DNA from: Candidatus Eiseniibacteriota bacterium
Lineage (GTDB): Bacteria; Orphanbacterota; Orphanbacteria; Orphanbacterales; Orphanbacteraceae
DNA: 51,141 bases
Direction of reading: 5' to 3'
Assembly: GCA_043809585.1 (NCBI GenBank)
Contig: JBDROZ010000023.1
Coordinates: 62,001 to 113,141 of the forward strand
Below, piece by piece: positions 1-51,141 of this stretch. The notes beneath the pieces are model-generated. The model worked only from the letters and a program-made list of their open reading frames with translations. It had not been told where the DNA came from and made no database searches. The first letter of the stretch is position 1, and the number at the start of each line of letters is the position of its first letter. Both the position numbers and the translations under genes were made by a program.

Positions 1-1002
1 GAGGGCGAGGGTCACCTTGTCGACCCGGACGGCCCGGAGCATGGGACATTGACGGATCCGGTCCAGCTCCGCCTTTCGGCCGAGGATGATGCCCGCCTGC
101 ACCGATCCGAGGAGCTTGTCGCCGCTCATGGTGAGGACCGCGACGCCGGAGCGGAGTTCCTCCATCACCGTCGGCTCCCCCTTCCACCCGATCTTCACGA
201 AGGCGCCGCTCCCGAGGTCATAAAGGACGGGGACGCCCTTCTCCGCGCCGACCCCCGCCATCTCGGCGGGAGTGACGTTCTCCGTGAAGCCCTCGAGGCG
301 GAAGTTGGAGAGATGGGCCTTCATGAGAAGAGCGGTTTCCGGCGTAACGGCGGCCCGGTAGTCCTCCGCCCGGGTCCGGTTGGTGGTCCCCACCTCGACG
401 AGCTTCGCCCCGCTCGCCGCCATGATGTCGGGGAGGCGGAAGCTCCCGCCGATCTCGATCAGTTCCCCCCGGGAGACGATCACCTCCCTCCCCTTCGCCA
501 GGGCGTGGAGGGAGACGAGCACGGCGGCGGCGTTGTTGTTCGTCACGAGGGCCGCCTCGGCGCCGGTGAGACGGCGGAGGAGGCCTTCGGCGTGGACATG
601 CCGGGAGCCCCGGGCGCCGGTCTCGAGGTCGAACTCCAGGTTCGTGTAGCGCAGGGCGAGATCCCGGGCCCGGTCGAAAGCGCCCGCCGGGAGGGGTGAG
701 CGGCCGAGGTTGGTGTGGATCACGATTCCCGTGGCGTTGATCACCCGCCGGAGGCTCGGGCGGAGGAGCCGCTCGCTCTCGGCGACGAGGGCGGGCACGT
801 AGGTGGCGGGCTCCCGCAGGTCCCCCTCCGAGGGGCCGCCCCCTCCCCGGAGGGCCTCGCGGGTCCTGTCCAAAACCGCCCGCACCGCTTCGACGACGAC
901 CGGCCGGGGATAGGACTCCGTCGCCCTCCCCACTTCGGGGTCGGCGAGGAGGCGCTCCACGGAGGGGATATGGCGGAACGAGGAGGACCGGTCCGAGCCC
1001 AT
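1..1002 (-). CDS. selA: L-seryl-tRNA(Sec) selenium transferase (selenocysteine synthase), 3' end runs off the window
   Basis: Manual translation of the minus strand (not in the ORF track) gives SLRRVINATGIVIHTNLGRSPL, NNAAAVL and SRGELIEIGGSFRLPDIMAASGAKLVEVGTTNRT, all SelA hallmarks. GGAG lies 6 nt before the ATG at 1002 (alternative ATG at 1008). Confidence 0.95.
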   Translation of the reverse strand, partial: MGSDRSSSFRHIPSVERLLADPEVGRATESYPRPVVVEAVRAVLDRTREALRGGGGPSEGDLREPATYVPALVAESERLLRPSLRRVINATGIVIHTNLGRSPLPAGAFDRARDLALRYTNLEFDLETGARGSRHVHAEGLLRRLTGAEAALVTNNNAAAVLVSLHALAKGREVIVSRGELIEIGGSFRLPDIMAASGAKLVEVGTTNRTRAEDYRAAVTPETALLMKAHLSNFRLEGFTENVTPAEMAGVGAEKGVPVLYDLGSGAFVKIGWKGEPTVMEELRSGVAVLTMSGDKLLGSVQAGIILGRKAELDRIRQCPMLRAVRVDKVTLAL

Positions 1003-1059
1003 GGACATCTCCGACCAAAGAAAGAGGAAACGAACGCCCGCCCCCGGCGGAATGGGGCG

Positions 1060-1088
1060 AATCTAACAGAGCCCCCGGGGCCGGTCAA
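1060..1088 (-). promoter_or_regulatory. sigma70-type promoter upstream of selA
   Basis: TTGACC-N17-TAGATT with an extended TG. Confidence 0.6.
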
Positions 1089-1300
1089 CCGCCATGGGGC
1101 GGGGCCGGTGGCGATACCCTCCCCCTTCCCGATGGACCGGACGAGGCCCAGATTCCGACATCTTCCATTCCGGTGTAGGTCGGACAGGCGGACGGGCTCC
1201 GTGACGAGGATCGTGGGCGCAGGAGCGAGAGGCACTCTTGGACGAGCCGCTCCCGGAGGCGGGGCCCTAAGATCCTCCCCCCGGGCGCTAACACTTATCG

Positions 1301-1402
1301 CTCCTAACCGTCGCGATAAGTCAAAGCGCCCGACGGGCCCCGTCGAGGAAGCGGCGACGGAAAGTGAGCCTCGCAGCCTGCGAGCGCGATCCGCAGTAGG
1401 AG
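1301..1402 (+). repeat. degenerate member of the CGTCGCGA...CCGCAG hairpin repeat family
   Basis: Outer stem CTCCTA/TAGGAG; shares CGTCGCGA and CTCGCAGCC..GCGA..CCGCAG with 7774-7955 and 17867-18047. Confidence 0.5.
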
Positions 1403-1420
1403 AACGGCCGACTGTCCGGC

Positions 1421-1981
1421 CTACTCGTGGACATTGGAGGGAGTGATCTCTTTCTGGGCCTGGTAGCGGCCCTTCTTGTCTTTGTAGGAGACCTCGCAGT
1501 CGCTCTCCCCCTGGAGGAAGAGGAGCTGGCCGATCCCCTCGTTCGCATACACCCGGGCGGGGCGGGGGCCCGTGTTCGAGATCTCCAAGGTGGCGCACCC
1601 CTCCCACTCGGGCTCGAAGGGGGTGACGTTCACGAGGACGCCCGAGCGGGCGTAGGTCGACTTGCCGAAGCAGATCGTGATGATCCCCCGAGGGATGCGG
1701 AAGTACTCGACCGTGCGGCCGAGGATGAAGGAGTTCGGCGGGATGACGCAGACATCGCCTCGGAAATCGTCGAACGCCGTCTCGTCGAACGCCTTCGGGT
1801 CCGTCTCCCCGCCGGAGGGCCCCCGGTGGACTTTGAACTCGTCGGCGAGGCGGAAGTCGTAGCCGTAGGACGAGAGGCCGTAGGAGATGACGCCCTTCCG
1901 GGCGCCCCCCTCCGCGAAGGGCTCGATCATCTTCGCCTCGAGGGCCATCTTCCGGATCCACCGGTCGGGCATCACGGGCAT
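1421..1981 (-). CDS. dcd: dCTP deaminase
   Basis: [34 protein letters not shown] and YANEGIGQ motifs. Confidence 0.95.
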
Positions 1982-2006
1982 CGGTTCCTCCTCCCTTCTT
2001 CGTCCG

Positions 2007-3047
2007 TCAGCCGACCCAGAGCGGGCGGGAATCCTCCCGGGCCATGGGCGCCACGTCCACGACCCGAATCTCGCCCCCCCGATCGACGAGGACCGGCACG
2101 GATCGCTCGTTCTTGCCGTCTCCGTAGGAGGCGACGATCGCCGCGGCGGCCCGGAGGTCCTCCTCCGAAGGGTCCCCCTGCACGAGGCCGACGGGACCCC
2201 GGATCTCGTCCGCCTCGATCCGCCACCCGGAGCGGCGGTGGAAGTGGATGAAGCGGCACTCCCCCTCGTCCCGGGCGACGATCACCTTCGCCTTCGGAGA
2301 TAGGCGGAAGTGGCGCCCCACCTTGAGGAGGTAGACCTCCTCCCGGGCGAGGGGATCGTCCTGGGTGCGCCGGGTTAGGAGGTCCATGAGGCGCTGCGCG
2401 AAGATCGGGTCCACGAGGCTGCAGCATCCCCCCGCCGGCGACGGGTACTCCTCGATGCCGAGTTTCGCCGCGAGTTCCATCTGGTTCTTGCGCCCCCGGC
2501 CGGCGAATCCGTACAGTTTCTCCCGGTCGACCCAACCCTCCTTCTCGGGCGTGGTGGGTTCGAGGAGCTTCGCCGAAAGGGGGCGAAGGAGGAGCCCTTC
2601 GAGGCCGCACTCCTTCTCGATGAGGCGGAGCGTGTGCCGTTGCTGGGACATGGGGCGCTGGCCGACCACTTCGCCCGTGAACACGAAGTGTTCCCCCCGC
2701 TCCCGGAGCAGGCGCCCGGCGATGCGGAGCATCATCGCCCGGCAGTCGATGCACGGGTTCATGGCCGAGCCGTAGCCGTGCTTCGGGCGGGTGAGGACCT
2801 CCCAGTACTCGTCGTAGATGTCCACCGTCTCGAGAGGGACGCCGAGGCGCTCCGCCGCCGCTGCCGCGTCGTTCCGGTAGATCTCGCCGGGTTTCTGCCG
2901 GATCTTCTCCCGGTTGTCGGAGAGACAGAAGCCGGTGTTGAAATGGAGCGCCGTGACGCCGACGCCCAGATCCTGGATGATCCGGACCGCCAGGGTCGAG
3001 TCGAGTCCGCCCGACAGGAGGGCGAGGGCGCGGATCTTTTCCGCCAA
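2007..3047 (-). CDS. PP-loop ThiI/MnmA-like tRNA sulfurtransferase family protein with DUF814-like C-terminus
   Basis: SGGLDS PP-loop, [26 protein letters not shown] and GRHFRL motifs; TTG start after GGAGG. Confidence 0.8.
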
Positions 3048-3109
3048 GGGTATCCTCCCGAAACGAAGGCGGGACGGGCGACCCCGTCCCGCCGATGATT
3101 CATCCGTAG

Positions 3110-3138
3110 AATATAGCCTCAGGCCTCCTAACGGTCAA
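3110..3138 (-). promoter_or_regulatory. sigma70-type promoter for the ThiI-like gene and dcd
   Basis: TTGACC-N17-TATATT. Confidence 0.6.
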
Positions 3139-4315
3139 GCCGGGCGATGACGGCGTCGGTCATCCGCTCCGTCGTCGCCGCGCCCTGGGCGATCGACTTC
3201 GGCCCGCCGGGGATCCGCATCATGTCGTAGGTGCGGACCTTCCCCTCGGCGATCACGGCCGCGACGGCGGCGCGGATCTTCTCGGCCCTCCCCGTCTCGC
3301 CGATATGGTCGAGCATCATGCAGGCGGAGAGGATCATGGCGATCGGGTTCACGATGGAAGGCTCGAGCAGGGCGTACTTCGGCGCCGAGCCGTGGGTCGG
3401 TTCGAAGATGGCGCACTTCTCGCCGAGGTTGGCGCTGCAGGCGAACCCGAGGCCGCCCACGAGGCCGGCGAAACCGTCGGAGACGATGTCGCCGAACATG
3501 TTGCCCGACACGAGGACGCCGTACTCTTCGGGGTTCTTGGTGAGCCACATCATCTGGGCGTCGATGTTGGTGTCCCAGAGGGCGATGCCCGGGTACTCCT
3601 TGGCGATGGTCTTGCCGGAGGCCTGCATCATCCCCGAGGTCTCGCGGATGACGTTCGGCTTCTCGCAGATGGTGACGCTCTTGTAGCCGAACTTCTCGGC
3701 GTACTCGAAACCGGCCCGCACGATCCGGTCGCACGCCCTCTTGGAGAAGATTCGCGTGGAGACGGCGAGCTCGGGACGGGGCACTTTCGCGAACATCTTC
3801 ATCTTCGGGTGGGTCATGAGGGCGTCGTAGACCTGGTCGGGGGGGTTGGTCCACTCGACGCCGCCGTAGAGGCCCTCGGTGTTCTGCCGGAAGATCACGG
3901 CGTCCACTTTCGGTTCGTCGATCCCCCCCTCCCGATTCCGGCGGACGAAGTTCAGCGGGTTGCCGGGGAAGGAGCGGCAGGGGCGGATGCAGATGTCGAG
4001 GTCGAAGTGCTGGCGGAGGCGGACGATCGGGCTGTAGTAGACGAAGCCCTTTTCCCGAAGGCCCGGGTCGAGTTCGGCCGCCGCCTTGTCTTTCGGCTTC
4101 GAGGTGATCGCGCCGAAAAGGCCGATCGGGTGCTTTTCGAGAAGCTCGATGGTCCGGTCGGGGAGCGGGTTGCCCTCTTTGATCCAGAACTCCCAACCGA
4201 TGTCGCCGTCAACGTAATCCGCCTCGAAGCCGGCCGCCTCGAGGACCCGGATCGCCTCGGAAAGTACGATGCCTCCGATGCCGTCGCCGGGCATCGCCAC
4301 GATGGTTCGCTTCAA
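3128..4315 (-). CDS. isocitrate/isopropylmalate/homoisocitrate dehydrogenase family protein
   Basis: MPGDGIG, RQNTEGLY, NMFGDIVSD and FEPTHGSAP motifs; TTG start at 4315 after GGAGGT. Confidence 0.9.
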   Translation of the reverse strand: MKRTIVAMPGDGIGGIVLSEAIRVLEAAGFEADYVDGDIGWEFWIKEGNPLPDRTIELLEKHPIGLFGAITSKPKDKAAAELDPGLREKGFVYYSPIVRLRQHFDLDICIRPCRSFPGNPLNFVRRNREGGIDEPKVDAVIFRQNTEGLYGGVEWTNPPDQVYDALMTHPKMKMFAKVPRPELAVSTRIFSKRACDRIVRAGFEYAEKFGYKSVTICEKPNVIRETSGMMQASGKTIAKEYPGIALWDTNIDAQMMWLTKNPEEYGVLVSGNMFGDIVSDGFAGLVGGLGFACSANLGEKCAIFEPTHGSAPKYALLEPSIVNPIAMILSACMMLDHIGETGRAEKIRAAVAAVIAEGKVRTYDMMRIPGGPKSIAQGAATTERMTDAVIARLDR

Positions 4316-4470
4316 CGGACCACCTCCATTTTCGGTGCCTCGCCGCTGTTTCCGTTCGCCGTACCGGGGTGATCGCCCCCCCGAGGGTGCGGACAAGGAT
4401 CATATCGTGGAAGGGGGATTCGGGGAACGGGAATCGGAGGGGGGAGGAAGGCGGGGATGGGGGGTCCTTG

Positions 4471-5219
4471 GGAGCTTTCCCCACAGGACACGGCTCCGAA
4501 CCATAGTACGGACGGGGCCTGTCCGCTCCTGTCCGCTGCGGTGCTCGTCAGTCGCGCATTTGCTCTTCTCCCTCCGCATCGCGTAAACCGCACGTTTCGT
4601 CTTCAGTGATACATCCGTGATCGGGATCTTGCGCTTGGTGACTGCGCGCCTCGCCTGACGCCCCTGTCGCGGCCACCCGTCCGTGGTTGCGAGTAATCAG
4701 CAAGGACTACCGCCCGGAAGGGACCATCTCCAGGCAGTTGATTGCATCCCCCTTCCCTGCTGGGGGGGGGAGGCGTTCGCCCACCCGGGCGCTCAATGGC
4801 CCGCTCATTCGTGCCGCGCTCCCCCTCCCCGTTCGCCCTGAGTGGCGCCGAGAGAAGCGAGGCGTCGTATCGAAGGGGGAACCGGGAGGAGAGGAAGAGA
4901 TCGCTGCCTTTCCCCCGGTTCATCCTTCGATACACCGCCCGGAGGACCGGGCGGCACTCAGGACGAACGGGGAGAGGTATCACCGATCTCCGCCACTTCG
5001 GTGTGAGTCTGGAATGCGGGGGACATGAACTTGTTTCGTGTCCCCCGCATTTCTCAGCGAGCCCTGTCCCCCTCCGGGGGGATACCGCAGAGGAAGAGCA
5101 CCATTCCAAGGTGCAGAGGAGGAGTCCGATGAGGATGGCAACTTCGGAATGAGCGGGGCACGACCATTCCAAGGTGCACGGGAGGAGTCCGAGGAGGATA
5201 GCCACTTTGGAATGAGTGG
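4471..5219. repeat. mosaic intergenic repeat cluster: micro-palindrome, two CCTGAGT-hairpin-GTATCGAAG REPs, a 43-bp palindrome and a 2x63-bp tandem
   Basis: The modules recur at 7530-7770, 17580-17770, 30853-31270 and 50552-51141. Confidence 0.8.
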
Positions 5220-5246
5220 TAACCTCCGATTTGCTATTCTGTGCTC

Positions 5247-7514
5247 ATGAAACAGCTATGGCTCCTCCTCCTTATGCTCCTCGCGGCCGCCTGCGGCGGG
5301 CCGCCTCCTCCTTCCAAGCCCCTCGATCGTCTCTACATGGAGCTGGCGGAGCGGCGGGAGGACTTCCGGGTCGAAGCCCTCCGGGGACGGACGATTCTGA
5401 TCGATCCGGGGCACGGCGGGCGGTTCACGGGGACATCGGGGCGGGAAGGCCTCGCGGAGAAGGATGTCAACCTGGGTGTCGCGCTCTACCTCTGGGGGCT
5501 CCTCCGGGACGCGGGGGCCGACGCCCATCTCACCCGTCATTCGGACAGGGACTTCCTCCTCGCGGGCGCCGACTCGGCGGATGTCGCCCGGGACCTTGCG
5601 GCGCGCCTCGCGATCGCCGACTCCCTCGAACCGGATCTCTTCGTCTCCATCCACCACAACGCGGCGGCGGACACGAACCGGTCGAGGAACGGCATCGAGA
5701 CGTACTACCCCCTCGGCGAGGAGGGACCCTCGCTCGATGCGGCGCGGGCGATTCATGCCCATCTGATGAGAAACCTCGGCATTGAAAAGGGGGATGTCCG
5801 GCCGGGGAACTTCTACGTGCTCCGAAACAACCGTTTCCCGGCGATTCTCGGCGAGCCGTCGTACCTCTCCCACCCGCCGGTGGAGGAGAAGCTCGTCCTC
5901 GCCGAGAAGCGCCGCCTCGAGGCGGAAGCGTACTTTCTCGGCATCGTGGAGTACTTCCAGCGGGGCGTGCCGCGGGCGGAGGTTGATTCGCCTGCGGATG
6001 TGGTGAGTTCGATGGACGGGCTCCGGCTCGCCGGCACGGTCCGGGACGAAGGGGGCGAGGGGATCGACCCGAGCACGGTGCAGGCCCTGCTCGACGGTGA
6101 ACCGCTCATGGCTTTCTTCGATCCGGGAACCGGACGAGCGACGGGCGCGCTCCCGCCCGATCTTCCGCCGGGAGAGCACCGGGTCGCGCTTCGCGCACGA
6201 AACCTCGGCGGCAACGCGGCGCGGGGGGTGGAGCGGGTGTTCGAGGTGGCGTTCCCGCCGGTCCGGGCGGAGGCGGAGGCGATGGTTCCCCCCTCGCCGG
6301 TGAACGGATGCATTGTCATCGTACGGCTTGTTGATGAGCGCGGGATGCCCATCGCGGATGGCACGCCGATCATCGCTTCTCCGCGGCCCCTTGATGACGG
6401 CGATTCGATGATTCCGGGTTCTTGGGCTCATCGAACCGTGAACGGATCCATCCTCTTGGCCGATACGCCGGAGAGACCTTGTCCGGATACGATCTGGGTC
6501 CGTGTGAATGGTCGCGTCATCCCGGCACCTCTCCCGGAGGAACGGGTGGAGCGGGTCCCCGCCCTCCTCCGGATCTGGACCCCAGGACGGGACGGAGGTC
6601 CGACACCTTCGGAGATCCGGATTCTGCGTGACGATGGATGGACCGGTGTTCCCCGCACCTTCGGCTGGATTCCCCTCGACCGTTCCGTAGATCCGGAGGA
6701 CCGGTTCTTCGTTTACACTCCCGGGTACCTCCCCTCCTGGATGAGCGGGGGGGATTTCCAAGTGCAGATGGGAGCCATCCACCTTGTTCCCCTCTCCGAC
6801 TCCCCCCTCCGGGGCAAACGCGTTCTGATCGACCCGACGGGAGGAAGCGGTGGCGGCGTGGTCCCGGCGTCGGCGCGAACTCTTCGCCTCGCCCGGGACT
6901 TGGAGGAGATGGTCGGCTTCGCCGGGGGCGTCCCGGAGCTGACCCGGTCGGGCGAGGCCGTGCCCGACGTGGGGAAGCGGATCGCCTTGGCGAACCGGTT
7001 CGGTCCCGACTACTGGATCACGATCGAATACGGCGACCGGTACGAGGTGAGGCACTTTCCGGGGAGCAAGGAGGGGGCGCCTTTTGCCGAGGCCGTCGCG
7101 GAAGACATGGGCTACCGGCTCGGCGCGGATGTCCCGGTCCGGGACGGCGCGGAGCCGGTTCTCCGAGACACCCCCTGCCCCGCGATCGTGGTGACTCTGC
7201 CCATGGACATGGGAGAAGGACGCCCGGCCCGCGCCCGGATGCGGGCCACGGCCCAGGCGATCCAGACCGCCCTCGCGGACCGGCTCGACCCGGATCCCCC
7301 CATGCGGGGCCTTCTCCAGATCGACCTCCCCTTCCCCCACGCCCAGGTCCGCATCGACGACGCCGTCACCTTCCAGGATCACGGCGCCGCGGTCTGGCGC
7401 ATCGGATCCATCCCCGCCGGCCGGCATCTCGTCCGACTGGAGACTGAGGAGGGGTGGACCGAGCACTTCCTCGACATCCCCCCGTACAAGACGACCGTGC
7501 TGTTCAAACGGTAG
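5247..7514 (+). CDS. N-acetylmuramoyl-L-alanine amidase (Amidase_3) lipoprotein with a second, degenerate amidase domain
   Basis: Lipobox LAAAC. IDPGHGG, EKDVNL, FVSIHHNA and ILGEPSYLS are intact. The second copy (LRGKRVLIDPTGG...TPCPAIVV) lacks the Zn ligands. Confidence 0.9.
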   Translation: MKQLWLLLLMLLAAACGGPPPPSKPLDRLYMELAERREDFRVEALRGRTILIDPGHGGRFTGTSGREGLAEKDVNLGVALYLWGLLRDAGADAHLTRHSDRDFLLAGADSADVARDLAARLAIADSLEPDLFVSIHHNAAADTNRSRNGIETYYPLGEEGPSLDAARAIHAHLMRNLGIEKGDVRPGNFYVLRNNRFPAILGEPSYLSHPPVEEKLVLAEKRRLEAEAYFLGIVEYFQRGVPRAEVDSPADVVSSMDGLRLAGTVRDEGGEGIDPSTVQALLDGEPLMAFFDPGTGRATGALPPDLPPGEHRVALRARNLGGNAARGVERVFEVAFPPVRAEAEAMVPPSPVNGCIVIVRLVDERGMPIADGTPIIASPRPLDDGDSMIPGSWAHRTVNGSILLADTPERPCPDTIWVRVNGRVIPAPLPEERVERVPALLRIWTPGRDGGPTPSEIRILRDDGWTGVPRTFGWIPLDRSVDPEDRFFVYTPGYLPSWMSGGDFQVQMGAIHLVPLSDSPLRGKRVLIDPTGGSGGGVVPASARTLRLARDLEEMVGFAGGVPELTRSGEAVPDVGKRIALANRFGPDYWITIEYGDRYEVRHFPGSKEGAPFAEAVAEDMGYRLGADVPVRDGAEPVLRDTPCPAIVVTLPMDMGEGRPARARMRATAQAIQTALADRLDPDPPMRGLLQIDLPFPHAQVRIDDAVTFQDHGAAVWRIGSIPAGRHLVRLETEEGWTEHFLDIPPYKTTVLFKR

Positions 7515-7529
7515 GCCATCACCCGAAGC

Positions 7530-7770
7530 GGCTATTCCCCTCGGACTCCTCCTCGGCACCCCAGAATGAACGTTGCGGACTGCAATGCCCGTTTGGAGAA
7601 GAACGCCGAATATCCGAGGGGGGGCGGCGGGTGAGGGAGAGCGCTGTACCGACAATCGATGCGTGCCGGAGGCTCGGGCGGAACCAGTCCCCCGCTCATT
7701 CCAAAGCGGCTGAGCTCAGTGGAGTGCCGCTCCCGCTCATTCCAAGGCTGCCGATCTCAGAATGGCAATG
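7530..7770. repeat. remnants of the GAGGAGGAGTCCGAG / CCCGCTCATTCCAA repeat family
   Basis: CTCGGACTCCTCCTC (reverse complement of the 63-bp unit core) and two copies of CCCGCTCATTCCAA. Confidence 0.65.
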
Positions 7771-7773
7771 TGA

Positions 7774-7955
7774 CCGGCCGTCGCCGGCGAGTGGTTTCGT
7801 CGCGAGGCGAAGTGGAGCGAGGCGAGAGGCGGATCCGGACGAATCGCCTCCCGCAGGCGTAGCCGAAGCTACGTCGAGGGAGGCGATGAAGGAGGATCCG
7901 TCTCGCAGCCCGCGATCACGAGCCGCAGCAGAAACCACTCGCCGGCGGCGGCCGG
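7774..7955 (+). repeat. ~180-bp long-hairpin repeat element
   Basis: 25-bp terminal stem CCGGCCGTCGCCGGCGAGTGGTTTC/GAAACCACTCGCCGGCGGCGGCCGG and apical CGTAGC-CGAA-GCTACG; homologous to 17867-18047. Confidence 0.8.
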
Positions 7956-7958
7956 AGC

Positions 7959-8453
7959 TTACAGATCGACCTTGCCGAAGTCTTCGGGAGGGAGGTTGCG
8001 AAGGAACTCGCGGAGTTGGTCGGCCCGCTCCTCATCGCTCATCTCCACCTCTTCCCGGCCGAGTTGGAACAGGGAATCGGAAACGAAGATGGGCGACTTG
8101 GCCCGGAGGGCGAGGGCGATCGAATCGGACGGCCGGGCATCGACGCCGAGAACGTCCTCTTCCTGATTGATCAGCACCTTCGCGAAGAACGTGCTCTCCT
8201 TGAGCTCCGTGATGAGCACCTTGGTCACCTTGCCGTGCAGGCCTTCGATGACCGTCTTCAAGAGGTCGTGGGTGAGGGGGCGCTGGAACTTCCGGCCCGC
8301 GAGCTCCATGGCGATCGAACTCGCCTCGGCCGGGCCGATCCAGATCGGAAGCACCCGCGTCCCCCCGAGTTCCTGGAGAATCACAACGGGAGTCTTGTTC
8401 CGTTCGTCCAGCGCAAGACCGCTGACCCTGACTTCCACAAGGCTAGAACTCAT
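7959..8453 (-). CDS. bifunctional nuclease family protein (DUF151)
   Basis: LPIWIGPAEA, RPLTHDLL and DARPSDSIALA motifs. The start ATG lies inside the MITE terminal repeat. Confidence 0.92.
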   Translation of the reverse strand: MSSSLVEVRVSGLALDERNKTPVVILQELGGTRVLPIWIGPAEASSIAMELAGRKFQRPLTHDLLKTVIEGLHGKVTKVLITELKESTFFAKVLINQEEDVLGVDARPSDSIALALRAKSPIFVSDSLFQLGREEVEMSDEERADQLREFLRNLPPEDFGKVDL

Positions 8454-8625
8454 TTCAAGACCCCTTCCTGCTGCGGGCGGCTGCAGGGACGATCGGCTTC
8501 GTCCTCGGGCGAGAATGTACTCACCGGCCCATCCAGGGCCGCCTCCGGGCATTCCCGCCCTCGATCCTCGCCGTCCGTCCCTCCGCTTACCCTCGCGACG
8601 AAAGGGGTCTTGAAACGAGTTCTAG
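8443..8625. mobile_element. MITE copy 1 (CTAG/TA-flanked, TIR GAACTCRTTTCAA)
   Basis: CTAGAACTCATTTCAAGACCCCTT ... AAGGGGTCTTGAAACGAGTTCTAG; near-identical to 26529-26710. Confidence 0.9.
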
Positions 8626-8629
8626 GCAC
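8450..8629 (-). other. 59-aa upstream ORF from the ancestral GTG start through the MITE, ending in an ATGA overlap with the DUF151 start
   Basis: GGAG-N8-GTG at 8629; open frame (VPRTRFKTPF...QQEGVLK) to TGA 8452-8450, which overlaps ATG 8453-8451. Confidence 0.55.
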
Positions 8630-8681
8630 GGTTCGTTCTCCGAGTCGAAGGCGGTGCGGGGTCGTGATTCGATCCTCGTGT

Positions 8682-8710
8682 AACGTAGTCGATGGAGGGC
8701 CGAAAGTCAA
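8682..8710 (-). promoter_or_regulatory. sigma70-type promoter of the DUF151 gene, upstream of the MITE
   Basis: TTGACT-N17-TACGTT. Confidence 0.6.
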
Positions 8711-8778
8711 GGCGGGGCCGCCGGTTCCGGCGCCCCGTCCCCCGGTGCATCGAATGAAGAAGCAACCGGTTGAGAGAC

Positions 8779-9951
8779 TTACTCGTCCTCGAACTCGGGC
8801 GGTTCACTCCCCATGTTCTCGAGCATCCAGGTCGCGTTCTTCACGAGGTCGTCGCCGCACTCCGCCCCGTGGTCGATCACTTCCTGAAAAGTCGCCCGGG
8901 CCAGGTCGAAGTCGTGGAGCTCCTCCGCGTAAACGAATCCGATCATGAAACGGGCCTCGCAGACGTGCGAATCGTCCCCGTAGTTCACGACGATTTCCCG
9001 GTAGTATTTGATGCGCGTGAGCGGATCCGAGGACGACTGGGCGAGCTTGAAGAGCTTCTCCGCGGGGCGCTCCTCTTCCCCCTTCGCTCCTGTAACTCCG
9101 GCATCCAGAGCGCTCGGAACGATCTCGACGCCGAATTTCTCCTTGAGGAGGGCGACCTTCTCCTTCCGCACCTTCTCGGCGAAACGCTGCGAGTAGTTGC
9201 GCCGGATCGTCTCGCGGACCTTCTCGAAGGCGACCTCCGTTTCCGGATTCCGCTGCTCCACGGTGATCACGTGATAACCCTTGCCCGTCTTCACCACCGG
9301 CGAGATGGTTCCCACCGTCAGGCTGTCGATCATCATCATCAGCTCGTACGAGGACCCGACCAGGGGAATAATGGATGCGTTCTTCTGGATCGGGCCGATC
9401 CGGCCGGCCCGCGTCTTCGTCGGGATGTCGACGCAGTGCTCGGCGACGACCGCCTCCCAGCTGTCACCCCGGAGCAGGCGCCGTCTCGCCTCCAGGGCTT
9501 CCGCTTCCGTCGCCGCCACCACCTGACGCACCTCCGACTCCTCCGGCCTGGTGAACTCCTCGAGGTTCTCCTCGTAGTACGCGATCATGTCCGTCTCGGT
9601 CATCTGCGTGTAAGGCAGGACCTCCCGCTGATAATAGGACTGGATCAGGACCCCGCGCTCCGCGGATTCGATCCGCCGTTTCACCTCCGGGTTCTCTTCC
9701 AGCTTCATGTCGAGGGCGGCCAGGAGAAACGCCTCTTCGTCGAGCATCCCCTCGAGGAGTTTCTCCCCCCCCTCTTCCCCTTCGAACTGGCTCTGGATAT
9801 TGGGCGGCATCTCCGCGAGTCGCCGCTCCAGGTCGGCGCGCGTGATGACATGGTCCCCGATGCGGGCGACTACGTCCCCCTCCTTGCCGGACCCGCCGCA
9901 ACCGATGAGCAGCGTTCCCGAGAGGACGAGCAGCAAAGGAAAGCGCTTCAT
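8779..9951 (-). CDS. PrsA/SurA-like parvulin peptidyl-prolyl isomerase lipoprotein with C-terminal TPR-like region
   Basis: Lipobox LIGC; VVARIGDHVITRADL; SPVVKTGKGYHVI; EARFMIGFVYAEELHDFDLARATF TPR-like helix pair. Confidence 0.8.
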   Translation of the reverse strand: MKRFPLLLVLSGTLLIGCGGSGKEGDVVARIGDHVITRADLERRLAEMPPNIQSQFEGEEGGEKLLEGMLDEEAFLLAALDMKLEENPEVKRRIESAERGVLIQSYYQREVLPYTQMTETDMIAYYEENLEEFTRPEESEVRQVVAATEAEALEARRRLLRGDSWEAVVAEHCVDIPTKTRAGRIGPIQKNASIIPLVGSSYELMMMIDSLTVGTISPVVKTGKGYHVITVEQRNPETEVAFEKVRETIRRNYSQRFAEKVRKEKVALLKEKFGVEIVPSALDAGVTGAKGEEERPAEKLFKLAQSSSDPLTRIKYYREIVVNYGDDSHVCEARFMIGFVYAEELHDFDLARATFQEVIDHGAECGDDLVKNATWMLENMGSEPPEFEDE

Positions 9952-9982
9952 CTCCTCACTCCTCCATAACTGCGGGCGGCCT

Positions 9983-10426
9983 CTACTTCTTGACGACCCA
10001 GACCTTGATGGCGCACTCCACGTCCTTGTGGAGCTTGATGGGCACCGTATACACTCCGAGAGCCTTGAGAGGTTCTTCGAGGAGAATCCGCCGCCGGTCG
10101 ATTTCGAACCCCTGGGCGCGGAGGAGCTCTTCGATGTCGTGGGAGGTGATGGAGCCGAACAGCTTGTCGTCCTCGCCCACCTGCGCGGCCGCGGTTACGG
10201 AAACCTTCTTCAGCTTCTCCGACATCCGCTCCGCCTGCCGCTGGATCTTGTTCTCCCGTACGGACCGGAGCTTCTCCTCTTCATGGAACATACGGAGGTT
10301 CCCGGGCGTCGCCTCCACGGCGAGCTGCTTCGGGATCAGGTAGTTGCGGGCGAACCCCCGGGCGACGTTCACGCTGTCGCCGCGGTCGCCGAGGTTTTCC
10401 ACCGTCTCTCTCAGAATCACTTTCAC
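9983..10426 (-). CDS. rplI: 50S ribosomal protein L9
   Basis: MKVIL, GFARNYLIP and KLFGSIT motifs. Confidence 0.98.
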   Translation of the reverse strand: MKVILRETVENLGDRGDSVNVARGFARNYLIPKQLAVEATPGNLRMFHEEEKLRSVRENKIQRQAERMSEKLKKVSVTAAAQVGEDDKLFGSITSHDIEELLRAQGFEIDRRRILLEEPLKALGVYTVPIKLHKDVECAIKVWVVKK

Positions 10427-10444
10427 AGCAAGTCCCTCGCTTTC

Positions 10445-11383
10445 CTAGGGCTTTCCGGAGTCTTCCGGCGCCCGCTCCAGCCGACGGAAGTCGAACCACG
10501 TGTCGAAAAGGCCGGTGCTGACGGCCAGGACCACAAAGAACGGGAAGACCAACAGCACCGCCACCGCGAAGAAGAGAATCTGGGCCGCGTAGGGCACTTT
10601 TCTCTTCCGGAACTGGCCGGTCAGGACGCCGAGGCCCTGAACCAGGTAAACCGACGATCCGAGCAGGAGGAGGTTCGCCCCCGCCTCCATCCACGGGGTC
10701 CGCCCGGTCAGCGTCCCCGCGAGCCCCGCCGCGAAGACCCAGACGAACCCGAAGGGGGCCCGCCAGGTTCCGAACCGGGGGAGTTCCTCCGCCTTCCCTC
10801 CGAACCGGCGGATCAGGGAGACGGAGAAACCGTAGACCAGAATCGTGATGCCGAGGTGGACCGCGTAGATCCAGCCCGGCACGAGGACCACGGCGAACCC
10901 GGCCGCATCCGCGAGCATCGAAACCGTGCCCGGATCGACGCCGAATCCCTGATACAACTCCCGGGCCGTCTCGGCCGCGCGGGCCGCCTCTTCGACGCGC
11001 CCCGGTCCGACGGCGATGCGGAAGAACTCGATCACCGCGAGGACCAGGTACGGAAGAGAAGCGACCCCGATCGCCCGGTCCGGCCGGTCCCCCCGGGAGA
11101 TCCCCCTCCCGAGAAGAAGACCGGAAATCCCGACGGGAAGGGCGGCCGCGCCGACGCCGAGGGCGCCCCGGCCCGCGACGAGAAGGAGCGCCACGCCGGC
11201 CCCCACCGCCGCCGCCGCCCGTGCTCCGTTCACGCGGTAGAGCAGGGCGAGCGCCGGGGGCGCGAGCAGGGTTCCGGCCACCCCAAGGAGCGTCCCGGTC
11301 CCCGCGCCGGCGACGAGCGCCGCCGCGACGCCGAAGAGCACCCAGAATGGGGGCATCGGACGGGCCGCTGTTCCGCCTGTCAT
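10445..11383 (-). CDS. DUF2232 (YybS-like) membrane protein
   Basis: Multi-TM hydrophobic ORF ending GLFDTWFDFRR, in the canonical position between rpsR and rplI. Confidence 0.85.
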   Translation of the reverse strand: MTGGTAARPMPPFWVLFGVAAALVAGAGTGTLLGVAGTLLAPPALALLYRVNGARAAAAVGAGVALLLVAGRGALGVGAAALPVGISGLLLGRGISRGDRPDRAIGVASLPYLVLAVIEFFRIAVGPGRVEEAARAAETARELYQGFGVDPGTVSMLADAAGFAVVLVPGWIYAVHLGITILVYGFSVSLIRRFGGKAEELPRFGTWRAPFGFVWVFAAGLAGTLTGRTPWMEAGANLLLLGSSVYLVQGLGVLTGQFRKRKVPYAAQILFFAVAVLLVFPFFVVLAVSTGLFDTWFDFRRLERAPEDSGKP

Positions 11384-11401
11384 CGAAACGTCCCCGCCGG
11401 C

Positions 11402-11638
11402 TTATTCCCCCACGTACGGGATCAGCGCCACCTGGCGCGCCCTCTTGATCGCGGTCGTCAGCGCCCGCTGGTGCTTGGCGCAGGTCCCCGAGATGCGCCG
11501 GGGCACGATCTTCCCCCGGTCCGTGATGAACCGGCGGAGCCGCTTCTCGTCTTTGTACTCGATGGTCGTGATCTTGTCGGCGCAGAACTTGCAGACTTTG
11601 CGCCTTCCTCGACGGTCATCCTCGCGACCTCTCGGCAT
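11402..11638 (-). CDS. rpsR: 30S ribosomal protein S18
   Basis: [21 protein letters not shown] and [13 protein letters not shown] motifs. Confidence 0.98.
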
Positions 11639-11713
11639 GGTGACGATTCCTCCTCGTGAAATGTCTCCCGGTTCCGCCGCTCCGGCGGCCCCGAGCGTTT
11701 CTGATTCGCCGTC

Positions 11714-12142
11714 CTAGAACGGGATGTCGTCGTCCTCCCCGGGGGGCATGTCCGTGTCGGCGTTCTCACCGCTCCCGGAATCGGACGTCCCCGAATCCCT
11801 TTTGTCGAGCACCTGAACGCTGAGGGCGTTCACCTCGATCGTGCTCCGGCGCGAGCCGTCCTGGGCTTCCCACGACCTGCTCTGGAGCCGCCCTTCGACG
11901 AACAGGGCGCTCCCCTTCTTCGCCTGGTTCGAGAGCCTCTCCGCGAGCTTCCGCCACGCCACCACGTTGACAAAACAGGTCTCGTCGCGCCACTCGCCCC
12001 CCTGGTCCTGGAAGCGCCGGTTCACGGCGAGGCCCATGTTGACCACCGCCGCGCCCCCCGCCGTATACCTCGTCTCGGGATCCCGAGTCAGCCTGCCGAT
12101 GAGTAGGACCTTGTTCAGCGTTCCCAACCGCACCTCCGCCAT
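11714..12142 (-). CDS. ssb: single-stranded DNA-binding protein
   Basis: LNKVLLIGRLTRDPE, VEGRLQSRSW and C-terminal DDDIPF. Confidence 0.98.
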   Translation of the reverse strand: MAEVRLGTLNKVLLIGRLTRDPETRYTAGGAAVVNMGLAVNRRFQDQGGEWRDETCFVNVVAWRKLAERLSNQAKKGSALFVEGRLQSRSWEAQDGSRRSTIEVNALSVQVLDKRDSGTSDSGSGENADTDMPPGEDDDIPF

Positions 12143-12263
12143 CCCTTTCGCTCCTTTCCCCCCGAGTCCGCCGGCCCCGTCGCCGGCCGGATTAGGGCCA
12201 TGGTCCTCGCATTCCGCCCCACCCCGGCCCGGCCGGGAGGGACGCCCGTCCCCTTCCGGGACT

Positions 12264-12445
12264 CTAAAACCGGTTTCACAACCTCCATTCTACTGCGATC
12301 GGCTGCAAGGCCCGGCGGCTGCGTACTCGGGCAAAAACGTCCTCAATGGCCTTCTTAGGCCACCTCCGGGCGTTTTCCCCCTTGATCCTTGCCGCCGGAC
12401 CTTTCGCTCGATCTCGCGACGAAGGAGGTTGCGAAACCGATTCTA
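12264..12445. mobile_element. MITE copy 3 (diverged), at the rpsF stop codon
   Basis: TIRs TAAAACCGGTTTCACAACCTCC / (rc) TAGAATCGGTTTCGCAACCTCC; the interior aligns with 8443-8625. Confidence 0.8.
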
Positions 12446-12943
12446 CTCGGTCTCGACTTCGGGCTTCTTCGTCTCTTCGGCGACTCCCTCGCCGTGGCCG
12501 GGTTCCGCCGCCGGGGCTTCCTCGGACGCCTTCACCACGACGGGCGGGTCTCCGGCGGGAGCCTTCTCGGCCTTCGGCGCCGGAGGAGCGGCGTGCTCCT
12601 CGTCCCGGCGGGGGTGGCCGTGATCCTCTTCGAGCCCCACGGTGGGCCCGTCCGGGAGACTGTCCTTCCGGAAGACCATGTGACGGAGGACCGCCTCGTT
12701 CAGACGAAACGAACGCTGCAGGCCCGCGACGCGCGACGGCGAATCCTCGAAATGAAGCACGAAGTAGTGACCGTCCCACTCCTTGCGGATCTCGTAGGCG
12801 AGGCGCCGCTTGCCCATGCGCTCCACGCTATGGAGCGAGCCGTCGCCCGACTCGATCAGATTCTTGATTTTCTCCATCTCCGCGTCGACCTCGTTCGCCT
12901 CGAGGCGGCCGCTGAAGATCACCATGGATTCGTAAATGGCCAA
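12443..12943 (-). CDS. rpsF: 30S ribosomal protein S6 with a long acidic/Pro-Ala tail
   Basis: [16 protein letters not shown] and LNEAVLRHM motifs; TTG start after AAGGAGG. Confidence 0.95.
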
Positions 12944-12965
12944 CCGATTCTTCCTCCTTCTCTCC

Positions 12966-15014
12966 CTACCTGAGGAATATGGGCGCCAGGACCAGGGAGA
13001 CAACCGACATCAGCTTGATCAGAATGTTGAGCGACGGCCCGGCGGTGTCCTTGAAGGGATCGCCCACCGTGTCCCCCACGACGGCGGCCTTGTGGGCGTC
13101 CGAACCCTTGCCGCCGAGAGCCCCGGCCTCGATGTACTTTTTCGCGTTGTCCCAGGCGCCCCCCGAGTTCGCCATGAAGATGGCGAGGAGAACGCCGGAG
13201 ACGGTGACGCCCGCGAGGAGTCCCCCGAGGACGCGCACGTCGATCAGGCCGACCACCACGGGAGTGATGACGGCCAGAAGACCCGGAGCGATCATCTCTT
13301 TGATCGCGCCGGCGGTGGAGATGTCGACGCACCGGGCGTAGTCGGCCGTCGCCTTCCCTTCCATCAAACCGGGGATCTCGCGGAACTGGCGCCGCACCTC
13401 CTCGATCATCTTGAAGGCCGCCTTCCCCACGGCGCGGATCGCCATGGACGAGAAGAGGAAGGGCATGGCGCCGCCCACGAGGAGTCCCGCCATCACCTTC
13501 GGCTCCAGAATGTTCAGCCCCTCCGAATGCAGGCCCACCTTGGCGGTGAAGGCGCTGAAGAGGGCGAGCGCGGTGAGGGCCGCCGAGCCGATGGCGAACC
13601 CCTTTCCGATCGCGGCGGTCGTGTTCCCCACCGCGTCGAGCTTGTCCGTCCGGGAACGGACTTCGGGGCCGAGATGGGCCATCTCCGCCACGCCCCCGGC
13701 GTTGTCCGCGATGGGGCCGTAGGCGTCGACGGCGAGCTGGATGCCGATCGTGGAGAGCATGCCGAGGGCGGCGATGGCGATGCCGTAAAGGCCCGCCTGG
13801 TTCTCGGCGATGACGATCGCCGCGGCGATGACGACCACCGGCGCCGCCGTGGACCGGAGCCCGAGCGCGATTCCCGAGATGATGTTCGTCGCCGCGCCCG
13901 TGGTCGAATCGTCGGCGATGCCTCGGGCCGGCTTCCTCGCCTCGGAGGTGTAGTACTCGGTGATGAGCCCCACCGCAACGCCCGCCGCCAGCCCCGCCAC
14001 GGTCGCCCAGAAGACGCCCATGGCGGTGAAAGTCCGGTCCCCCGACACCCACGAGGCGGGCAGCATCCCGCGGATCACGAAGAACGAGACGATGAGCATC
14101 AGGATGCCCGCGCCGAAGGTGCCGACGTTGAGGGCCGTCTGGGGATTCCCCCCCTCGCCGGTCCTGACGAAGAAGGTCCCGACGATGGAAACCAAGATGC
14201 CGAAAGCGGCGAGCACGAGGGGCAGCATCACGGCGCCCAGGTCCCCCGGGAGGAACGCCACGCCGAGGATCATCCCGCCCACGATGGAGCCGACGTACGA
14301 CTCGAAGAGGTCCGCCCCCATGCCGGCCACGTCCCCCACGTTGTCCCCCACGTTGTCGGCGATCACGGCCGGGTTCCGCGGGTCGTCCTCGGGGATGCCC
14401 GCTTCCACCTTGCCCACCAGGTCGGCGCCCACGTCGGCCGCCTTCGTGTAGATGCCCCCGCCGACACGGGCGAAGAGGGCGATGGAGCTCGCCCCGAGGC
14501 TGAAGCCGGAGAGCACCGAGAGCAGCCGGGACATGGTCCAATCGAAGCCCGAGTTCCTGTAGACGAGGAAGAGGACCGACAGTCCGAGGATGCCGAGGCC
14601 CACCACGCAGAGACCCATCACGCTGCCGCCGGAGAAGGCGACCCCGAGGGCCTTGGAGAGGCTGGTCCGGGCCGCTTGGGCCGCGCGCACATTGGCCGCC
14701 GTGGCGACGCGCATGCCGAAGAAACCGGCCAACCCCGACGCGAGGGCGCCGCAGATAAAGGAGAGCGCCACCAACGGATGGGTATCTTCCCCCCGGGAAA
14801 AGACGGCGAGAAGCACGGCGGCGACCGCCACGAAGACGGCGAGCACGCGGTATTCCCGTCCGAGAAACGCCATGGCGCCGGTCCGGATGTGCCCGGCGAT
14901 GGTCTGCATTTCTTCGGTCCCGGGATCCTGACGGTTCACCCAGGCCGACTTCCAGAATGCGAACAACAGTGCGAGGACGCCCGCGGCGGGCACGAGGTAG
15001 ATTGCCTGACTCAT
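12966..15014 (-). CDS. hppA: membrane-integral pyrophosphatase, K+-dependent type (probably Na+-translocating)
   Basis: [30 protein letters not shown] (Ala at the K+-dependence position) and [11 protein letters not shown]. Confidence 0.95.
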
Positions 15015-15616
15015 CACTCTCTCGCCTTTTCTCCGTTTCCCCCCTCATCCAGGGATGTCTTCCGATTACAGCGCCCCATCGCGCCCTCCACGCCGACCGC
15101 GGCCCACATGCGGACGCACGAGACGGCCTCGTCGATCATTCGCTCCACCGCCGGCGTCTCGTCCGCCGCGAAGCGGCGGAGAACGAAATCGGCGAGGTCC
15201 GCCGTTCCCGCGGGCGCCGGCCCGACGCCGAGGCGGATGCGCGCGAAGTCTTCCGTGCCGACTTCGCCGATGACGGACGCGAGGCCCTTCTGGCCCCCGT
15301 CGCTCCCCTTCGCGCGGATGCGGATCCGCCCGAGGGGCAGGTTCACGTCGTCGGATACCACGAGTAGATCGGCCAGGCCGAGACCCCGGTCATCGAGGAG
15401 ATCCGCCACGGCCCCGCCGCTCCGGTTCATGTAGGTCGTGGGCTTGACGAGCAACGCCCGTTTCCCCGCGATCCTCGAACCGAGGCAGAGGTAGCGCGGC
15501 CTCTCCTCGAACGGTCCCCGTCCACCGGCCAGCATATCGACCACGCGGAACCCGACATTGTGCCGGGTGCCTTCGTATTCCCCTCCGGGGTTTCCGAGCC
15601 CGACTACGGCGAGCAC
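15014..15616 (-). CDS. pth: peptidyl-tRNA hydrolase
   Basis: [13 protein letters not shown] and [10 protein letters not shown] motifs. Confidence 0.97.
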
Positions 15617-15693
15617 GGGAGACTCCGGAACCCGGGGCCCGAAGGCGCGGCGTTCGGCGGGTGGAATGACATGGTCTCCCCGTCACTCCACGA

Positions 15694-16362
15694 CTAGGAG
15701 GATTCGGCTTCCGCCTTCTCCTCCGACTCGTCGTCCTTGGCCCCCTCGGCGGCTTCGGCCTCGGCGGCCTCGGCCTCGGCGGCCTCTTCCTCGAGAGTCA
15801 TCTTCCGCGGCGCCGCGACGGCCACCACCAAGACGTCTCCGTGAGTCGCGAACTCTTCTTTCCCATGGGGGATGTCGGCGACATGAACCGAGTCGCCGAT
15901 CTCCATGGCGGTCACGTCGATTTCGTAATGCTCGGGGATCTCCCCCGGCAGGCAGCGGATCTCGATCTCCCGGGTCTGCACGTCCATGACGCCGCCATGG
16001 ATCTTCACGCCGACCGCTTCCCCGAGGATCACGATGGGGACCGTGACGTTGTACTTCCGGGTCATGTCCACCTTCAGAAGGTCGCAGTGCAGGATCTCCC
16101 GGGTGAGCGGGTCCCGCTGGACCTCGCGAAACACGGTCGTCACCGGCGTTGCATCCCCCTCGATCTCGAGATCGATGAGGAGGGTCGCCCCGTGGGCCCT
16201 CTTCAGAACCGGCTTCAGCTCGGTCTGCTGGATCTCGATCCGGCGCGCATCCTCTCCGAACCCATAGAGGACGCCGGGAACGCGCCCGGCCTTTCTCAGC
16301 TGCTTCAGCTCGCTCCGCTTCTCCGTGCCGCGGGGCGCCGCCTTCAAGGTCGCTTTCGACAT
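15694..16362 (-). CDS. rplY: 50S ribosomal protein L25/Ctc
   Basis: GRVPGVLYG, VQRDP...HCD, GEAVGVK.GG and an acidic tail. Confidence 0.95.
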   Translation of the reverse strand: MSKATLKAAPRGTEKRSELKQLRKAGRVPGVLYGFGEDARRIEIQQTELKPVLKRAHGATLLIDLEIEGDATPVTTVFREVQRDPLTREILHCDLLKVDMTRKYNVTVPIVILGEAVGVKIHGGVMDVQTREIEIRCLPGEIPEHYEIDVTAMEIGDSVHVADIPHGKEEFATHGDVLVVAVAAPRKMTLEEEAAEAEAAEAEAAEGAKDDESEEKAEAESS

Positions 16363-16434
16363 CTCCGAACTCCCGGGGGAATGGCCCCCTGATTCGCCCC
16401 GGCGCCGGACGGGCCGGCGGCCGGTTCCGTTCCT

Positions 16435-17367
16435 CTACTCCACGAAGAGGGAACTGACCGATTCCTCCCGGTGGATCCTCTGGATCGCCTCGCCGAGCAG
16501 GCCCGCGACGCTGAGGGATCGGATCTTCTTGCTTCCCCCCCGGAAAGGCACCGAATCGGTCACCACGAGTTCCGTGATCTCCGACTTGTCGAGACGCTCC
16601 GCCGCCGAGCCGGAAAGGACCGGATGGGTGATCGCCCCGTAAATGTCCCGGGCCCCCTCGTCCTTCAGCTTGGCGATGGCCGCCACCAGCGTGCCTGCCG
16701 TATCGACCAGGTCGTCGACGATGAGCACGTTCTTGTTCTCCACGTCGCCGATGACGTGGTAGACCTCCGCCACGTTCGGCTCGGGCCGGCGCTTGTCGAT
16801 GATCGCGAGGCCCGCGTCGAGCCGCTTCGCGTAGGCCCGTGCCATCTTGACGCTGCCGATGTCGGGCGACACCACCACGAGGTCCCCGAGCTTCTGCTGC
16901 TGGTAGTGCTTCACCAGCACGGGGGCCGCGTACAGGTGGTCCACCGGGATATCGAAGAAACCCTGGATCTGGCTCGAGTGCAGATCCATGGTCAGCACCC
17001 GGTCGACGCCGGACGTGGCGATCAGGTTCGCCACCACCTTCGCCGAGATCGCCACCCGGGGGCGGTCCTTCCGGTCCTGGCGGGCGTACCCGAAATAGGG
17101 GATCACCGCCGTGACCCGCCGCGCCGACGCGCGCTTCAATGCGTCGACGATGAAGAGCAGCTCGAGCAGGTTCTCGGCGGGCGAGAAAGTGGGCTGAATG
17201 ACGAAAGCATCCACGCCCCGGGCGTTCTCCCCGATCATGATGGAGATCTCGCCGTCCGAGAATCGCCGTACGTCGATGGCCGACAGATGGGTCCCCGCCG
17301 AGCGGGCGATCCGCTTCGCCAACTCCGGATGGGCCAGGCCCGAGAAGATCTTCAATCCGCCGTCCAT
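16435..17367 (-). CDS. prs: ribose-phosphate pyrophosphokinase
   Basis: RFSDGEI, PYFGYARQDRK, DLHSSQIQGFF and VDDLVDTAGT motifs; ATG after GGAGG. Confidence 0.98.
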   Translation of the reverse strand: MDGGLKIFSGLAHPELAKRIARSAGTHLSAIDVRRFSDGEISIMIGENARGVDAFVIQPTFSPAENLLELLFIVDALKRASARRVTAVIPYFGYARQDRKDRPRVAISAKVVANLIATSGVDRVLTMDLHSSQIQGFFDIPVDHLYAAPVLVKHYQQQKLGDLVVVSPDIGSVKMARAYAKRLDAGLAIIDKRRPEPNVAEVYHVIGDVENKNVLIVDDLVDTAGTLVAAIAKLKDEGARDIYGAITHPVLSGSAAERLDKSEITELVVTDSVPFRGGSKKIRSLSVAGLLGEAIQRIHREESVSSLFVE

Positions 17368-17418
17368 GCCGCCTCCCCCGAGAGGGCACAATCCGGCCCT
17401 TCCGGACATAGACAAAGA

Positions 17419-17447
17419 AGTATAGAGAGGGATCGGAACCGGGTCAA
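17419..17447 (-). promoter_or_regulatory. sigma70-type promoter of prs
   Basis: TTGACC-N17-TATACT. Confidence 0.7.
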
Positions 17448-17579
17448 GCAAAAGACCGGGAATGGAATCGGCCGGCCTCCGTATCCGATCCCGGTCGGTC
17501 GAAGGGCCGCCGCCGGCCGAACCCCGAGGGCCTGGGGTAATATAACACTTTGAAGGGGAAGGCATTGGTAGGGCCCGAC

Positions 17580-17770
17580 GGACTGGCTTCCTCGGACTCC
17601 TCCTCTGCACTCTGGAGCGCACGTGCTCATGTGCCGTGTCCGTCCGGAGGGGCTCGAGGGTCCGCTGCGGAATACGGGGGACACGAAACGAGTTCATGTC
17701 CCCCGCATTCCGAAGGTCCGTATCGAAGGGCTCGGGCGGAGCCAGTCCCCCCCTCACTCCGAAGCTCTAT
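17580..17770. repeat. repeat cluster containing a 43-bp palindrome (17669-17711) and the CTCGGACTCCTCCTC motif
   Basis: GGAATACGGGGGACACGAAACGAGTTCATGTCCCCCGCATTCC is the near reverse complement of 5011-5053. Confidence 0.75.
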
Positions 17771-17866
17771 GATCGGTCCGGTTTCGGTGTCACCCGTGGT
17801 TTCGATTCGGATTCGTGCCCGTCACCCACGGTTTTCCGTCGGATCCGTCTTCGGTCCCTTCCGGGG

Positions 17867-18047
17867 CACCCGGGGATCCGAATCGGTTTCGTCGCGAGGG
17901 CGGGCAGCGCGAGGCGAGAGGCCTGCTCTGGAGGAGCCGGCACCCGGAATCGTAGCCGAAGCTACGATGAGGATGCCGGCGAAGGAAGAGCTGCCTCGCA
18001 GCCCGCGATGATCGTCCGCAGCAGAAAGCGATGAGGATTCACGGGTG
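17867..18047 (+). repeat. ~180-bp long-hairpin repeat element next to the tRNA-Gln 3' end
   Basis: GGTTTCGTCGCGAGG ... CGTAGCCGAAGCTACG ... CTCGCAGCCCGCGAT ... CCGCAGCAGAAA, shared with 7774-7955. Confidence 0.8.
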
Positions 18048-18050
18048 AAG

Positions 18051-18122
18051 CTGGGGCGGGAGGATTCGAACCTCCGATGCAGGTTCCAAAGACCTGTGTC
18101 TTAACCACTTGACGACGCCCCA
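18051..18122 (-). tRNA. tRNA-Gln(TTG), CCA not encoded
   Basis: TGGGGCG...CGCCCCAG acceptor stem, anticodon arm CAGGT-CTTTGGA-ACCTG and GGTTCGAATCC T-arm. Confidence 0.97.
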
Positions 18123-18220
18123 TCGGCACGGGTCGGGGATCGCCGGGCATTATAACAGAAACGCCCGGAGGGATCGCCTCGAGAAGACGACGCTCCGGGA
18201 CGATTCCGTGGTCCTCCGGA

Positions 18221-18514
18221 TCAGAGGCTCCCCGCGGTCGATGCCGGCACGGCGCCGGACTTCGCGATCTCCTCGTGATACAACCCCAGAACTTTCTCTT
18301 CGATCTTCGCCCTCATCTGATTGTTGATCGGATGGGCGATGTCCTGGTACGTACCGTCGGAGCGCCGCCGGCTGGGCATGGCGACGAAGAGGCCGCTGTT
18401 TCCTTCGATCACCTTGAGCCCGTGGACGACGAAGCAGTCGTCGAACGTGACACTGGCGAAGGCCTTCAGCCTGTCGTCGGGTCGGATCGTGACACGTACC
18501 TCACTGATCTCCAT
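18221..18514 (-). CDS. spoVG: septation regulator SpoVG
   Basis: MEISEVRV, LKAFASVTFDD, GLFVAMPSRR and DIAHPIN motifs. Confidence 0.97.
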   Translation of the reverse strand: MEISEVRVTIRPDDRLKAFASVTFDDCFVVHGLKVIEGNSGLFVAMPSRRRSDGTYQDIAHPINNQMRAKIEEKVLGLYHEEIAKSGAVPASTAGSL

Positions 18515-19427
18515 GGTGCTCACCACCTTCCTTCGAGAGGCCCGTATCGATCTGGGGCAGGATCCGATATCCGGAAGAGGTCGGGCGAGCGATCGCGGCG
18601 AACCGAGCGTCGGCGAACCGGGAGCGAAACCCTTCCTCTTCCGTCCAAGTGGGGGGAAGCACGCCGAAAAGAGTCGGCCCACTCCCGGACATGAAAACAC
18701 CGCCTGGGCAGCAGGGCCCCATCCGACCCTTCATCTCCCGAAGCGAGGGACAGGTCGGCAGCACCGCTTCCTCCAGCCGGTTGAACAAGCTTCGAAGCAA
18801 CAAGCCCGGGTCCGAAATCCCCCCGGGCACCCTCTTCAGATTAGACGAGGGGGGACCGCCTGTCAATCCTCGCCTTTCGAACTCTTCATATACAAATGAG
18901 GTCGAAAGACGGAGATCGGGTGTAACTACTAGAAATCTCGTCGATTGCGGGATCGGGGGCCAGGGGCTCACGATCTCTCCCCGGCCCTCGCAGAGTCGGG
19001 TGCCGCCATAAAAAAAGAAGGGGACATCACTTCCGAGCTCGCTCCCGATCCGGATCAGGTCCTCGAGAGGGGCGCGCACCCCCCAGAGCCGGGCGAGGGC
19101 GACCAGGGCGGCCGCCGCGTCGCCGCTCCCCCCCCCGAGCCCCGCCGCCGCCGGGATCCCCTTTTCTATGCGGATCCGGGCGCCCCGCCGGACCCCCGAT
19201 TCCTCCCGGAGCCGGACCGCCGCCTTCCAGACCAGGTTCCCCTCCCCGTCCGGCACGTCCGGCCCGTCCGCCGTCACCTCCAGGCCCTCCGCCTCCTCGA
19301 AGCGGAGGGTGTCGGCGATCGACACGGTCTGCATCACCGTCGAGAGTTCGTGGTAGCCGTCGGACGCGCGTCCGAGAATCTCGAGAAAGAGGTTGAGCTT
19401 CCCGTAGGAGAGGACCGTCAGTTCCAT
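18501..19427 (-). CDS. ispE: 4-diphosphocytidyl-2-C-methyl-D-erythritol kinase
   Basis: KLNLFLEI, GYHEL, KGIPAAAGLGGGSGDAA, GSDVPFF and MSGSGPT motifs. Confidence 0.96.
   Translation of the reverse strand: MELTVLSYGKLNLFLEILGRASDGYHELSTVMQTVSIADTLRFEEAEGLEVTADGPDVPDGEGNLVWKAAVRLREESGVRRGARIRIEKGIPAAAGLGGGSGDAAAALVALARLWGVRAPLEDLIRIGSELGSDVPFFFYGGTRLCEGRGEIVSPWPPIPQSTRFLVVTPDLRLSTSFVYEEFERRGLTGGPPSSNLKRVPGGISDPGLLLRSLFNRLEEAVLPTCPSLREMKGRMGPCCPGGVFMSGSGPTLFGVLPPTWTEEEGFRSRFADARFAAIARPTSSGYRILPQIDTGLSKEGGEHHGDQ
18838..18866 (-). promoter_or_regulatory. internal promoter within ispE pointing at spoVG-tRNA-prs
   Basis: Perfect TTGACA-N17-TAATCT with an AT-rich upstream tract. Confidence 0.65.
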
Positions 19428-19431
19428 CGGA

Positions 19432-20316
19432 TCAGTACAAGATGAGCAGCACCGCCGCCGCCCAGAGGACGATGTTGACGAGGAGCGGCCGGTCGCTGAA
19501 GAGGATGTCCGCCGGCTTCCCGCCCAGACCTCTTTCATGGACGAGATACATGTAGCGGAAGAGTCCGTAGACGACGAAGGGGACCGTGTAGATCAAGTCC
19601 CCCGTTCCGAATTTCGCCGTCGTGTCGGGCCATATCGTGTAGAGGGAGAAGGAGAGGACCGTGATGCCCGCCGTCACCGCGATGATGTGGTCCGTGAGGC
19701 CGAGGGAGTAGTGGTCGAGACTGTCCCGATGCTGGCCCGCCTCCTCCTGAAGCAGGGTGAGCTCGCTCCTCCTCTTGCACACCGCGAGGAAGAGGCTCGC
19801 GAAGAAGGTGCAGACCAGGAGCCAAGGGGAGATGAGCACCTCCGAGTCGACCGAACGGAGCGCCTCCACCCCCGCGATCGCCCGGATCACGAAACCGAGG
19901 GAGATGGAGAGAACGTCGAGAATCACCAAGCGCTTCAGCCACGTCGAGTAGGCGAGATTCAGAACGAAGTAGATCGCCAGGGAGACGCCGAAGCCGGGCC
20001 AGAGGAGAAACCCGAGCGCCAGGGAAGGGGCGGCGAGGAGAACGACGCCGGCCGCGGCGGCGGTCCGGGGGAGCTTCCCCGAGGGGATCGGGCGGAACCG
20101 CTTCTCCGGATGGGCCAGGTCCTTTTCACGATCCATCAGGTCGTTGAAGAGGTAGATCGACGACGCCACGAAGGAGAAGAGGAAGAACCCGGCCGCCGCC
20201 CGGAGCAGGTAGGCGGCGTCGAAGAGGTGGTGGGAGAAGAGAACCCCCGCGAAGAGGAGCAGGTTCTTCGACCACTCCCGGGGACGGCACGATTCCACGA
20301 AAGGCCCCATAGTCAT
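19432..20316 (-). CDS. UbiA-family prenyltransferase, decaprenyl-phosphate phosphoribosyltransferase-like
   Basis: RPREWSKNLLLF, YLFNDLMDREKDLAHPEKRFRPIPSG and KRRSEL motifs; ATGA overlap with the udk stop. Confidence 0.88.
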   Translation of the reverse strand: MTMGPFVESCRPREWSKNLLLFAGVLFSHHLFDAAYLLRAAAGFFLFSFVASSIYLFNDLMDREKDLAHPEKRFRPIPSGKLPRTAAAAGVVLLAAPSLALGFLLWPGFGVSLAIYFVLNLAYSTWLKRLVILDVLSISLGFVIRAIAGVEALRSVDSEVLISPWLLVCTFFASLFLAVCKRRSELTLLQEEAGQHRDSLDHYSLGLTDHIIAVTAGITVLSFSLYTIWPDTTAKFGTGDLIYTVPFVVYGLFRYMYLVHERGLGGKPADILFSDRPLLVNIVLWAAAVLLILY

Positions 20317-20942
20317 CGTTTCACCCGGGAGAGGATGTCCCGGACCCGCGCGAGAATCAGATCGAGGGCGACCTGGTTGTGGCCTCCCCTCGGCACGATC
20401 AGGTCGGCGTACCGCTTCGAAGGTTCCACGAACTGCTGGTGCATCGGCTTCACCGTCGTCAGGTACTGTTCGATGGCGCTCGGGATCGTGCGCCCCCGCT
20501 CCCGGATATCCCGGCGGAGCCGGCGGATCAGCCGCTCGTCCTCGTCGCAGTCGACGAAGATACGGATGTCCATCCGCTTCCGAAGCTCGTGGTTCTCGAG
20601 CACCAGGATCCCCTCGAGGAGGATCACGGGGCAAGGGTTGACGCGAACGGTCTCTTCCGTCCTCGTGTGGGTCACGAAGCTGTAGACGGGGCGGTCGATC
20701 GGCAGCCCCCGGGAGAGGACGTCCAGGTGGCCCATGAGAAGGTTGTTGTCGAAAGCCGAAGGGTGGTCGTAGTTGAGGTCGGCCCGTTCCTCGGTGGTCA
20801 GGTCGCTCCGGTCGACGTAGTAGGCGTCGTGATGGAGGGTGGCGACCTCTTCCTCGTGAAGCGACTCGGCGATCCGCTCGGCCAGAGTCGTCTTTCCCGA
20901 GCCGGTGCCGCCCGCCATTCCGATGACGACCGGTCGGGCCAT
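20313..20942 (-). CDS. udk: uridine kinase
   Basis: GGTGSGKTT, NYDHPSAFD, RRDIRERGR and FVEPSKRYAD motifs. Confidence 0.97.
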   Translation of the reverse strand: MARPVVIGMAGGTGSGKTTLAERIAESLHEEEVATLHHDAYYVDRSDLTTEERADLNYDHPSAFDNNLLMGHLDVLSRGLPIDRPVYSFVTHTRTEETVRVNPCPVILLEGILVLENHELRKRMDIRIFVDCDEDERLIRRLRRDIRERGRTIPSAIEQYLTTVKPMHQQFVEPSKRYADLIVPRGGHNQVALDLILARVRDILSRVKR

Positions 20943-20964
20943 GGCTCACCCCCCTAAAGACGGC

Positions 20965-21342
20965 TCAGGACGCGGACCGCGAGATCAGGAAGACTCCGAG
21001 GCAGATCACGAGCGTCCCGATCAGCCGGAGGGCGGTGACCCTCTCGTCGAAGATGTACTTGGACGAGACCACCACGAAAACGTAGCCGAGACTGACCATG
21101 GGGTACGCGAAGCTGAGATCGACCCGGGAGAGAACGATCATCCAGACGATCGCCGAGATCCCGTACAGGAGAAGACCCCCGATCACGTAGGGGTTCAGGA
21201 AGGCCACGGACATCTTGCTCAGAATCTGGGCCGCGTTGATCTTGCCGACCGTGTTCATTCCGTGCTTCATCACGAGCTGCCCGGCCGAGCCGGTGCCGAT
21301 GCAGAAAACGATCATCAGGAGGTTCTTCAAAGTCGGCGACAT
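20965..21342 (-). CDS. small EamA/SMR-family membrane protein (ArnE/ArnF-like flippase candidate)
   Basis: 4 TM segments; GQLVMKHG, LSRVDLSFAYP and IFDERVT motifs. Confidence 0.8.
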   Translation of the reverse strand: MSPTLKNLLMIVFCIGTGSAGQLVMKHGMNTVGKINAAQILSKMSVAFLNPYVIGGLLLYGISAIVWMIVLSRVDLSFAYPMVSLGYVFVVVSSKYIFDERVTALRLIGTLVICLGVFLISRSAS

Positions 21343-21455
21343 GGCGTTCGCGGTTCTCCTCTGGGTTTCGGAACGGTTCGGGATCACGAAGCCCATGGTA
21401 CCCGATCCCGCCGCGCCCCGGCAATTCCTCTTTTCGAGGGTCCCGGAAAAGGCGG

Positions 21456-22880
21456 TCAACGAGTGGAAGGCTCCGGATCGTCCCCCTCGGGGCGGAGGGC
21501 GTGGCGCACGAGATGGCGGGCGGTGAGGAAGAGGATCTTCACGTCGAAGAGGAGGGACCAGTTCTCCACGTAGAAGACGTCGTAGAGTGTCCGCTCCTCG
21601 ATCGGCGTGTTCCCCCGCAGTCCGTTGACCTGGGCCCATCCGGTCATGCCCGACTTGACGCGGTGGCGGTCGAAGTAACGGGGCACGTCCCTCTCGAAAC
21701 GGCGCACGAAATGGGGCCGCTCCGGGCGGGGACCGATGAGAGACATCTCACCCCGGAGGACGTTCCAGAGCTGGGGTAGCTCGTCGAGGCTGGTCCGGCG
21801 AATCAAAGAGCCGATCCGGGTCCGCCGTTCGTCCCCCTTTTTCGCCCAGACCGGGCCGGTCTCCGCTTCGGCGTCCAGGACCATGGAACGGAGCTTGGCG
21901 ATGTCGAACACCCGTCCGTCCCGGCCGATCCGGCGCTGCCGGTAGAAGACGGGCCCCGGGGAATCGATCTTGATCGCGGCCGCCACGACCGGCAGGAAGG
22001 GGAGCAGGAGGAGGATCAAGAGGGAGGCGAGCACGATGTCGAAGGTCCTCTTCACGAACCGGTTCCACGCCTCCAGGGGGAACCCCTTGACGCCGAGGAG
22101 GGGGATGCCGTCCATCTCGGAGACCCGCATCCGCTCCCCGAGCCGGCCGAAGAGATCGGGAACGATCTCGAAGCGGAGGGGCAGGTTTTCGCAGGCCCGG
22201 AGGATCCCCACGATCGTCTCCCGCTTCTCCTCGGGAAGGGCGATGAAGACCCGGGAGACCTCCTCCCGCCGGCAGACCTCGGCGATCGCCTCGGGCCGCC
22301 CGAGATCGCGCACCCCCTCCGGCACGGGAAGGTCCTCGTCGGAGAGGGCGCCGACGATGCGGAACCCCAGGTCGGGCCTCGCCTCGATGCGGCGGCGGAT
22401 CTCGTCGACGAGCCGCCCCCCCCCGACGAAGAGGGCGCACTCCACACCGAACCCCCGGGCCCGGAGCGCCAGCCGCACCTTCCGCCCGGCCCCCCGCGCG
22501 GCGAGGACGAAGAGAAAGGCGAGAGGCACGGCGAGCACGAAGAAGAGCCGGGAGTACGAGATCCCCCGGTAGAGGAAGGCGGTCGACATAGCCAGGAAGG
22601 TGCCGAGCATCGCCCCCTTGAGGACGAGGAGCGTCTCGTCGGACCAGTTCAGTCCCCGGTTCGGGGCGTAGAGACCGAGGAACGCGAAGATCACCACCCA
22701 ACCGAAAGCGGTGAACAGGAAGCCCGGGAGATAGCTCCCGAAATCGGGGACGCCCCTTGGGGCGGCGATCCATCCGGAGCCGAATCGGATCCAGTACGCC
22801 CCCCCGAGGGCGAGGGCCACCGCGAGCCAATCCGCCACGGCGGAGAAGAACGCGAACGTGAGCGGCCCTTTCTGATGCAC
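21456..22880 (-). CDS. undecaprenyl-phosphate sugar phosphotransferase (WcaJ/GumD-like)
   Basis: [41 protein letters not shown] and [10 protein letters not shown] motifs; GTG start after AGGAG. Confidence 0.93.
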
Positions 22881-22891
22881 CGGGCTCTCTC

Positions 22892-25588
22892 CTACGATTT
22901 CGCCAGTTGCCGGAGCACGTACCTGAGGATGCCGCCGTGGCGGTAGTACTCGAGCTCCATGGGCGTGTCGATGCGCACCGCGACCGGAAATACCTTCTCG
23001 CTTCCGTCGCCGGGCGAGGCGGTGACGGTCAACTTCCCTCCCGGCCTCATGGCGGGGATTCCCTCGATCCGGTACGTTTCGAAGCCGTCGAGCCCGAGGG
23101 TTTCCGCGCCCCGGCCGGCCTCGAATTGGAGGGGAAGAACCCCCATCCCGATGAGATTGCTCCGGTGGATCCGCTCGAAGGACTCGGCGATCACGGCCCG
23201 CACGCCGAGCATCGCCGTTCCCTTCGCCGCCCAATCCCGGGAGGAGCCCGTGCCGTACTCGGGGCCGGCGATCACGAGAAGGGTCGTACCGTCCTCGCCG
23301 TACCTCTCGGCGGCGGCGAAGATCGTCATCGTTTCCCCGCCGGGCGGATAGGTGGTCCACCCCCCCTCGGTCCCGGGGGCGAGGCGGTTCCGGAGACGGA
23401 CGTTCCCGAAAGTCCCCCGCATCATCACCTCGTGATTGCCGCGCCGGGAGCCGAAGGAGTTGAAGTCCTTTTTCGGCACGCCGTGGCCCGTGAGATACGC
23501 GGCGGCGGGCGAGTCGGAGGCGATCGAGCCGGCCGGCGAGATGTGATCGGTCGTCACCGAGCGGCCGAGGAGCGCGAGAACCCGGGCGCCGCCGATGTCC
23601 GCGAGGGGATCCGGCTCGGGGGTCATGCCGTCGAAGAAGGGGGGGCGCCGCACGTAGGTCGACTTGGGGTCCCACCGAAACCGGTCCCCCTCGGGCACGG
23701 GGATGGCGCGCCACCGGTCGTCGCCGGTGAAGGCGTCCGCGTACCGGGCGGTGAACATCTCGGACCGGACGCTCTTGGCGAGCACGGTCCGGATCTCCTC
23801 GGCGTCCGGCCAGACGTCCTTCAGGTAGACGTCTTCCCCGTCCTTCCCCTTCCCGATCGGCTCGGAGTAGAAATCGATATCCATGCGGCCCGCGAGGGCG
23901 TAGGCGACGACGAGGGGCGGGCTCGCGAGGTAATTCGCCCTCGTGTCCGGATTGATCCGGCCCTCGAAATTCCGATTCCCCGAGAGCACCGACGCGACCA
24001 CGAGCTTGTTCTCCCGGACGGCCTCCCGGATCGCGTCCGGCAGAGGGCCGCTGTTTCCGATGCACGTGGTGCATCCGTAGCCGACCAGGTGGAACCGGAG
24101 CGCCTCCAGATACGGGGTGAGGCCCGCGTCGTTCAGGTAGTCCGTCACCACCTTCGATCCGGGGGCGAGGCTCGTCTTGACCCATGGCTTCACGGAGAGG
24201 CCCTTTTCCACGGCCCTTTTCGCGAGCAGGCCCGCGCCGATCATGACCGACGGGTTCGAGGTGTTCGTGCACGACGTGATCGACGCGATCACCACGGCGC
24301 CGTGCATCATGTCGAAGCGATCGCCGCTTATTCCGACGGAAACGGTCTTCGAGAGGTTCGCGGGCGCGGCCCCCTCCTTCCCGGGCGCGACGAGGGAAGG
24401 AAGAACCCGGTTCCAGTGCTTCTTCGTCCCCCGGAGGGGGACCCGGTCCTGGGGGCGCTTCGGTCCGGCCAGGCTCGCCTCGACCGTGGCAAGATCGAGT
24501 TCGATCGTGTCCGTGAAGACCGGGTCGGGCGTGGAGTCGGTCCGGTACCAGCCCTGCTCCTTGGCGTACGCCTCGGTAAGGGCGATCCGCTCCGGGTCCC
24601 GGCCGGTCATCTTCATGTATTCGATGGTCCCGTCGTCGATGGGGAACAGGGCGCAGGTGGACCCGTACTCGGGGGACATGTTGGCCAGCGTCGCCCGGTC
24701 CGCGAGGGAAAGGCTGGAGAGGCCGACCCCATAGAACTCGACGAACTTGCCTACCACCTTCTTCTCCCGGAGCTTCTCCGTCGCCGTGAGGACCAGGTCG
24801 GTGGCGGTGGTCCCCTCGGGGAGCGCCCCGTGCAGCTTGAACCCGATCACCTCCGGAACGAGCATGGCGATCGGCTGGCCGAGCATGGCCGCCTCCGCCT
24901 CGATGCCCCCCACGCCCCATCCGAGTACGCCGAGGCCGTTGATCATGGTGGTGTGGCTGTCGGTGCCGACCAGACTGTCCGGGTAGGCGATCCCGTCCTT
25001 CTCGAAGACGACCCGCGCCAGGTACTCGAGATTCACCTGGTGGACGATCCCCGTCGCCGGCGGGACGACGGCGAAACCGGCGAACGCCTTCTGGGCCCAC
25101 CGGAGCAGCTTGTAGCGCTCGATGTTCCTCTCGAACTCGATCTCCGCGTTGATTCGGAACGAGTCGGGGCTGCCGAACGAATCGATCTGCACCGAATGGT
25201 CGATCACCAGCTCCGCCGGGAAGAGGGGGTTGATCTTGGAGGGGTCGCCGCCCATCTCGGCCATGGCGTCCCGCATGGCCGCGAGGTCGACCACGGCCGG
25301 CACCCCCGTGAAATCCTGAAGCAGCACTCGGGCGGGCATGAAGGCGATCTCCCTCTTCTTCCCCGCCTTCGGGTCCCAGTTCCCCAGAGCCTCGATGTCG
25401 GCGGCGGTGACGCCCTTCCCGTCTTCATGGCGGAGGAGATTCTCGACGAGAATGCGGAGGGAGAAGGGAAGGCGGCCGACGCTCATTCCCTTCTCTTCCA
25501 GCCTGCGAAGACTGAAGAAATCGATGGAGCGACCGGCCGCTTCCAAAGCGGCGCGCGTGGAAAACGAGTCTCGGGATCGAGTCGTCAT
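22892..25588 (-). CDS. acnA: aconitate hydratase A
   Basis: [44 protein letters not shown] and [10 protein letters not shown] motifs. Confidence 0.98.
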
Positions 25589-25812
25589 CGGTACCATCCT
25601 CTCGGGGTTCGGGCGATCTCCCCCCCGCCGGCGCCGGGCGGCGGGAGACCCGGCTTCATGGGTCTTTCCCGAAGTCTAGTGCATCCGCCCCTTTCGTTGA
25701 AGAGGTTCCCCGCCCGCGGGCCGCCGGGGGGCAAAAAGACGGCCTGTTGACGGTGACAGGGGTAGGAACGATATGCCATAATAACCGGGAATACTACGGA
25801 GGTAGAGTCCCC

Positions 25813-26532
25813 ATGGCCACGAGCGACAAGACCACCGGTAAAGAAGTTGTTTGCGCCTTCTGTGATCTCCGAAAGATCGGGCTCTTCGGAGCGCTGGAAG
25901 AGGACTTCCTGAGCCGCGTGGACGAAGAGAAGACGGTCCACTCCTACCGGGCCCGCCAGGTGATCTTCCACGAGGGTACCCCCCCCCTCGCGATCTACTG
26001 CGTTCGCGCCGGCCGGGTTAAGCTCTACCGGAGCGGCTCCAAGGGGGAGGAAGTGGTCCTTCGCATCTTGGGGCCCGGCGACGTGTTCGGGCACCGCCCC
26101 CTTCTCGCCGGCGAGCTGTACGCGGCCACCGCCGAGGCGATCGAGGAGGCGGAGGTGTGCGTCCTCCCGAAGCAGACCCTCACGGAGCTCCTCCGGGTCT
26201 CCCCCTCCCTCGCCTTCGAGATGCTCGCCCGTTTGTCCCGAGACCTCCGGATTTCGGAGGACCAGCTCATCGACCTCTCCCAGCGCTCGGTGAAACAGCG
26301 GGCGGCGAGCCTCCTTCTCACGTTTCTCGAGGGGAGCGGCGAATCCGTGGACGGGGGCATCAAGCTCTCCATTCCCATCCAGCGCAAAGAGATGGCGCAG
26401 ATGGTGGGGACTACCCCGGAGACCTTCTCCCGCACGCTCCACGATCTCGCGGAGCGGGGACTGGTCTCCCTCTCCCGGTCCGAGATCATCGTCGTCGACG
26501 AGGCGGCGCTCCGCCGGGTCTCCGGCGACTAG
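25813..26532 (+). CDS. Crp/Fnr-family transcriptional regulator with N-terminal CxxC
   Basis: cNMP-binding fold (IFHEG, GRVKLY, GPGDVFG) and HTH GTTPETFSR; ATG after GGAGGT. Confidence 0.92.
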   Translation: MATSDKTTGKEVVCAFCDLRKIGLFGALEEDFLSRVDEEKTVHSYRARQVIFHEGTPPLAIYCVRAGRVKLYRSGSKGEEVVLRILGPGDVFGHRPLLAGELYAATAEAIEEAEVCVLPKQTLTELLRVSPSLAFEMLARLSRDLRISEDQLIDLSQRSVKQRAASLLLTFLEGSGESVDGGIKLSIPIQRKEMAQMVGTTPETFSRTLHDLAERGLVSLSRSEIIVVDEAALRRVSGD

Positions 26533-26710
26533 AACTCGTTTCAAAACCCCTTCCTGCTGCGGCCGGCTGCAGGGACGGACCGCATCGTCCTCGGGCAAGA
26601 ATGTCCTCTACGGCCCTCCAGGGCCGCCTCCGGGCATTCCCGCCCTCGATCCTCGCCGTCCGTCCCCTCGCTCACCCTCGCGGCGAAAGGGGTTATGAAA
26701 CGAGTTCTAG
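26529..26710. mobile_element. MITE copy 2, at the Crp/Fnr stop codon
   Basis: CTAGAACTCGTTTCAAAACCCCTT ... AAGGGGTTATGAAACGAGTTCTAG. Confidence 0.9.
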
Positions 26711-26829
26711 CCTGAATCATGCACAATCCAGGCTAGCACGACTCAACGCACATCAAGTTCATAGTTGACCGTCCTCATTGATCCTGCCCACCCCGATGTG
26801 CGAAAATGTATGGTGTAAAATGCGATACG

Positions 26830-27035
26830 CCTCAGGGACTCATGAACCCGCGCCTTCGGTCGCCGCGGGTTCGCGCTCCCCCGGGTCCTCGAGGCGCAGT
26901 TGGCGACGGCCGAAATCGAGCCGATTCGCGCCGACGTTCCCCGGGCGAAGTCCCGGGAGACGATGCCGGGCACCCGGCGGCAGACCTGCGAATCCTCCCC
27001 AGTGAGAGGCCACCCTTCGGGGTGGCCTTCTCTCG
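26830..27035 (+). ncRNA. candidate structured sRNA or leader RNA, family unknown
   Basis: Follows an AT-rich -10-like TAAAAT, contains several GC hairpins, ends in a terminator, and has no convincing ORF. Confidence 0.3.
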
Positions 27036-27041
27036 TTGTTT
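27004..27041 (+). terminator. intrinsic terminator-like hairpin
   Basis: GAGAGGCCACCC-TTCG-GGGTGGCCTTCTC followed by a T-rich tract. Confidence 0.65.
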
Positions 27042-27110
27042 GGTTGCCTTCCCCGCGCGGCGGGGTTACGCTGATGATGTTCGGCCCGATCGAATTCAAG
27101 GAGGCGAAAG

Positions 27111-28727
27111 ATGGGGAAGAGAATCGTGAGGCTGGCGGCAGCGGCGGCCCTGGCCTTTCCCGTGTGCGCCTGGGGGGCCGTGGGGGACACGACGGCGGTG
27201 ATCGGCGCCCCCGGCAGTTGCCCGACCGGACTCGCTTGGCACGGGGGCGCCCTCTGGGCGGCGGACTGGGAGACGGGGACACTTTACACGCTCGATCCCG
27301 CGACGGGGGCCGTGAAGAGCGAGATTCCGGCGCCCGGCCCCCATCCCGAAGGCCTCGCCTCGAGCGGGGAGATCCTTTACGTCGCCGACGGTTCGACGGG
27401 CCGCATCTACGGTTTCGACCCGGAGAGAAATCTGGTCCTTCACTCGTACCCCTCGCCCGAGAGCGCTCCCAAGGGGCTCGCTTTCGGCGGCGGATCGCTC
27501 TGGCTCGTCGACGACGGGGCCAACACGATTTACGAGATCGTGCCCGACGACGGGACGATCCTGAACTACTTCAAGGCGCCCCACAAGCTCTGCCGGGGCC
27601 TTGCCCACGACGGAAAATGGCTTTGGGTCACGGACCGGGGGAACGACGAAATCTACGCCCTCGAGCCGGAAGACGGGACCCCCCTCTTTCTGGCGAAGGC
27701 GCCTGGCCCGTTCCCTGTCGGGCTCGCCTTCGGCGACGGGGACCTCTGGCTCACCGACTTCCAGCGCATGAAGATCTACCGGATCCGGGCGGATGCCGGG
27801 GGCGAGCCGTTCCGCGTGACCGGCGAGGTGGACCGGGACTTCCGATTCCGGTACGTCATGCGGAATGACGGCGAGGGGGTCGTCGCCGGGGCGTCGATCC
27901 ACATCGCCGTTCCCTACGAGGAGCTCGAGAACCAGAAGATCCTGGCGCCCGTCCTGTGGACGCCGGATCCGGACGAATTCGCCGAAGACCGCTGGGGGCA
28001 GAGGATCGCCGTGTTCCGGTTCGAGAACATCCCGCCGAGCGGAACCGTATCGGCCGGGTACGAGACGCGGGTGCGCCTCGGAGAGCTGCACTACGCCTTC
28101 GACCCGGAAAAGGACATCGACGAGTCGCGGAGTCTCGAGGGGGAGGAACGCGCCAAGTACCTGGCCCCGACCTCCCGCCTCCAGATGGACAAGGACCTCG
28201 TCACGAGCACGGCCCGGGAGATCGTCGGCGACGAGACGAACCCGTACCGGATCGCCCGTAAGATCTACGACTGGACCCGGGGGGCCCTCGAGTACGAGCG
28301 GGTCGGAGGCTGGGACGTTCCGACCACGCTCATCAAGCGGGGGACCGGATCGTGCTCCGAGTACGCATTCCTCTATATCGCTCTTTGCCGGGCGGCGGGA
28401 CTCCCCGCCCGCTACGAGGGGAGCGTGGTGGTCCGGGGGGACGACACTTCGATCGACGACGTGTATCATCGGTGGTGCGAGGTCCACATTCCCGGAGTCG
28501 GCTGGATGCCCGTCGACCCGAGCGGCGGCGACCAGGAGTGGCCGGCCGATCAGGTCCGGTACTTCGGGGGGCTCGCGCCCCGTTTCATGATCACGACCCA
28601 CGGGGGGGGCGATTCGGAGTATCTCGGGTGGGACTACAACGCCCACGCCGTCTACACGTACCGGGGCCGGGGAACGGTTCACGAAGAAGGATACGGAATC
28701 TGGCGCGCCGTCGCCGGGGAGGAATAG
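27111..28727 (+). CDS. secreted beta-propeller plus transglutaminase-like protein
   Basis: Signal peptide; repeated PxGLA.xG..LW blades; catalytic triad motifs GSCSEY, YHRWCEV and WMPVDPS. Confidence 0.85.
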   Translation: MGKRIVRLAAAAALAFPVCAWGAVGDTTAVIGAPGSCPTGLAWHGGALWAADWETGTLYTLDPATGAVKSEIPAPGPHPEGLASSGEILYVADGSTGRIYGFDPERNLVLHSYPSPESAPKGLAFGGGSLWLVDDGANTIYEIVPDDGTILNYFKAPHKLCRGLAHDGKWLWVTDRGNDEIYALEPEDGTPLFLAKAPGPFPVGLAFGDGDLWLTDFQRMKIYRIRADAGGEPFRVTGEVDRDFRFRYVMRNDGEGVVAGASIHIAVPYEELENQKILAPVLWTPDPDEFAEDRWGQRIAVFRFENIPPSGTVSAGYETRVRLGELHYAFDPEKDIDESRSLEGEERAKYLAPTSRLQMDKDLVTSTAREIVGDETNPYRIARKIYDWTRGALEYERVGGWDVPTTLIKRGTGSCSEYAFLYIALCRAAGLPARYEGSVVVRGDDTSIDDVYHRWCEVHIPGVGWMPVDPSGGDQEWPADQVRYFGGLAPRFMITTHGGGDSEYLGWDYNAHAVYTYRGRGTVHEEGYGIWRAVAGEE

Positions 28728-28772
28728 CCGCGGTCCGTTCCGCGGGCAGAACCACTGAGGGGAGATCCGCCG

Positions 28773-29240
28773 ATGAGCGAAGAGAAGAAGAAGATGGAGA
28801 AGGTCGTCGTCCAAGTTCCGGCGGCCTCCCTCCGGGTGGAGGAGGTCCGCTGCCCGAAGGGGTGCGACCTGATGGACCGTTCCGTCCCGATCCACGGCCA
28901 CCCGTCGATCGCGCTCCGCTTCTCGATCGACGACCGGGAAGGGACGATCCATCTCGACCCGCACTACGGGACCTTCGACAACATCAGCGACATCGAAATC
29001 CCGAAAGGCAAGATCGTCGAGCTCCGCTGCCCCCACTGCGGGGTTTCCCTCCAGGAAGAGGACGAGCGGTGCGGGACCTGCTCGAGCCCCCTGTTCGCCC
29101 TTCATCTTCCCAAAGGGGGGCTCCTCGAGGGGTGCCTCAAGAGCGGGTGCTTCTACCACACCCTCCGCATCGTCGATCTCGACGCCCACTTCCTCCGGGT
29201 CTCGAGGGACGAGATCGGCATGTCCCGCTACGACGTGTAG
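28773..29240 (+). CDS. hypothetical Cys-rich (8 Cys) metal-binding protein
   Basis: CPKGC, CPHC, CGTC and CLKSGCFYH motifs; good RBS (GAGGGGAG) and host-like codon usage. Confidence 0.8.
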   Translation: MSEEKKKMEKVVVQVPAASLRVEEVRCPKGCDLMDRSVPIHGHPSIALRFSIDDREGTIHLDPHYGTFDNISDIEIPKGKIVELRCPHCGVSLQEEDERCGTCSSPLFALHLPKGGLLEGCLKSGCFYHTLRIVDLDAHFLRVSRDEIGMSRYDV

Positions 29241-29447
29241 CCAGGACGAGGCAACGCGTTCCTCCTGCGGCTTCGGCTCGCGGGCCGCGAAGCCGCCTTT
29301 CACCACGCCAAATCGACTATTCCCTATTCTCCCCGGAGGGCCTCCACCGGATCGACCCGCGCCCGTGGCCCTGGCTTTTCTGAACTCCCATAAAATCAAC
29401 AATTAATGACAAGATCGGCCATCCCATGTTCCCCCGGTGATTTTATC

Positions 29448-29477
29448 TTGCCACTATGTGTAACTTGTCGCTATTAT
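29448..29477 (+). promoter_or_regulatory. putative promoter of the padR operon
   Basis: TTGCCA-N18-TATTAT in an AT-rich tract. Confidence 0.45.
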
Positions 29478-29560
29478 CACCGTATCACACCTACGAAGGT
29501 GATGAATCAAGTCGCCCCGCCCGGTCGAGGACGGAGCGGTGACGGGAAAAGGAGAAGGTG

Positions 29561-29932
29561 GTGAGCGATCCCGAAACCCTGGTCCGGAAATTCCAGAAGG
29601 AACTGAACGCGGGGACCGTAGCCCTCGTGCTTCTCGGCATCCTGGAGCGGGCCGACTCGCCCATGTACGGGTACCAGATCGTCAAGGGGGTCGAGAGGGA
29701 CGGGGAGGATGATCCGCCCATGATGAAGCAGGGCGCCCTCTACCCGGTGCTTCGCTCCCTCGAGAAGAACGGGCTGCTCGCGAGCCGGGTGGAACCGTCC
29801 GTTACCGGTCCGCCCCGGCGCTACTACGAAATCACCGGCTCCGGCCGGGAGACACTGAAACAGTGGAAAGAGACCTGGCGGCGCACGCGGGATTTCGTCG
29901 ACGGGGTCGTGGAAGGAACAAGCCATGAGTGA
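29561..29932 (+). CDS. PadR-family transcriptional regulator
   Basis: PMYGYQIV, GALYPVLRSLEKNGLL and PRRYYEIT motifs. Confidence 0.93.
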   Translation: MSDPETLVRKFQKELNAGTVALVLLGILERADSPMYGYQIVKGVERDGEDDPPMMKQGALYPVLRSLEKNGLLASRVEPSVTGPPRRYYEITGSGRETLKQWKETWRRTRDFVDGVVEGTSHE

Positions 29933-30815
29933 AGCGATTCGAGCCTATCTCGAGAGTCTCCGGCGGGAACTCGCGGGGAGCGACCCGGCCACGATCCAGG
30001 ACGCCCTCGCCGACGCGGAGGACCACCTGCGGGCGGACATGGAACGGGCGCGCGCTTCGGGAACGAACAGGACCGACGAAGAGCTCTTGGCCGAGGCTAC
30101 GGAGCGTTTCGGAACGCCGGTCGAAGTGGCCGCCGCATACCGGGAGATCGAGAAACGCGTCGCCCCCGGGATCACGGGCGTCACGGAAACCCCAGGCGCG
30201 GGTCTTTTCGACCAGGTGTTCGGAGTCGTTCGCGATCCGCGGGCCTACGCGGCTTTGCTCTACATGGTCCTTTCGCTCCCCCTCGGCACGGCATACTTCA
30301 CGTGGACCGTCACCGGCCTCTCCCTCAGCCTGAGTCTCATGGTTCTCATCATCGGGCTCCCCTTCTTCGGGCTCTTCCTGCTTTCGATCCAGGGGCTCGG
30401 CGTCGTGGAGGGGCGAGTGGTCGAAGGACTCCTGGGAGTGCGTATGCCGAAGCGCACGGTCTTCTCGAAGCGCCATCTCGGATGGTGGGGCCAGCTGAAG
30501 GCGTGGATCGTCGACGGGCGGACCTGGACGACGGTCGTCTACTTCCTCCTCATGATGGTGCTCGGCACGCTCTACTTCAGCATCTTCATCACGCTGATCG
30601 CTATCTCCCTCGGACTCGTCGCAACCCCCTTCGTGGAGATGATCGTCCGCTTCGGCGGCCTGGACGCGCAGACGGTCGGAACATGGCTCCCCGGGTGGCT
30701 GCTCTGGATCGCGATCCCGGCGGGGCTCTTCGACCTGATCGTCACGCTCCACCTCGCACGGCTGATCGGGCGTTGGCACGGCCGCATGGCGAAGACAATG
30801 CTGGTGAGGGGGTAG
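29925..30815 (+). CDS. membrane sensor-domain protein (HAAS-like N-terminus plus TM sensor domain), PadR partner
   Basis: YLESLRRELAG...DAEDHL...FGTPVEVA followed by TM helices; overlaps the padR stop. Confidence 0.82.
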   Translation: MSEAIRAYLESLRRELAGSDPATIQDALADAEDHLRADMERARASGTNRTDEELLAEATERFGTPVEVAAAYREIEKRVAPGITGVTETPGAGLFDQVFGVVRDPRAYAALLYMVLSLPLGTAYFTWTVTGLSLSLSLMVLIIGLPFFGLFLLSIQGLGVVEGRVVEGLLGVRMPKRTVFSKRHLGWWGQLKAWIVDGRTWTTVVYFLLMMVLGTLYFSIFITLIAISLGLVATPFVEMIVRFGGLDAQTVGTWLPGWLLWIAIPAGLFDLIVTLHLARLIGRWHGRMAKTMLVRG

Positions 30816-30852
30816 GCGGGCGCGGGGCGGACGGCGGAGAGGAGGCGGCCCT

Positions 30853-31270
30853 CGGGGGCTTTTCCGGCAGGACACAGCTCCGAGCGCTTCCGCGCTCGTA
30901 GTTACCCCGCCGTGGGTGAGAGAGAGCGCGGCACAATCCCAGTCCGAACTTCGAGTGCCCGGGTGGGCGAACACCCTTCTCCCTCTCCTCCCGATGGGGG
31001 GGTCCGGTAGTACGAAAGGCGAAATGAACGGGGCCGAAGAGGGATTTCCAGCCGTGCGGGTGAGAACGACGACGACGGCGGTTCCTGAATTCCGTCGCCG
31101 GTGCTTGGTGGCCGGGGCGCCGCCCGTCCCTCACGAGCGCTTGCCCAGCGGGAGCGGGCTTCCCCAGCGACTGACGGGACGGGCAAGCCCCGTAGCCGGA
31201 CGTCAGGAGCATCCGGCGACTTCGAGATCGAAGGCGCCGCTCGGAGCCGTGTTCAAGAACCAGCACTCGA
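30853..31270. repeat. mosaic repeat cluster including a ~170-bp hairpin element (31082-31254)
   Basis: 31082-31254 is the reverse-complement homologue of 50567-50737, and 30920-30975 matches the modules at 4770-4825 and 50850-50905. Confidence 0.85.
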
Positions 31271-31356
31271 GGCCCCTCCCTACGCCCACCGGCCCTCTTT
31301 AGATTCATGTCCGTTTTCCGCCGGTCTGCCGGGCGCCCGTCGGCTACACTCCCATC

Positions 31357-32805
31357 ATGAATCTCGACGGCGACCTCTGCTACGAAGCCCTCCGGAGCCG
31401 GGACGCCCGCTTCGACGGGCGGTTCTTCACCGGCGTTCGGACCACCGGCATCTACTGCCGGCCGGTATGCCCCGCCCCGCGGCCGAAACGGTCGAACGTC
31501 GTCTTCTACCCCTGCGCCGCCGCCGCCGAGGAAGCGGGCTTCCGCCCCTGCCGGCGGTGCCGCCCCGAAACGGCGCCCGGGACACCCTCCTGGATCGGGA
31601 CCTCCGCGACCGTCCGCCGCGCCCTCCGTCTGATCGACGAGGGCGCTCTCGACGAGGGAGACGTTCCCGCCCTCGCCGAGCGCCTCGGTGTCGGCGACCG
31701 CCACCTCCGGCGTCTCTTCCGCGACCATCTCGGCGCCACGCCGGGCCGCCTGGCGCAGACGCTCCGGATCCACTTCGCCCGCCGTCTCATCGACCAGACC
31801 GACCTCCCCCTGACGGACGTGGCCTTCGCCGCCGGGTTCGGAAGCGTCCGCCGTTTTCACGAGGCGATCGCGGCGACCTTCGGCACGTCCCCCCGGAATC
31901 TGCGTTCCCGGTCGGGGGGCGCCCAAGGTCGATTCCGCATCGAGCTTCCCTACCGCCCCCCCCTCGACCGGCGGGCACTCTTCCGGTTCCTCGCGAAGCG
32001 GGCCGTTCCGGGGGTGGAGTCGGTGGACGGGTTCACCTATCGACGGAGCGCCCTTCTCGGAGACCTTCCCGGCGTGATCGAAATCCGATCGCCCGCCGAA
32101 GGGAGCCCCTTCCTTCTCTCCCTCCCCTTCGTTCCCCCCCGGGGCCTGCTCTCCCTCGTGGAGGGGACGCGCCGCCTGTTCGACCTCGATGCCGACCCGT
32201 TGCCGATCGAAGAGCGTCTCCTCCCGGACCCCCATCTCGCGCCTCTTGTCCGGCGGCGGCCCGGCCTCCGGGTTCCGGGGGCGTGGGACGGCTTCGAGCT
32301 CGCCGTCCGGGCGGTCCTCGGACAGCAAGTATCGGTGGCGGGGGCGGCCACCCTCGCCGGGCGCCTCGCCGAGCGCTTCGGCCGCCCCCTTCCCCGGGAA
32401 GAACGGGGGATCCGCTTCCTCTTCCCCTCCGCCGGGGATTTGGCGAAAGCGCGGCCCTCCGGCGGCCTCCCGGCGAAAAGGGCCGCGGCCCTTCGAACGC
32501 TCGCCCGTGCGGCGGCTTCCGGGGATCTCGAACTCGGCCCCTGGGCGGATCCGGACGAGGCGACCCGCCGCCTCCTCGAGATCGAAGGCATCGGCCCCTG
32601 GACCGTCGCATACATCAGGCTCCGGGCCTTCCGGGACCCCGACGCGTTTCCGGCGGGAGATCTCGGCGTTCGCAAGGGGCTCTCGATGGGGGACCCCCCG
32701 ATGACGGCGCGGCGGGCCGCCGCCCTCGCGGAACCATGGAGGCCATGGCGCGGCTACGGCGCCATGCATCTCTGGACCGAACTCGCCGAAAGGGAGAAAC
32801 CATGA
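31357..32805 (+). CDS. alkA: Ada/AlkA fusion: Ada Zn domain plus AraC HTH plus DNA-3-methyladenine glycosylase II
   Basis: GIYCRPVC, GFRPCRRC, AGFGSVRRF, AVLGQQVS and GIGPWT...DAFPAGD motifs. Confidence 0.93.
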   Translation: MNLDGDLCYEALRSRDARFDGRFFTGVRTTGIYCRPVCPAPRPKRSNVVFYPCAAAAEEAGFRPCRRCRPETAPGTPSWIGTSATVRRALRLIDEGALDEGDVPALAERLGVGDRHLRRLFRDHLGATPGRLAQTLRIHFARRLIDQTDLPLTDVAFAAGFGSVRRFHEAIAATFGTSPRNLRSRSGGAQGRFRIELPYRPPLDRRALFRFLAKRAVPGVESVDGFTYRRSALLGDLPGVIEIRSPAEGSPFLLSLPFVPPRGLLSLVEGTRRLFDLDADPLPIEERLLPDPHLAPLVRRRPGLRVPGAWDGFELAVRAVLGQQVSVAGAATLAGRLAERFGRPLPREERGIRFLFPSAGDLAKARPSGGLPAKRAAALRTLARAAASGDLELGPWADPDEATRRLLEIEGIGPWTVAYIRLRAFRDPDAFPAGDLGVRKGLSMGDPPMTARRAAALAEPWRPWRGYGAMHLWTELAEREKP

Positions 32806-33320
32806 CGACAAGGGAGAGTGTCGCGCTGCGGGAGGGGCGGTTCGAATCCCCCTTCGGCCCGATCCGGTTCGCGACCCGGGAGGGAATCCTCTGCGCCCTC
32901 GGCTTCGCCGGGCAGTGGCCCTCCCTCCGACGGGGCCTGGTGAAGAGGTTCGGCGCCGTCCGGTGGGAAAGGGGGCCGTCGGTGGAAACGGAGAGGATGC
33001 TCCGCCGCTATTTCGGCGGGGACCTCGGAGCCCTCCGGGATCATCCGGTCGACCCGGGGGGCACGCCGTTCCAACGGAACGTCTGGTCCGCCCTCCGGCG
33101 CATCCCCCCGGGCGAGATCGTGAGCTACGGGGAACTGGCCCGACGCATCCGGCGGCCCCGGGCGGCGCGGGCCGTGGGCGCGGCGAACGGGGCCAACCCG
33201 GTGAGCCTCGTCGTCCCCTGCCACCGGGTCGTCCGCTCGGACGGCGATCTCGGGGGTTACGGCGGCGGCGGCGAGAGGAAACGGAAGTTGCTCGAGCACG
33301 AGGGGGCGGTCATAGGCTAG
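32802..33320 (+). CDS. ogt: methylated-DNA-protein-cysteine methyltransferase
   Basis: GTPFQRNVW, ARAVGAANGANP and PCHRV motifs; ATGA overlap with alkA. Confidence 0.95.
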   Translation: MTTRESVALREGRFESPFGPIRFATREGILCALGFAGQWPSLRRGLVKRFGAVRWERGPSVETERMLRRYFGGDLGALRDHPVDPGGTPFQRNVWSALRRIPPGEIVSYGELARRIRRPRAARAVGAANGANPVSLVVPCHRVVRSDGDLGGYGGGGERKRKLLEHEGAVIG

Positions 33321-35299
33321 CCGAGTTCTCTTTCCAACGCTTCGAGCCGGACGCCGAGCTCTTCCCACCGCTCGGTCTTGGAGGCGATCTCCGCCTTCAG
33401 CTCGTTGAATGTCCGGAAGATCTCCGCGAACCCGGCGCCTTTCTCGTAGAAACTCCGGTCCGCCATGAGCGTCTCGATTCCGGCGAGACGGGACACGAGT
33501 TCCCCGATCTCCCTCTCGAGCGCGCCCACCTCCTCCCGGAGGGGCGTGAGGGCCCGGTAACGGGCGTTTCGTTCCTCCGCTTCCCGGCGCCGTTCCTCCT
33601 TCGTCTTCTTGGGCCGCCCCCCCCCTTTCCGGAGGGTATCCTCCCCCCGGGCGGCGCTTCGGGCCCGCCCATCGGGCGACGCGGCTCCCCCCGATCCGGC
33701 CGCCTCCCGGCGGCGCATGTAGTCGTCGTATCCGCCGAGGTAAACATGAATCCCCCCGCTCCCCACCTCGTCGACCCGGTTCGCGAGCCTTTCGATGAAA
33801 TGGCGGTCGTGGGAGATCATCACCATCGACCCGGCGTACTCGCCCAAGGCCTCGGCGAGCACGTCCCGGGAGGGGATGTCGAGGTGGCTCGTCGGCTCGT
33901 CGAGCAGGAGAAGGTTCGGCGGCCGGAGAAGTAGCTTCGCGAGGGCGACCCGCGCCTTCTCCCCCCCCGAGAGGACCTCGATCTTCTTGAAGACGTCCTC
34001 TCCGGAAAAGAGAAACCGGCCGAGAAGGGTCCGCACCCGCTGGGGCGTGAGGCCCTGGGTCGCCGTCATCACTTCGTCCAGGATCGTGCGCCGGTAGTCG
34101 AGGGCTTCCACCTGGTGCTGGGCGTAATACCCGATCGTGACGTTGTGCCCGAGGGTCCGCTCCCCCCGGTCCACCGAAAGGACACCGGCGAGGATCTTGA
34201 GGAGTGTCGACTTGCCCGCCCCGTTCGCTCCCACGAGAACGATCCGTTCCCCCCGTTCGATCTTCCACTCCAAGCCGTCGTACACCCGGTTCTCGCCGTA
34301 CGCCTTCGCCACGCCCTTCAGTTCGATCGGGATCCTTCCCGCCCGGGGGGGATCGGGAAAGGTGAAGTCGATCTGCCTGACCCGGGTCGGCGCCTCGATC
34401 CGATCGATCTTCTCGAGCGCCTTGATCCGGCTCTGCACGCGCTTCGCGAGGGTGTTCTTCGCGCGGAACCGCTCGATGAACCGCTCGGTCTGGGCGATCT
34501 TCCTCTCCTGGGACTTGCGGGCCACCTCGAGCCCCTCGTCCCTCACGCGCTTCGCTTCCACGTAGGCGTCGTAGTTCCCCGTGTAGGGCGTGACGGCCCC
34601 CCGGTCGATCTCGAGGATCCGTTCCGAGAGCCGGTTGAGGAGGACCCGGTCGTGGGAGACGATCACCATGGAGCCCGCGTACTCGCGGAGGTACTTCTCG
34701 AGCCAGATCACGGAGTCGAGATCGAGGTAGTTGGTCGGCTCGTCCAGGAGGAGCAGATCCGGCTCGGTCAGGAGAAGACGGGCGAGGGCGAGGCGCATGA
34801 GCCATCCCCCCGAGAACTCGTCGAGGGGCCGGCCGAAGTCGCTCTCCCGGAAGGCGAGACCGCCCAGAATCCGTTTCGCCTCGGCGGGGACGTCGTACCC
34901 GCCGGCCCGGTCGAACTCGCGCTCCAGTTCCCCGTGCCGGGCCGCCAGCTCCTCGAGCCGTTTCGAGTCCTCCTCCTCGTGCATCTCCTCTTCCACGGCG
35001 TCGAGCCGGTCCCGGATGCGGCGGACCCGTTCGTGGCCCGCCATCATCTCGTCGAGGAGAGTCCGGTTTCCGGCCCGAGGGACTTCCTGCGTCAGGTATC
35101 CGATGGTGGCCCGCTTGTTCCGGCTCACCTCCCCCTCGTCCGGCTCGATACCGCCGGCGAGGATCTCGAGGACCGTGGTCTTCCCCGATCCGTTGGGACC
35201 GACAAGACCGATCCGCTCGTCGATGCCGATCGTGACATTGACGCCCGAGAAGAGGGTGCGGCCCCCGTAATGCTTCGCGACTCCGATAAGGGAAATCAT
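33317..35299 (-). CDS. ABC-F family ATP-binding protein
   Basis: Two ABC domains (GPNGSGKT/FSGGW/LDEPTN and GANGAGKS/LSGGE/LDEPTS), no TM segments, C-terminal coiled coil. Confidence 0.95.
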   Translation of the reverse strand: MISLIGVAKHYGGRTLFSGVNVTIGIDERIGLVGPNGSGKTTVLEILAGGIEPDEGEVSRNKRATIGYLTQEVPRAGNRTLLDEMMAGHERVRRIRDRLDAVEEEMHEEEDSKRLEELAARHGELEREFDRAGGYDVPAEAKRILGGLAFRESDFGRPLDEFSGGWLMRLALARLLLTEPDLLLLDEPTNYLDLDSVIWLEKYLREYAGSMVIVSHDRVLLNRLSERILEIDRGAVTPYTGNYDAYVEAKRVRDEGLEVARKSQERKIAQTERFIERFRAKNTLAKRVQSRIKALEKIDRIEAPTRVRQIDFTFPDPPRAGRIPIELKGVAKAYGENRVYDGLEWKIERGERIVLVGANGAGKSTLLKILAGVLSVDRGERTLGHNVTIGYYAQHQVEALDYRRTILDEVMTATQGLTPQRVRTLLGRFLFSGEDVFKKIEVLSGGEKARVALAKLLLRPPNLLLLDEPTSHLDIPSRDVLAEALGEYAGSMVMISHDRHFIERLANRVDEVGSGGIHVYLGGYDDYMRRREAAGSGGAASPDGRARSAARGEDTLRKGGGRPKKTKEERRREAEERNARYRALTPLREEVGALEREIGELVSRLAGIETLMADRSFYEKGAGFAEIFRTFNELKAEIASKTERWEELGVRLEALERELG

Positions 35300-35339
35300 G
35301 GCGGGAATGATCGTACCATAGGGGACGGGCCGGCTCCTC

Positions 35340-36479
35340 TCACGAACCGAGCTTCGACTCTTCCTCGAAGAGCAGGTCCCGGATCTTCTCGCGGAAGACG
35401 CCCCGGTCGAACCGCTCCGCGTGGGCCCGGAGGGCCGCCGGATCGTAGTCGGCCGGCCGGAAGGCGCGAAGCGCTTCGATCACCGCCTCCTTCTCCTGCC
35501 GCTCGAAGAAGAGACCCGTCGGCGCTTCCGCGCCCCCCGGGGCGATGACCGTCTCGAGGGCGCCCCCCGCCCGATAGGCGATCACGGGGCATCCGCTCGC
35601 CATCGCTTCGAGGGGGACGATTCCGAAGTCCTCGACGCCGGGGAAGAGAAGGGCCCGGGCCCGGCCGAGGAGATCCGCCGCCTCCTCGTCGCCGACCCAG
35701 CCGAGAAAGCGCGCCTCCGGCCCCGCGATCCGTTCGAGATGCTCCCGCTCCGGCCCCCTCCCCGCGACGACGACGGGCATCTTCAGTTCCCGGGCCGCCA
35801 GAAGGGCGATCTCGAGCCGCTTGTACGGGACCAGGGCGGAGAGCACGAGAAGAAAACCCTCCCGGTCCCGCGCGGCGCGGAAGCGGGAGACGTTCACGGG
35901 CGGGTGAATCACCTCCGCCCCCCTCCCGTAGATCGAGCGGATTCGGTCCCGCACGTGCGCCGAGTTCGCCACGTACCGGTGCACGCGGTCCGCACTCTTC
36001 ACGTCCCACCCCCGGAGGTACCGGGCCACGCCGGGCATCACCGCCCGGGTGAGCGCGCCGGTCCGGGGATTCGCGAAATAGTCGTCGTAGAAATCCCAGA
36101 TGTAGCGCATCGGCGTGTGGCAGTAGCAGACGTGACGGGCGCCGGCCCGCGCGACGGCCCCCTTGGCGACGCAGTGGCTCGAAGAGAGGACGAAATCGAA
36201 TGAAGAGAGATCGAAGCGTTCCACCGCCGCCGGAAAGAGGGGGAGGTATCTCTGATGAAAGGAAGCCGCCCCGGGGAGGCGCTGCACGAAGGACGTGCGG
36301 ATGTCCATCGACTCGATGCGGGCCGACACCGCCCCCGGCCGGTGGACGAGGGTAAAGAGGGTCGCCTCCGGGAGCAGCTCACAGAAGACATCGAGGCAGT
36401 GCTCGCCGCCCCGCATCCCGGTGAGCCAGTCGTGCACGAGGGCGATCCGGCGCCCGCCGAAGGGAGATGGGCTAGCCGT
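35340..36479 (-). CDS. glycosyltransferase family 4 (start probably ACG at 36479; first canonical start is GTG at 36437)
   Basis: RIALVHDWLTGMRGGE, CYCHTPMRY and EDFGIVPLEAMASG motifs. Confidence 0.9.
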   Translation of the reverse strand, partial: TASPSPFGGRRIALVHDWLTGMRGGEHCLDVFCELLPEATLFTLVHRPGAVSARIESMDIRTSFVQRLPGAASFHQRYLPLFPAAVERFDLSSFDFVLSSSHCVAKGAVARAGARHVCYCHTPMRYIWDFYDDYFANPRTGALTRAVMPGVARYLRGWDVKSADRVHRYVANSAHVRDRIRSIYGRGAEVIHPPVNVSRFRAARDREGFLLVLSALVPYKRLEIALLAARELKMPVVVAGRGPEREHLERIAGPEARFLGWVGDEEAADLLGRARALLFPGVEDFGIVPLEAMASGCPVIAYRAGGALETVIAPGGAEAPTGLFFERQEKEAVIEALRAFRPADYDPAALRAHAERFDRGVFREKIRDLLFEEESKLGS

Positions 36480-38799
36480 GACCGATCACCTCCCGGTAAA
36501 CGGCGAGGGTCCGCCGCGCCGTTTCCTCCCAGGAGAACTCGGCGGCCCGCCGCCGCCCCTCCCGGGCATACCTGTCGTGCAGATCCCGGTCTTCGAGGAG
36601 GCGGGCCATGCCCGACTCGATCGCCTCGACGCTCCGGGGGTCGACGCGGAGACCGGCCTCTCCCACCACCTCGGTGATGGCCGGCGTGTCGGAGACGACC
36701 ACCGGGATGCCGCACGCCATCGCCTCGAGCGGCGGGAGGCCGAAGCCCTCGTAGAGGGAGGGGAAGACGAAGAGGCGGGCGCCGCTGTAGAGGACCGGAA
36801 GGAACTCCTCCGAAACGAAACCGGGGAAACGGACGTGGTCCCCGAGCCCGAGATCGGCGGCGGCGCGGACGAGGTCGGGCGCCGCCCCTTCCCCCACACC
36901 CGCGAGGACGAGGTCCCCCTCGAAGCCGCGGCGGCGGAGTCCCGCGAAGGCGTGGACGAGCCGATCGAGGTTCTTGTGGGGAAGACAGTTGCTCACGCAG
37001 AGCACGAACTCCCTCTCCACGCCGATGGTCCTCGCCACCTCCTCCCGCGCCTCGCCCCGGTCCCGGAGATGAAACCGGCCGCTCACGGCGTTGCAGATCA
37101 CATGCACCTTCTCCGGATTCACCCGGAGCACGCGCACGATGTCGTCCCGGCTCGCCCGGGAAACGGTGATGACCCGGGAGGCGCTCCGGGTGGCGGCGAT
37201 CATCATCGCCTTCGCGTAGGCGCCCGCCGCCCTCGACGGAGGGTAGAAGAGATGGATCAGGTCGTGGATGGTCACCACGGCGCGGCAAGGCCTGGCGACG
37301 GGCAGGACGTAGTGGGGGGAGTGGAACAGGTCGATCCTGTGGCGCTGCATCTGGAGGGGAAGGGAGACGAGCTCCCGGAGGGAGTACTTCGGCGAGTCGT
37401 CGGCTACCGGCAAGATGTTCTCCCCCCACTCGGCCGTTTCCGCAGAATTCTGGAAGACCACGTACTCCCGGTCCGGATCGATCCGGGAAAGGCCGGTGAC
37501 GAGGTTCCGGATGTACGTGCCGATTCCGAAGTCGTGGGCCTTCCGCGCATCGATGCCGACCCGCCCCCGGGGTATCGCGCTCCACCGGGGACGGCAGGGC
37601 AGGCGATCCCGCTCCCCCACGATCTTCGCCACCTGCTCGAGACGCACTTCCCATGTGTTCCGGCGCGCCACGGCGACCCGCTCCTCCGCGCCCCTCCCCC
37701 CCTCCGCGAGGGACTCGTCGAGGGCCCGGACGAACCCGTCCGGCGTGGAGGGCGTTCGGCAGTACTCCCGGAACTCCGCCAGCGACGGAAGATCGGTGAC
37801 CACCACCGGCTTCCCCGTCGCCATGAACTCGTGGAACTTCATGGGGAACACGTTCACCGTCGTCTCGTTCACCGCGAAGGGGATGAGGCAGACGTCGAAT
37901 CCCTTGAGATACCCGGGCAAATCCTCGTAGGGCCGGGCTCCGAAAAATCGGACATTCGGCATCGCCTCGAGCGCATCCACTTCGTCCCTCTTCGATCCCG
38001 GCCAGACCGGGCCGACCAGGGCGAGGGTCCAGCCGGGCCGGGCCCGGGCGATGTGCATCAGGAGTTGGAAGTCGACTTTGTAGTCCGAGAGGGCCCCGAC
38101 GAAACCGACCACGGGACGGGGAAGATTCAGAATCGCCTCGGGGACCTCCGTCTCCGCTTCCCCGGCCTTCATGAAGTGGTCGGCGTCCGCCACGTTCGGC
38201 AGGTAGAATGTGTTTCCGTTGTACCGGCGCTTCCCCTCGTAGAGGGACTTGGAAGTGGTGAAGACGAGGTCCGATTTTCCGAGAAGGGACCGCTCCATCT
38301 CCTGGATCTCCCGGGCGGGCACTCCCGGGTTCGCCCCGTACTCGTCGACGCAATGGTAAATGGAGAGGCTCTCGCCGAGGTGGCCCACGAGGTCGCTCGA
38401 CGTGGGGAGGAACGTCCAGAGGATCGGGTCCCGGAACCCCCGGGCCCGAGCGATTCGTCCGAGGCCGGTCCGGAGGATCCAGTAGTTCAGCCGCCGGACC
38501 CAAGGCCGGTTGTAGAGGGGGAGGACGAGGGGGGAGTAAACGTACAGGCTGTCCGAGACGCGCCGAACGCCGCGCGTCCAGTTGCGAACCCGGCCGCCGA
38601 TGCGATGAAGATCGCGCCACCGCGCCATCGGCCGCCGGAGCCCGAGGGACTCGACGAAGAGAACCCGGTTCTTCCGGGCGAGGCGGCTCATCAGGTGTTG
38701 GGAGTTGGTCCAGAGCTCCGCCTCCCAGTTCGCGGAGGCGATGCAGACGATGTTCGCCCCCTCGAGGGGCGGGGCGGGTTTCGGGTCCATTGGATCCAT
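36472..38799 (-). CDS. fused double GT-B glycosyltransferase
   Basis: N-terminal half: QHLMSRLA, YHCVDE, PMKFHEFMATGKPVV. C-terminal half: VGIDAR..GIGTY, PSLYEGFGLPPLEAMACG. Confidence 0.9.
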   Translation of the reverse strand: MDPMDPKPAPPLEGANIVCIASANWEAELWTNSQHLMSRLARKNRVLFVESLGLRRPMARWRDLHRIGGRVRNWTRGVRRVSDSLYVYSPLVLPLYNRPWVRRLNYWILRTGLGRIARARGFRDPILWTFLPTSSDLVGHLGESLSIYHCVDEYGANPGVPAREIQEMERSLLGKSDLVFTTSKSLYEGKRRYNGNTFYLPNVADADHFMKAGEAETEVPEAILNLPRPVVGFVGALSDYKVDFQLLMHIARARPGWTLALVGPVWPGSKRDEVDALEAMPNVRFFGARPYEDLPGYLKGFDVCLIPFAVNETTVNVFPMKFHEFMATGKPVVVTDLPSLAEFREYCRTPSTPDGFVRALDESLAEGGRGAEERVAVARRNTWEVRLEQVAKIVGERDRLPCRPRWSAIPRGRVGIDARKAHDFGIGTYIRNLVTGLSRIDPDREYVVFQNSAETAEWGENILPVADDSPKYSLRELVSLPLQMQRHRIDLFHSPHYVLPVARPCRAVVTIHDLIHLFYPPSRAAGAYAKAMMIAATRSASRVITVSRASRDDIVRVLRVNPEKVHVICNAVSGRFHLRDRGEAREEVARTIGVEREFVLCVSNCLPHKNLDRLVHAFAGLRRRGFEGDLVLAGVGEGAAPDLVRAAADLGLGDHVRFPGFVSEEFLPVLYSGARLFVFPSLYEGFGLPPLEAMACGIPVVVSDTPAITEVVGEAGLRVDPRSVEAIESGMARLLEDRDLHDRYAREGRRRAAEFSWEETARRTLAVYREVIGHG

Positions 38800-38802
38800 G
38801 GC

Positions 38803-39369
38803 TCAGGTCCGGAAGAGCCGCTCCTCGATCACCAGGCAGAGGAGGTGGCCGAGGGCGATGTGCATCTCCTGGATCAACTGGGTGTCCGACGAGGGCACGG
38901 CCAGGGGATAGTCGACGAGACCGGGCTCTCTCATTCCCTTTTCGCCCGTGAAGGCCACGTGAATCGTCCCGATCTCCCGGCCCCGCCGGAACGCCTCGAT
39001 CACGTTCCGCGATCCGCCGCTCGTGGAGATCCCGACGAGCACGTCCCCCGGACGGGCGTACGCCTCCACCTGCCGGGCGAAGATCATGTCGAAACCGTGA
39101 TCGTTCGCGACGGCAGTGATCAGCGACGTGTTGGTCGTCAGGGCGAGCGCCGGTATGGCATCGCGCTTCATCGTCAGCCGGTCGATCAGCTCCGTGGCTA
39201 TGTGCTGGGCGTCGGCGGCGCTCCCGCCGTTCCCGAAAAAGTAGATCTTCCCCCCCTCCCGGAGGGAAAGGGCGACGCGATCGCTCATGGCCTCGAAGGG
39301 CCCGGCGAGTTCCTTCCTCACCCGCTCCAGCACCCCGAGCCGCATCTTCATGAGATCGTCAAACATCAT
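38803..39369 (-). CDS. gmhA: D-sedoheptulose-7-phosphate isomerase
   Basis: GNGGSAADAQH, ANDHGF..IFARQVEA, ISTSG and IQEMH motifs. Confidence 0.93.
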   Translation of the reverse strand: MMFDDLMKMRLGVLERVRKELAGPFEAMSDRVALSLREGGKIYFFGNGGSAADAQHIATELIDRLTMKRDAIPALALTTNTSLITAVANDHGFDMIFARQVEAYARPGDVLVGISTSGGSRNVIEAFRRGREIGTIHVAFTGEKGMREPGLVDYPLAVPSSDTQLIQEMHIALGHLLCLVIEERLFRT

Positions 39370-40225
39370 CGTCGCTCCTCTCGCCGATGCGGACGAGGTA
39401 TTCCTCCAGGGCGGCCCGCCACGGCCTCATGGAAGGCACGCCCGCCTCCGCCAGCCGCTTCCCTCCGAGGGTCGACCGGGCAGGGCGCTGGGCGGGACGA
39501 TCGACGTCGTCGCTCTTGATCGCCTCGATCGCCACCCCTCTCCTTCCCGAGAGATCGAGGATCGCCCGGGCGAAATCGTAGCGGCTCGCCTCGCCGGCGT
39601 TCACCCCGTGGAAGATCCCCTCCCCCTTCCGGCGGGCGAGCCGGACGAGGGCCGCCCCGAGATCGACGGCGTAGGTCGGCGAACCGATCTGATCGTCCAC
39701 CACCCGGAGGGGCCGGCCGTGATCGGCGGCGGCGAGGATGGCGGTGACGAAGTTCCCCGTCCCCCCCTCGCCGAAGAGCCAGGCCGTGCGGACCACCGCG
39801 GCCTCCGGGTACGCCTCGAGGACGGCCCTCTCGCCGGCCCGCTTCGACCGGCCGTAGGCGGAGACGGGCGTCGGCTCGTCGGCCTCCACGTAGGGCTCCC
39901 CCTTCCGGCCGTCGAATACGAAATCGGTGCTCACTGCCACGAGCCGCGCGCGCCGCGCCGCGGAGGCCGCCGCGACGATCGCCGCCCCCTTCTCGTTCAC
40001 GAGAAAGGCCCGATCCGGATCGCGCTCGCAGCCGTCCACGTCGGTCCACGCCGCAGCGTGGTAGACCACGTTCGGACGGTGGCCGGCGAAGTACGCGCCC
40101 ACCGCGTCCGCGTCGGTGACGTCGAGTCGGTCCACGTCCGGCGCGTCCACCGACGCCTCCCCGATGAGAAGGTCGTGGAGCGCGCGTCCGAGTTGGCCGT
40201 CTCCGCCGGTGATCAAGACCCGCAT
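39359..40225 (-). CDS. rfbD: dTDP-4-dehydrorhamnose reductase
   Basis: ITGGDGQLG, AAWTDVD, STDFVFDG, YGRSK and DQIGSPT motifs. Confidence 0.95.
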   Translation of the reverse strand: MRVLITGGDGQLGRALHDLLIGEASVDAPDVDRLDVTDADAVGAYFAGHRPNVVYHAAAWTDVDGCERDPDRAFLVNEKGAAIVAAASAARRARLVAVSTDFVFDGRKGEPYVEADEPTPVSAYGRSKRAGERAVLEAYPEAAVVRTAWLFGEGGTGNFVTAILAAADHGRPLRVVDDQIGSPTYAVDLGAALVRLARRKGEGIFHGVNAGEASRYDFARAILDLSGRRGVAIEAIKSDDVDRPAQRPARSTLGGKRLAEAGVPSMRPWRAALEEYLVRIGERSDDDV

Positions 40226-40242
40226 CGAATCCTCGTCGCTCC

Positions 40243-41001
40243 TCAGCCCGCCGGCCGGGAGGGGACCGGGCTCCCGTGGATCGCCCGGGCGAAAGCGCGC
40301 AATGATTCCGCCGATGAGTCCCTCTCGAGCGCGTGGCCGATCACGACCCAATCGGCTCCGGCGTTCCGGGCGGCCGCCGCCTGTTCCGGCGAGCGGATCC
40401 CGCCGCCGACGATCAGCCGGGACGAGACGTAGCCGCGCACGGCGCGAATGACCGCGGGGGGGACCGGGTCGGACGCGCCGCTCCCCGCTTCGAGGTAGAC
40501 CGTCGTCATCCCCATGTACTCGGCGGCGAGGGCGTGGGCCATGGCGAGCTCCGGACGGTCGCCCGGGATCGCCTCCGTCCGGGAGACGAAGTGCACCGTC
40601 CGCCGGGCGCCGTCTCCGATGAGCAGGTACGCCGTCGGAATCGACTCGAGGCCCGCCTCCCTGACCCGGGGGGCCGCGCGCACCTGCTCTTCCGCGAGAA
40701 ACTGGGGGTTCCGGCCGGAGAGGAGCGTGAGAAAGAGAATGGCGTCGGCCCGGCCGCTCACCTGATGGGCGCTCCCCGGGAATAGAATCACCGGCAGGTT
40801 CGTCCCTTCCCTGATCGCGGCGAGGACGACGTCCAGCCGGTCCCGGAGGGTGAAACTGGATCCGACGAGGATCCCGTCGGCGCCGCACTCCTCGAAGAGC
40901 GCCGCCCGCCTCACGCACTCCGCCGGTTCGATCCGGTCCTGATCGACCAGAGGAAGAAAGAGGGCGCCCTTCTCGCGGCCCCCCGCGTCCAGTCTGTCCA
41001 A
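40243..41001 (-). CDS. geranylgeranylglyceryl/heptaprenylglyceryl phosphate synthase (group II-like)
   Basis: PVILFPG, LLSGRNP, IPTAYLLI, YLEAGSGA and VGGGIR motifs. The start may be ATC at 41013. Confidence 0.9.
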   Translation of the reverse strand: MDRLDAGGREKGALFLPLVDQDRIEPAECVRRAALFEECGADGILVGSSFTLRDRLDVVLAAIREGTNLPVILFPGSAHQVSGRADAILFLTLLSGRNPQFLAEEQVRAAPRVREAGLESIPTAYLLIGDGARRTVHFVSRTEAIPGDRPELAMAHALAAEYMGMTTVYLEAGSGASDPVPPAVIRAVRGYVSSRLIVGGGIRSPEQAAAARNAGADWVVIGHALERDSSAESLRAFARAIHGSPVPSRPAG

Positions 41002-41017
41002 GACTCCGGCGATGGCC

Positions 41018-43642
41018 CTACCCCCTCTCGACGATCTCCCGCACCAGATCGGGCACCGACCGGAGCGCCTCGTCCAGCTTCTCCGGTTCCCGGCCGCCGG
41101 CCTCGGCGAAGTTCGGCTTGCCGCCCCCCCGTCCGCCGACGAGGGCGGCCACCTTGCCGACCAGGTCGCCCGCGGAGAGACCGGTCCCGATCAGGTCCCG
41201 GCTGACCATTCCGACCAGGAACGCCCTCTCTCCGGTCCGGGCGCCGAGTACCGCCACGAGGGATTCCTCTTCCTTTTGGTAGCGGTCGACGATGCCCTTC
41301 AAGGTCGGCCCGTCCGCCCCGTCCAGGTTCGCCGCCACGACGCGGACGCCGCCGACAAGGGCCGCGTCCCTGAGAAGGTCCCGGGCCCGGTCGCCGGCGC
41401 CGGAGGTCCGGGCCTTCTCCAGCTCTTTCTCCAACAGGGAGATCCGCTCCCTGAGCGATTCGACCCGCTCGACCAGCTCTTCCGGAGCGGCGCGGACCGT
41501 ATCGGCCAGCCGGGCGATCATCCCCCGGTCCTCCTGGATCCGGCGGAAGGCCGCGGCGCCGGTGATCGCCTCGATCCGGCGGATGCCGGACCCGACGGCG
41601 CTCTCCGAAACGACCAGAAAGGGGCCGATCTCGCCGGTCCGGCGGACGTGGGTACCGCCGCAAAGCTCCCGGCTGAAATCGCCGACCGACACCATTCGCA
41701 CCCGGTCGCCGTATTTCTCGCCGAAAAGGGCCGTGGCCCCCCTCTCCGCCGCCGCCTCGAAGGAGACGACGTCCGTCTCGACCGGGCGGTCCTCCTGCAA
41801 GACTCGGTTGACGAGGGCCTCGACCCGCCCGATTTCCTCCTCGCCGGTTTTTTGGAAATGGACGAAGTCGAAGCGGAGCCGGTCGGGGGCCACCAGGGAG
41901 CCGGCCTGCTTCACGTGATCGCCGAGGACCTCCCGGAGCGCCCTGTGAAGCAGATGGGTCGCCGTGTGATTCCGGGCGATCGCGAGGCGACGTTCCTTCT
42001 CGACCACCGCCCGCACCGGGTCGCCGGCCCGGAGCGGGGCCGACGCCTTCCCGTGAAGGAGGGGCTTGTCGTCGGCGGTGCGGGTCGTGCCGTTCACGAG
42101 GAAGACCGGGGCGCCCCCCGGCGTTTCGAGATGGCCGGCGTCACCGGTCTGCCCCCCCGATTCGCCGTAGAACGGGGATCGCCCGAGGACGACCGCTCCT
42201 TCCTCGCCGGCGCCGAGCGTTTCCACGGGCGCGTCGCCGCGAAGGAGAGCGGTGATCTCCGTCTCCGTCGTGATTTCGTCGTAACCGACGAACTCGCTCT
42301 CCGTCCCGGCCAGTTCGAGGTCCCTCGTCCCCCCCTCCCCGAGGGTCCACGCCGACCGACCTCGCTGCTCTTCCATGGCGGCGTCGAAGGCGGCCCGGTC
42401 GAGGGTGAGCCCCTCGGACTGGGCCATCTCCTCGGTCAGTTCAAGGGGGAATCCGTAGGTGTCGTAGAGACGGAACGCTTCCCGGCCGGAGAGGAGGGTC
42501 TCCCCCCTCCTCTTCAGGCCCTCCGTCACCTTCATGAAGATGTCGAGGCCCTGGTCGAGGGTCCGGCGGAACCGTTCCTCCTCGGCCCGGATCGTCCGGG
42601 CGATGCGATCCCGGTTCTTCACCAGACTCGGGTATGCCGGCCCCATGGTGTCGACCACGGTCTCGCCGATGCGGTCGAGAAAGACATCGTCGATGCCGAG
42701 ACGGTTCGCCCGGAGCAGGGCGCGGCGGAGGATGCGGCGGAGCACGTAGCCCCGCCCCTCGTTGCCGGGGAGGATCCCCTCGTCGATGGCGAAGACGAGG
42801 GCCCGCGTGTGGTCCGCGATCACCCGCGCCGCCGACCGCCCTTCGCCCGTCTCCGATTCGGCGCCCCCCGTGAATCCGGCCACCGCGGCGAGAATCGGCT
42901 TGAAGAGGTCGGTGTCGAAGTTCGACGGCACGCCCTGCATGATCTGGGCGAGGCGCTCGAGCCCCAGGCCCGTGTCGACCCCCCGGTTCGCGAGGGGGCG
43001 GCGCGTTCCGTCCTTGTCCTGGTCGAACTGGGGGAAGACGAGGTTCCAGTATTCGATGTAACGGTCGCAGTCGCATCCCGCCCGGCAATCGGGCCGCCCG
43101 CAGCTCCGCTCCTCGCCGAGATCGAGATAGAGCTCCGAGCAGGGGCCGCACGGCCCGCTCTCCCCGGCGGGGCCCCAGAAGTTGTCCTTCTCGCCGAGAC
43201 GGACGATGCGCGCCGCCGGGAGGCCGACTTTCTTCTCCCAGATGGCGGCCGCCTCGTCGTCGTCGGTGAAGACGGAGGCCCAGATCTTGTCGGCGGGAAG
43301 GCCGAGCAGGTCGACCGAGAACTCCCACGCCCACCGGATCGCCTCCTCCTTGAAGTAATCGCCGAAGGAGAAGTTGCCGAGCATCTCGAAAAACGTGTGG
43401 TGGCGCGTCGTGACACCGACGTTCTCGAGATCCGACCCCCGGAGGCAGGGCTGGCAGGTAACCGCCCTCGTGTAGGGGATCGGGCCGGTGGCGACATAGT
43501 ACGGCTTGAACTGCACCATCCCGGCGGTGGTGAAGAGCAAGGTCGGATCGTCGTGGGGTGCGAGCGGCGACGGCGGCCGGACCGGGTGATCCCGGTCACG
43601 GAAGAAGTCGAGAAAGGCCCGCCGCAGCTCGTCACTCGTCAT
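41018..43642 (-). CDS. alaS: alanine--tRNA ligase
   Basis: [42 protein letters not shown] and GGRGGG motifs. Confidence 0.98.
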
Positions 43643-44720
43643 GCGGCTTTTCTTCCCCATCCCCTTCCTTCTTGGGCGTCCGGGCAAGGCCCGCCTTCTC
43701 GCGTATCGTGTTCTCGATGTTCTCGGCGACCTCGGGGTAGTCCTTCAGGAAACGCTTCGCGTTCTCCCGCCCCTGCCCGATGCGCTCGTCGCCGTAGGAG
43801 AGCCAGGTGCCCGACTTCTGGATCACGTCGTGCTCCACGCCGAGATCGATCAGGTCCCCCACCCGGGAGATCCCCTCGCCGTACATGATGTCGAACTCGG
43901 CGATCCGGAAGGGCGGGGCGATCTTGTTCTTCACTACCTTGACCTTGGTCCGGTTGCCCACGACCTCGTCGCCGTTCTTGATGGAAGCGATCCGCCGGAT
44001 GTCGAGCCGGACCGACGAGTAGAACTTCAGCGCGTTCCCGCCGGAGGTGGTCTCCGGATTTCCGAACATGACGCCGATCTTCATCCGGATCTGGTTCGAA
44101 AAGATGATGCACGTGTGCGACTTGCTCGTGATTCCGGCGAGCTTCCGGAGCGCCTGGGACATGAGCCGGGCCTGGAGGCCGACGTGGGAATCGCCCATCT
44201 CCCCTTCGATCTCCGCCCGAGGCACGAGGGCGGCGACCGAGTCGATGGCGATCACATCGATGGAGCCGGAGCGCACGAGCATCTCCGTGATCTCCAGGGC
44301 CTGCTCGCCCGTGTCCGGCTGGGAGACCAGGAGGGAGTCGACGTCCACGCCGAGCTTGCGCGCGTAGACCGGATCGAGGGCGTGCTCGGCGTCGATGAAC
44401 GCCGCCATACCCCCCGCCTTCTGGGCGTTGGCGATGATGTGCAGGATGAGCGTGGTCTTCCCCGACGACTCGGGCCCGTAGATCTCGACGATCCGTCCCC
44501 GCGGAACCCCGCCGGCGCCGAGGGCGATGTCCAGGGAGAGGGAGCCGGACGGAATCGTGCGGATCTGCTGCTGGATCCCATCCTCTCCGAGGCGCATGAT
44601 CGCCCCCTTGCCGAACTGCTTCTCGATCTGGGCGAGGGTCGAGTCGAGAGCCCGCGAGGTTCCCCCGTCTTCCGGCCGGGCCTTGGGTTCCTTCTTTCTC
44701 TTATCTGCTCTACTGGTCAT
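43632..44720 (-). CDS. recA: recombinase A
   Basis: [28 protein letters not shown] and [13 protein letters not shown] motifs. Confidence 0.99.
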
Positions 44721-44923
44721 AGGTTACTGGTCCTTTCCCATCTTACCCCCCCCGGAACGCGAGCCCCTTTCCGGCGCGGGAAAGTATAGCAGCCGATCGC
44801 GCGATCTGTCCCCTCAAAAGTACGGATCGAGCGGGTCTTCCGGCCCTACCGGCCCCCCCCGAGGGCCCCGGAAAGGCCGGATGGGGAAAAACGGAAAAAA
44901 TCCTGCAAGTCCTTATCTATCGC

Positions 44924-44953
44924 TAGACATGCAATTGCCGATCATGGTAATAT
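44924..44953 (+). promoter_or_regulatory. putative promoter giving a ~210-nt leader before the Cys-rich protein
   Basis: TAGACA-N18-TAATAT with an extended TG and an A-tract upstream. Confidence 0.5.
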
Positions 44954-45168
44954 GTAGACGCTCCCATAGAAAACGGCGCTCTGCTCCACGGGCACCGTGC
45001 GCAAGATCAACGTCGTCGGTCTGCGCGTTGTCCGTCTGGGGCGACTTGGGGTTCGATCGCGAGGAACCCCATGGACCCTTCCAAGGGACCCGGTCCCGGT
45101 GCGCACCGGGTATCGAGAATCCGAGAAGGGCCGCCATCCTGAGGCGAGTTCGAAAGGAGGATTCCGGG

Positions 45169-45840
45169 ATGAAGAAGACTTTGGCACTGCTCGCGGTCGT
45201 GGGCTGTTTGGCGATCGCCGGTAGCGCGTTCGCGACCCTGCCCTGTGCCGCCAACTCGTCGTGCGCCATCGAGGTGCAAAACGGCAATGGCTGCACCACC
45301 GCCGATCTGCGCTGGTGCCCCGCCGGTGACATGGATCACATCATTATCCGCGTCACCGTGCGGAACTGCCTCGATGATCCGCTCGAGGGTTGCGTCGTGC
45401 GTCTCGACTTGTCCGGCCAGTCCGACGCCATGGACGGCACCTCGGCCATGGGCGTCTGCGGCACCATGTCCTCGACGGCCACTTCGGACGCCAACGGTGC
45501 GGTCGCCTTCGACCTGACGGGCGGCGGCTGCGGCCGGTTCGTGCTCGATTGGACCGCGACGGCCGAGTGCGCCGATCCGGAAGTGGAGCTCTGCGCCAAC
45601 TCGACCGAGCTCTGCGCCAAGTCGCCCGACTTCAACGGCGACCTGACGATCAACTTCTTCGACACCTTCAAGTTCTTGCCCGCCCTCAACGCGGGTACCG
45701 GCTACTGCGCCGATTTCAACTGCGACAACGTGGTCAACTTCTTCGACACGTTCCAGTTCCTGCCCCACCTGAACCATGGTGGCGGTTGCGTCGGTTGGAC
45801 GCTGACGGATGCCGCTCTCGGCACCTGCCCGCTTCCGTAG
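45169..45840 (+). CDS. secreted Cys-rich protein with duplicated dockerin/EF-hand-like C-terminal motifs
   Basis: AAAGGAGG RBS; signal peptide MKKTLALLAVVGCLAIAGSAFA; DFNGDLTINFFD and DFNCDNVVNFFD repeats. Confidence 0.88.
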   Translation: MKKTLALLAVVGCLAIAGSAFATLPCAANSSCAIEVQNGNGCTTADLRWCPAGDMDHIIIRVTVRNCLDDPLEGCVVRLDLSGQSDAMDGTSAMGVCGTMSSTATSDANGAVAFDLTGGGCGRFVLDWTATAECADPEVELCANSTELCAKSPDFNGDLTINFFDTFKFLPALNAGTGYCADFNCDNVVNFFDTFQFLPHLNHGGGCVGWTLTDAALGTCPLP

Positions 45841-45860
45841 GGAACGACAAAGTAGAATGC

Positions 45861-45896
45861 AAAGCGGCCTCCCTTCGGGGAGGCCGTTTTATTTTG
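45861..45896 (+). terminator. intrinsic terminator
   Basis: AAAGCGGCCTCCC-TTCG-GGGAGGCCGTTTTATTTT. Confidence 0.85.
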
Positions 45897-45977
45897 GTTC
45901 GGGGACGCAGTTCCGTTCGTTCCGCAATTCGCGTGAGCGGAAGCAACGGAGCTGCGTCCCCGGGCCGAGAAAGACCG

Positions 45978-46475
45978 TCACTTCGGAAGGAGGACGGATT
46001 GGTGCTCGGGGATCATCTCCCGCACCTTCGAGAGGCGCTTCTCCGCCTCCACTCCGCGGGGGTCCTCGCTCCGGAGGATGTAGTCGGCGAGAACGTACTC
46101 GGCAAGATGAACGAACTCCATCGTGAGCACCGTGTCAATGACGCCCTCGGCGAGGAGCTCGTGGTGCTCGCCGGCAATCGGTTTCAGGCCGTACTCGAGG
46201 GCCCGGGAGACGTTGAAGACGTTCTCTTCCCGTTCGAGACGGATCCGCTCGAGAAGGAGTTCGTACTTGGCGAGGAGCCGCTCGGCGGGGGTGCCGGTGC
46301 GGATCATCTCCTCCTTGTCCGGATCGATGGAGAGGGGGGGCGCGTCCCTCTTCCCGGCGAGCGCCCGGGCGGCGGCGGTGTCGACCGCCGGGGACCGTTC
46401 CCCGTCCGACCGGTCCCCTCCCCCGCAGGAGAGGAGCAGCGAAGAGACCAGGACACCGATCACCGTACGTTTCAT
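45978..46475 (-). CDS. hypothetical lipoprotein
   Basis: Lipobox LLSC after a hydrophobic stretch; GAGGAG RBS; overlaps the thpR stop. Confidence 0.78.
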   Translation of the reverse strand: MKRTVIGVLVSSLLLSCGGGDRSDGERSPAVDTAAARALAGKRDAPPLSIDPDKEEMIRTGTPAERLLAKYELLLERIRLEREENVFNVSRALEYGLKPIAGEHHELLAEGVIDTVLTMEFVHLAEYVLADYILRSEDPRGVEAEKRLSKVREMIPEHQSVLLPK

Positions 46476-47047
46476 CTCCTCTCCTCCCCTTCCCGCTCCA
46501 GGCGGAACACCCGGAGTTTCTCGTAGATCGCCCCCTTCGGCGTCAAGACGCTCCTCATGAGATCGAAGGCGGGGGCCTCGCGCCTCACGGGGTCGAGGGC
46601 GAGACCGCCGAAGCGCTCCCGGAACCGCTCCGAGAGACGCCCCTTCGTCCTCCCCACGGTGATGTGCGCGTGAAACCGCTTTTCCTCCGGGAATCCGAGC
46701 CCCGCGAGGGTCTCTTCCACATTCCCCGCGAGGGAGGATGCATCCCTCTCCCCCTCGGAGACGCCGACCCAGAGCACCCGGGGGGCTCCGAGATTCGGGA
46801 ATGCCCCCGGCCCGCCGAGCGTCCAGGCGAAGGGGGCCGTGATCCTCGCCGCGGAAGCGAGGCGATCCTCGACGCGGGAGCGGAGATCGGGCCCCACGTC
46901 GCCGAAGAAGCGGAGCGTGACGTGCAGGTTCTCCGGCGCCACCCAGCGGACCGGTTCCGGCCCTCGCCGGAGCGGTTCGATCTTCGCCGCCACCTCGTCC
47001 CGCTGCCCGCCGGAGAGAGGGAGGGCGAGGAACATTCGGATCATCAT
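46472..47047 (-). CDS. thpR: RNA 2',3'-cyclic phosphodiesterase (2H family)
   Basis: RMFLAL and two HxT motifs (LHVTLRF, AHITVGR); lies after cinA. Confidence 0.93.
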   Translation of the reverse strand: MMIRMFLALPLSGGQRDEVAAKIEPLRRGPEPVRWVAPENLHVTLRFFGDVGPDLRSRVEDRLASAARITAPFAWTLGGPGAFPNLGAPRVLWVGVSEGERDASSLAGNVEETLAGLGFPEEKRFHAHITVGRTKGRLSERFRERFGGLALDPVRREAPAFDLMRSVLTPKGAIYEKLRVFRLEREGEERR

Positions 47048-47061
47048 CCCGCCGCCGGAGC

Positions 47062-48330
47062 TCACGCCGGATCCTCCCGCCCGCCGAGCAGGTGGAGCCG
47101 GACCAGATTGAGCACGCTGCGCGCCGCCCGCTCCTTCACCCGGTCCCGGTCCCCCGGGAGGTCCCACTGCCGGACCGTGGTCCCGCTCCGGGAATCGACG
47201 GCGCCGAACACGCGGCCCACGGGCTTCCCCTCCACCGTGTCCGGTCCCGCGACGCCGGTGACGCCGACCCCGAGGTCCGCGTCCGACAGGGTGCGGGCCT
47301 GCCGCGCCAGGGCGGCGGCGGTCTCCGCGGAAACCGTGCCCGAGCGGAGGATCAGTTCCTCGGGGATGCCGAGGGTGATCACCTTTCGCGACGGGTCGTA
47401 GGGGATGAAGCCCTCCCGGAAGTAGCCGCTGCTCCCGGCCACCGAGGTGAGGAGGTCGGAGACGCGCCCCCCCGTGCACGACTCGGCCACGGCGATCGTC
47501 TTCCGGTGGAGCATGAGGAGGTAGCCGACCACTTCCTCAAGCTCCTCCTGCCGGGTCGAGTAGACGAGATTGCCGAGCAGGTCCGCCGCCTCTTCCACCT
47601 GGCCGTCGAGAACGCGCCGGGGATCGCCATACTCTCCCTCTTTCAGGCGGAACCGGAGCGTGATACCCCGGCGCTCGGGGAGGAACGCGATCGACACGGG
47701 GCGGCGGGCGGCGCAGTAGTCCCGAAGCTTCTCGGCGAGGGCGTTCTCGCCGATCCCCCAGATCCGGAGGACCCGCTGTTCCACCGGCGCGTCCCCGTTC
47801 CGCTCCCGCAGCCAGGGGATGAGCCCCCGATCGGTCAGGTGGCGCATTTCCGCGGGCACGCCGGGGAAGGCGAAGACGACCGCCTTCCGGAGGCTCATCC
47901 GGATGCCCGGCGCGAGGCCGACCTCGTTCGGAATCTTCTTCGCCCCTTCGGGGAGGGACGCCTGGGCCACGTTGATCGACGGCATCATGATCTTCCGGTC
48001 CCGGTAGAAGACCTCGATCTCCTGGAGAAGTTCCGGATCGGGGACGAGACGGACGCCGGCGAGATCGGCGAGGGCCTGGCGCGTGCGGTCGTCGGGCGTC
48101 ACCCCGAGGCCTCCGGTCGCCACCACCAGGGGGGCCCGCCCCGTCGCCTCCTTGAGGGCGGCCCGGATCTCCTCCTCCTCGTCCCCCACGGTGACGTGCC
48201 GCGTGACCCGCACCCCGGAGGCGGAGACCCGGGCGGCCAAGTATTGGAAGTTGGTGTCCGGGATCTCCCCGAGAAGCAGTTCGTCCCCGATGGTCACCAT
48301 CCCCGCCGTCCGGATCGGGTCGCCGCTCAT
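47062..48330 (-). CDS. cinA: competence/damage-inducible protein CinA
   Basis: GDELLLG..DTN, TGGLGVTPDD, PGVPAEM, AESCTGG and TGVAGP motifs. Confidence 0.95.
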   Translation of the reverse strand: MSGDPIRTAGMVTIGDELLLGEIPDTNFQYLAARVSASGVRVTRHVTVGDEEEEIRAALKEATGRAPLVVATGGLGVTPDDRTRQALADLAGVRLVPDPELLQEIEVFYRDRKIMMPSINVAQASLPEGAKKIPNEVGLAPGIRMSLRKAVVFAFPGVPAEMRHLTDRGLIPWLRERNGDAPVEQRVLRIWGIGENALAEKLRDYCAARRPVSIAFLPERRGITLRFRLKEGEYGDPRRVLDGQVEEAADLLGNLVYSTRQEELEEVVGYLLMLHRKTIAVAESCTGGRVSDLLTSVAGSSGYFREGFIPYDPSRKVITLGIPEELILRSGTVSAETAAALARQARTLSDADLGVGVTGVAGPDTVEGKPVGRVFGAVDSRSGTTVRQWDLPGDRDRVKERAARSVLNLVRLHLLGGREDPA

Positions 48331-48809
48331 GAGAGCCTCCCGAGAAGGGCGAGGAGGAGACGGAGGGCGACGTGGGCGTAGCAGCCGGCCAGCACGTCGT
48401 CGAGCATGACGCCCCATCCCCCCCGGGCCCTTTCCACCGCCCGGACCGGGAAGGGCTTCACGATGTCGAAGAAACGAAAGAGAAGAAAAGCGCCCGCCAC
48501 GGCGGCCGCCGAGTTCGGCAGGAGGAAGAGGGCGACCATCATGCCGGCCACCTCGTCGATCACCACGATCCCGGGATCCCGGCCGAACCGGGCCTCCGCC
48601 CTCCCCGCCGCCCACACGCCGGCGAAGAAGACGAGCGCGATCGCCAGAGCCCATTCCGGGCGCTCCCACGCCGGGACTCCCGGCACCCTTCCCGGAAGCA
48701 GGAGAAGGAGGGCCGCCGCGGCGGAGCCCGCGGTCCCCGGCGCCACGGGGGCCCGCCCGGAGCCGAAGAACGAGTAGATCAGCCACGCGAGACGGTCGGT
48801 GAAGGACAC
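48327..48809 (-). CDS. pgpA: phosphatidylglycerophosphatase A
   Basis: APGTAGS, DPGIVVIDEVAG, FRFFDIVKP and GVMLDDVLAG motifs. Confidence 0.95.
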   Translation of the reverse strand: MSFTDRLAWLIYSFFGSGRAPVAPGTAGSAAAALLLLLPGRVPGVPAWERPEWALAIALVFFAGVWAAGRAEARFGRDPGIVVIDEVAGMMVALFLLPNSAAAVAGAFLLFRFFDIVKPFPVRAVERARGGWGVMLDDVLAGCYAHVALRLLLALLGRLS

Positions 48810-48819
48810 CCGGTTTCTC

Positions 48820-49413
48820 CTAACTTAGTGTTCGTTTGATGAACTCCCTGTTCGCGAGAAGATAATGCAATCCGGTCAGCAATGTCAGGAGCATAGTCGC
48901 CGTGAGGAGTCCCATCAGGATCCCCTCGATCCGTTTGTCGCCGATGATGAGGAGGGGCGTGCCGAATCGCTCGTTGGTCGCGGCGGCGATGATGTGCACG
49001 AGGGTCAGGTTCACGAAGACCATCTGGAAGACGGTCTTCCACTTCGCCGCCGTCGACGAGGGGATCAGGAGCCCCCGGTAGGCCGCGATGGTGCGGAGGC
49101 CCGTGATGAAAATCTCCCGCGCCACGATCACCACCACCATCCAGCCGAACACGTAGGGCAGGTCGAGGGCGACGAGGGAGATGAGGGCCATGCTCGTCAG
49201 GAGCTTGTCGGCCAGGGGGTCCATGAACTTTCCGAAGTTCGTGACGATCCCCGTCTTCCGGGCGATGTACCCGTCGTACACGTCGGTCAGCGACGCCACG
49301 ACGAAAACGAGGAAGGCGGCGTACTTCGACCAGAGATTGTCGATCAGAAAGAAGACCATGAAGACCGGGGAGAGGAAGATCCGCGCGACGGTCAGTTTAT
49401 TGGGTAGATTCAT
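48820..49413 (-). CDS. pgsA: CDP-diacylglycerol--glycerol-3-phosphate 3-phosphatidyltransferase
   Basis: MNLPNKLT and TDVYDGYIAR...FGKFMDPLADK motifs. Confidence 0.95.
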   Translation of the reverse strand: MNLPNKLTVARIFLSPVFMVFFLIDNLWSKYAAFLVFVVASLTDVYDGYIARKTGIVTNFGKFMDPLADKLLTSMALISLVALDLPYVFGWMVVVIVAREIFITGLRTIAAYRGLLIPSSTAAKWKTVFQMVFVNLTLVHIIAAATNERFGTPLLIIGDKRIEGILMGLLTATMLLTLLTGLHYLLANREFIKRTLS

Positions 49414-49437
49414 GGCGCCTGGTTCCCGGAGCCGCGA

Positions 49438-50037
49438 TCAGTCGAGGGTGCGCCGGCCTTCCAGGGCCCGGGCGAGGGTGACCTGGTCGGCGAACTCGAT
49501 CTCCCCCCCCACCGGAACGCCTCGGGCGATGCGGGTGACATTGACCGGAAGCGCCCCGAGGGCGTCGGAGAGGTAAAAGGCGGTGGCGTCCCCTTCCACG
49601 GTCGGATTGGTCGCCACGATCACTTCCGCGACGCCCCCCTGCCGGATGCGCGCCGCCAGTTCGTCGATGCGAAGCCCTTCGGGGCTGACGCCCTCGAGAG
49701 GCGAGAGCACGCCGTGCAGCACGTGGTAAAGGCCGCGGTAGGTCCCGGTGCTCTCGAAGAGGGCGATGTCGCTCGGCTGCTCCACGACGCAGATGATCGT
49801 CCCGTCCCGCCGCGGGTCCCGGCAGATGTCGCAGGCATCGTCCTCGGTGTAGTTTCCGCAGACGTCGCAGAGGCGGACCCTCTCTTTCACTTCCTCCATC
49901 CGGCGGACGAGGGCGTCCACTTCCTCCCGGGGGATGCGGAGGAGGTAGAGGGCGATCCGGACCGCGGACTTCCGGCCGACGCCGGGAAGCTTCTGGAGCT
50001 CTTCGACGAGTTGTTCGAGCGACGCCGATTGAAACAA
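49438..50037 (-). CDS. recR: recombination protein RecR
   Basis: LPGVGRKSA, C4 Zn finger, YHVLHG and ATNPTVEGDAT motifs. Confidence 0.98.
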   Translation of the reverse strand: MFQSASLEQLVEELQKLPGVGRKSAVRIALYLLRIPREEVDALVRRMEEVKERVRLCDVCGNYTEDDACDICRDPRRDGTIICVVEQPSDIALFESTGTYRGLYHVLHGVLSPLEGVSPEGLRIDELAARIRQGGVAEVIVATNPTVEGDATAFYLSDALGALPVNVTRIARGVPVGGEIEFADQVTLARALEGRRTLD

Positions 50038-50052
50038 TGGGGATCTCCGCGA

Positions 50053-50373
50053 TTAGAAGAGGCCGCCGAGGCCGCCCATCCCGCCGAGGGGCCCGGCCGC
50101 CTTGGCGAGTTCTTCCTTGGCCAGCTCGCCCGCCCGCCGCATCGCCTCGTTGACGGCGGCCTGAACCAGGTCCTGGAGCATCTCCACGTCCTCCGGGTCC
50201 ACCACTTCGGGGGCGATCCGGACCTCGAGGACTTCCTGCTTGCCCGTGACGACCACCGTCACCTTGCCGCCGCCGGCCGTGGCCTCGACGGTCATCTCGG
50301 CCAGCCTCTCCTGGGCCTCGGCCATCTTCCTCTGCATTTCCTGAGCCTGCTTCATCAGATTGTTCAGCTTCAC
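50053..50373 (-). CDS. ybaB: YbaB/EbfC nucleoid-associated protein
   Basis: [14 protein letters not shown] and [15 protein letters not shown] motifs; directly upstream of recR. Confidence 0.95.
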
Positions 50374-50566
50374 CGCCGCGCTCCTCGATGGGGAAAGCCC
50401 GCGCCCGCGGGCCGATTCACGATCAGGATCGGGATCATCATAACGGATGAGGGGCGGAAGGCAAAAGGGAAGATGAAGGGGGGATGGGGGGGATGGGGTA
50501 GGCGGTGAAGGACGGGTGGGGCCTGCCCGCCGGGGAAAGCTCGTGAACGGGCGGGGCCTGTCCGCC

Positions 50567-50737
50567 GGACATGGCTCCGACCGCGGCGTCAATATCGTGT
50601 CGTTGCCGGATGCTCGGATCCGGCTACGGGGCTTGTCCGTCCCGTCACTCGCTGGGGAAGCCCGCTCCCGCTGGGCAAGCGCTCGTGAGGGACGGACGGC
50701 GCCCCGGCCACCAAGCACCGGCAACCGAATTCAGGAA
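50567..50737 (-). repeat. ~170-bp hairpin element, second copy
   Basis: Reverse-complement homologue of 31082-31254. Confidence 0.85.
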
Positions 50738-50749
50738 ACGCCGCCTTCT

Positions 50750-51141
50750 CACCCCCGTTCGTCCTGAGTGCCGCCGAACGGAGTGAGGCGGTGTATCGAA
50801 GGATGAGCCGGGGGAAGGCGAAGACTCCCCGTCCGCCCCAGGGGGGGGAATGGCGTCCGCCCACCCGGGGGCGGGGTCCCCGTCCTCCGACCGTGCCGCG
50901 CTCACCACCCCCCGTTCGCCCTGAGTGCCACCGAACGGAGTGAGGCGGTGTATCGAAGCCTGTCCTGAGTAGGGCCGAAGGCCCGTACCGTAGGGGGTCG
51001 AACCGGGGGAAGGGCCACTACCCGCTTGGGGGCGGGATCCCCGTCCTCTGACCGTGCCGCGCTCACCATCCCCCGTTCGCCCTGAGTGCCGCCGACCGAA
51101 GGGAGGCGGTGTATCGAAGCCTGTCCTGAGTAGGGCCGAAG
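50750..51141 (+). repeat. BIME-like tandem array of CCGTTCGYCCTGAGT-hairpin-GTATCGAAG units, truncated by the window end
   Basis: Core occurs at about 50755, 50912 and 51073; the last two units have a 161-bp period. Confidence 0.85.

Follow-up and report, generated by a model that had tools for sequence, protein, structure and literature searches.

Transposon insertions in coding sequences are normally knock-outs. Where stop and start codons overlap as ATGA, translation can be coupled by termination and reinitiation, and short leader frames, e.g., the leader ORF of integron attI, unmask a downstream start. That the end of a MITE can donate a start codon has been published before for MITEAba12 from Acinetobacter (Adams and Brown, 2019; PMC6382973), for which the part of the article considered here describes a start codon and a few codons at the element ends. 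The outward nucleotides of its terminal repeat encode the first four residues (MQQS) of the neighboring gene in three genomes; the same part of the text connects the start donation with an outward promoter and presents it as “data not shown” (PMC6382973). Repeats which extend the 5′ ends of genes, like Neisseria REP2 and Borrelia IR-A/IR-B, are treated in sections of Delihas (2011; PMC3184786). A review from 2024 (PMC10969869) covers in-frame fusions; the terms “start codon” and “ribosome” do not occur in the portion of its text considered here.

The locus described in this work lies in a stretch of 51,141 nucleotides, the whole of which was analyzed and is called the window in the following. 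A MITE end at this locus probably provides the start of a BFN/DUF151 nuclease gene with the residues MSS(S), the same kind of start donation as in MITEAba12. The donation by MITEAba12 is tied to an outward promoter, whereas a crude scan of positions 8300–8800 found none here. Moreover, MITEAba12 is described, in the part considered, with two or more stops in each of the six reading frames and a weak fold of −24 to −27 kcal/mol (PMC6382973), while our element combines a stop-free through-frame, a predicted hairpin of −143.6 kcal/mol in the mRNA context, an RBS within the repeat and stops in two frames next to the ATG. Neisseria REP2, as far as outlined in these sections of PMC3184786, has no terminal inverted repeats, possesses its own promoter and is a 5′ module upstream of genes; in contrast, the start found here belongs to the terminal repeat of an element that resembles a transposon and is inserted within the first codons. 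Rickettsia palindromic elements are similar to our element in that a palindromic mobile repeat is tolerated within a coding sequence because an open frame runs through it (PMC10969869; Delihas, 2011, in the portions considered). They add an internal peptide, however, whereas the through-frame at our locus stays outside the protein, since it closes where translation would restart, and MSS would be the sole addition. With ATGA coupling systems the locus shares the stop/start overlap, the RBS just upstream and a start located in a structure that an elongating ribosome would open, but unlike in the known systems the whole device would arrive ready-made by means of a transposable element. A MITE which unites an RBS, two-frame stops, a through-frame and a hairpin-masked restart was not found in the literature searched (main texts), which is no proof of absence.

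MITE copy 1 was detected at 8443–8625 (183 bp, CTAG at both ends) by repeat families D1 and D2, alignment and the genome census. The element proper extends over 8446–8622, and the TA duplicates 8444–8445 and 8623–8624 lie within the CTAG. On the minus strand, reading from 8780 to 8380, a TTGACT/TACGTT pair is followed by GGAG, GTG, the element from 8625 to 8443 and the codons CTT GTG GAA GTC. The old RBS and start (8627–8641, minus strand) consist of GGAG 8641–8638, a spacer of 8 nt and GTG 8629–8627, and both the position and the next codons correspond to the start pattern of the family. From this GTG a leader frame (8450–8629, minus strand) runs over 59 codons through the whole MITE and closes with TGA 8452–8450. 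The restart cassette in the MITE end (8450–8466, minus strand) comprises AAGGGG 8466–8461, 7 nt and ATG 8453–8451, which overlaps this TGA, and the third frame is closed by another TGA at 8457–8455. By direct reading, the net gain is 183 − 4 = 179 bp (3 × 59 + 2). The ATG is in frame with the nuclease gene (7959–8453, minus strand), which has 164 codons from the MITE ATG (MSSSLVEV...) and matches PF02577 (BFN_dom) at 2e-37; within ORF 7959–8552 this match begins 24 residues past ATG 8453. An in-frame GTG at 8436–8438 (minus strand) represents a possible alternative start (MEVRV...); it aligns one residue after the Met opening distant homologs, and a purine-rich stretch upstream of it is absent. 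The leader frame has G+C contents of 0.68/0.58/0.68 at codon positions 1/2/3 and is therefore not coding-like, and it yielded no Pfam match; for the BFN gene the respective values are 0.67/0.37/0.82.

The putative promoter (8682–8710, minus strand) is composed of TTGACT 8710–8705, 17 nt and TACGTT 8687–8682. Since TTGAC[T/G]-17-TACCTT occurs at the same place in five of the eight family orthologs (L002, L003, L004, L005, and L007), it is likely the native promoter of the nuclease gene. The crude scan reported neither promoter-like nor terminator sites in 8300–8800 on either strand and also overlooked this conserved upstream promoter, because its second hexamer agrees with TATAAT at only three of six positions. 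Rfam covariance models gave no match at E up to 1 in 7900–8900. None of the sequencing-run contigs identical to the window spans the copy 1 junction, and those over 8444–8625 are other copies; no RNA run with the locus was among the matches, and the best DNA sequencing run shares 0.14 of the sampled words with the window. The plasmid collection contained no meaningful match, with three records each covering at most 18%.

Of 41 genomes searched, 29 possess the nuclease gene; none of the eight other genomes of the family lacks it, and in the genome to which the window belongs it occurs as a single copy. The element was absent from all 19 orthologous loci, among them the eight family loci, in the 150 nt read before the gene and in a motif search of the whole loci. 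Furthermore, a 6171-nt contig of the groundwater metagenome run X2, which is about 88% identical, covers 7975–8442 and 8678–8949 and carries 55 other letters where 235 of the window are skipped. It joins 8442 to 8678 without the element and thus derives from a relative lacking the MITE. Seven of the eight family loci open with [G/T]TG-x-x-[M/L]-[I/V]-E-V-[R/K]-V behind a GGAG-type site, e.g., AGGAGG agccgcc GTG CCC GAA ATG ATC GAA GTA in L006 and GGGAGG cgaagggc GTG GTC GGC ATG ATC in L004; only L007 deviates slightly (TTG, four codons, V-Q-V). Excision of copy 1 under retention of one CTAG leads to GTG CCT AGC CTT GTG GAA GTC (MPSLVEV), an exact fit to this pattern. The comparison supports an insertion of the MITE into the first codons of the nuclease gene. 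Most of what the initial annotation had described thereby held: the MITE at 8443–8625 with its net 179 bp, GGAG-N8-GTG and the 59-codon ORF up to TGA 8452–8450 agree with the sequence in all coordinates; AAGGGG and ATG 8453 in frame with the DUF151 gene are seen directly, and the gene assignment is confirmed by PF02577; the M-P-S-L-V-E-V start predicted on removal of the MITE corresponds to the family start; the TTGACT-17-TACGTT upstream is present with its hexamers conserved in five of eight family loci; and the empty site expected in relatives is found in the 19 orthologous loci and bridged by the run X2 contig.

A parsimony analysis that included sequences from three sisters and three outgroups assigned 34 synonymous and 16 non-synonymous changes to the branch of the BFN gene leading to our genome, and 20 synonymous and 19 non-synonymous changes to the sister stem. 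These numbers give a slight indication that the gene is still constrained rather than dead. With 13 of its 183 positions deviating from the consensus, copy 1 was probably not inserted very recently.

The element was compared by blastn with the 4.24-Mb genome, which comprises 123 contigs. This census yielded 59 non-overlapping places, 34 of them with a length of at least 150 nt. These near-full-length copies fall into 14 with 88–100% identity (subfamily A, including copy 1) and 20 with about 70% (subfamily B), the ends of which read GGAGGTTGTGAAACC. Two further copies lie within the window. Copy 2 (26529–26710, subfamily A), detected by repeat search and alignment, has ACG at both ends and lies across the TAG stop codon of a gene for a Crp/Fnr-type regulator (25747–26532), and copy 3 (12265–12446, subfamily B, about 71% identical) has the ends GGAGGTTG[T/C]GAAACC. 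The terminal inverted repeats CTAGAACTC[A/G]TTTCAA[A/G]ACCCCTT... form a 26-bp stem with each other. Most of the 14 full-length copies of subfamily A have a TA next to either end, and the bases beyond it vary independently on each side between copies (e.g., G-TA-G...C-TA-A), which identifies TA as the duplicated sequence inside a target similar to CTAG. IS630 and Tc1-mariner-type elements duplicate TA and prefer CTAG. The TA duplication and the CTAG-like targets x-TA-G...C-TA-y resemble these elements, and an IS5-group element with TA duplication is also possible. Typical features of bacterial MITEs found here are terminal inverted repeats, a target duplication, precise empty sites (BFN and fumB), small size, many copies and the lack of a transposase gene. 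REP and REPIN sequences are short, G+C-rich palindrome doublets that are mobilized by RAYTs and leave no target duplication; with its long terminal repeats, TA duplication and 130-nt core the element does not belong to them. A search of the genome for a parent insertion sequence with the same ends, a further characteristic of MITEs, revealed no end pair more than about 190 bp apart, and the parent may be unassembled in this assembly of 123 contigs. Around the three DDE_3 matches of the genome, a matching end motif was absent within 1.5 kb. The end motif occurred in one of ten genomes of the phylum, i.e., only in ours, and subfamily A in one of nine family genomes.

The initial annotation had noted a T in place of C solely at the DUF151-proximal end (8443–8456), which applies to copies 1 and 2 in the window but not to the genome as a whole. 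A fuzzy search of the genome for the element end gave 51 matches, at least two of which (C3:37919 and C53:44103) are not real ends; 22 read ATG, 23 ACG, three AAG, two GCG, and one GTG. Within the 14 full-length subfamily A copies 16 of 28 ends carry ATG: the left end is CTCATTTC in nine copies and the right end AATGAG in seven, in addition to one GTG. The majority consensus of the subfamily has ATG at both ends, as do the copies nearest to copy 1 (C11, C39, and C101; 93%). Copy 1 itself is mixed, with ATG at the gene-proximal and ACG at the distal end, a state shared by five of the 14 copies, also by such without an adjoining gene. The tree of the copies is star-like with one of 14 inner branches well supported, and it therefore neither dates the C/T change nor proves the state of the copy 1 end at insertion.

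Public contigs were scanned with an exact ATG 21-mer, which matched one genome contig and seven metagenome contigs. The matches include four distinct elements (L061, L062 = L065, L063, and L064) with the same terminal repeats and other cores, surrounded by DNA of 48–61% G+C. Their distal, unqueried end reads GAACTCATTTC (CAT) in four of four cases. For L058, L059, and L060 a second end was absent within 600 nt, and these matches were left uncounted as MITEs. Given the consensus, the nearest copies and the distal ends of the four foreign elements, ATG is the normal state of the family end, and in copy 1 the deviating base is more probably the ACG on the far side. In subfamily B the aligned column shows G on the left and C on the right, and ACG may thus be the older of the two states in this genome. 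The earlier proposal of a rescue by one C-to-T change had named a common occurrence of ATG in unrelated copies beforehand as the observation that would speak against it; such an occurrence is what the 22 of 51 ends and the consensus with ATG at both ends represent, and the rescue is not supported. Before a variant that looks unique in one window is interpreted as an adaptive mutation, its occurrence in the entire genome should be examined.

Starts donated by the element were searched for specifically, and in this genome two of the 22 ATG ends were identified as donors, out of four whose ATG frame runs into coding-like sequence. The other two were rejected: at C108:1030 the STAS-type gene begins 45 codons later, and at C96:2257 the ATG frame is open and coding-like and the gene start lies further downstream. 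The second donor besides copy 1 is situated on contig C12, where the start ATG AT|TA|AA of a gene for the fumarase beta subunit (PF05683, 4.6e-47) is interrupted by the element. The sequence around it is GGGGAGG tccgcc ATG AT|TAG...element...GTTCCA|AACTCACC, and the new start gives MSSKLTTP. The empty site predicted for C12 is seen in relatives (ATG ATT AAG CTC GAC ATT CCG in L055 and ATG ATT AGG CTC in L052), and the fumarase alpha gene upstream (PF05681, 1.8e-75) now closes with the TAG of the element border. Two more donors were found on metagenome contigs, and these calls rest on the retained old start and the position of the Pfam domain. L064, with the split start ATG CC|TA|AG, reads AAGGAGG gaaa ATG CC|TAG...element...ATG AGT TCT AAG GTC TTG GCT (MSSKVLAFVLAGGEGTRL) and leads into a nucleotidyl transferase gene (PF00483 at 4.8e-22, match from residue 7), and L063 reads ATG AAA GC|TAG...element...ATG AGT TCA AAA AAA ATC GGT (MSSKKIGIVGYGYVG), followed by a gene of the UDP-glucose dehydrogenase type (PF00984 at 3.1e-22).

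In all four cases, i.e., BFN, fumB, L063, and L064, the start codon lies in the terminal repeat, points outward and is in frame with the host gene. Three of the insertions separate nucleotides 6 and 7 counted from the old start and the fourth separates nucleotides 9 and 10, so all share one codon phase. The three donors other than copy 1 carry ATG at both ends. None of the 23 ACG ends is in frame at the first codons of a gene, and among 39 subfamily B ends (GGAGGTTGTGA) no convincing donor was found; four of the latter are in frame with coding-like ORFs, with gene starts further downstream. Judged from the sequences, conserved genes were hit within their first 10 nt by four insertions, which are independent of each other and come from at least three organisms, and the four genes appear to stay intact because the element end replaces the start. 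The architecture recurs across organisms at genes for a nuclease, a fumarase subunit, a sugar-nucleotide transferase and a sugar-nucleotide dehydrogenase.

The last bases of the element, AAGGGG-N4-TTGAAATGA, hold ATG in one frame, TGA at +1 and another TGA at −4, and in all four donors both wrong frames stop within 4 nt of the ATG. The old RBS and start are intact in four of four donors, the frame starting there is open over 59, 59, 59, and 60 codons, and it terminates at +1, +1, +1, and −4 relative to the new ATG; in the donors it is the sole sense frame without stops. With shuffled interiors such an open frame is obtained with P = 0.42, 0.46, 0.08, and 0.38 for the four donors; chance alone thus leaves a leader frame open not infrequently where the DNA is rich in G+C, and the donor frames are suggestive but not decisive. 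The open frame does not set the donors apart, as it is also present in non-donor copies: both orientations are open in seven of the eight 183-nt copies examined in this genome, C96 being open in one orientation with a stop in the flank, and the through-frame is closed in copies of 182 nt. Across five independent cores, eight of ten orientations are open vs. about 3.2 expected from mononucleotide shuffles, a post hoc comparison whose null model ignores TA depletion. This points to a property of the family and not to selection on single copies.

For the mRNA 8680–8400 a fold of −143.6 kcal/mol was predicted (z = −6.15), and none of 200 shuffles was as good. The terminal repeats form a predicted stem of 26 bp in which the C/T difference is a G-U pair. 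The hairpin burying the new start, which had been postulated earlier, is reproduced in this fold: the predicted unpaired probability of the new RBS and ATG is 0.00, 0.13, 0.00, and 0.00 in the four donors (0.00 in copy 1), compared to 0.53, 0.44, 0.55, and 0.42 for the old RBS and start (0.53 in copy 1). With its RBS and ATG paired, the new start seems usable only if the stem is opened. The predicted stem begins 4 nt past the old GTG, with an unpaired probability of 0.06 for positions +3 to +15, and should therefore also hinder loading at the old start. The geometry known from termination-reinitiation is present: three donors have the stop at +1 and the fourth has it at −4, and AAGGGG lies 7 nt upstream. 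Translational coupling at the ATGA junction is plausible, and the three further cases with the same geometry strengthen this reasoning.

The explanation we favor, and consider reasonably probable, is that the native ATG of the element opens the nuclease gene, while translation of the leader unwinds the stem and ribosomes restart at AUGA. A TA-duplicating MITE entered the old nuclease coding sequence after its sixth nucleotide (GTG CC|TA|GC). At its end the terminal repeat natively carries a restart cassette with AAGGGG, 7 nt, ATG and TGA in both other frames (TTGAAATGA), so that an insertion in the right phase would let the element's own ATG open the gene. A repair mutation would be unneeded, and the N-terminus would be altered only from MPS to MSSS. 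In the mRNA the terminal repeats would pair in the 26-bp stem and bury the new RBS, with the old RBS and GTG outside of it. Ribosomes would load at the old start, probably during transcription and before the 3′ arm is made, read the stop-free frame of 59 codons, open the stem and, having terminated at the UGA within AUGA, reinitiate at the overlapping AUG. We infer that ATG 8453 is the start in actual use and that this use depends on leader translation. A broader proposition, which we put forward tentatively, is that the terminal repeat is an evolved restart cassette joined to a stop-free through-frame; translation of the host gene would then survive an insertion at its first codons or at an operon junction, and its start would come under a hairpin opened by ribosomes. 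The single-end match L059, located at a gene start with 28 nt of similarity, could be such a module after loss of the rest.

Long duplexes in Correia-like repeats are RNase III targets. The MITE ATG might be used without any coupling, by direct binding wherever the stem is absent due to cleavage by a double-strand RNase or in transcripts from inside the element, and the leader frame would then be incidental. We regard this as rather unlikely, although several observations are in line with it: the frame is open family-wide, in non-donors and both orientations (eight of ten), the base of the stem at 4 nt from the old GTG should hinder initiation there, and the Correia element carries functional promoters according to the sections of Delihas (2011; PMC3184786) considered here. 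However, the scan of 8300–8800 found no promoter-like site on either strand, the old RBS and start are intact in all four donors, and direct binding leaves the stops of the two other frames, which are no more than 4 nt away from the ATG in every donor, without a role.

Doubtful to a higher degree is the sequence of events in which the incoming element had ACG on the side of the gene and left it start-less, until ATG and ATGA arose together through a C-to-T change. The mixed ends of copy 1 mean that one end changed after both were alike, the 13 differences from the consensus indicate that there was time for changes, ACG is about as common as ATG in the genome (23 vs. 22 of 51) and the subfamily B columns read G and C. 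Against this stand the ATG at both ends of the subfamily consensus, the nearest copies and the other three donors, the ATG-type distal ends of four of four foreign elements and the frequency of mixed copies without an adjoining gene (five of 14); in addition, a start-less intermediate of the sole BFN gene would have had to persist. The most improbable of the readings considered is that the insertion merely damaged the gene, which would now be weakly started at GTG 8438 (MEVRV...) or be silent and decaying, with the in-frame ATG as a one-in-three coincidence. GTG 8438 is in frame and one residue past the Met of distant homologs, the new RBS is fully paired in the predicted fold, and an ATG falls in frame by chance in one of three cases. 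But the GTG is not preceded by a purine-rich stretch, the gene is an intact sole copy with 34 synonymous vs. 16 non-synonymous changes on its branch, three other genes carry an in-phase insertion within the first 10 nt of their coding sequence, and not one of the 23 ACG ends is in frame at the first codons of a gene.

For genome annotation the findings imply that gene callers may choose a wrong start at such loci or call the 59-codon leader a gene. If translation of the leader is needed to expose the start, as in the favored explanation, a mobile element would deliver a complete translational control device in one step. If the terminal repeat is indeed an evolved restart cassette, the transposon would lower the cost of its own insertion and give its hosts ready-made modules for translational control.

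Short derivatives of subfamily A, the MITE subfamily that includes copies 1 and 2, are about 100-130 bp long and have kept both terminal repeats, while most of the core is gone. They lie on three contigs of the source genome, C114 (3483-3607), C5 (18559-18675) and C17 (67468-67594). The exact 21-mer representing the ATG-type end of the element was also detected on the public contigs L059 (3439-3467), L058 (2216-2236) and L060 (on the minus strand; the ATG is at 14523 when the contig is reverse-complemented), and none of these matches has another terminal repeat less than 600 nt away. On each of the three contigs the ATG of the 21-mer opens a real-looking gene (MSS...); the gene on L059 matches GFO_IDH_MocA (3.7e-28), and the similarity of this contig to the MITE end spans 28 nt. 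The lone ends are either chance matches or solo ends that persisted after loss of the remaining element.

Several MITE copies occupy the central CTAG of a different palindromic repeat (GGAGATTTGTGCATGATCCAGG / CTAG / CCTGGATTATGCA...), whose flanks were located at 26711-26735 of the window and on the genome contigs C36 (4135-4159), C121 (36109-36133) and C90 (113-137). The flank was also observed as loose ends in metagenome contigs. The CTAG centre of this palindrome is a hot spot for nested insertion.

A second repeat family in the window is a short hairpin (5011-5051 and 17669-17709) with the arms GGGGGACA...TGTCCCCC and GAAACGAGTTC inside the loop. Dozens of further copies are present in the genome, frequently in tandem clusters, e.g., C69:96167-96423 and C17:80704-81014. 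The 11 bases of this loop motif are also present in the MITE terminal repeat, and the motif may represent a shared protein-binding site.

The region directly 3' of the nuclease gene (7520-7940) contains several repeats of 35-100 nt in common with 17590-18027 and 5100-5220 (pairs 7793-7934 vs 17885-18027 and 7523-7573 vs 5100-5219), which are a further dispersed repeat. Moreover, tandem repeats of about 160 bp are located at the end of the window (50752-51141), with a related unit at 4826-4875, and an inverted repeat pair of 130 nt with 94% complementarity is separated by 19 kb (31071-31200 vs 50619-50748).

MITE borders also coincide with the ends of genes. The border of copy 2 (26529-26532) supplies the TAG stop codon of a gene encoding a Crp/Fnr-type regulator (25747-26532; cNMP_binding 1.2e-24, HTH_Crp_2 6.5e-18), and the fumarase alpha gene on contig C12 likewise now terminates within the border of the local MITE. 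The G+C content of the genome is 66%, and in such a background the location of MITE copies at gene boundaries may be due to the TA targets provided by stop and start codons.
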